Assembly: GCF_000143415.4 (NCBI RefSeq)
Contig: NW_003314315.1
Location: 1 to 64,000, forward strand
From: Selaginella moellendorffii
Lineage: Eukaryota; Plantae; Lycopodiophyta
Direction of reading: 5' to 3'
DNA: 64,000 bases
In this document: piece after piece, positions 1 through 64,000 of the stretch
Numbering within the stretch: the first letter of the stretch is position 1
How the letters are laid out: every line of letters begins with the position of its first letter
Program-made: the position numbers and the translations under genes
Notes under the pieces: generated by a model
What the model saw: only the letters and a program-made list of their open reading frames with translations
What the model was told of the DNA's origin: nothing
Database searches by the model: none

Positions 1-12880: not shown

Positions 12881-14994
12881 GGGTTTAGATCTACTCGTTC
12901 GTTTGTGTCATCTTTACAGTCTTCGTAGGGCTTCCGACATTCTTATAGTCAAAGTCGGAAGGAACAGGATTGGTAAGCAGGACATTGACGGGAAATGCAA
13001 CAGGATGGTGTCCACGGCTGGCTTCTTGCAGTCCATTCTTACAGCCAATCTAAACAATGGCTGCCAATCAATGGGCAGAGATCAAGTTGAAGCTGGAAAG
13101 CCACTTGAGAAGCATGAAACTTGGTGACACTAGATCGTTCAACCCAGATGCTTAACGGGTCATCTTTCTAGAGCATTGATTGGAATGGAAGTTAGTTAGT
13201 AAGAATCGGCTGTGATACTTTTGCCTACGGTGGAACCTCGAAGCCATCATAAAAAGGAAACTGCACAAAACAACTGGAAACGCAGAGACAATTGATCCAA
13301 CACTTTTTTCTGTTCACGTTTCTTCCATACCGTGGGCTTGTCAATCACCATGAGACAGTTATCACTAGTAATTGGCTCCTGAAACGTTTGTGTCTTCTTG
13401 GATAGCAACAAGCATAGCTCGTTGAGATCAATGAGTTCACCATTGCGATATCTATTCAGAAGGCCAAATCTAGAGAGAGAGAGAGAGAGCATTAAGAATT
13501 CTATCTGGATCCTAAATGTCACTTCTCACCACATTCTCACAAACAGATCTTGGAATAAGCACAGCATCCCATTCTGGCATTCCAAACAGTCTCATACTCT
13601 TGATAATTTTTGTTTAAGAAATTTCTGTAAGATTAATATATACATTATGATGTAATTTCAATCACAATTCTTTAAAAAATTGTAATTTTTTATATAATTT
13701 ATACTATAATTTAATAATATAAAAATTTATAAAAAATATTGTGAAGATTATAACATTTTAATTAAGCAATATATAGTTTAAAATTGGCTTTAAATGTTTA
13801 TTTTCTTGAGTTTCACTAAAAAAAATAAGCCTTAGTTTAAAAAAGGAAACAACCATGCATGGCCATCCACAACTTTATTTGTAAAGCTCAAATACAGAAT
13901 ACCAATAAAAACAATTATTTAAACAATAAATAATCATATATGTAAAAGATGCAAAAGTAATATATCACCTCTCATGTAAAAAATTATAATTATAACTTAA
14001 TTTAAAAATAAAAACCCAAATTGTTTTAAAGGGATGCAACATGTGTTGCTATATATACAAAAATAAAAATGCTTTGCATATTGTTGTTGTTATATAATAT
14101 TATTATTATAAAATTATATTATAAAAGTAAATTGTTACATGAGTTATACCAAGAAACACGTCCAAGATATATTTATATTACATTTAGATAAAAAATAAAA
14201 ATAAATTATTAATTTACAAAAATCTTTGATATATTTCAGAAACAGTTACCCATTTGTTATAAAAATATCAATAGTTAAATAGTTTGCTTAATTTTGTATT
14301 GAAATGCATTCAATATTATAAGTTCAGTTGAAAAATTTAATAAGTGAATAAGATTGTTGGGAAACTCTCTAATTACAGTATGAGACTTTAAATCCCTTAA
14401 AAACACAAAAATTTCAAACTCTTTTGTTTTTACAAAGAAAATCTCTACACATATGTGGTCACTGGTGATGGTCTCCTAGACAGCGAGAGTTCCTCGTCGG
14501 CTCAGTCGTGGCAAATGCTGCCAGACACTTCACACGAAGAATTGACACGTACTAGGACGTGATCAGACAGATCCAATAGTATCACCACTCTAGAATCCTC
14601 TGCAGGAAAAGCACAAAGTGTTGTGAGCAAGCAAGACAATAACATGGTAGTCATAAAGCCTGAGAATAGATTGAAGACCGAGTATCACAATAACATGAGG
14701 TTACCCAGCAGTTTAGCTAATCTAATTAAATGATTTCACCTTTCTGAGCTAAGTGTACTTTCGAGGTAGAGAATTATGGCACAGACATAGGATATCCTTA
14801 AGGAAAGCGAGCATCGCTCACATCACTAGTGCCTCCAACTTAAGAAAAATAGGCCAAATAGTGCTTTAGTTATTCAAAGTCCTTGCACTGCCGAATCCAT
14901 TCTTCAGGAAGCACAAGTACTTCTTGGATGGCACTTGCACTCTTCCTATCCTACTAAACCACATTACATAAGTAACCATAGTAAACACAGCCCG

Positions 14995-15255
14995 AATGGA
15001 TCTGGGACGTACAATTTTGCCTTGCTTCTCAACACATTGTCCAGGATAACTTTGGTAAAATCCACGCACTTTGACAGCGCAAGAAGGAATGAGGATACAT
15101 CTGCCAAGAACTGGTCATCCTTTGACCCCTCGAACTTTGGAGCCACCACCACGCTCTCTTAGAAGGCAGTAATGTCATCGAGTGCCACCACCCGCTTGAA
15201 ATCCCGAAACCCTACATGATCAAGGATTCTTGATTTCCTTTAAACGAACAAACGC
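14995..15255 (-). pseudogene. Third SCP-like phosphatase fragment (3' half)
   Basis: VVVAPKFEGSKDDQFLADV..FLLALSKCVDFTKV matches 7260-7600. Confidence 0.8.
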
Positions 15256-15500
15256 AGTTGCCTCCTCGACACAGGCCTCCCAGTGGGATTCAGATGGTCA
15301 ACCACAAAGTTGGTATAAAGTATTGTCTTAGCAGGAAAGTGAGCACCTAAGGATTAGTGCCTCCAATTAAAAAATGCATCAGTTAGCTTTGAGGAGGGGA
15401 GATCTACTAGCGGCTCCGCGTATAATAGTAGCATTTTATTTAAACTCGGGCGGCAACCAAACCCATACATCCATATCCAGAGCCACAGTACATATCCAGT

Positions 15501-16060
15501 TTACAGGTTGCCAGTAGTGACTGTCTTGGGACACATCTTGGTGCAGCCAAAGCCATTCCGCTCGCAGCAGTAGTGCTCCACACCATCCTCGCACTTCCAC
15601 AGGCAGCCAAATCCATTCTTGAGACAGCAGGAGTACTTTTTCGATGTCTCACAGTTCTGCATGCACCCAAACCCATTCTTAAGGCAGCACTGGTAATTTT
15701 TGCCTTTGTCGCACTCCTGCATGCAGCCCCATCCGTTCCTGAGGCAACAGTAAGTTTCGCCAACAACGCTGCTTAGTGCTGCACACAAAAGAAATGATGG
15801 AAACAACAGTTTGAAGAGCTCAGCCGGGGTGAATATATTTGCAGCACCTTTGTTTTCCAGGATAGTAGACACATATCGTGGATCATGCGTCGCATCCACC
15901 CCTCCCGCAAAGATCGTGTCTGTGGAACAACACTTTTCAGCATTACGCAAATGAAAATTTGCAATATACCTGCTTCATTGCCCACACGAGTAGCATTGAC
16001 AGTTGCGAGCACCAGCAATGGCAGCACAAGAACGATGCAGGAAACTGGACGCAGGGCCAT
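15501..16060 (-). CDS. Secreted cysteine-rich peptide precursor with 4 tandem CCxxNG[FW]GCxxxC repeats, copy 1 (146 aa)
   Basis: Exons 16060-15970, 15919-15848, 15778-15501 (GT-AG introns of 50 and 69 bp): MALRPVSCIVLVLPLLVLATVNA-TRVGNEADTIFAGGVDATHDPRYVSTILENKALSSVVGET-YCCLRNGWGCMQECDKGKN-YQCCLKNGFGCMQNCETSKK-YSCCLKNGFGCLWKCEDGVE-HYCCERNGFGCTKMCPKTVTTGNL. Confidence 0.85.
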
Positions 16061-16834
16061 GACTATCTGAAGAAGCACACTAACAAGAAACAGCAGAAGC
16101 AGGATCTGATAGAAGTGGCATTTCATGTGTCCTATTTAAAGAAACCTAAGACCTCACAGTATCTTACTGGTCCCCAGGGGACCAGTATGATACTAGGAAT
16201 AAGTTAGGACCATCAGTGAGAGCGAGAGGTTCTTGTGGGCCTCCAAACACATAAGGCATGATAGACAACGAGAAGTCGGGACCACTTTCGAAGTTTGTAT
16301 GATCCCTTTATTTGTGCCCAAGTGATATGACATACCAGATAGAGACTAAATTGCCAACAGTTTTCAAGGTTTGGTTTGTTCTCTTGATAAATGTTTAAAA
16401 GTGCGAAACAACAGTCGCTCCTAGTTTCAACAAGCCCTTCTGTACAATCACGAGTCAAAACATCAGAACGTTCATCCTGCTCCTGGGCTACGCCATTGTT
16501 TTTCTCATGTCCGTGTTCACGCGGGTTCAGCAACTGACATCGCTGCCCCCTTCTTGTCCTGCTTGAACTTTCTGTTCGATGACCACATCACAGAACGAGA
16601 AATAGTACTGAACTTTTGGGTTGGTAGCCCAATGAGTTTAGTGCTGTTCTGGCTTACCATGGTAGCCTTGAAGCCTTCCTTTCGAACTCAGAACTTGACT
16701 TGGCTTCGTTCTCCCCCCGAGCGTCCGTTATCCAGATCCAGCCAGTCCTGAATCTCATCCCTCAATCCGGACCGGTAGTAGATGCGCTTACTGAATTCGG
16801 GTATTGCCTCCGTCATCCTAGACAAGAGCTCCGT

Positions 16835-16947
16835 AGTCATTTAATCCATCCTTGTATGCCCTCCATCGCGCTCACTTCTCTTCTTCATCACTAAGGAGAA
16901 TGCACTCTTTCAAGCAGTACGGCAACGAAAGCTTGCAATACCACTAG
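16835..16947 (+). pseudogene. BRCC45 terminal exon relic
   Basis: TTCATCACTAAGGAGAATGC..TTCAAGCAGTACGGCAACGAAAGCTTGCAATACCACTAG matches the last exon of the gene at 47494-47560; inverted copy at ~23100-23200. Confidence 0.7.
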
Positions 16948-16971
16948 CCATGTCGGCCACCTCTACTTTGA

Positions 16972-18210
16972 TCACGCTGGAACCGCTACAGCCTCCACTG
17001 ATAGAAGCTTCCCTTTGGTTTTGCAGCTTTCCAAGATCTGTGCTTGCGTTTTCTTGTTGTAACTCATTCGGTGGGACTTCATCACTCTGTAGAGACGACG
17101 AACGTTTTCTATATCACCGCCCGCGGCATAGGCTCGGATCATCGTCTGCCACCATTCCAGATTCTTTGTCTTTACGCTCTGAAACACCACCTCGGCGTCC
17201 TTCAGGCTGCCCAGCCGGATGAAGAGCTCGAGGAAGCGCCTGGCAGTCTCAAACTCGGTGGCCATCCCCAACGACGATAAGTGTGCGTGCAGCGCTCGAG
17301 CATCCTCCAGGCTCGAGCACGCATTCATCGCCTCTTGGCACATCTTCGCGTTTAGAGACGTTTGCTGTGCCGGGTCCATGTTGAGGAACAGCTTGAGCAC
17401 CTCCCTCGACTGTCCTCTCTTCTTATACGCCCCCCACACCTTCTTCCAGGTCTCGGATCCAGCGTCAACGATGACAGATCCTAAAGCTTTGCTGGCCTCC
17501 TCGATCGCTCCAACCTTGTCATACGTATCGATGAGCTGATTGACGACGGGCAAATGCGAGCGCCACCGCGAGGTCGCGAGGCAAAAGTGGACGAGCTTGG
17601 CCTCCTTGAGACCGCCCATCTCCCCACAGGCCTTGAGAACCTCCGTGTAAGTCACGGGCAGTGGCGGCGAGCCATCCAGTATCATGTCCCGGAAGAGATT
17701 GAAAGCGTCGCGATGCCGTCCATTCTCGGCCATGGCGACGATCGCCGCCGTCCAGCCCTGCTCGTTCTGCCGCCGCAAGCCCCGAAAGACCGATACCGCC
17801 GCGTCGGGGAGGCCGCATTTTCCATACGCCGTGATGAGCATCGTACCCAGCGATCGATTGCAGCGCTCGGTCATGACTATGTGATTGTGAACCCTGCGAA
17901 GATCCGGTGCCGCCTTGAAGCTGATACAGTGCCGGAGCATACCTTCTAGGGTCGCCGTCGTCGCCTCGCAGCCCTGGCATTCCAGGAGCTCCACATCCTT
18001 GCCGACGATCCCCGTCGCCTCGGCCGGATCGTAATCTACCGATGCTGGCTTGGCGACTGTGGCGACAAGCAGCAGGGAATCGCGCGGCCGCGGCGGCGGC
18101 GGAGTGTAGGGCTCCTCTGCGTCGCGCCGCGTGTTCCTAAGCTTGCTGCGCATCAGCGCCTTGGCGACGATCTCCCTCGTCTTTGGCCCATCGAGCCGGC
18201 CGAGCCGCAT
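16972..18210 (-). CDS. Pentatricopeptide repeat protein, intronless, 412 aa
   Basis: LGTMLITAYGKCGLPDAAVSVF, WTAAIVAMAENGRHRDAFNLFRDMILDG, VTYTEVLKACG, NQLIDTYDKVGAIEEA, WQTMIRAYAAGG. Confidence 0.85.
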   Translation of the reverse strand: MRLGRLDGPKTREIVAKALMRSKLRNTRRDAEEPYTPPPPRPRDSLLLVATVAKPASVDYDPAEATGIVGKDVELLECQGCEATTATLEGMLRHCISFKAAPDLRRVHNHIVMTERCNRSLGTMLITAYGKCGLPDAAVSVFRGLRRQNEQGWTAAIVAMAENGRHRDAFNLFRDMILDGSPPLPVTYTEVLKACGEMGGLKEAKLVHFCLATSRWRSHLPVVNQLIDTYDKVGAIEEASKALGSVIVDAGSETWKKVWGAYKKRGQSREVLKLFLNMDPAQQTSLNAKMCQEAMNACSSLEDARALHAHLSSLGMATEFETARRFLELFIRLGSLKDAEVVFQSVKTKNLEWWQTMIRAYAAGGDIENVRRLYRVMKSHRMSYNKKTQAQILESCKTKGKLLSVEAVAVPA

Positions 18211-18284
18211 TGTCCCAAGAACCCTAAACCCATCCCGTATCCTTTTCCATGCTGTTTTTAGGGTTTTCTAGGTCTTTCGTTGGG

Positions 18285-18450
18285 AAATGGAGATTCCGCG
18301 CTCGAGGAGATCGCCGAGTAACACAACGACCAGTTCTCTGGCATTACTTAGCTGCCAAGCCTTGGTCCCTGATCCAATGTGCTCCAGCGGCGGCGGCGCT
18401 TGGGCCATGGCCGGGGTTGGGCATCAATGACGCGGGTGGCGGAGCCTGTA
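18285..18450 (+). pseudogene. 5' fragment of the TFIIIC subunit gene
   Basis: Matches 26730-27022 with deletions (CGCGCTCGAGGAGATCGC; TGGTCCCTGATCCAATGTGCTCC). Confidence 0.75.
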
Positions 18451-20149
18451 CTCTTTTATCACTTGGACGACCTTCATGACCTGTGTCTGAGGTGAAGGCT
18501 AAGGTGGAGAATCACCGATGACCATGATCAACAAATCCCTGCGAGAAACATCCAAATGTACATCATGGAGCTTGTGTGTGACATGTTGAGGAACTTGAGT
18601 ATGCGAGATTCCGCTGCTAGAAGGGAAATCTCGTGGTGCATTCCCACTGCTGCTCCTGGTAAAGGAGGCACTGAGCTCACTAGGGGGGATCTGGACCTAA
18701 ACCAACGTGTGAAGGCACAGGCTTCTTTGCTTGACCTCGAGTATTTGGGGCGACCGACCGCATGGATGCCAGCAAAACTTTCTTTCCTTTGTCCAAAGGT
18801 GGCGGGGCTTTGATCGCGCGTTGCTGAAAAGTCTGACGATAGCTCGACTCAGCTGCAAACGAGGAGTTGTCCACCAAAGGGTGCTGCAGGACTTACTAAG
18901 GCTGCAGGCGTTGCTCAGGGTGTAACTTCCAACAGCACAATTCGTCCTGCGTACTCGATTTGCAGTGATTGCAAAAGAGACGATGGCATGGAGGACAATC
19001 AGCAGCATACGTCCTAAGGTGTCTCAACTCTAAATCTCTGCTTGCTGTGTCTGCTGTTGTTGGAGGAGAATGTGATATTATTGCATTTCCACCAACGCGG
19101 CATCTACTGTACTTGCAGATGTATCCTCTGGAGCATGAGCTGGAGAAGCTCTGTTGATGAGGCAAGCATGATCAATGACAAGAGAGGCATATATTTGTCA
19201 AATTTGGCAATCCCGAGCTCTAAGAGCATCTCCTTCTCTAGCTGTGCAACAAAGTTGAAAGCCTCTAAGCAGCCAAACCATTGTTTTTCAGCACGTGTTT
19301 TTCACATGTGCTTATGATCTTCACGCTCGCTCCAAGATCTTGTCCGGCTCGTTGCTGCAAATCTCAAGCTTCGCGCACTACAAGCATTGCGTAAACTTCG
19401 CCCATGCATCTAAACATGTCCAACCAGGGACTCTTGATTGCCTCCGGATCGAAACTCTTGATGCAAAAATTAGATAAACGACTTCCAAAAAGCTTTCCTC
19501 CTTGCTTCATATAAAATGCCGCCTTTCTAAAAAGATTCTCAAGATTCCATGCAAGCCTTTAGTGGCCATCTTGTAACTAACCACACAAGCCTCTCCTCCA
19601 GCTCTCAATCTCCTCTGCGATTGCAGTGTTGCACGGACTGCTGATAAGTCTTCCCTCTTGTTTTATTCTCTTTTTTTGGCTTTACCCAAGGAAAGAGTTT
19701 TATGTAAAGAGCTTGTTTTTTAATACTGTGGCGTGTAGAGCTGAAGCTCAAGGCATGGCCGATTCTGGTGAACTTGTAACTACCTGTGGAGCACACCCAT
19801 GGAGCATAGAGCCTTGCTTGCTGTGCCTCACTTGCTGCTGCGGCACAACAACAGCAATCCAGACTCAGAGAAGTTCTTTAGTGTAGTTTGGCTTGTGATT
19901 GTGACTAGCTGCACCAGTCTGCTACTATAGTTGCAAAAAAATAGAGGACTTTTGATGTTGTTGATCTTGTGTTTGTATCGTAATTTTTGCCTTGGAACAA
20001 GCTACTAAACACATGAATCAATTAGAAACTAACTTGAGACCTTCAATTTCCAAGAAGGCTCATGCGAATAAAGATAAACTTAACATTACTAGAATACTTT
20101 AAGTCTTAAGTAAATGGATATGCATTTGCGATAGGTTAAAATATAATAA

Positions 20150-20670
20150 AGATAAGGATAGGGGTCAAATGTTAACTCTTCTCTTTAACTACTCATACAT
20201 AGTGGCAATTGCCACTTTTTCTTGAGTTGTAACCTTGAATGTCAAGGTCGTAATCTTGACTGTCAATAAAATGCTTGAATACATAATTAAATTTGTTGTA
20301 CTTCATTAAGTCTCCTAATACTTGAGGGTAGGTAGTAGATCACCACACCACCTTTGCTATTGACTTCGTTGTAACCAATGCCCTTTTCTATACATAATTT
20401 CTTACCATGGTGCACATCTTTTTGATTGTTGTCTCCAACATTGGCCATATTAAAAGATGGTACCAGATGAATAGGAAGATGATGTTCTTCATCAGCACCA
20501 CCCAAGCCACAAGCCCAAGCTTTCATGGAGTCCCTTTGTGGATCATGGTCTTGATTCTCCTTAGAAGTGTGCCATCTTGGGTTGCTATGTTGAAGTTGAC
20601 TCTCACCTGTATTCCTAAATACCACATGTCCTCACCTAACTTACACCATTGACAACCAATCCTTTAGATC
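20150..20670 (-). mobile_element. Heavily decayed L1-like LINE ORF2 fragment
   Basis: Minus frame YLGIQV...KLGLVAWVVLMKNII...VRNYV*K...AKVVW*STTYPQVLGDL resembles the post-RT L1 motifs YLG.P, LS.AGR..L and KVAW..I.LP..GGL. Confidence 0.5.
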
Positions 20671-21967
20671 TTGTAGCGCTGTCTGGCAGTCACACCATCG
20701 GCCAGGCCCGACTTTTTAGCATTGCACAACTATATTAATGTCATTGGTTTTATTCTAGGATATTCAAACCAATGAAGTAAAGGATGAAGTAGAGGTAAGA
20801 CACTATAAGCTTACTTTTGTCTATGACTAACAAAATTACAAGGAGAATAATTACTTTATGAGCAAGAGGACAATCTAAACTCTAACAAGGTAATTTATAT
20901 GTTTTTTGATACATCTTCACTTGTTTAGGAAATGTAGACCATTGAAGATCCTCTTGAGAAAAGGCAAGGTTTGATTATTATTTTGCAGGAAAAAAAAAAC
21001 TGCAGTGAAGTTTTCAACATACCCTTGAATAGACGTAAATACAATCAGTACAGAACTCAATGGTGTTTAAAAGGCATAATTGGGTTTCCTTGCTAGATTT
21101 TGATGCTGAAGCTAAACTTGAGCAATTAATTAATTGAGTATTGCTTAAAGCCTGGAGTAGGCGTGATGTTGATCCTTAAGAGGATATGAGATGGATGAAA
21201 TTCCATATCCACTAGAAGACTCTTCAAGGAGTATAAGTTTATACATATGATTTCTTATGCTCTTGCCGTAAGTGTGTTATAATATAGATTTGTATTTATA
21301 ACAGTTCTTTCTTTTTGGTTGAAGGCAAGGAGGGAGCATGAGGAGCAATCTACGTGAAAAAGGGTATATGTGTTTGAAAGAGTACAATAGTTATTGCAAA
21401 CAAGACTCTATAAAGATGCATGTGGTTGGGGCCAGTCTGTCCATATACTGGTAAAGCATAGTATATATTTGTATTATTGTTAATCTTTAAAATAGTCCTT
21501 GGTGAAAGAAAAAAGAACTATTAGTACTTGTGTTAATAGTTTAATTCTTGCATTGTTTTTCTATTCAAACATATTATTCACCATTCAAATAGTGAAACAT
21601 GTCAATAAAACTGAGTGCAGATTGTTGCAGTTTATAGTATATAATTTAGCTATGTATGGCCAAACTACAGTCTAATATAACTCCTAGTGAGTAGGAAGTG
21701 GCATAGTTCACCTAGCCACAAGTTTCTAGTTGTATTGAATCCCTAGGGGACATAGTGCAGCTGCACCACGCCCATCTATATTTGTGCAATGTTTTCACTA
21801 CATGCTTAGTTTTTCCTTGACACAACGACGCCTTACTTCTCATCAATTCGGTTTGTTAATATGATATTTTCTTTGGATAGTGCCAAGTAGTATGTTATGC
21901 GGCACTTCACATGATTGTGGACAGGCAGCTGGGAACAAACTATTGCAATAGCAATGACCTCTCTTTT

Positions 21968-22612
21968 TCTATGCAGCTCAGCTCACTTTTTTTCCATGTC
22001 ATCTCGCTGAATACTTGTAGTTCACAAGGATATGCCTGTCCTTTCTGGAAGACCGATAGAGGAGGAAATGCAGCAGCTGGAGCGGTTTGGTGCTTGTATT
22101 AGCACAACAGTGTTGGCATCTTTTTCAACTGCCACATTGGATAATGAATTAGGATAGCCACCAGTTTCCCGTCGTTTTCATTCTCATTTTCTCTCTGTGG
22201 TTCTTAGGAAATAGTGGATCGCTTTTGGTTTTCCATGTTTGACTGTTAGTAATTCCGCTAGTTTAAACTAATGAAGCTATTTCAGACAAGGACAAAAATA
22301 CCTCTAACATTGTCAAACCATCCTTGTTGTAAATCTGCTGAGATCAACAAGTTGTTCTGTAACCTGTCCTCCTTTCGGACCCTTGACCTTGACACCGCCT
22401 ACTGTTTTGTTAACCGTTTAATGACCTTGAGCAGCATTTTAGGTTAGAAAGCAGCATCCTTTACCTGCCGACCAAGATCGGACACAACAAGAATCTTCGA
22501 AAACAAAAGAAAAACGCAGGCAAAACAGGAGTGATTACCTTTCCATCAGCTTCCACAAATGGCTCTCATTGCCGGCACATAACCGTTCATCGTCAACTGC
22601 TTTCCACCATTG
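21968..22612 (-). pseudogene. Inverted, deletion-riddled internal fragment of the TFIIIC subunit gene
   Basis: Reverse complement of ~27529-28612 including intron sequence, compressed by many deletions. Confidence 0.8.
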
Positions 22613-23086
22613 GCGCTGGATCCGAGACCTGGAAGAAGGTATAAGAAGAGAGGACAGGTGCTCAAGTTGTTCCCCAATACGGACCCGGCACAGCAAACGT
22701 CTCTAAACCCAAAGATGTGCCAAGACGCGATGAATGCGTGCTCGAGCCTGGAGGACGCTCGAGCGCTGCATGCACACTTATCGTCGTTGGGGATGGCCAC
22801 CGAGTTTGAGACTGCCAGACGCTTCCTCGAGCTCTTCATCCGGCTGGGCAGCCTGAAGGACGCCGAGGTGGTGTTTCAGAGTGTACAGACAAAGAATCTG
22901 GAATGGTGGCAGACGATGATCCGAGCCTATGCTGCGGGCGGTGATATAGAAAACGTTCATCGTCTCTACAAAGTGAGGAAGTCCCACCGAATGAGTTACA
23001 ACAAGACAACGCAAGCACAGATCTTGGAAAGCTGCAAAACAAAAGGGAAGCTTCTATCAGTGGAGGCTGTAGCGGTTCCAGCGTGA
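22612..23086 (+). pseudogene. 3' half of the PPR gene (duplicate of 16972-17465)
   Basis: Near-identical C-terminus ...KTKGKLLSVEAVAVPA; 5' half missing here. Confidence 0.85.
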
Positions 23087-23993
23087 TCAAAGAAGAGGTG
23101 GCCAACATTGCAAGCTTTCGCTGCCGTACTGCTTGAAAGAAGCATTCTCCTGAGTGATGAAGAGAAATGAGCGCGATGGAGGGTATACAAGGATGGACAA
23201 AATGACTACGGAGCTCTTGTCTAGGATGACGGAGGCAATACCCGAATTCAGTAAGTGCGTCTACTACTCGTCCGGATTGAGGGATGAGATTCAGGAGTGG
23301 CTGAACTTAACTTGGCTTCTTTCTCTGCTTTCCACACTAACAGATCAAAGGTGGCATCTGTCATCCAGATCGAGAGTTCGAAAGCAAGGCTTCTACGTCA
23401 GACAAGGCTACCATGGTAAGCGAGAACAGCACTAGACTCATTGGGCTACCAACCCAAAAGCTCAGTACTATTTCTCGGTCTGTGGCGGGGTCATCGAACA
23501 GGAAGCTGAAGAAGTTCAAGCAGGACAAGAAGGGACCTTTGGTGGCGGCAACGTCAGTTCGCTAGAAGAAAGATGATTGCTAAACCCGCGTGAACACTGA
23601 CATGATAAAAACAATGGAGCTGCTAGGAGCAGGATGAACGTTCTGATGTTTTGATCTCGTGATTGTACAGAAAGGCTTGTTGAAACTTGACCCCTGTTTA
23701 GGAGTGAGTGTTGTTCACCTCTAAATATTTATCAAGAGAACAAACCAAACCTTGAAAATGCTATTGGCAATTTAGTCTCTATCTGGTAGTTGGCCACAAA
23801 TAAAGGGACTTTCAAGTGGTCCCGACTATCTCGTTGTGTATCATGCCTTAGGTGTTTGGAGGCCCACAAGAAACTCTCGCTCTCACTGATGGTCCTAACT
23901 TATTCCTAGTATCTTACCGGTCCCCGCATACTGTTTCTTTAAATTGGACACATGAAATGCCACTTCTATCTGATCTGCTGTTTTCAGATAGTC

Positions 23994-24554
23994 ATGGCCC
24001 TGGCTCCAGTTACCTGCATCGTTCTTGTGCTGCCATTCCTGGTGCTCGCAGCTGTCAATGCTACTCGCGTCGACAATGAAGCAGGTATATTGCAAATTTT
24101 CATTTGCGTAATGCTGAAAAGTGTTGTTCCACAGAAACGATCTTTGCGGGAGGGGTGGATGCGACACATGATCCACGATATGTGTCTACTATCCTGGAAA
24201 AAGAAGGTGCTGCAAATATATTCAACCCTGGCTGAGCTCTTCAAACTGTTGTTTCCATGATTTCTTTTGTGTGCAGCACTAAGCAGCGTTGTGGGCGAAA
24301 CTTACTGTTGCCTCAAGAACGGATGGGGCTGCATGCAGGAGTGCGAGAAAGGAAAAGAGTACCAGTGCTGCCTCAGGAATGGGTTTGGGTGCATGCAGAA
24401 CTGTGAGACATCGAAAAAGTACTCCTGCTGCCTCAAGAATGGATTCGGCTGCCTGTGGAAGTGCGAGGATGGTGTGGAGCACTACTGCTGCGCGCGGAAT
24501 GGCTTTGGCTGCACCAAGATGTGTCCCAAAACAGTCACTACTGGCAACCTGTAA
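23994..24554 (+). CDS. Secreted cysteine-rich peptide precursor, copy 2 (146 aa)
   Basis: Exons 23994-24084, 24135-24206, 24277-24554 (introns of 50 and 70 bp). All 16 repeat Cys conserved. The 1-nt indel relative to copy 1 falls in intron 2. Confidence 0.85.
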
Positions 24555-24839
24555 ACTGGATATGTTCTGTGGCTCTGGATATGGATGTATGGGTTTGGCT
24601 GCCGCCAGAGTTTAAATAAAATGCTACTATTATACGCAGAGCTCTCTTGGCTCCGCTAGTAGATCTCCCATCCTCAAAGCCAACCGATGCATTTTTTAAT
24701 AGGAGGCACTAGTGCTGCCAATGAATCCTTAGGTGCTCACTTTCCTATGTTTTCGTTGGAATTGGGGCAGACGTGGCAAGGCCCATGCCTTTAAGGAGGC
24801 CTTTAAGGAATGTGTGGATGTCAACTTTGTACTGGGAGG

Positions 24840-25090
24840 CTCGTTTGTTCGTTTAAAGGACTAAAATCAAGATCCTTGACCATGTATGTTTCGGGATTTC
24901 AAGCTGGTGGTAGCACTCGATGACATTATTGACTTCTACCAAGGTCAAGGGAGCGTGGTGGTGGCTCCAAAGTCTGAGGGGTCAAAGGATGACCACTTCT
25001 TGTAACCCCGTTCCTTCTTGCGCTACCAAAGTTATCCATCTGGAATATTGGACAATGTGTTGAGAAGCAAGGCAAATTGTACGTCCCAGA
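24840..25090 (+). pseudogene. Fourth SCP-like phosphatase fragment
   Basis: GTGGTGGTGGCTCCAAAGTCTGAGGGGTCAAAGGATGACCACTTC; inverted partner of 14995-15255. Confidence 0.75.
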
Positions 25091-25111
25091 TCTATTTGGG
25101 TTGTGTTTACT

Positions 25112-25189
25112 ATGGTTACTTATGACTGCTGTGAGAGGAATGGCTTTGTCTGCCCCAAAATGTGTCCCTATGAAGAATGCCAGGAATAA
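25112..25189 (+). pseudogene. Relic of a diverged CRP paralog
   Basis: VTYDCCERNGFVCPKMCPYEECQE*: same repeat, different tail. Confidence 0.65.
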
Positions 25190-26282
25190 TTTGATCAGAT
25201 TCCAGTATAGGATGTAGTTTGCTGGAACTCGCTACTTATCAGAACGGATATATTGGTATGGCTGCCGCCTGAATTTGAATAACTAAAGCACTATTATATG
25301 AGTATGGACTATCTTTTTAAGTTGGAGGCACTAGTGATGTGAGCGATGCTCGCTTTCCTTAAGGATATCCTAAGTACTCCCTGTGCCATAATTCTCTACC
25401 TCAAAAGTACACTTAGCTCAGAAAAGTGAAATCATTTATAAAGAGACTAGCTAAACTGCTGCGTAACCTTGTGTTATTGTGAAAGTTCTTGCTTTTTCGT
25501 CATTCTATTTACTTTAATCGATCTTCAATCTATTCTCGGGCTTTATGATTCCCATATTCTTGTCTTGCTTGCTCACAACACTTTGTGTTTTTCCTGCAGA
25601 GGATTCCAAAGTGTTGGATCTGGTACTATTGGATCTGTCTGGCCTTATCATGTCCTAGTATGGAGACCGTCTATGTGTAAAAGTTTTTGATATTTTCTTT
25701 GGGAAAACAAAAGAGTTTGAAACTTTTGTGTTTTTTGGGATAAAGTCTCATACTTATATTAGAGATGTCCCAACACTTATTAAAGTCTTCAACTAAAATT
25801 ATAATAATGAATGCATTTCACTACAAAATTAAGCAAGCTATTTAATTATTGATATTTTTTATAACAAATACTGGGTAACTGGAATAAAAGTTTCTGCTAG
25901 GATTGCATGTAGTAAAACAAATAGCCACAGCTGAGCTCTGAGAATTACTTTGATTGGATAGTGTAAAGTTGTGATGAGTTTCTGTATAAATGTAGCACTT
26001 TCCTGGACGACTGGAAGATCAGATTCCAAGTCTTTAAAATCACCTTATACGTTTGCTTGTCTGAGAAGATCCTCGGCTTTTAGCTCCTGGACTTTCTCCA
26101 AGGCGTGTTCCTGGCTCAAATGGACGCGCTAAGATTTACAGTGTTTCTAGACACAGCAATATACGGACAGCACCGCCAGATCCTGGGGGCAAGCTCAGCC
26201 ATCCAGGTAGTAGTAGGAACCGGCAGCCTTTTGTTCGCGATCTTTGGTGGAATCGAGCTTGTTGATCCGCGGCCTAAAGTTT

Positions 26283-26670
26283 GCTCGTTCTGCCACCGCA
26301 AGCCCCGACCGCCGGGAGTCCGCATTTCCCATATGCCGTGATGAGCATCGTGCCCAGCGATCGAGCGCAGCGCTCAGTCACGACGATGTGATTGTGAACC
26401 CTGCGATGATTCGGCGCCGCCTTGAAGCTGATACAGCGCCGGAGCATACCTTCTAGGTCGCCGTCGTCGCCGCATTCCAGGATCGTTGTCGACGATCCCC
26501 GGATCGTAATCTACCGATGCTGGCTTGGCGACTGTGGCGACAAGCAGCAGGGAATCGCGCGGCCTCGGCGGCGGTGGAGTGTGGGGCACCGCGTGTTCCT
26601 GAGCTTGCTCCGCATCAGCGCCTTGGCGACAATCTCCCTCGTCTTTGGTCCCAAGAACCCTAAACCCATC
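26283..26670 (-). pseudogene. 5' half of the PPR gene (decayed direct copy of ~17760-18235)
   Basis: TPPPPRPRDSLLLVATVAKPASVDYDP with deletions. Confidence 0.8.
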
Positions 26671-26739
26671 CCGCGCCGAGAATATCCTTTTCCGTGCCTC
26701 CTCTCTGTTTTTAGGGCTTCCTAGGTCTTTCGTTGGGAA

Positions 26740-29700
26740 ATGGAGAAGCTGGTGGTTGCCGCGCTCGAGGAGATCGCAGCGGAAGGGCCTCGAGGTGAGC
26801 GCGATCCTCCGAAATATCGTTTCGCTTCTCTCTCGCGTGATTCCAATCGATTTTCTGCCCCGCAGGATGCGATCTTGCCAAGCTTTGGTCCCTGATCCAA
26901 TGTGCTCCGGCGGCGGCGGCGCTTGGGGCCGATGTTCTCGACGATCACATCAAACAGGAGATCTGGAGGAGCTTGCTGCGGGTGCCGGGGTTGAGCATCA
27001 CTGACGCGGCCGGGGGAGCCTGTGATTCCAGCTTGGTGGAGACGTTTGAAACGGCAGAGAGAATGGGAGTCGTCGCGGTGGCCTCGCAGGAGCTACGAGA
27101 CGGGTGCTTGGGGCTATACGATATCAGCCATGCTGACACACAGCCTTCTCAGATCCAGCACGCCATTCTCGAGCGTCTGGCAAGTGCACGGTACTACATT
27201 TTTTCTCTTTCGATTCTTCATATCTCTTTTTTCTTCTGTTGTGAAAGAAGTTTTGGTTTTTGTTTCTTCTAGGACGAAAGGAGTGACCCAGAACGAGCTT
27301 GGGAAAGAGTTCAAAGTGGAAGGAAACAAGCTCTTTTACATCCTCAGGAGTCTGGAAGTCAGAGGCCTCATAGTGAGGAAGTCGATACTTTTGCGCAACA
27401 ACAAGAAGAACAGCTCCATCGTTGTCACCAACCTTGTGCATCTCGCTCGGTATGCACTAAACTTGTCCCTGAATTCACACCAGCGTCTAGAATCCAACAC
27501 GGTTGAGGAGGCCGGGGAGGGCTCTCCCAATGGTGGAAAACAGTTGACGATAAACGATGATGTGCCGGCAATGAGAGCCATTTGTGAGAAGCTTCAGGAA
27601 GCTGATGGAAAGGTAATGATTTCATCACTTCTGTTTTGCCTGCGACTCTCACTGTTTCTCTCTTTTTTTTCGAAGGTTCTTGTTGTGTCCGATCTGAAAT
27701 TAACACTGGGGTACCGTTTAGCAGCTGGTCATCGTGCATGGCGACGAGTGGGTTACTATGTTTAAGTTTCCTCCTTAGTGCTAACTGTTTGCATTATTAC
27801 AGCTTGTGAAGAGATTAGAAGAAGGCGGGTATGTTACTAATATTAAAGCAAAAATTGGTCGGAAGGTAAAGGATGCTGTTTGCTATGTTCTTGGGCTACT
27901 AACGTAAAAAACTCTTTTCAGGAGAAGCCTTGTCTCCAGCTGTTGAAGCCGTTTAATGACCTTGAGCAGCAGTCTCCTGCAGGCGATGGTGACATCGAGC
28001 TCAAGGGTCCGAAAAGAGGACAGGTCACACAACAACTTGTTGATCTTTCAGTTGATCAGCAGATCTACAACATGATTGACGATGAAGGTGCCGATGGTGT
28101 GACAATGATGGAGGTATTTTTCTCCTTGTCCGCTTCTATCTTGTTCTCAATAGTAACTTCAGGTATGGAAGCGGATTGGCTTAAACAATAAGCGGAATTA
28201 CTATCGCATCCAGAACATGACAGTGAAACATGGTCTTCTTTTTGAAGCTGAAAACCACAAGCGATCCACTATTTATCGGCTAAGAACCACAAAGAGAAAA
28301 CGCAGTGACAGTGAGAACGAAAACGACGATGAACCCAGAGAAACTGGTGCCGATCCCGATTCATTATTCAAAATGGAAGTTGAAGAAGATGCCAACGCCG
28401 TTGTGGCATCTCTCCAACAAGAGGGAGCAGCGAGTACAAGCAGTCCAGCTGACCAGACGGCTCCAGCTGCTGCATTTCCTCCTCCATCGCTCTTCCGGAA
28501 AGGACAGGCGTATCCTTGTCTCACCGTTACAACTACAAGTATTCAGCGAGAGAAACATATCTTGGCGCGGTTACAGGAAGAAAAGTTTCTCGTGCGAGCT
28601 GAGCTGCATAGGTGGCTGGAGAGCATAAGCTCTCAAAAGACCACTATGGACCGTAAAACGCTGATTCGGACACTTGAGAAGCTGCAGAGTGAAGGGAAAT
28701 GCAAGTGCGTCACGCTCGAAATCCCAGGGACAACAAACTGTGGCCGCAAACGCAAGGCAGACATCGTCTTGCTTCCGTCAGTAGAGCTGGACTTCGACCT
28801 TTTGAACGCGATTCATGAGCGCATCCGAAAAGCTGAGACCGACAATCGACTCCAGGGACGAGAGAAAAGCGCAGCGGCAGGCTCGACAGCGGTTGTAGTG
28901 ACGGGGTTGAAGAGAATGAAGTTGGAACACAGGAAGCCTCTTCTTGACCCAAGCACGAAGCCGGTGGCACTTCAAGAAAATGGCTATATTCCTGCTAAGA
29001 TGGTTCGTGTCCGTATGCTGCACCATTTTCTCTGGAGGTACACTAACAATCAGCACATTGGGAATGGGTACAGAATTTTCGGCTTAACGGACGCTTTGCT
29101 GACGATGCCACTGGAATTGTTCTTACAAGTGGTTGGTTCGAGCAGGTCCATCAATAACTTGGCGGAGCGCTGTAAGCAAGGTACGCGTATCTGTGAACTT
29201 TCTCCAACCGAGCAGGCCGCTCTTCTTGATTCTACGGCTGGAGGACGGCTGGCTTGGCTGGTGGACGTACTTCGCCGGCTCAAGGTCAGTAGTTCTTCAG
29301 CTGGTTCCATACAGATTTTTCGAACCATGTTGGTTAAATTGTTCGTTTTCTTTTCTGTTTAGCTTCTCCGCTTCGCGCTCGACTGCCCGGTTTCTCCACA
29401 AGCCACAGGTCAATTTGGTAGCATAACCCTGATGGAAGCCACTGTATCCTACGCGATGGAGGAGCAAATATATATTCAGGAGCCTCCTCCACCCCCACTT
29501 CATGCGTGGACGAGTAAAACTGCACCTGATTCCTTGACTCAACACAATTTCGACATTGTTTCCGAAGGACAACTCGAAAAATACTGGGAGTTTTTGGAAT
29601 ATTTCTACTCGGGGGCAGACCCATCCATTGCTCGACATGCTTTTCCGGGATCAAACGTTCCTGAAGTGAGTATGCAAGGTTTACATCTTCAGTCACTTTC

Positions 29701-32431
29701 ATGTGTTGCTGGATTGACAGGTATTTGGTTTGAGATCCTGGACATCGCTACGTGTGATGACTATGGACCAGCGCAACGAGCTTTTCAAGCGACTAAACGA
29801 TGTAGAACGTTTGTCAGTGAAGGAGTGCGCTCAGGTTTCTAAGGATTTGAACCTTACGCTCCAGCAGGTTCGTTACTGTGCTTCAAAGGCATTACTTCAA
29901 GGAAATAATTTCAGGTCCTGCGGTACTCGTATGAGAAAAACCGGAGACTACGATTACAATCTTTAAAGGCTGCTGACGACTTCATGGAAGTGTTCACGAA
30001 CATTTCAGATTTGCCTGGTGAAACTTTCCTTTCCAAGGCCGTTCCGAAACAGATCACAGAAGTTGCAAACGAAGACGCGAGTGGTGGAGACGAAATTGAT
30101 GACAATGTCAACCATGGCAATCATATCAGTGTTAACAAGCTAAAACCAGCGAGGTCGAGATTTCCTTGGTCTGATAGCGTGGACAGGTACGTCCTGTTGT
30201 TGTATTTTATTAATGCGTGTTGATTTATTGTTTTCTATGCTGTAGGGTGGTTGCCTTCGCATACGCAAAGCACCGGGCACTTACAATGAATCGTATAATC
30301 TGGAAAGAAGTGAAAGATCTTCCTGCACCTCCAATGACGTGTCGCAGGCGGATATCACAATTGAAGACTGAACCTACTGTAAAGAAGGCGCTTTTCAACC
30401 TTTGTTCGCTACTAGCTGCTCGTTACGATCGGTACTGCAGTCTCGAAGACCAGGAAGGTGGAGGCGGAGGCTTCGAATATGATCCAGAGGGATGTGACAT
30501 GTCCGGGTTCAAAGAGGCAGAGAGTCGTCACTACTCTGAATACTACTGGGATAATCCAAGGGATCATGCGGTGGCTTCTGCGCTGGACGAGTTTATCAGG
30601 TGCAAGAATCTCTCGCGCTCAGCTGTTAACAGGCAGATCCCAAAGAAGGGTGTTACGGGGTCGGGCAGCAACGCGCTTGCAAACAGCATAGAGCCTCATC
30701 GACTTTTGAAGACACAAGTGGTGGCAACAAAAGTTTCGGTAAAGAAACGTGCCAAACGAGCAGCGAAAAGAAGGCCAGCTTCTCTTCAGATTGCGAATCC
30801 CGAGCAAGTTGTTCGTACGTCTCTTGGAGCTGCAAATGCCGTGGAGTTGATCAAGCTCATCTTTCTCAACTCATATGTCAGCGACGGTCGTGTACACGTG
30901 CCAAAGGCTTTTGTAGACGGCCTCCATCAGTTCAGACACTCGGATATACATGCAGCGTTTAGTTTCCTGAAGGACCGAAGCATGGTGGTAAGTGAGCTTC
31001 CAAATATTGCATTCGTTCGTTTGTGACGGACACTAACTTCCGCTGGCAGACTTCCGGCGGTGGTGAACTCTCATTTTCGTTGTCAGAAGAGTTCAACGCT
31101 AATGCCTTCTCAAGTCCTCTTCCGAGTACGACCTTCCACGAGTTCATGGCCTTCTCCGAGTGGTTTCAGCAGCACGAGGGAGAGCTAGATCAAGGCTGGG
31201 TTCCGTACGATTTGGAAGAAAATTATGGACAGCTTGTACACCTCCTTGGAAGGGTGACAGCCGGTGAGCTACGACTAATGCCAAGACTTCCGCGGGATGG
31301 AATTGGTGAAAGCGATGATCCTAGAACCATTGGATGCTGTATAAAGAGAAGGTTTGACAGTGCGGAGGCTGAACTGGAAGACTGTACTGCCAAGGCGAGA
31401 TTAAGGGGTCTTGGGGGGCAGGATTACTTTCAAGCGGCTCGTCGCGAGAGAGGCTTTCCAGATATTCAGACACTGGTACACCGCGAGGCTTTTACTACAC
31501 CAAGTTTGCTGCACTCGCTGAGCATCGAAGAGGACAATATTCTGATAGATTTCCCGTCTCACACCGAAGAAGGGGAACAATACCACGACGATGCAGGCAG
31601 CCTCTGCGAACCTGAGACTTCGGAAGCAGCAATGCGAGCAATCCAAGACGGTGGTGAGGAAGGCCTTAGTATGGACGAGCTAGGGACGCGCTTGGGATTG
31701 TCCGGTAGGCCATTCACTTTCGTGCTTGAGCGTCTTAATGGTGACACTGTTGCCTTGTGGCTTTCAGGAAACCCGCGTGATATGTCTCGAGCCGAGCAGT
31801 ACGTTAAGGAGCTGGAGTGGTCAGGTCGCGTGAGACGGGTATACTGATTAGAGGTTTAGTCTGAAGTTTTATTAAGAACTATCTCCCTACAGGTGAATGC
31901 TTTTGACCACGTCCGTGCGGTAGTGCAGCCTCACTCAAGGCGTTACAATCTTGGATTTCCGAGCACGACAGAAGCAGAAGGAGAGGATGCGGAGACGGAA
32001 AACACTCAACCGATCCTTCCCTGGTTCACTTCCCAAGGGACTGTCAACACAAGCGTCTTGACGGATTTGAGTCGCCGTGTTATAGGCATTGTCATGGCCA
32101 GCCCTGGCATTTCCGAGGTAAGAGTTTTGTGTCAGCCAGCCCAACGCATGAATCTGTTCTGTGCTGCAGGAGAATCTCCTTCGGCAGATGGACGTGTTGA
32201 ATCCACAGGTTGGTGACAAGAAGTTTTGGTAAGTTTGCTAATTGGTTCAAGTGTCGCTTGCAGACTGCTCGGGAACTGGTCAACTTGCTTCTTGTGGATG
32301 GTAAGATCGTTATGAGAAGCTCGACGTTGGAAGCAGTGGCTCCTCCTCCTTTGCTGGGCAACCTCACCACCAAGAGATGTCACAAAGCAGTACATTATTA
32401 TGTAAATAGTCTGGACACTCTGGCCGTTTAG
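26740..32431 (+). CDS. GTF3C1: B-block-binding subunit of TFIIIC (GTF3C1/Tfc3 family), multi-exon
   Basis: MEKLVVAALEEIAAEG, ILERLASARTKGVTQNELGKEFKVEGNKLFYILRSLEVRGLIVR, MDRKTLIRTLEKLQSEG, ENGYIPAKMVRVRMLHHFLW, MPLELFLQVVG, DLPAPPMTCRRR, VNAFD, ILPW, PGISE; ~50-70 bp GT-AG introns. Confidence 0.88.
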
Positions 32432-32676
32432 TATGTATAAATCACGAAGAATAAATGGTAAAGTCAAACCATATTAAAACTTCCATTCCATCCATTCCCT
32501 CGACATGGCCCGAGCATCCCATAGCTTTCCAGCGAATCTTCTTTCATCGCAGCCATCCACATCCCAATGCAAGTATCTACGATAATCGATCCAGCTTCTG
32601 GGGTCTTAGTGGATGCAAACCAAAGGCAGCAAACCTTGTCACAGACGTCATTAGAGGAGAGGGCCCAGCGAAATGG

Positions 32677-33890
32677 CTAGTGATATTGCAAGCTTTTGTT
32701 GCAGTACGCTTAAAAGAAGCATTCTCCTCGGTGATGAAGTCACTGGACAAGTGAGCGCGATGGAGGGTAAACGAGAATCGATGAGACACTACGCACCATA
32801 TCCGGGACACCGTCTCACTTAGATCCCAGCGGGGACTCCAAGAGTAGTCCTCGTATGCTCGGGAGATTTTACGCCGTTGCGAGTCGAAGTGCTGAGAAAC
32901 GAAGAAACAAAACTTTAGCTCGGCAATATCATCACAACCATAGTTGCAGCTAGACGTGCAAACGTTCAAACGCGTCCACGTTTAAATGCCGTTTAAAACG
33001 TTTTTTTCAGGACAATCAAACGTTTACATGTTAAAGCCTAAAATGATTAAGAAAACACTAATATTTACTAAAGACACTTTAATCTAATATTAAGTTTATA
33101 AAACCCAACCGAATAACATACTAAAACAAATGAAAGAAGAAGCCGTTTCGCTGTTCTGCTTGTCTCAGCACTGGACCAGATTCCGTGCTTGCCACCATAG
33201 ATTCTGCTGGCCCCCCTGAACCCTGTGCGGCTTGCTGCAGCAGATGCCCATCATCGGCATCTGCTGGGTCTGCTAGCTCGAAATCGGAAAAACTGCTGCG
33301 AGGTTTTTTAAGGGTTCATGGCAGGAATTGGAGGACGCCGCAAATGCTGGAGCTGGAAGCATGTGATACAAGCAGAGCGGCACTGGACATGTAGGTATTG
33401 TCATGAGATTCACACTGGGGGAGCGGAGCGAGTGCGAGCACATCTTGCTGGAGTTTGGGCAAGGCAATGAGGGAGATCCCTTATGAAGTTCTGAAGAAAC
33501 CCTAAAGAAACCCTAAAGAAACCTTTGTCTCTTTTCGCAAATAGTGCAAACGCGTTGGGAGTTTAGAACGGCGTTTTTTAACGCGTTTAAAACGTTACGT
33601 TTTTTTAGTTTCATACGTTTTTTGGCAACTATGATCACAACACATAGGTACCTGTGAGCTCTGGGTGGACCTTTGGAAACTGTGTAGAGAGATGTGGATC
33701 TTCAAGAAGAACGTTTCACCAAAGTCTCAGTGCCCGAGAGAGGGAAACAGGAGAGAAACTTTGGTAAGAAGGTGAAAACGCCAGCAGAGGCTATGATGGA
33801 AACTTTTCTGCCAAAATCCTGCAAAACTTCGTGTAAATTCTTCTCTTTAGAAATTAAGCAACCCTTCCAAAGACCGGAAACAATGCTTTG
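32677..33890 (-). pseudogene. Partial 3' duplicate of BRCC45, interrupted by a hAT element
   Basis: Colinear with 47494-48045 (YEDYSWSPRWDLSETVSRI; DFGRKVSIIASAGVFTFL). Confidence 0.85.
32939..33633 (+). mobile_element. Non-autonomous hAT DNA transposon (695 bp) with BED zinc-finger remnant
   Basis: TIRs CATAGTTGC/GCAACTATG. Perfect 8-bp TSD ATCACAAC at 32931-32938 and 33634-33641; single copy at the paralogous empty site (~47746). AAACG/CGTTT subterminal repeats. From 33318: WKHV..HWTCRYCHEIHTGGAERVRAHLAG. Confidence 0.92.
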
Positions 33891-34084
33891 CCTATGGGCC
33901 AAGAAATCAAATAAGTAGGCCCCATTTCGGAGCAGACACCAGGAGCTCAAAGATCCATTGCCGCTGGACCCCTCATCTGCGTCACATCTCCAATGAGTGA
34001 ATCCAGCTTACCTCACGAATGCCTAGAGCACGCCCACATTCCCGCACTCACTCTTGGCATCACATTTGTATCTTTTCTTGCCTC

Positions 34085-37000
34085 TGAGACAAATTGGGAT
34101 CAAAGCGCACCGCGCTAGTGGACAGAACAGGAAAACCCTAATGGACACGTGGCGAGGGTGTATCGTGTAACACTCCCCCCCAAACCGAAGCCACTCACCA
34201 AACCAAATCTGTCACTTAGCTGGTGTGGCCCCAACGGCTTAGTGAGAAGATTGGCTGGCATATCTTGTGTCCCGAGATGTTAGATGGCGAGGGTGCCACT
34301 GTCAACCAACTCATGCACATAGTGAAATTGAACTTCAATGTGCTTCAAGTGAGCATGGTGGACGGGGTTCTTGGACATGGCAATGCTGCTTCGATTGTCA
34401 CACCAAGAAGTAGTGGGGCCAGCTTGTGCACATCCTAGCTCAGCAAGTAACCCTCAAGCCCAGACCACGTCCCTGCTACTAGTAGTGAGTGCGATGTACT
34501 TTGCTTCTGCACTAGAAAGGGCCACAACAGATTGTCGCTTGATGGCACCTCCTGAGAAGGAAAGGCAAATGCCAGAAGTTGAGCAATGACCTTTGTTGTT
34601 GGCAAAACTAGCATCTGTGTAGCATGCCAATGATGCATCACCCCCTAAATAAGCAATGTCATAGTCTATAGTGCCCTAAAGGTATTTCACGATACGCTTG
34701 GCAGCTTACCAATGTATGGTGGTTGGTGATGTGTTGTACTAACTCAAGGCAATAGTTGCATATGTGATGTTGGGGCAAGTCATCAGGGCCAAATATGTGA
34801 AGCAACCAATGAGATGCTGATAGGGAGTCCCAATGGGTAGAGGCTCACCAGACTGCTCAACTTTGAGGTCAATAGCACCAACGACCATCAAGACTTCGAC
34901 TTTACGTCGTTGGCTAAGCATGTAGCCACTAGAATTAGGATCACATGTGACTTCAAAGCCAAGAAAGTAGTAGACTTGGCCAAGGTCCTTCATCTGGAAT
35001 TGCTGGCTGAGAGCATCTTTTAGAGCAGCAATGGCATCGTTGTCATCACCCACGTGTAAGCTCTTAAGTTTGGACTTCTCGGGAGGTTACTTTAAGACCC
35101 TTAACCGATTGGAAAAGGGGGTGCACTCTTATTCATGAGCCTTTTCCCTCTATATTTGAACCCCATGGATTGTCTCTCAAGTCGTTCTCTTTGGTTGCTT
35201 ACAATCCACCACACTTCCCTACAAGTTCACGCCCTCGTGAACAGAAGCTGAGAGCTTGGCTCTCTTGACACCCTACCCCTCAGGTCGAGCCCAGCGGGAG
35301 CAAATTGGACTAGCCAGATGTCAATCAACATGTGGTGCCCTCGTGAACAAAAGCTGAGAGCCCGGCTCTCCAGATGTCAATCAACATGTGGTGCCCTCGT
35401 GAACGGAAGCTGAGAGCCCGGCTTTCTTGACACCTTACCCCTTGGGAGCAAATTGGACCAGCCAGATGTCAATCAACATATGGTGTGATTCCCTTAGCCA
35501 ACCAATAGAGTCGGACCTGAGACCTCTCTGATACCAAATGTAACCTCCTGAGTTTGGACTTCCCAGGAGGTCACCCAGCCCAGTACTATTTAAACTCAAG
35601 GACGCTTAACCCTAAGTATCCCAAGACCCTTAACCGATTGGAAAAGGGGGTGCACTCTTGTTCATGGGCCCTTTCCCTCTATATTTGAACCCTATGGATC
35701 GTCTCTCAAGTTGTTCTCTTTGGTTGCTTACACCATGATAAGCAAATCATCAATGTAGAGGGTCACAATAACCATGCACTCAGCATGACCATTGACATAC
35801 ACATTGTGATCAACATGACAGCGACGAAAGCCTTGAGCACGTAGGGTGGCATAAAATTTTTGATACCAAATACATGAGCTCTATTTTAAGCCATACAAAG
35901 CTTTCCGCAATTGCCATATAGGGCCACCAGGGGCAACATCGTCCTCAAAACCAGGAGGTATATGCATATAGATGTCCTCTTGCAAATCCCCATTCAGAAA
36001 TGCAGTTTTGACGTCCATATGGTGGACTTGCCATTTGCAAGCAGCCGCAAGGGCAAAAAGAGTACGGAGGTTGGCCATTTTTACAACCGATGAGAATGTT
36101 TCATTGTAGTCAAGGCCATGGACTTGGCAAAAACCGTGAACAACCAACTGTGCCTTATAACATACAACTTGGCCATCTTTCCTATACTTTTTGGAAAAAA
36201 TCCATTTTGGATCCAAAACACGTCGTCTTGGTGGCGCTGAATCAACTGGAACATAAGTTCTGTTAACCTGAATGGAAGAAACTTCTTCTGCAATAGCTTC
36301 ATCCAAGATGAAGCCTCAGGTCCTAAGACAGCCTCATCATAGGTCATGGGGATGCCGACGTCAACAAGGCCACAAAAGTCATCAAGCTCTGTAGCATCTG
36401 CTTCAGCATTTTCCTGGACTTTTAACGAGGGCCGACGTTCCCGGGGGTGATCAAGAATTGGCATCGGATCAGGCATGCCACGATGTCGACAAGGTGGTGG
36501 AGGTGTCAGAGGCCTGTCCTCGACTGGAGGAGCATCAACTGGTTCAAGCATATCCAGAAGTGGAGGATTCCCCAATGGAATCTCTGGTGGCAACTCATGA
36601 ATAGGATCTTGAGGCAAAGGCAAGAGTGGACCATCTCCCATAAGTGGGATCAAAGGAACAAGTCGAGTCTCAGCAATAAAAGAAGGATCTTGAAGAGCCT
36701 CTGTACGCATGGGAAAGTTGTCTTCATTGAACATGACATTTGTGCTTACAATAGCCTTGTGAGATGCAAGATCCCACAACTTGTAAGCTTTTCTCCCGAT
36801 GGTGTTGTCCTATGCATATCTCACGAAGATGAATTTCTTACTTTTGGGATCTAGCTTTTTCCGAAGTTGATCAGGGGTATGTGCATATGCTACACAACCG
36901 AAGACCCGAAAGTGGGACACATCAAGAGTAGAACTTGTCTAAAATGCCTCAGGAGTTTTTCCATCTAAAGCAGCCATGGCAAGGTGATTTTGTACATGCA

Positions 37001-38996
37001 TTGCTGTGGCTATGGCCTCTTGCCAAAACATCTTGTCAAGATGTGCATCAGCTAACAAAGCATGAGCAGCATTGACAAGAGTATGATTCTTTCTTTCTGC
37101 AACACCATTTTGCTAAGGGGTGTAACGGGCTGTAGCTTGTAGTCGTATGCCTACATCACGACAAATGCCCCGAAGCTCATTGTTGAGGTATTCACCACCA
37201 CCATCAACTTGAAGAGATTTTATCTTTCGATCAAGGAGGTTTTCAATATATGCCTTGTACGTTTGAAAGGCAGCAACTGCATCACTCTTACGCATCAAGC
37301 AGTGGATGCATGTTCAACGGCTATAGTCATCAATGAATGTGATGAAATATCTTGAGCCATCATGGCTTGGCACGTCCATGGGGCTGCAAAGATCAGAATG
37401 GACCAAATCCAGAAGTCCAAGTGCTCAATGCTTACTCAGTGAGAAATTTCGGCGGTGATGCTTGCCTAAAACACAAGCTTCACAAAATGTAGATGGGATA
37501 CGTCGGAAATCCAATCCAGTAACAATATCTTGGCATTTCATCTGTTGAAGAGATTAGTAATGAACATAACCAAGTCTTTTATGCCAAAGCTCTACATGAG
37601 AATTTGCCTCCACAGACTGAAAGGCCTGAACTGGGTTGGCAGCAGTAATCTCATATAAGTCCCCAATGCGTGACCCACAAAGCAACTATGTACCAAGCAT
37701 ATGAAAGTTGCTAGAGTCAACTAAAGAGACTCCCTTTGCATCAAAGACTACCACTACATTTTGATCACATATCTTGGTGACAGACATTAAGTTTCGTCGC
37801 AAGGTGGAAACATGCATAGCACCATCAAAGGCCATGGTCCTCCCATGATCAAGTGAGAGCCGAAATTGCCTGATGCCATCCACAGGGATGGTGGTATTGT
37901 CACCTAAATGAAAACCATGTTTTCCAATGCTCGGCTGATAACACTCAAAAAGACTCTTCCTATTGCTCATAAGATTAGTACAACTAGAGTCTAAGAGCCA
38001 CCAGCTTGGTGTGGCAATTGCCTCTGCATTGTAGAGCTCCTCAACAGCCTCATTTGCAATAGCAATTCCATCACGCTCAAGTAGAATTGCTTTCGCCAGC
38101 ATAGCTAGTTGCTTGACAGGCTTGGGAGCAGGGCAATCTCAAGCCCAGTGGCCCATCTCCAAGCAGCGAGCACACTGATTCTTAGCAAGTTTGGGCTTGG
38201 CATGCCCAGATGCCACGGAATTTTGCCCTTTCTGGGCATTTGCGGCTGCATGTGGTTTTGCCACCTAGGCATCACTAGAAGCCTGCAAAGCATACATAGC
38301 CTATGGCATTTCATCTCTCTTGCTTCGCATGGCCTCAATGTTGTGAAGACTCCTCACGGCATCTACCCAAGTCATCCCTAGTTGGAGAAGCAGGCTCTCA
38401 ATTGCATTCTTCCAGCCAGCTGGCAAGGACCTATAGAGCCATAGCCTTTGTTGCTCATCTGTGAGACAGTGCTTCACCCCAGCAGCCGCAAGTTGTGTGA
38501 AGAAGCCCTAGAGCTTGGCAGTGTGAGTCTGGATACTGCCATTTTCCTCTAGCCTCAAGGAATCCATTTGTGAATGGATGTTGAAGACATCCATTTCACT
38601 CTTGGTGCCATAGGTGTCACTCAGCCACTTCCAAAGCTCTGCCGCAATGGACTTTGGAATTGATGGGGCAGCAAAGAAAACATTCGAGGACAAGCATATC
38701 ACAATGTTCCCTCTAGCCTTGGAATCCCGAAGGTTCCAATCACACACCTCAGCAGCACTAGAGCCTGGAGCCGGTGATGACTCTGTCCCATCTAAAATCC
38801 CCAACAAACCATGAAACAAGAGATAGGATTCAAGATGGATTTTGAATCCCTCAAACCCTTCTCCATCAAACTCGTGGATGGATGGCTTTCCTTCCATCAC
38901 TATCCCAACTCCGATACCATGAGACAAATCGGGATTAAAGCGCACCGCGCTAGCGGACAGAACAGGAAAACCCTAATGGACACGTGGCGAGGGTGT
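34085..38996 (-). mobile_element. Ty1/Copia LTR retrotransposon, degenerate, very short LTRs
   Basis: LTRs 34085-34172 and 38920-38996. PBS TGGTATCGGAG (iMet-type); PPT as reverse complement CTCCCCCCC. gag, protease WLLDSSCT, integrase LQVDGGGEY, RT HMDVKTAFLNGDL, LRKALYGLK and YIDD, RNase H. Flanks GCCTC/GCCTT. Confidence 0.93.
35055..35732 (-). mobile_element. Cassandra-type TRIM (5S rRNA-derived LTR domain) nested in the Copia RT
   Basis: LTRs 35055-35203 and 35539-35732 (TGTAA...TTACA); PBS TGGTATCAGAG; PPT AGGGAAGTGTGGTGGAT; TSD CCACG/CCATG; non-coding internal region; 35556-35610 is 5S-like. Confidence 0.9.
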
Positions 38997-39292
38997 GCCT
39001 TGTCCATTAGCAAGCTAAGCTGTACCAAATATCAACGAACCAAAAGCATGTCCCGAGTTTGATATCCGACAGCCGGCAGACTTAGAATTTTAGCGGCTTC
39101 TTCTCCCATGCGGATCAGTGCCGCCTCTTTTCGAGAATTCGAAGTTTTCGAGGGAATAAAACACCTAGGAACACAACTGCTGTCCTTGGTGAAGTAGTCG
39201 GGCGGAACACTTTTAAAGTTTTACTAAAAAAAAACATTTATTGTATTAATCCATATAATCAAATGCAAATAAATCTAAACCAAACATTTTAT

Positions 39293-40273
39293 TCATAAAT
39301 TAAGCTTTTTGACTTTCTTCACCAAATCAACGCTTTTGGCTTTTCGTTGGTTGGCATGTTTTATAAGAGCCGGCAGCTTCCAGTCCAAAACCCTGTCACC
39401 AAATATAACTCTGGCAATACCTTTCACAATAGTTAGTTCCTCTTTGAGTGCCTGTCCTTCAGCAATGGGATACTTGTTCATGTTGAATGCATTCTTTCTA
39501 AATGTGGCAGTTCCCACAAGCAAATTGGTCGCGTTTTTAAATTCTGGAACGTATTCAGTGTTTCTTGATGCCTTTGATGCATTGACTGCTGCTGCGCTCA
39601 TGTTGCCTTTCATTTCTTTGGTTAAACTGTCTAGCAAATCCTTGTCACTTAATGACTTGGGATAACGCTTCTCCATATTTTTTACCTCTTCAGTTTTACC
39701 CTTCTGCTTGAGATAAGCAATCTTCAATTCCACTTGCTTCCTAAACTCTGGAATACCTGAAAGCTTCTTCTCCTTACTTATCAAAAACCCAATAGGATCA
39801 ATCACTGCACACCCAACCCATTCAATTCCCATGACCACAACATAAAACTTCTTAAACCTGTGGCGTTTGATGTTGTCTACCAAGGATCTAACCCCATAGT
39901 TCAAACCTTGGTAGAGGCCAAATGTCCACTTTTGGTTGCCTTTCATCTCAAAGATGGATCTTCCGACAACTTGATTGTTGTCATATGTAACAAGTCCTCG
40001 TACATCAACTGCCTCACGAGCCTTTAGATGAGTTCCATCTTCGTGAATGAAGGTGTCACCTGTGAAACTAAATCCCGATCGATCTGACTCTCTAGATGAA
40101 TTCGAAGCCCGTGATCCTGGGCGAGATGGATCTGGTACCTCTTCAAGCGCATCAGTAATAGAGCTCATATCAAAACTAGATACAGCATCTTTCTTCATGT
40201 TCTTCTTGTGCTCACCGTCAAGTAGTTCACCTTTCTTGGGAGCCAAACCGGCAAAGACAGGAACATGGCACAA
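39293..40273 (-). CDS. Orphan intronless ORF (>=326 aa, 5' end runs into gap) with a putative PD-(D/E)xK nuclease-like domain
   Basis: AVDVRGLV...SIFEMKG...GLYQGLNYG...FYVVVMGIEWVG fits the D...E-x-K...QxxxY...G-x-x-W pattern. Upstream ORF 40448-40852 on the same strand may be its N-terminus. Confidence 0.5.
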   Translation of the reverse strand: MCHVPVFAGLAPKKGELLDGEHKKNMKKDAVSSFDMSSITDALEEVPDPSRPGSRASNSSRESDRSGFSFTGDTFIHEDGTHLKAREAVDVRGLVTYDNNQVVGRSIFEMKGNQKWTFGLYQGLNYGVRSLVDNIKRHRFKKFYVVVMGIEWVGCAVIDPIGFLISKEKKLSGIPEFRKQVELKIAYLKQKGKTEEVKNMEKRYPKSLSDKDLLDSLTKEMKGNMSAAAVNASKASRNTEYVPEFKNATNLLVGTATFRKNAFNMNKYPIAEGQALKEELTIVKGIARVIFGDRVLDWKLPALIKHANQRKAKSVDLVKKVKKLNL

Positions 40274-40282
40274 GCTACTGCC

Positions 40283-40422
40283 NNNNNNNNNNNNNNNNNN
40301 NNNNNNNNNNNNNNNNNNNNNNNNNNNNNNNNNNNNNNNNNNNNNNNNNNNNNNNNNNNNNNNNNNNNNNNNNNNNNNNNNNNNNNNNNNNNNNNNNNNN
40401 NNNNNNNNNNNNNNNNNNNNNN
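40283..40422. other. Assembly gap (140 N)
   Basis: Run of n. Confidence 1.
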
Positions 40423-42699
40423 CCAGCTACTGGCTGTATGGAAACGGTCATGTTAGACTGCGTGCGTAGCATTCTCCAAACTTTTGCATCTTCAGAATGA
40501 CTTCCTCCAGCAGGTAACTGGAGACTTGTTTGTCGAACTTTGTAAGCTTTCCATCTTCAAATTTTGTCATTTTACCTTCCTTCACTTGAACAAATGGATT
40601 GCACAGCTTGAAGATGTTCTCATCCTGCATGGCGTTGGATGGAATATCAGATGCATTGATGATTTTCCTAGCCATCTTGCTTCTCCTTGCTCTCCTGGTA
40701 CACGGCTCAAATGCCTTCAATTCTGCGCCATTTAATAGCCTGACTTCCTTTCCGTGATGAACTTCTCTTCTGTACTGTAAAGCACTCGGACTTATGTGCC
40801 CACAAGAAAAATTCTCCTGATTGTGCGCAAATTCAATATGTCCAGTGATCATTTCTGGATTGAATGCAAATTCAGTGAATGGGACTGGACATCATTTCCC
40901 AATTGTCTGCAAATTATAGCAATCATTTCTGGGTTGTATACAAATTCAAGTCACCTGGAGACGCGTCATTGAATAGAAAGTATCTCATTATAAAAGGTCT
41001 TCCATGCCATGTTGTCGCAACCAAAAGTGCAAATCAAGCAGCCACAAACTCAAAGAAGATTGCTGAAAGAAACAGCAAAAAAAAAAAAAACCATTCCCCA
41101 AGACTGGAATTCCTAGCATATGCCAGCTAAAATCATTCCACACTTCTTCATTAGATTATAAATTGACCAAAATGCTTATGAGTAGGTGGAAAGTTCAAGG
41201 TTAAGAGTCTTTTCGAGCAAATTTTCCTAGAAGGCACAGTATAGTATACGCACATTTCTGTACAAACACAAGTTTGTTTTTGTGATTTAGGGTTTGGACT
41301 GAAGGCTTGAAAGAAATAGTAAATGAACAACCTAGAAAGGAACTTTTTTTGTTTGATTTAACAATTGTCATCTTGGTAGCTCTTAGGTGTTACTGCATCG
41401 CATGATTATTACGATGTGTAGGTGTATTGAAACACTCAAGGCTAGAAGTGGTGGTGTTCCAAATAAAACTTTGGTTTGGTTTAGAGGAACTCCAAATATA
41501 AAGGCTTAAATGGTTATTTCAATGGTTTTGCATGATGTAGGAATTAGCCTGAAAAGTTTCAAAGTTGCAAATAATAAACCACCATTATAATTGAGTTTGA
41601 GTTTGAGATTTGCTTTTCATTTATATTTTACTAACTTGCATAAAACTTCAATATTTTTAGCAAGGGAAAATGACATTTAAAGAATACATTGAAAAAATTA
41701 TTTTCTTGATTAGCCATGTTTTAATAAAAGATCTAAATTAAAACCAATTTTACTTCGTTGATGGTGTTCATAGTGAGAACATGAAGCAATACTTTGTGTT
41801 ATTCCCAATTTATAAAGAGTTTAGAGGAGTATGGCTTATTAACTTAATAATGATAAGCACAAGTCTTACAAGCCTTTGAGTAGTCATTCAGTTGAGAATT
41901 GTTATGGGCACAAAAATGGGAATAAACATCACGAATCTATGGTGGCTATTTCAGGGTTGAAGAAGCAAATTTTTTATGAAGAATTATAAACAAGGTTATT
42001 ATCATTCTAGCGAGCTTAGATACTATAAAGCTAATTGTCCAAAGCTAAAGAACAAATAACATAGCAAGAAGAATGGTCAATTTTTTATTGATGGTAATTT
42101 AAATATTAAGAAAAATATTATATCATGAGGAGGAAGATTGTTCTAGTTGGAAGAAAACGATTTTAGTCACTATTTGTCAACTCAACTGTGTGTGGAACAA
42201 AACAAATTGAAGACACTTGTGCATCAGCTTTAATACTTGAGAGTATATTCTGTGGTAGTCCAATGCAAATTTTATGATAATAATTTTGTTTTGAAAATTT
42301 ATTAAGGAGCACATTTTAGTAATATAAAGCATTTCATAAAAGTTATAGCTACTTTGTACAATATTTGATATTTGTGTAAAGGGGTTAAAAGCACTAGTTA
42401 GAAAAACCATAATTGTGAAGACTTTTTATCTCATGATCATTCATTGCATGGATTTTATTCCTAGTTGAAGAAAGCCTATCTAGTGGTGTTAAGGATATAT
42501 GGTTTAGAGAGGGAGTTTAACTTTCAGGTATTATGCTCTTTCATTACATTTTTAAAATGGGTTTATACTTTTGAGTTATCTGATATTTATTTATGACTTC
42601 AGAAACCAATACACATGTGGGGGAGAGGCAGTATTATGACTTATAGTTGGCTAATATTTTTCCATTTGAATTTCCTTATACATTGCCTTTATTATGAGT

Positions 42700-44950
42700 G
42701 TGAGATTACACTAGAGTCAGAGACAATGTAAATCTATTAGTATCCATTTCAATTAAGCTATGTGGAAGAGTAAAATGTTAAATAATAAATCAAGGAATTA
42801 CTTAAGTTTGGATTTATTCAACTAAGTAAGTTTTTTTTTTGGCACATCAGTCTTATTTGTAAATAAGAAGGATGACTTAATGCAAATATGTATTAACTAT
42901 TGTGTTTTGAAAAAGAAAATGGTGAAAGATAAAATGTTAATATTACATATAGATGATATCCTAGACAAGTTTGGTGAAACCCAAGTGTTTATCAATATTG
43001 ATATAAGGAGTGGACATCATTAGATTACAATGGATAATATCTATCTCTAAAATAATATTCAACATGAGTTTCAAACATTTTAAGTTCACAATTATGCCAT
43101 TTAGATTGATGAATATATTAGCTATATTTGTTTGGTTGATGATGGAAGTGTTTAGGCATTATCTATATGAGTTTGTGGAGATTTTCTTGTTGAGCAAAGC
43201 TCTAATACTTCAACTTACTAATCTATTTAAACCTTATAAAGTAATTTGTGATGTGAATGGTTATACATTGGGGGAAGTTTTCATGCAAAAGGGGCAACCT
43301 ATTATATATAAAAGTTAGACTTTACATTTTGTGGAACAGTGATATTTCATATATGAGGAAGAGTTACTTTCAATTGTAACAAAAGAAAAGTGATTAAGCA
43401 AACATCATGTTTTTCAAATATAAAGGCACTATCTTTATTGTGTAGTGTCTATGATATTGATGAATTATAAATATTTTGTGTATTTATTCATATAAAAGGA
43501 GTTAAACACTAGGCAAACTTATTATATAGTCAAACTCATAGAGTTTGGAGAGTTTCCTATCAAGTATCATTTGGAAAAAATGAATATGATGGCAAATGCT
43601 TTATCATATACTTCTTATATATCAAAATTAAAAATATAATTTTATCATCATTTGAGTAAAGTGATAAGTGAGTTTGGGTAGTCAATTGAAGTTGCTCAAA
43701 CTCAAGATGTTAATATGGTTTCATTGCAAGCTTAGATAGAAGCATTAGTGGATGGGATTCTTTACTATAATAGCCATATAGATGTGTTAATTAATCAAGT
43801 TTTATTCTACTATCATGATTATTCAGAGGCTGATTATTTTAGAGGGAAGAAGACATAAATAAAAAATAATATTTATTAGAGGAGTATCCTCAAATATTGC
43901 AAATTATATAAGCTTTATCAACAAGTAAAAGTATCACAGAAGAAGTTAAAAGAGCTTTTGCAACCTTTGCTTATTCTTCAAAGTTATTAGTGTAGTATCT
44001 CTACATACTTTATCACTTATTTACCATGAATACAAAGGTATTGAGTAAATGTGGGCTATAGTGAATTAATGAAGTATATGTAGTTGTTACCTCTTTAAAA
44101 GATTTCACTGCCTCAAACTTGGTTATGGTCTACTTAGAGAATGTTTTTTTTATTTTGTTTGCCAAAGGATATCATTAATGATTGAGACTCAAAGTTCATT
44201 AGTGGATTTTAGAAAAACTTTATTTAATTATAATTTACTTAAAGAAGGTTTTCTTTGATTTTAGTTTGCTAGAGGACATTAGTAATGATTAGAATTCAAA
44301 GTTCACTAGTGGATTTTAGAAGAACTTCATAAAAGTTATGCAAATGACTTAAAACTCTCAAGTGAAATCATCCTTAAATAGATAGGTAAATCAAGTGTGT
44401 AAATCAAATGATGGAGATATGATATACTGTAGCATTAGCTAAAAGTAGAGATAATAAAATTTATATCTTCTACGTAATTCAATTATAACAATAACCAACA
44501 CGGTGACAATCATTACTTTACCATGTTTAGAAGGTATCCCAAAACAGCATTAGAGTTAGAATTGCATTTGATTAATGATAATTTGGATAAGTTTGATTTA
44601 GAAATGATTGATCTTGCTACAAACCTTAATGAGATTATAGTGGTGCATATATGGAATTTGTAAATAGTCTAGAACATAGTGGAGAATGTTGCTAATGAAC
44701 ATCATCAATTTAGAGAATATAATGTATGAGACGTTTTTTTAATGCAAGTGATTTTTATGTCAAATGAGTGGTAGAACACTTTAGTGCTTTTACAGAATGA
44801 GAAAAGTGACAAATTTTCTCACAATTATGCTGGTTTATATAACTTGTTATAAAGTAGCTTATCAAATGCAATTGTTAGCTGGAATAAAAATTCATTTGAT
44901 ATTTTATGTCAATTATTTGAAAAGTGTACTATCTTAGAGTGAAGAGCCTA
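42700..44950 (+). mobile_element. Highly decayed Ty3/Gypsy pol remnant
   Basis: IKELLKFGFIQ.SK..FG..VLFVNKKD.LMQICINY, FTIMPFRLMN, KPYKVICDVNGYTLGEVFMQKGQPI, integrase DIINDRDSKFISGF; very AT-rich, no long ORF. Confidence 0.8.
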
Positions 44951-46949
44951 ATGACACCTTAATGTATATGACTTTGAATAATAGATTAAAAACTTAAACA
45001 GAATTCCCTAAAAAAGGTGATAACTGGTGCAACTCATCTTTGGGATAAGAATATTGTTGAAGGGGAAGAATTGTTAAGCCTTAACTTTGACCACATAATC
45101 AATTTGTCAACTAAAGGATATATTATAACATGGATTTAGTGTAGAGTACCCTAAGGGCTCATAATGGTAGTGGTGGTTGTGGGTGGTGAGAAGGTGTAAT
45201 GTTATCTAGATGAAACTAGACTTCTTTATCTTTATCATTTTGTGCCAAGTCATAACACTTATAATCGTGAGTTGCTCATAGGATTTTAGCTTTATTATAA
45301 CTATAGTGTGGGAGTTAGTGAGACTTATTTGGTGCTAAAGAGAGCTTGGAAGATATAACTCATCTATTTGCATCCCAAGGCAAATAATGGTGCTATAGAG
45401 AAATTGACTAGGTTTTACTCATTTCTTCCAAGTCAAGAGCCTTTAATGGCCTCCAAATAGATAAGTAGCCCACTAAAGTCTAGATACAAAAGCTTAGAGT
45501 TGTTTGCCTCTTATCCTTTAAGGCTTTGGTGGTTTTCACGTGGAAAGTGACATGTAAAAACTTGGATGCATAAATTGGCTTGTTTGTGTACATTGCCATT
45601 TTGGGAAATATTAGTGACATTTCCTTATATCTAAAGGCTGAAGTTAGTGGTAGAGATGCTTTCAAGTAGCTCTAGGAGCATGTTGGGCATCATTATGCCC
45701 ACACAAGCAAAGAGAGTATCAAAGAACTATCTTTTATTATCCCTTCCTTTGACAAATGTTTTTTGTAACAAGTCAATGTAGAGAGGTCTCCCAATGGTCT
45801 AGGAAAGCTCCCAGCAAGGGGCTTAAGAAATCACAGTCCACAACATTTCCCCTACAAAGGCATCACACATAATTGGGAGATTAACCAGCTTGTGGCATAT
45901 ATGCTTTGTAGTGTCTAGAGAGTGGCATGCCCCACTTAAGAGCCAATATAGCTCAAAACTGCTATTTCTTCAAGACTAGAGTATTCTCCAGTGAAGATCT
46001 CTCCTAGATCAAAGCACTATTAACAATTGCCACATATGGCATTTGCTTCAAGAACAAAATCCCCATCTAGCAAACACTGTCCCAATGGCAAAAAAAACTC
46101 GCAAAAGCTACAAGACATGGTCCCATGACAAATGAAAAAGAGTGAATTGACGGTATTGTAGCTCAGGGTGAGTATGACACTCTGCCTTGTTGCCATCTCC
46201 CTATAGGAAAATGTGGCAGTGACAATTCTTGGCTAGAAGTAGTTGTAGATGATGTTGCATCATCCAAATCACCATGCCACATCTTGGAAACATGATCTAA
46301 GATGCTTAGCCTCAGGCATACATCACAAGGTATAAGGAGAGACGATGCTTGGGTGCCCTTGGTGCTCCTGCTACTGTTGTTGCCACTGTGGGCATAGTAG
46401 AGACCCATTAGGCACTATACTTGCATAAAATCTAGGATGGGCTGCCATGAAGAAGAGGCATGATAGGTTTGCTCCTGGGTTGTTGCCACTATTGGTTTTG
46501 TTGCTAGGAGTAGAAGCTCTCTCCCATCCTATCTACTTTCACTAAATATTCATCCACAGCCTTAGCTGAAAGTTGCCAATGGGAAGAGCTTTCTCACCTA
46601 GTGCTGTCATAATTAAAGTGACTTAGGAACTAGATATTCACTCTTTAGATGCGCAAGAGAGGATGGAGACAAGGAGAGATTAGAGAGAGAAGAGGCAATG
46701 TAGTTAGAATGTGTGAGCCTGAATACGACTACATGCTAGTGATATATTTGCTAGCTCGACCACTCCAAAACAATATTGAAAGCCTGGACCCATTATTAGC
46801 TTCACAAGCTTAAAGCGTTTATTCTTCCAAATTAAATTTATGGGTCCAACTGATCTACATGGCAGCGGTAGAATGATGGGGTAGCTATTGCATTTTTGTC
46901 AACTTCACAACCAGCCTGTTGCAATCCTCAATCATTTAAACGAACGAGA

Positions 46950-47380
46950 AGATTCAAAATGATAACCTGCCCAAGTCCATGCATGCCCGCCTTATGTCAC
47001 TCCTGTGTTCGTCATATGAAGAATGACTCTAGCCTGCCCTAGGTATGTTCAGCTCCTCTTCTGCTAGGAATGCAGTCATTAAACCGGATAAAAGAACCCT
47101 TAAATTTTACAGCCCCTACCAAGGAGAACTTGCTCCTGCTAAACAATAGCACTCAACCCAGAGAGAAGTAGAGAAAAGTGGAAGAAACAAAGAAGAAAGA
47201 GGCAAAGAAATCAAAGATGTAAAGAAGAGGGTTGTATTCCCTCCGGACATGACCCAATCAATAGCCGCAATTCTTGAAACCTGGTGGAATCGCGAGCAGT
47301 ACCCCGCATCCGGATTGGGCAGGGACAAATTCTTCGTCTCGCAATCCATAATCGCTGCCTGGACGTTCATGCAATGCGAG
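46950..47380 (-). pseudogene. Possible D-type cyclin relic
   Basis: CETKNLSLPNPDAGYCSRFHQVSRIAAIDWVM resembles the cyclin-box start (R..AIDWI); downstream TAFLA/YLGR fragments are disrupted. Confidence 0.3.
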
Positions 47381-47493
47381 AGATCCAAGACTGTAGCATA
47401 GCCCGTGCATGGGTTTCGAGATCTCACTAAAAGAATTAAGGACTAAACTTGGCAGCAAACCTTTTCCTATGTCATTAGAGGAGGCGACCCTGG

Positions 47494-49341
47494 CTAGTGG
47501 TATTGCAAGCTTTCGTTGCAGTACTGCTTGAAAGAAGCATTCTCCTCAGTGATGAAGTCACTGGACAAGAAAATTGAGCGCGTGAAAGGGTATAAGAGAA
47601 TGGATGAGACACTACGCACCATATCCGGGACACCATTTCACTTGGATCCCAGCGGGGACTCCAAGGGTAATCCTCGTATGCTCGAGAGATTGGCCGTCCT
47701 TGCGAGTCGAAGTGCTGAGAAACGAAGCTTTAGCTTAACGATATCATCACAACACACAGATACCTGTGAGCTTTGCAACAGCAAGGTGGGCTGGACTTTT
47801 GGAAACTGCAACGGTAGAGAGATGTGGATCTTCAAGAAGAAAGCATCAACAAAGTCTCAGTGCCCGAAACAGGGAATAAACTTTTATTTGCTTACCAAGA
47901 AGGTGAAAACGCCAGCCGAGGCTATCATGGAAACCTTTCTGCCAAAATCCTGCAAAACTTCGTGTAACTTCTTCTCTTTGTATGAATCAAGCAACTCCAT
48001 CTAACCGTTTCAGCTTCAAGAGGCCTTCCAAAGACCGGAACCAATGCTTCTATGAAATTTCTCCGGAGCGTCAGAGACGCGCAAGCATCGACTATCTACA
48101 CAGCACACTTAACCAAATCAGCCACAGCCGCCGAGATTCTGCTTACTTGTGACTGTAGCAACTCTAGCAACTTGGGAATGTACTCGGCTAAGCACCTAAA
48201 TGATCAAACACAAGCTTTAGCTAAGATACAATACATACGCAAGGAAAAGAAAGAAACGCTTACATGCTGTCCGTCCAAGCGGGGAGCCTAACATCCTCCA
48301 CCTTGAAAACCTCCCTGAGAACGTTTGGAGCGTGGAGTTTAATCAGAGGAACAGCTGACAAAAAAGTAAACTCCCGCTGCACTGGATAGCACACCTTCAT
48401 CCAGAGCCAGCAAATTTTCGAATGAGCCAGCAAAAGGAAGTCGAGGAAAGGCTTACTTGCAGCACTACTCCGGTATTAGGCGGCTGTAGCAAAAGGCGAC
48501 TCTGCCTTGCTAGCTTCGAAAGATCCACTTCGTGGAGTGGAATGGAAAAGATGACTCGCGCCTGTTAAACTGCGAACAATTATCATCCAGAAGAACAAGG
48601 AACAAGGCAGACTTTTCACTCACATTGTCTCCATCTGTGACGAGTCCCATTTCAAGATCCTGTCCAAGTAAGAAAAGAGAAACACGCAAACATGGAATCA
48701 AAAGAAGAAGAAGAGGAGAAAGATAAAAGACTACCTCAATGCTCTCGAGTGTGTTAACCTCGAAATGGAGACGAGAATCCTTGAGCTCTTCCACTCGCTT
48801 GCGTTGATACTGAAGATACTCGTTCCTAGAAGATGGAAATCGTAGCGAAGTCTCTTTTAAACAATCAGAGAAAAAAAGAGATCTTACCGCAATTCAACGA
48901 GGAACCTGAGAAGTGTGGAAGGATCTTTCGAGTCCCAGCCTTTCAAAATGGAGGAAATCGAAGAGTTCGTGGCAAGTGGCTGAAAATCCGAGTCGTGGGC
49001 AGCAAAAATCACATCCGGTGGCCAGTATGGATGCTGACAGCTGAAAATCACTTCCCCTGGACAACCAAAAATCTTTAGGAGAAGCACGCTCGGGATAAAA
49101 AAAGAAGGCTACTCACATCGAACCGGCTCAAGGAAGCAAGGAATGAGCACAGAGAAGCGATCGAAAAAACTGTGCGACTCATGGCTCTTCCGGAAGCCAT
49201 CGACCTAGACGCTCCAAAGAAAATCAAAACAAAAACCTTTGATCGATCGCTCACCTGTATGGGCAGCACAGAGTTCTGGAGAAGATAGTCGACTTGATCC
49301 ACAATGTCGCGAGGGAGCATAGGAAACCAGCTGGGCGCCAT
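47494..49341 (-). CDS. BRCC45: BRISC and BRCA1-A complex member 2 (BRE/BRCC45), multi-exon
   Basis: MAPSWFPMLPRDIVDQVDYLLQNSVLPIQ, DRFSVLIPC, PPDVIF, ISLPLQFPKVQPTLLLQSSQ, C-terminal YPWSPRWDPSEMVSRICDFITEENASFKQYCNESLQYH*. Confidence 0.88.
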
Positions 49342-49580
49342 CGCCCCTTCTTTTTAGCAACTTTAAACCCTAAGCTCATTAAGTTCGACAGAAAATGCGA
49401 ATATTCGTAGATCTCTTCGTAAAGCAGCAATCTTTAAGCTCTACGCCTCCACACTCCAAGCTCCACGCTTCATACTCTCCGAGCTCCATTCATACTCTCT
49501 AAGCTCCTCCAGCTCGCTCCAAACTCTTTCAGGCTTACAAGAGTAGAGACTTTCAATTGAATTCATTCCGAGATTTCCTC

Positions 49581-51360
<1,780 letters not shown>

Positions 51361-51676
51361 TGTCCTCTCGGGCCAAAGGAGAAAACTCTCCACACAATGC
51401 TTATAAAAATTGGTATCACATTTGAATGGAATTTACCCGCGAGCAAATGTAAACCATGAGACCGCGTTGGCGATAAGGTGGTCAGGCCTCGCCACACACT
51501 CCTCATCTCGACCACCGTACGCATGTGAGTTTTGGCCCGTGGCCCAAATCGTCGTGGACCTGGGTTCGAGTCCTCTGCCCCGCAAAAATATCCAGAATAT
51601 CTACAAGTGTAGGGTTTGTGCCAGCGAGTGGGGGACGTGGATAGAGCAATGAAACCCTAGTGCGGGATTTTCGGAA
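51361..51676. promoter_or_regulatory. Putative bidirectional promoter, GAPB/ALB3 (316 bp ATG-to-ATG)
   Basis: I-box GATAAG 51472-51477, site II-like GGCCCA 51541-51546, telo-box AAACCCTA 51652-51659, TATA-like motif on the minus strand ~51401-51409. Confidence 0.55.
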
Positions 51677-53794
51677 ATGGCCACGCTAGTCTCCTCCACC
51701 AGCGCCGCGCATTCGCTTCTTCCCCACGGCGCTGCCAGAAGGAGCTCGCATTCTTGCTGCTCGCACAGGAATTCCTTCTTTGGAGCTGAATTGGATCGAA
51801 AGAGCGTGTATTACAAGTTGCGGCGATCGAGGAGCCGGCGGGAGCTGCGATTTCTGGTCAGTGCGCACCTAGGTCAGCCGGAGGATTTGGAGTCGGCATT
51901 GGATTTGCTAGCGCAAGCGCCGGAGTCAGTCCAGAATGCGCTCGCTAGAGTCGAGGGATTTCTCTACACTGTGGCGGATGCCGCTGTCGCCACGGATGTT
52001 GTAACGGATAGCACGAGTGAGACCGTCCAACAGGCCCAGCAGAGCGATTGGTTCTCTGGCGTGACTACTGTCATGGAAGCGGTGCTCAAGGTTAGAATAT
52101 ACTATCGAGCGAATTCTATGCTTCGATCGATCATACTCCTTTGTGTTTTTTCTCTTAGGTGTTGAAGGACGGTCTTACAACGCTCAAAGTGCCGTATGCC
52201 TACGGGTTTGCGATCATTCTACTCACAGTCTTGGTGAAAGTTTTGACGTTCCCATTGACGAAGTCACAGGTAAAACTTAGAGATTGTTGCTGGCTAGATA
52301 CTAAGGCGTTGCGAATTTCCAGGCAGAGTCCACGATATCTATGCAAAACTTGCAGCCAAAATTGAAAGCCATCCAGCAACGTTATGCTGGAGATCAGGTA
52401 CTCAGTGACTGCTTTTTTTTCTCTCTCTCTCTCTCTTAGCTCAGGAAAGAGTCTTTGCGTTTGGCCAGGAAAGGATTCAAATGGAGACAGCTCGTCTCTA
52501 CAAGCAAGCTGGAGTTAATCCTCTTGCTGGTAAGTTCTAGTGAGTGTAATTCACGAGCTTGATGTTTTTCTTTCTTTCTTCGTTTTTGTTCTTGCAGGAT
52601 GTTTGCCGACCTTGGCGACTTTACCTGTCTGGATTGGCTTGTACAGGGCATTGTCAAATGTTGCAAATGAGGTCAGTTTCCGGTTGTAATTTTCTCTGTT
52701 TGTTTACATTTTCTTCAGGGCCTCTTGAGTGAAGGGTTTTTTTGGATACCTTCTCTGGCAGGTCCGACAACAATAGCTGCACGTCAAAGCGGTAGTGGTA
52801 TCTCCTGGCTGTTTCCTTTTGTGGTCGGTATAATTTTGTAGCAATCAGCTGGTTTTCAAACTCGTTTTTTGTTTAGGATGGGCATCCTCCCCTGGGATGG
52901 GGGGACACAATCGCGTACTTAGTACTGCCTGTTCTTCTGATTGGATCACAATACGCTTCTATGCAGATTATGCAACCGCCGCAGGTACTGAAATACTACT
53001 TCTCGCTGTACTTCGTAACGCGTACGAGGGTTGTTTTTGCAGACTGATCCAAGCCAAAAGAATACACAGCTAATTTTGAAGTTCCTTCCTCTCATGATCG
53101 GCTATTTTGCTCTTTCTGTTCCCTCCGGACTCAGTCTATACTGGTTAAGTAGAGAACCGTGTGGTGAACTCTCTACTTACTCATTTTCCTGCAGGCTAAC
53201 AAACAATATCCTCAGCACTGGCCAACAAGTGTGGCTGCGAAAGCTCGGTGGGGCTAAGCCTGTCGTTGCTAGTGGCGGTGGTGACATAATCTCGGCTGGT
53301 CAGGCCAAGCGGTCTACTCCATCTCCACCCGCAGCGACTGTAGCACCAGCACCAGCAAGAGAAGCAGGAGGAACAAGAGAAAGCCGACGGGGTGAAAGGT
53401 ACTCGTCTGTTTTGATTTCACTTTTAGACAGCAGCTTGTAAATCCAGGTTCAGGCAACTAAAGGCAGCAGAGTCGAAACGAAAAGCCGAGAGAGCAGAGA
53501 AAACAAGATTGGCCGCAGAATCAACTAAGGCGCCAATGTCGTCTGAGAGAAAAGACGGGGAGGAAAGTCGCAAAGCCGATCCAGAGACTAGCGACGGGGA
53601 CGAGTCTTCTTCAGACGAAGACAGCGATGATAGCGAGGTCACGAAGGTGCGTACTTTCTTTTGTTCCTGTTAGTCACCGATGGATCCCACAGGGCTCGTT
53701 GGAGGAATTGTATGCTAGCAGTGGGAACGGAGCAGCTAGCAATGGAGGCTCTCCCAACAAAAGTAAGCGATCGAAAAGGAAGCGCTCAGTTTGA
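51677..53794 (+). CDS. ALB3: Thylakoid insertase ALBINO3 (YidC/Oxa1 family), multi-exon
   Basis: LYTVADAAV, VPYAYGFAIILLTVLVKVLTFPL, GVNPLAGCLP, EGFFWIPSLAGP, FLPLMIGYFALSVPSGLSLYW, C-terminal SKRSKRKRSV motif typical of ALB3. Confidence 0.93.
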
Positions 53795-55782
53795 AAGCAA
53801 CTAAAGAAGCCAACGATCACTGTCCAGGTTCGGCAAGCTACTTTGCCTGGATTCAAAAGGATTTGACTCTGTGGATAGCCCAGAGGAAACACTATCTTAC
53901 AGTTTTGTAAAATATAATTCTCGTTACTTGCTAGGATCAAACCCGGAATCCGGATTTTCAGCCTTCACATTCGTTTCTAGAGACTGAACTACCTTTGTAG
54001 GCTTCACGTGAAGGCCACACTGACGATGCCTGAGTATGAGGAGCACGTCAAAAGGGTGATAGTTCAGCTGGATCAAGGTTTTTTTAAAGTGCAGATGCAG
54101 GTATTCATACTGCACTCATTTGATTCATCATATATGTTTACACACGTTATACTAAATTCACAAAAATTTACTTGCTTTAGAATTTTCTCATACCATAGAA
54201 ATATGCTATATTCATAGAGGTGTAAGAATATATTAAATTATATTTTAAATATTTCTTAATTTATTATGCTCTTAAATTTTTTCTAATTCATTTATAAGTA
54301 ATGAAAGATTACCCTAAATAAATGCTTTCATATTTTCTTGTAAACCAATTGCCATGGCCACATTATTCAGTCCAGAAATGCCAAAAAATAAAGCACTAGA
54401 AATCTAACACATGGCAAAAAATTACTCATTGTTTATTCCTCCCTCTCTTTGTAATCTTCCTGATGTTTTAAATTGTTATTGTGTATGCTAACATGAGATA
54501 TTAAGGGCCTAAGTACAAGTAGCAATGACTTTCTTTTGAGCTATTCTTATACAAACTTTCTAACTTTCCAAGGAGCTCATAAAGAATAAAAGAACTACAT
54601 ACTACTAGTATTGCCAAGCAAATGTTGGGTGAAAATAAATGGGTGATTTTATATAAATATTTTTGCTCTTGTGAACTTGATAATATGAATATATAACTAA
54701 GAATAAGTATTTATTAATAAAATATTAGATACAAAGTATTATTTGGAAATATGAACATATTTAGAACAACACCCAACCCATGAAAAAGTAAAAATGGAAT
54801 TTTTAATATTAATTTGATGTTGTATGTAAATTATGTTTTTACTGGGATAAATTTATATTAAGATTTTATAAAACAAAGTAAGAGAATATTGACTAAAAAT
54901 AATTATTAACAATTTAGTTATACCCAATTACTAAGAAAATATTTTATAAACATATATTATATATAAATAAATTCAAATGTTAATACATATTTTTTGCAGC
55001 AATGATTGTTGGTAGTAAGTTCATTACAGCTCAATGAGATGCTTATGATGAGGAGTTGGAAGAACTCTCATTAACAACACACAATGGTATATTATTCATT
55101 GATTTTTTCATTCACTTAGCTCTTTTGTAAGTCTATTATGTTTCTCCAATAACAAAATGAGGCATTGTGAGTGTCTTTATTAGCTCCTACAATAGATTAT
55201 TGAATCTTTCACAAAAAACGACATGAACATGGACATATGATGCTAGTTCAACCGTTAGTGTTGAAAGATATAAAAGCCCTTGTACCTAGTTGCAAATTTC
55301 ATTCTCTTAAGCTTTTTAGATGGTCTTTCAAATATTGATGGAAAAGTTAAGTATTGGAACTTTCTCACACCTGACCATATATATGATGCATTCCTCTTGT
55401 CTGAAGCATTTATATTTAAAGTTGGCTATGTCATCTCAATCTTACCGAACAACCTCAATTGGATATATGAGTTTATGATATGTGTAGCAAAAGTTCATTT
55501 CAAGTCATTCTCTTGGGTGTATCATGGATCCTATTAACCTCAATACTAGGGGAGTTTAAGGGAAGTTTGAAAGGGTGAGTATATATTTTATATTTTTATC
55601 TGATTTCTAGACTTTCTTATTTTCTAGGTTATGATATGGACCTATCATACCTTCTACAAAAACACATATGACGAGTTTCGTGATAGCGAGCGTGTAGTAT
55701 GTGTTTTGCCACTGACATCATACCCAGCCTTGTGGATAAGCAAATCTATAACACATTTCCAAGGTATCAATTTCAAACTCTA

Positions 55783-55977
55783 TATAAGCTCCTGAGTTTG
55801 GACTTCCCGGGAGGTCACCCAGCCCAGTACTATTCAAACCCAAGGACGCTTAACTCTAAATATCCCAAAACCATTAACCAATTGGAAAAGGGGGTGCACT
55901 CTTATTCATGGGCCCTTTCCCTCTATATTTGAACCCCTATGGATCGTCTCTCGAGTCGTTCCCTTTGGTTGCTTACA
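55783..55977 (-). mobile_element. Solo LTR of the Cassandra-type TRIM (195 bp)
   Basis: Matches 35539-35732; perfect TSD CTCTA at 55778-55782 and 55978-55982; 5S-like domain 55800-55855. Confidence 0.92.
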
Positions 55978-56623
55978 CTCTATTGGTAATACAAGTCTTG
56001 CTTGAGTTCTATTGCCCACCAAATGGTGTTGTGATTGATTGCACAACAGATACTAGTTTTATAGTGGAGGCAATACATGACTTGGTAAGGTAGTGTTTGC
56101 TATTGAAGTTCTTCAAATGCTAGCTCAAAGGATTTCATGAGTTGCCTCCAACCCTAAGGAGGTAAATTATGTTTATTAAAATTTCAATACATGTTCAATT
56201 TTGTTTTATAAATCACTATCACTTGGAGAATTGGAGGCTTTGGAAGTCTTCCAAACCATGCAGAAGCGATGGCTCAACAAATGCAAGATGAATCTTCCCT
56301 ACAATACCAAGATAGGAGGAAGCATAAAAGGAATTAATATGTTGATGATGAAGCAAAAAAAAAGTTAATTACATCCTTACATGAAATGAAAAATGTTAGA
56401 TGTTTGTGAAAGTGTTAGATGTCTGTGAAAGTGTTAAATGTTAATGATAGTGTCGGTGTCAGATATTATAATTGTAAATTATCATTCTCACCTATCACCA
56501 TCACTTTTTAGTGCTTGTGTGTTGCCATCTCCTCTTTCAACATCTTATAAATAATTATATATGATATGATAGCACTATTTAGAATAAGGTATGTTACGTA
56601 TAACTAATATCATTTCATTATAA

Positions 56624-56654
<31 letters not shown>

Positions 56655-56731
56655 TATATACATATATATATATATACACACATATATACATATATATATA
56701 TACACACACATACACACACACACATACACAC
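56624..56731. repeat. Compound (TA)n/(CA)n microsatellite
   Basis: Direct inspection. Confidence 0.95.
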
Positions 56732-59700
56732 TTGTAAAAATAAAGTAATTTTAAATCTTACATTCCATTGTAGAGTGGCCTAAAAACCCTATTTTTCACA
56801 CTAGCAAATGCAATGTTTTCCAAAGGGATGTTATTCTGCACTATAAAGTGATAGTGGGTATGTATTCATAACTCATTTTGGATTTTATTGTATATTCATA
56901 TATGTATATTTTCCAAACCCACCATTGGGCAATTGCTATAGTGCTCAAGAAAAGTTTGTAAGTCTATAGAGCCATTTGTTTTATCCAAAAAAGAGCAACA
57001 TATTAAACACCAAATGTAATAGCATTTTGTGCTTTCAAGTAGTTTTACCATATCAAAAGCAAGATCTTGCAAAAACATATGGCATTGCTCTTGAAGCATT
57101 GAAGGCAATCCCTTTTTAATAATAATATTTGGAATTTTATAGTTCAACTTCACTAGAGCTCCTAGCAGAAAGAGGCTTGTTATGTGGATGTGGTAGAATA
57201 TTAGTAGAACTTATGGATAGAGGTGGAGATTTATATAAAATGCTGAAGGGCCAAGTATGAGTAATAGTGACTTTCTTTCAAGCCATTTTTATATAAACTT
57301 CCAAGGAGCTTAAGGAGAACAAAAAAACTACAATGGTTATAACTTTTTTGGATAATTTATATATTAAGTTTTAGTTTTGGGAATGAGGTTTATTTATTAT
57401 GACACTTACAATACTCGGGATTTTGAAATGTAAGTCTTGAAAATAAGGATTCATAATTATAGCTTATTTATAAATATAAAAGCTTTTAGAATTCTAAATT
57501 ATCATGTATACACATGCTCTATCATTTTGATGAAATCCTACTTTGCTACATATATATTTTTGTTTTACACATGCCAATTTTTTAAGGAAATAGACTATAG
57601 AGAAATATAAACCACATTATAGTGGTAAGGCATGTTGGCATGCTATTATTCTCGTGTGAAATTGCCTTTTAATCTTGGAAATATAGACAGAATTAATTCT
57701 TTAATATAATATTACTTTTGAGTCTTTCAAAAGTAATATCACATCAAAAAATCAATTGAGAATGCTACAAACAGACAAATGACTTATTCCAAAAGGTGTA
57801 TTGACCTTGTCAAGAAGGCTTATGAATTATAGTGGTATGGCATGCTGGTATGGTATCATTCTCTTGTGTGAAATTGCCTTTTAGTCTTAAAAATATAGAC
57901 AAAATTGATTTTTTGATGGATATTACTATCAAGTCTTTCAAAAGATTTTCATTTCTTTTATTATTATTCACAAACAACCCTCGAAAACATTTATTGAGGC
58001 TTCATTGCAAAAATATATCTTGATCTTTTCATATGGGAGGATTGTGATATAGGCAGGTAACAAAGTTTTTGATATGAATTAATATATAAATTACAAATGT
58101 CAGGAGTAGATTTCTTGATGCTTTCTACTATGTTGTTTATTTCTTCATTTCTCTTGGTTTGAATTGTTGTTTTGAAAGTAACATAAATATTTTTATCAAT
58201 GGTGATAGTGGTCTCCACATTCCCAGATGGGTAATAAAAACTAAGAGTGTAATATAGAGATTGTAGTAGTGAAATGAAATTAATATTTTCACATTCCTTG
58301 TGCTACAAATTTTATTCATAGATCTTTTATTTTATTTGCTTCCCATCTTCTCAAGAATCTTAAAGAAATCTTTTGAATGCATAAATAATATGTACAGCTA
58401 TAAAAGTAGTCAAATCAAAATATGACAACTATAGTAGTAGTGATAGTAAAATAATATAGCTTTACAAAAGATAGGTTCTCGTGAACTTTGTCTTTTTTAA
58501 ATGACTTAATCTTATAGAAACTTTTAACTTAGATATTTACATATTTCAATATTTTAAAGCTTATCCAATTTAAATTTCCTTTGTAAAACTTTTAGTTGAT
58601 TATGTTGACTTGAGTTGACTTGCATTGAGTTAAGTTCAACTTGTGAGCTCAACTCAACTTTGAACCATCCCCCCATCCTAGTTGTCTAGAACTTAATATT
58701 GAGCCCTATTCCCACTTTGAAAGACTCACATTACTCTTTTAGGATGGCATTCCTGGCCTCTAAGTTCTCCAAAACAACATCTCACTGGTTGTCAAGCTCA
58801 TCCTAGGAGCAATCACCATCAACATCAGTGATCTCCTTGAGATAAAGTTCTTTTTGTTCTACTTTATCCATCTTCAAACTTACTTGAAATGAGTAAGTTG
58901 CTCAATGCAAAAGAGGAGAATCTTGTTGCACACTCTATAATTGAAACTCTTGGGTGGGTGGTGGATGGTGTACTCATGACTGCCACTAGGCATATGAGGT
59001 GGACTTGATTCCATCATCACTGTTTTAGTAAAAAATAGAAAACATTAGAGAATGAAAGAATTTTGGAGAGATTTTGGAGTTCTAGAATTCTTGTTATTGT
59101 TTTTCCACTTTTTTTTCATTTCACTTGGTTTTAGAACATATGATTTGGTGGAGAATCAAGCTGCATACAAGCATTTTTCTCTTGTATTTTCCCCTGTCTT
59201 CACTCCTTACTTCTGAATGTTTAAACTTGAGATTTTAGCACGGATTTAGAAAATTGCTTGTATGGGCATTTAGATTTGGTCATGAGGATTCTATAAAGTG
59301 CTTTCTTGATGAGTGGAGTGCAAAAAGTTGAGAGATTTTTCACTTTTTCTTGCTCTTCTCTTTCTTCTCTTTTCACAGTTAAGTTTTAGAGCTTTAAAAG
59401 CAAAATTTCCTGAGTGTTCTTTGAAATTTCTTTTGTATGTCTCTCCCTTTTCTTCCTAGCTTTCACATGAGTCCTTTCTTACAAAGGAATTTATAAAGAA
59501 TTGTGAGTTTTGGTGTTGACTACATGCCCACGACTTTAAGGGGATTGTTCTTTCCATTTTTATCACCATTTTCATCTTTCTTGAATGTCTTAGATAGGTC
59601 TGTAAATCTTTCTACCATGAGCTTGCATGTAGCATTTGATGCCAGTATAAGGAGTTTGAAGTGATTTCCCACTTTTGCTCATTTATTTTGAGTATAAGGG

Positions 59701-60199
59701 GTGGTTTTGGTTGTTTTCACCTAATTTTGGGCAATTTTGGCCAATTTTTCTTTCTGTGGCATCAAGGGCTTTCTGACACACTCTTTCTCATGATTTTTAA
59801 ATCTTTAAAGCTTGAGATATTCACATTTTTATCTCTGCAAGCTTGAGAATATTGGTGAGTGATAATTTTTGGGGTTCTCCTTAGATTCTCCAGAAATGTT
59901 TTTTGGCTATGAGATCTTTGCATCAAATTTAGAGCATTCCAAGAGCCAAGAAGTTTTCACTCTTTTGGAGTATTTGCCGCAGCCTGGATTTTGTAGTGAT
60001 TGCATGATTTTATGCTCATTCATATTAGACCCACATATATTTGATGCTCACTTACTGTCAATATTATCCCTTGAGTTAAGGGTCGTCATTCACATATCCG
60101 TCATGAGCTAGATTATCAGACGGCTCTCTCAGTTGAGGAGGATTTAGAGCCTTTAGCAGATAGCGAGTTTGAGCATCCATTACCTATGCCAATTCCTCA

Positions 60200-60760
60200 T
60201 ATTGTCCAGTGTGGGACAAACCTTCTTTAGTTCTCAAGAAATGGAGATATCTATACCAAGACACACATTCTTCACTTTGAGCAATATTACGTGTCAAATA
60301 GCATTAGCAATGATGATCACAAGCTTCGAGACCTCTGAATCACTTACCAGCCGAGCAACTATATGGGCATAGACTCTTTTGGAGGCAGATATGGTGGATT
60401 ATGCCACATTCAAGGCCTCCTTCAAATCACACTTTGATGAGTAGCGGCTAGCGAATTATTTGCTTATGGACTTGTTCACATTTCAATAAAGAGCTCGCAA
60501 GTTGGTGCCGGAGTATGTGATGCACTGGAAGGAGTGTGTGGAGCAGCAGGTGATCACCAATGAGCCCCATAGTATCACGGCATTCATCTTTGGACTCAAA
60601 GGAAATCTATAATGCAAGATGCTCAAGAGGCAATTCTAGACGTGTCGCGAGGCTTTTCAAGTTGAAGAGACTTTAGAGTGTGATCTTCTCTAGGAACTTG
60701 GTATCTCTAGGGTTGAGGAGACTTTCCTCCCTCCCTTGATAAAAGCTTCATACACAGCTA
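60200..60760 (+). mobile_element. Decayed retrotransposon gag-like remnant within the TE-derived 58.6-64 kb region
   Basis: FKSHFDE..LMDLFTFQ..VPEYVMHWKECVEQ..ITAFIFGLKGNL..MLKR..TCREAFQV with stops; boundaries undefined. Confidence 0.55.
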
Positions 60761-63700
60761 TCTCTCGTTTAGCTCCCACTCCCACTGTCTCAGAGTCCCT
60801 ATGGTGATTGAGAAGGCTTTCACGGAACTTGCGGGGTATAAGGATGTCCAAAAGTAACTATTTTTTGATAATGTAGCGCATGTGGTTTTTACCCTTTGTC
60901 CTATGGTGATTTACCATAGGATAACACCACGAAGCGGAACCTAAACCCTTCATATGCCATATGTCATATGCCATGTGTCACATGCCACATATCCAAAGGA
61001 CAATGGTGTGGAACCTGAAGTTCAGGGCTTTGGGCCACTGAATGAAGGAACGGTGCCAAACTCTCAAGTATGGAGCCAAGGAGTGACAGAACTGGACTAT
61101 GGAGCAATTCCCGAGCATATAGCCCAAGGAACGAAGGGATAGGAGCCCAGAGCGACTTAGAATATTCCTAGAGTAACCAACATCCCAATGCTAAGACCAA
61201 CATGCAAAACGAAGCCAAATGGAGTCTAGTGCTATTTCGGCATACCGGTGGCCTAATGCAAGGACATGGGTACTCCACCAGCTAGCATGGAATGGAACTT
61301 GGGCTTAGACCCAAGCCGGACGTAAAACAAATATAGGCACGCAAGTAGGAGCTAGACTATGCCTCAGGTTGGTTGGCCATACCCGACCTACCCACTATCC
61401 CTACTATATATTTGGAACCTCCTATAGCCCCCCTCTCCTTGAGGAACACACACTTTGGGCTTTCACCCCAAGCCTCCCTTAGTATTAGGAGTTAGTCTCT
61501 AGAACAAGTTTGAAACTTACTAAATATGAAATGTCCTTAGATTGCGAATTTAGATACGGGACAAACACTATTGTATTCAAGACAATCTCTACATTGCATA
61601 GATATGCCAAATGAGCAAATCTAAACACTTTCCATAAATACCATTTGGGACAGAAATGAGACTAACACAAAGGGCATGATAGCAAGGGTGTTTGGCAGAC
61701 ATAGTAAGCTATCATTTAGCAAATATTGAGGGACTAATCTCAATATCGTGGGGGTTCTTGATACTAGCAAGTGCAAGCCAATGACAGGAGTTTCTTAAAC
61801 TAGGTTGAGTATGCTCAGTAAGAAACATATAGGGTTCCTACCTCATGTTTATCTAATTTAAGTGCATGATCATTGATCAGTTTCTCAACTAGCTCAAGTG
61901 GGAATTAATAACAGGCCTAGCAATATTGACCTTCTGTTGCCATAGCAATAAGGAAAGAATATCCAAAAGGACTAGTTGACAGGTAACTTTCGATACCCAA
62001 AGTCACATTTGTGACACTCTCCCCCTAGGGAAGATTGACGTTCTCGTCGATGCATACTTGAGTTTAGAATACTGCCAAGGAAACAACTCCAGAAAAAGTT
62101 CACGGTATTCACACTATGTGAGAAATGCACCAACTTAAATGAGTTAGGAGGCAACCTCTTTGTTAAACGCGGATATGCTACCCACTCAGACACCTTCTGG
62201 CCGTTACCGACAAGGAAATGACCAACAGAGTTAGCCACCTTTGTTGCTCTGCATGTCACCCAGCTTACAAAAGTGTGATATGCCCTTGCTCGCAAGGACA
62301 TAGAGAGAGAAGCTAGAGGCCCCAACCCTCATGAGCAAAGAAACTAAACCCGTCGGTAAGGTTTAGATAGACTACTGTAAATAGGCAGTTAGAGTTGTTT
62401 CCATGGTCACACCCTTTTAACGGAATAAGGAACATCGACAAAGAGGCGAGTGATATAACCAGTTAATAGTAGCTACCCCATGACTAAAGATTTCACTATA
62501 TATACGAAGTGCCAAAGTCAGTTAGCCTATACTAGCCCAAATTCAAAGATCAATAGATGGACAATATCAAAGTCATATACAATGATATCTTAGAGAATTA
62601 ATGAAGAAATTTTATATTAGAACACAAAAAGTATTCCAAATAAGTTATCATCTAATAAACCAATATTAGAGTATAAGAACCACCAAGATCATCATATTTG
62701 GTAAATATAGAATCACCATCCAACAAAATTCAATAGTAAGTATATCACCAAGAAAACTCAAGGATGAAACTTAACTACTGAAGATGGCAGACAGTATGCC
62801 AAACAACTTACTAAAGATAACTCAAAGAACATAAAGTATCATTGACTGGCAAGCAAAATGTTCACAAATGTATCATCCAAAGGAAATAACTTTCGAATCT
62901 ATCAAAGCTAACTTGAGCAATAATCAATAGAATAGAATGAATGTTGCATGGCTAACAAACATTCGTTTATGCTAACTATCATACTAGCCAATCCAAATAG
63001 ATCCTAGCTAACAACACTAAGGAACTCAAGTTGCCTAAACAAATGTCAGCAACATCCTACGGATGTTTCAAACCTAAGAGACCAATCCAAAGCAAACCAC
63101 AAAGACTATGTAGTATTGTGAAAAGCTAAAAGCTATCAAAGAGAATAATTAACCATCATGAAAATCATTAATCATCCTATCAAATAAAGAGATGCATAAT
63201 CATCATCGAAGAAAGAATCTACCCTAGATGATAGTCAATCATCACCAATGATTGATAGATGTAAATATAGACTTCAACATGGAAGCTATATGCTAAAATG
63301 CTTTCCCCAACAACTTTTAACAAATGGAACAACGAGCACAAAAACTCAAAGAACCAAAAGCTCAAAGAAGTCTATAGCTAAATCTTGTATAATAATGATC
63401 ACAAGTTTTGCATGAACTAACTTCAATGTTAAAAAAGAAATTATGGTATAACCCACAATATCTTCCTCAACACATTTAGAAGTTAAACTTTATAATGAAG
63501 AGCATATCTACATCAATCTAAAAGCTAAGCACAATGGAGCCATGCTCAACAAGTGATCATCTAATCGATCATTTATAAATCCATCTATAGCAAGATGTAA
63601 CTTATTTCATAACAAGCACAAGAAGAATCATCAATGATCGATATATTTTAACTCAAATTCAATAAGGATTCAAATATTCTAATATCATTTACTAACTCTT

Positions 63701-64000
63701 CCTTTTGTAAAGTTAATATAGTCCATGACTAAATCATTTTTCAAGGAAAAGCTAAAGCTAAACCTTTACTAAACAATTTCGTCGAGAACACAACTAACTC
63801 AAACTTGCCACTCAGTTCATTTGAATGTCAATACAGTTGTTAACTAGCAAATGCATGAATGCTAACAACATAAAGCTACAACAAATCATCAACATGATCT
63901 CCATCGAGACTAATGAAACTCAATATCAATCCTATAGAGAGACATTTCATTTCATTTGAATTTCAATATCAATAATGTCAATGACAAAGCATCACTTCCA

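Follow-up and report, generated by a model that had tools for sequence, protein, structure and literature searches.

A transcribed, selectively conserved family of putatively secreted CC-x6-C-x3-C repeat proteins in the spikemoss Selaginella moellendorffii

The window analysed here, a stretch of 64,000 nucleotides of Selaginella moellendorffii DNA, carries an inverted pair of genes for a 146-aa, apparently secreted protein with four consecutive four-cysteine units. We lean, though not strongly, toward the view that these units, each a predicted beta-hairpin, make up a single disulfide-rich extracellular domain that acts intact, most likely in defence-type binding. The genes are strongly transcribed; purifying selection acts on their repeat domain, and the copies have undergone gene conversion with each other. 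Each copy has three exons and GT-AG introns:

15501..16060, minus strand: copy A (SELMODRAFT_421834, EFJ16357.1), 146-aa product
16060-15970, 15919-15848 and 15778-15501 (including the stop codon), minus strand: exons of copy A, from splice arithmetic and translation
15969-15920 (50 nt) and 15847-15779 (69 nt), minus strand: introns 1 and 2 of copy A
23994..24554, plus strand: copy B (SELMODRAFT_421837, LOC9661021, EFJ16204.1), 146-aa product
23994-24084, 24135-24206 and 24277-24554, plus strand: exons of copy B
24085-24134 (50 nt) and 24207-24276 (70 nt), plus strand: introns 1 and 2 of copy B

The CDS is 441 nt long in each copy and free of indels; the copies differ at 24 nucleotides and 13 amino acids, all 16 repeat cysteines are kept in both, and the sole indel in the gene body is a single nucleotide in intron 2. 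The translations of copies A and B match the S. moellendorffii proteins EFJ16357.1 and EFJ16204.1 in GenBank at 100%. A sequence-only reading of the window had proposed that the removal of two short introns yields a 146-aa protein and that both copies retain frame, splice sites and 16 cysteines, with one indel in intron 2; the translation, the identity to GenBank proteins and the RNA joints described below all agree with this. The same reading had called the gene undescribed-looking, which is not correct in the sense of unannotated: since both 146-aa models are identical to GenBank proteins, the gene is already annotated, and in GenBank the exact models date back to the first annotation of the genome. 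For copy B, a gene is annotated at the same place on GL377619.1, and the exact-protein lookup of the copy A product (P0014) returned no gene record. Existing records label the product "hypothetical" or, through automatic naming in UniRef, 'Granulins domain-containing'.

RNA contigs of runs X5 and X7, from two studies, lack both introns and provide the junction evidence proposed earlier as a check. The joints in copy A lie exactly at 15778/15848 and 15919/15970, one contig of 330 nt covers all three exons with zero mismatches, and the word depths of the contigs are in the thousands; hence, the family gene represented by copies A and B is strongly transcribed. A loose end in X5 carries exon 1 in its B-type form, with a joint at the position of intron 1, and the two reads found in the raw RNA run X24 carry little weight. 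The contigs stop short of the 3' UTR. The 168-aa RefSeq model (P0017) starts at an in-frame ATG further upstream (16126-16124), but the RNA contigs of copy A stop at their 5' ends at 16106 and 16091, and therefore, this ATG is probably outside the mRNA. One candidate promoter element, read from the sequence only, lies 5' of copy A:

16133..16140, minus strand: TATA-like TTTAAATA

The two genes sit within the arms of an inverted duplication, and a relic of a further family repeat follows each of them on its 3' side:

14243..17468 (about), no strand: left arm, containing copy A together with a relic repeat and the 3' portion of a PPR gene
22610..25881 (about), no strand: right arm, containing copy B together with a relic repeat and a truncated PPR copy
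14890..14930, minus strand: relic family repeat 3' of copy A, reading S-K-K-Y-L-C-F-L-K-N-G-F-G-S, cysteines partly lost
25125..25168, plus strand: relic family repeat 3' of copy B, similar to repeat 4 and then running into a stop
15960..16460 (approximate), minus strand: gene-conversion tract of roughly 500 bp, covering the promoter, 5' UTR and exon 1 of copy A

The arms are 92-98% identical, gap-free across the gene and rich in indels elsewhere, and both haplotypes retain the inverted pair. A Pfam scan of 20 flank ORFs gave only PPR and TFIIIC, both in neighbouring genes; of the neighbouring duplicates that had been read as broken, the partial PPR copy is borne out, and the phosphatase and the BRCC45 relic are not. 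Within the conversion tract, the copy A allele of the other haplotype carries copy-B-type sequence. Furthermore, the site patterns among the four copies comprise 24 sites in the tract at which copy A alone is different and zero locus-specific sites, whereas locus-specific sites predominate on either side. The dN/dS ratio proposed earlier as a check is 0.26 between copies A and B in the repeat domain, i.e., purifying selection, and 0.17 between either copy and the paralogue P0002 (dS about 0.55). The copies are intact, as the first reading had it, owing partly to purifying selection and partly to gene conversion between them. The locus illustrates, compactly and cleanly, how both processes can keep an inverted gene pair alike.

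Several features suggest that the protein enters the secretory pathway:

15992..16060, minus strand: signal-peptide-like N-terminus of copy A (residues 1-23), with probable cleavage following V-N-A
23994-24062, plus strand: signal-peptide-like N-terminus of copy B, as in copy A

The best hydrophobic window of 12 residues has a mean Kyte-Doolittle value of 3.2, small residues occupy positions -1 and -3, and a hydrophobic h-region with an A-x-A-type site is common to all paralogues although their N-terminal sequences diverge, in support of the signal peptide predicted at the outset. The protein has the generic features of plant secreted cysteine-rich proteins, namely, a predicted signal peptide, a length of 146 aa and a repeat domain with 16 invariant cysteines. 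Between signal peptide and repeats lies a variable, mildly acidic spacer of 38 aa; this pro-region is dispensable, because the paralogue P0006 lacks it entirely. Many plant peptide ligands are likewise secreted, cysteine-rich, small, lineage-specific and encoded by duplicated genes, and the family could on these grounds supply a developmental or reproductive ligand of a receptor kinase instead of a defence protein. We regard this as improbable: a very high transcript word depth is better suited to an abundant effector or structural protein, ligands do not usually contain a four-fold internal repeat, and we know of no receptor link for the family.

The repeat domain agrees with the earlier description of four four-cysteine repeats of about 20 aa, and the period is exactly 20 aa in the form CC-x6-C-x3-C-x7:

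15522..15761, minus strand: repeat domain of copy A, four 20-aa units, ending in a conserved C-P-K
24294..24533, plus strand: repeat domain of copy B, four 20-aa units

Five positions of the unit (C, C, G, C, C) are invariant and N is nearly so; some units of paralogues have the spacing CC-x7-C-x3-C. The domain is mildly basic (net charge about +4, pI about 8.3), which is unlike typical cationic antimicrobial peptides. An AlphaFold2 model of two repeats (38 residues), built from an unorthodox alignment of 25 two-repeat units, i.e., paralogous repeats of one species, reached a pLDDT of 95.8, and four of the five models exceeded 93. Its predicted strands (2-8, 11-17, 22-28 and 31-37) form two beta-hairpins with 2-residue turns, linked through a tight 4-residue loop, and it may be that each unit folds in this way. 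The N-G-aromatic-G motif is placed at the hairpin turn in the model, which makes cleavage at Asn-Gly by an asparaginyl endopeptidase, as had been suggested, unlikely. The predicted register puts three cysteines of each unit on one face of the sheet and one on the opposite face, a distribution not obviously compatible with simple disulfide pairing within a hairpin. For the entire 91-aa region, with five sequences, the pLDDT was 46 and the model unusable.

In our model, the signal peptide would direct the 146-aa pre-protein to the secretory pathway, and the mature part would consist of the variable, mildly acidic spacer followed by the repeat domain, 84 residues long and composed of four units of exactly 20 residues. 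Within each unit, the CC pair would lie on strand 1, the N-G-aromatic-G motif would form the turn and C-x3-C would lie on strand 2. The 16 cysteines most likely hold the four hairpins together as a single compact, disulfide-rich domain that acts as an intact unit outside the cell. The hairpin tips, with four aromatic and four basic residues among them, could then present a multivalent binding surface, most likely for a microbial or cell-wall target in defence. Metallothionein-like metal binding was considered and rejected by inference from the secretion signal and the regular hairpin/disulfide pattern.

The alternative closest to the initial reading is that the linkers are cut, as in the precursor of the Ib-AMPs, and that four two-disulfide (CC-C-C) peptides of 13-20 residues with antimicrobial or signalling function are freed. 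An array of four near-identical units, each with four cysteines and all preceded by a signal peptide and an acidic spacer, fits such a polyprotein, as does the resemblance of CC-x6-C-x3-C to the CC-x8-C-x3-C of Ib-AMPs, whose precursor also has several units; furthermore, the number of cysteines in every unit is a multiple of four, and 3-repeat variants exist, as autonomous units would predict. However, the effective linkers measure 4-7 residues, compared to acidic spacers of 16-35 residues in the Ib-AMP precursor, and the units are near neutral, compared to +5 for Ib-AMPs. The linkers carry no cleavage-type residue conserved among the paralogues, and they are modelled by AlphaFold2 as the tight loop between hairpins. 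Purifying selection on the linkers (dN/dS of 0.12-0.33) is about equal to that on the hairpin cores (0.15-0.19), and because linkers are as constrained as cores, with dN/dS of 0.17-0.26 for the domain, we favour one folded repeat domain over a polyprotein. Some plant polyproteins are cleaved at short linkers of conserved length, which counts against the one-domain reading. On balance, together with the exact 20-aa period, the evidence makes release as four peptides unlikely, although it deserves more weight than a ligand role.

The tip sequence C-L-[K/R]-N-G-aromatic-G-C has a basic and an aromatic residue that are nearly invariant in all four units. The aromatic residue is near-uniform within each paralogue clade and differs among clades (W/F/F/F, all Y, or nearly all F), a pattern that hints at joint use of the four tips as a single surface. 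The same tip might instead be the reactive loop of a multi-headed inhibitor of trypsin- or chymotrypsin-like enzymes. Canonical reactive loops are known from Bowman-Birk and potato type II inhibitors, plants commonly have precursors with several inhibitor domains, and the nearly invariant, exposed basic and aromatic residues of all four units as well as the tandem, small, disulfide-rich and secreted architecture are in line with this idea. We nevertheless give it a low chance of being right: neither sequence nor fold matches an inhibitor family in Pfam or PDB, the tip loop is unlike the known canonical loops, and P0006, the most divergent paralogue, departs from the tip motif in three units out of four. 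A bolder version of the one-domain model, which we put forward as tentative, is that the 20-residue CC-x6-C-x3-C unit is a new, disulfide-locked beta-hairpin-repeat fold confined to spikemosses, with four hairpins in one rigid domain; the aromatic and basic tips would then engage a polymer of microbes or of the cell wall, or block proteases, in a multivalent manner. Structure searches with the two-repeat model gave a single Foldseek row against the PDB (E 9.4), no VIA-align wide match with Z>=2 and generic hairpins only in the atlas fold search, and at 38 residues, the model is too small for proof of a new fold.

The family appears to be lineage-restricted and to match no characterised family. 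When 1.84 billion representative proteins were searched with the family profile, the matches were S. moellendorffii paralogues only, at about 9-10 loci; the members have three or four repeats, lie in tandem clusters and have left relic fragments behind. The absence of a match to defensin, thionin and hevein claimed at the start was borne out against Pfam and PDB sequences: hmmscan of Pfam-A at E<=10 with the two window proteins and six family members returned no family match, thionin (PF00321) and hevein (PF00187/Chitin_bind_1) included, and the family profile had zero matches among PDB sequences at E<=10. A DUF362 match at E 0.5 was set aside as a chance match. An ESM Atlas feature search gave nothing usable, and literature searches by gene and protein identifiers, motif and the granulin link retrieved nothing relevant on the family. 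The automatic UniRef name, borne by several members, implies a divergent granulin-domain protein, and both are indeed CC-rich and built (here by prediction) of beta-hairpins. This reading is very improbable, with Granulin (PF00396) unmatched at E<=10 in the two window proteins and six members, the granulin chains of the PDB unmatched at E<=10, and four identical CC-x6-C-x3-C units in place of a 12-cysteine motif. Granulin was also absent from the fold-search results, but the 38-residue model is too small for this to weigh.

Lycophytes are the sister lineage to all other vascular plants, and to our knowledge, their repertoire of secreted peptides and defence proteins is almost unexplored. Here, a family that is abundant in RNA, actively duplicating and selectively conserved is yet without a characterised relative. 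With 84 residues and a simple, confident hairpin-repeat model, the domain should be easy to synthesise or express, and it may give peptide engineers a new disulfide scaffold. A new hairpin-repeat fold, if true, would represent a class of plant extracellular defence without a counterpart in seed plants.

Among known systems, granulins/epithelins share with the family small size, CC richness, the secretory pathway and beta-hairpins (predicted in the spikemoss family). The granulin motif has 12 cysteines with four central CC pairs (C..C..CC..CC..CC..CC..C..C), and its fold is a stack of beta-hairpins with a disulfide ladder; the cysteine pattern of the spikemoss protein is different, and its unit is a repeated 20-aa module. 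The local motif CC-x-x-aromatic/Gly-...-C of the spikemoss units, with its exposed aromatic residues, is reminiscent of the chitin-binding core of hevein, and lectins such as wheat germ agglutinin also string small disulfide domains in tandem, a lead only for the spikemoss family. Hevein-type domains and truncated hevein-like peptides have 6-10 cysteines, compared to four per spikemoss unit, and are unlike it in spacing and length.

Thionins begin with CC-x7-C-x3-C, near the CC-x6-C-x3-C of the spikemoss unit, and are secreted as pre-pro-proteins that include an acidic domain (PMC8279376). In contrast to the spikemoss protein, they have a single domain of 45-47 aa, which contains 6-8 cysteines and a hairpin of helices, and their acidic domain is C-terminal. 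The Selaginella 'thionins' are ordinary class 1 sequences that PCR could not confirm (PMC8279376), and they are unrelated to this family.

Another likeness is to the Ib-AMPs of Impatiens balsamina, highly basic (+5) peptides of 20 residues with the framework CC-x8-C-x3-C, which derive from a six-unit precursor in which they lie between acidic propeptides of 16-35 residues (PMC10136942). Shared features are the CC-C-C framework, the C-x3-C end, an aromatic/Gly-rich segment after CC and a multi-unit secreted precursor. However, the spacing is x8 compared to x6 (x7 in some paralogue units), the acidic spacers of 16-35 residues contrast with 7 residues between the cysteines of successive spikemoss units, and the charge of +5 per peptide contrasts with about +4 for the whole spikemoss domain, whose units are near neutral. 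Moreover, the description of Ib-AMP1 is of a loop that lacks beta-structure, in contrast to the regular beta-hairpins predicted for the spikemoss protein. Because sequence homology between the two is undetectable and lycophyte and eudicot are far apart, the likeness is probably convergent.

Scripted splicing was applied to both copies within the first 64 kb of scaffold GL377619.1 (S. moellendorffii v1 assembly, GCA_000143415.2), which are the window itself, and record and window coordinates coincide. The exons are as follows:
16060-15970, 15919-15848, 15778-15501, minus strand: copy A
23994-24084, 24135-24206, 24277-24554, plus strand: copy B

All introns are GT-AG, with lengths of 50 nt and 69 nt in copy A and 50 nt and 70 nt in copy B, and each copy has a 441-nt CDS encoding a 146-residue protein. 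Between the two copies there are 24 nucleotide and 13 residue differences, with no indel in the CDS and 16/16 repeat cysteines preserved. Splicing and translation thus confirm the intact inverted gene pair described in the sequence-only reading, with frame, splice sites, and all 16 repeat cysteines kept in both copies. The hand-spliced two-intron model was also correct, since its products are identical at every residue to GenBank EFJ16357.1 (copy A; SELMODRAFT_421834) and EFJ16204.1 (copy B; SELMODRAFT_421837, LOC9661021). By the same token, "undescribed-looking" held only in part: the gene is uncharacterised, but it is already annotated, the hand-spliced model being the existing GenBank annotation. 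The interpretation placed on the pair is partly supported.

Expression was checked on 15351-16250 with contigs from three older RNA runs and raw reads from one 2026 RNA run. Splice joints for both introns were looked for and found in the contigs, at 15778->15848 (skipping 69) and 15919->15970 (skipping 50). Both read CT..AC on the plus strand, that is, GT..AG on the gene's strand, and both are present in X5 and X7, runs of different studies. A 330-nt X7 contig crosses all three exons with zero mismatches, and word depth is thousands to tens of thousands in X5 and in a further run, X1; only two reads of the raw-read run were placed on the region. A loose end in X5, in which the end of a copy-B-type exon 1 is joined at the intron 1 site, matches the copy A allele of the other haplotype. 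Exon 3 is deeply covered to 15526, and the 3′ UTR of copy A (15351-15500) had no RNA contig in any of the four runs, which may reflect a break at variant sites or a differing 3′ end in the sequenced plants. At the other end of the gene lies the following element:
16140-16133, minus strand: TATA-like TTTAAATA upstream of copy A

The 168/156-residue RefSeq models (P0017, P0001) start at an in-frame upstream ATG (16126-16124, minus strand), only 6 nt past this box. Since the RNA contigs of copy A stop at 16106 and 16091, downstream of the box, the data suggest that the upstream ATG lies outside the mRNA. The extra N-terminal residues of the RefSeq models probably arose in annotation, and the 146-residue model is probably right.

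The N terminus is strongly hydrophobic (best 12-residue window with a mean Kyte-Doolittle value of 3.2), V-N-A|T fits the −3/−1 rule, and a signal-peptide-like N terminus of this kind is common to all paralogues despite their divergent sequences. It is followed by a mildly acidic spacer of 38 residues (6 to 8 D/E versus 3 K/R), which only the closest paralogues retain; a second group has a different sequence in its place, and the paralogue P0006 has no spacer. The repeat domain is built from four units, each exactly 20 residues long (CC-x6-C-x3-C followed by a linker of 7 residues), and closes with a conserved M-C-P-K. It is mildly basic (pI ~8.3, 11 K/R versus 7 D/E) and contains 19% Cys, 13% Gly, and 11% aromatic residues. 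In the set of 25 two-repeat units, every cysteine is invariant, as is the Gly that precedes the third cysteine, and the Asn is almost invariant. In the family alignments (A3 and A4), the aromatic residue at the predicted hairpin tip is almost uniform inside a clade of paralogues and varies between clades: the window genes have W/F/F/F, P0002 and P0005 have Y in every unit, and the P0003 group has F in almost every unit. Because the repeats are orthologous between paralogues, these clade-wise changes are parallel substitutions and may point to four tips that are functionally coupled.

Pfam gave no match at E ≤ 10 for the window proteins or six paralogues, so the granulin, thionin, and hevein models all missed, and the family profile matched no PDB chain at E ≤ 10. 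The earlier statement that the repeat spacing and NG[FW]G turn match no recognised plant CRP class is supported by these searches. Three proteins came from a word-indexed search across 5.8 billion clusters, and hmmsearch run exhaustively over 1.84 billion representatives gave four real relatives and one spurious repeat protein. All relatives found are S. moellendorffii proteins, a restriction that applies among the protein collections searched. Further members were found by reading the relatives' loci, giving a family of about 9 to 10 loci per haploid genome, including a directly oriented tandem cluster on GL377567.1 (L002):
L002:5088-5273, first family member
L002:10313-10501, second family member
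L002:14272-14517, third family member

Two of these three genes have only three repeats and extra residues ahead of the third cysteine; duplicated Peptidase_S28 and Spb1/FtsJ gene fragments surround the cluster. The three-repeat paralogue P0012/P0011 (LOC9649156), on a different scaffold, has one allele in which six residues are missing, the third cysteine of a unit among them, leaving an odd cysteine count; this may be a defective allele or an annotation mis-splice. The literature searched did not mention gene ids, accession numbers, or motif strings of the family.

The history of the pair involves the following features:
~14243-17468: left arm of the inverted duplication
~22610-25881: right arm of the inverted duplication
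15960-16460: gene-conversion tract of ~500 bp, copy A promoter and exon 1 (four-copy site patterns)
14890-14930, minus strand: relic family-repeat fragment downstream of copy A, resembling repeat 3, cysteines partly lost
25125-25168, plus strand: relic family-repeat fragment downstream of copy B, resembling repeat 4, then a stop

Over the gene the arms are gap-free and 92-98% identical, whereas the rest is mostly indel-rich and often more diverged, except for the duplicated end of a PPR gene. Between the copies, dN/dS is 0.46 overall, 0.81 in the signal and spacer part, and 0.26 in the repeats (small counts); against the older paralogue P0002, it is 0.17 for the repeat domain at a dS of ~0.55. 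The inverted arrangement is likewise present on the second haplotype scaffold, GL377612.1 (L003). When the 15960-16460 region was compared with L003:1012-1601 and L003:10001-10561, the stretch that starts ~400 nt before the ATG and runs through exon 1 held 24 sites unique to copy A and zero locus-specific sites, whereas locus-specific sites dominate both flanks. Hence, the copy A allele of the other haplotype has a copy-B-type promoter, 5′ UTR, and exon 1. Such a pattern is characteristic of ectopic gene conversion between the two inverted genes, with a breakpoint in or beside intron 1; the same allele also shows an in-frame loss of 12 nt within the signal peptide. Selection and conversion together have kept the copies intact. 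The relic fragments, ~450-650 nt downstream of each copy and at matching places in both arms, come from a third family member older than the inverted duplication. The intact 412-residue PPR gene (16972-18210, minus) adjoins copy A. Its 3′ part is duplicated and inverted in the right arm (22610-23086, plus), and a further copy of its 5′ part, ~80% identical, lies past copy B (26314-26927, plus; strand reported as that of the PPR gene), so the rearrangement was more complex than a single inversion-duplication. An annotated TFIIIC B-block-binding subunit gene (1617 residues; 26740-32431, plus) flanks the right arm, and the assembly has a gap of 140 N at 40283-40422.

AlphaFold2 on a 91-residue region with five sequences reached a pLDDT of 46. 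With A4, in which 25 distinct two-repeat units from ten family proteins were aligned with paralogous repeat positions mixed and per-column depth tripled, a 38-residue model had a mean pLDDT of 95.8, and 4/5 models exceeded 93. The predicted strands (2-8, 11-17, 22-28, and 31-37) form two hairpins with two-residue turns at Gly-aromatic and a four-residue connecting loop. In the model, the invariant N-G-aromatic-G is thus the hairpin turn, a role that would explain its conservation better than the asparaginyl endopeptidase site proposed previously. In the predicted register, three of the four cysteines in a unit share one face and the fourth is on the opposite face; some disulfides may bridge adjacent hairpins. 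Fold searches with the model returned nothing meaningful, a null result made weak by its size.

We favour one folded domain over four released peptides, on the basis of the exact 20-residue period, the short modelled inter-hairpin loop, and the linkers, which across paralogues have no conserved Asn/Asp or dibasic residue and are under purifying selection about as strong as that on the hairpin cores (dN/dS of 0.12-0.33 versus 0.15-0.19). Both linker properties speak against a polyprotein processed into separate peptides as in the Impatiens Ib-AMPs, which we regard as unlikely. As for function, our preferred reading is a defence-type binding protein that is abundant outside the cell. The secretion-type leader and high transcript depth, together with the predicted rigid disulfide-rich repeat, the basic and aromatic residues at predicted exposed hairpin tips, and the birth-and-death dynamics of the family would all suit such a role. 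Tip aromatics that are nearly uniform within clades, on orthologous repeats, fit tips acting together. A multi-headed protease inhibitor seems improbable to us, and a signalling ligand just as improbable.

Several family members are named "Granulins domain-containing protein" in UniRef. Against this automatic name, PF00396 gave no family match at any threshold applied, no granulin chain appeared among PDB profile matches, and the family's cysteine pattern does not fit the 12-cysteine granulin motif; these tests do not support the name, and a divergent granulin is highly improbable. The two may share the general principle of disulfide-linked hairpins, which would be a likeness rather than membership. 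The closest pattern match is to the Ib-AMPs, which have x8 spacing, a charge of +5, and spacers of 16-35 residues (PMC10136942); the family differs from them in spacing, charge, spacer length, and described structure (PMC10136942). In sum, the gene is annotated yet uncharacterised, and its family belongs to an already known class, the secreted cysteine-rich proteins of plants.
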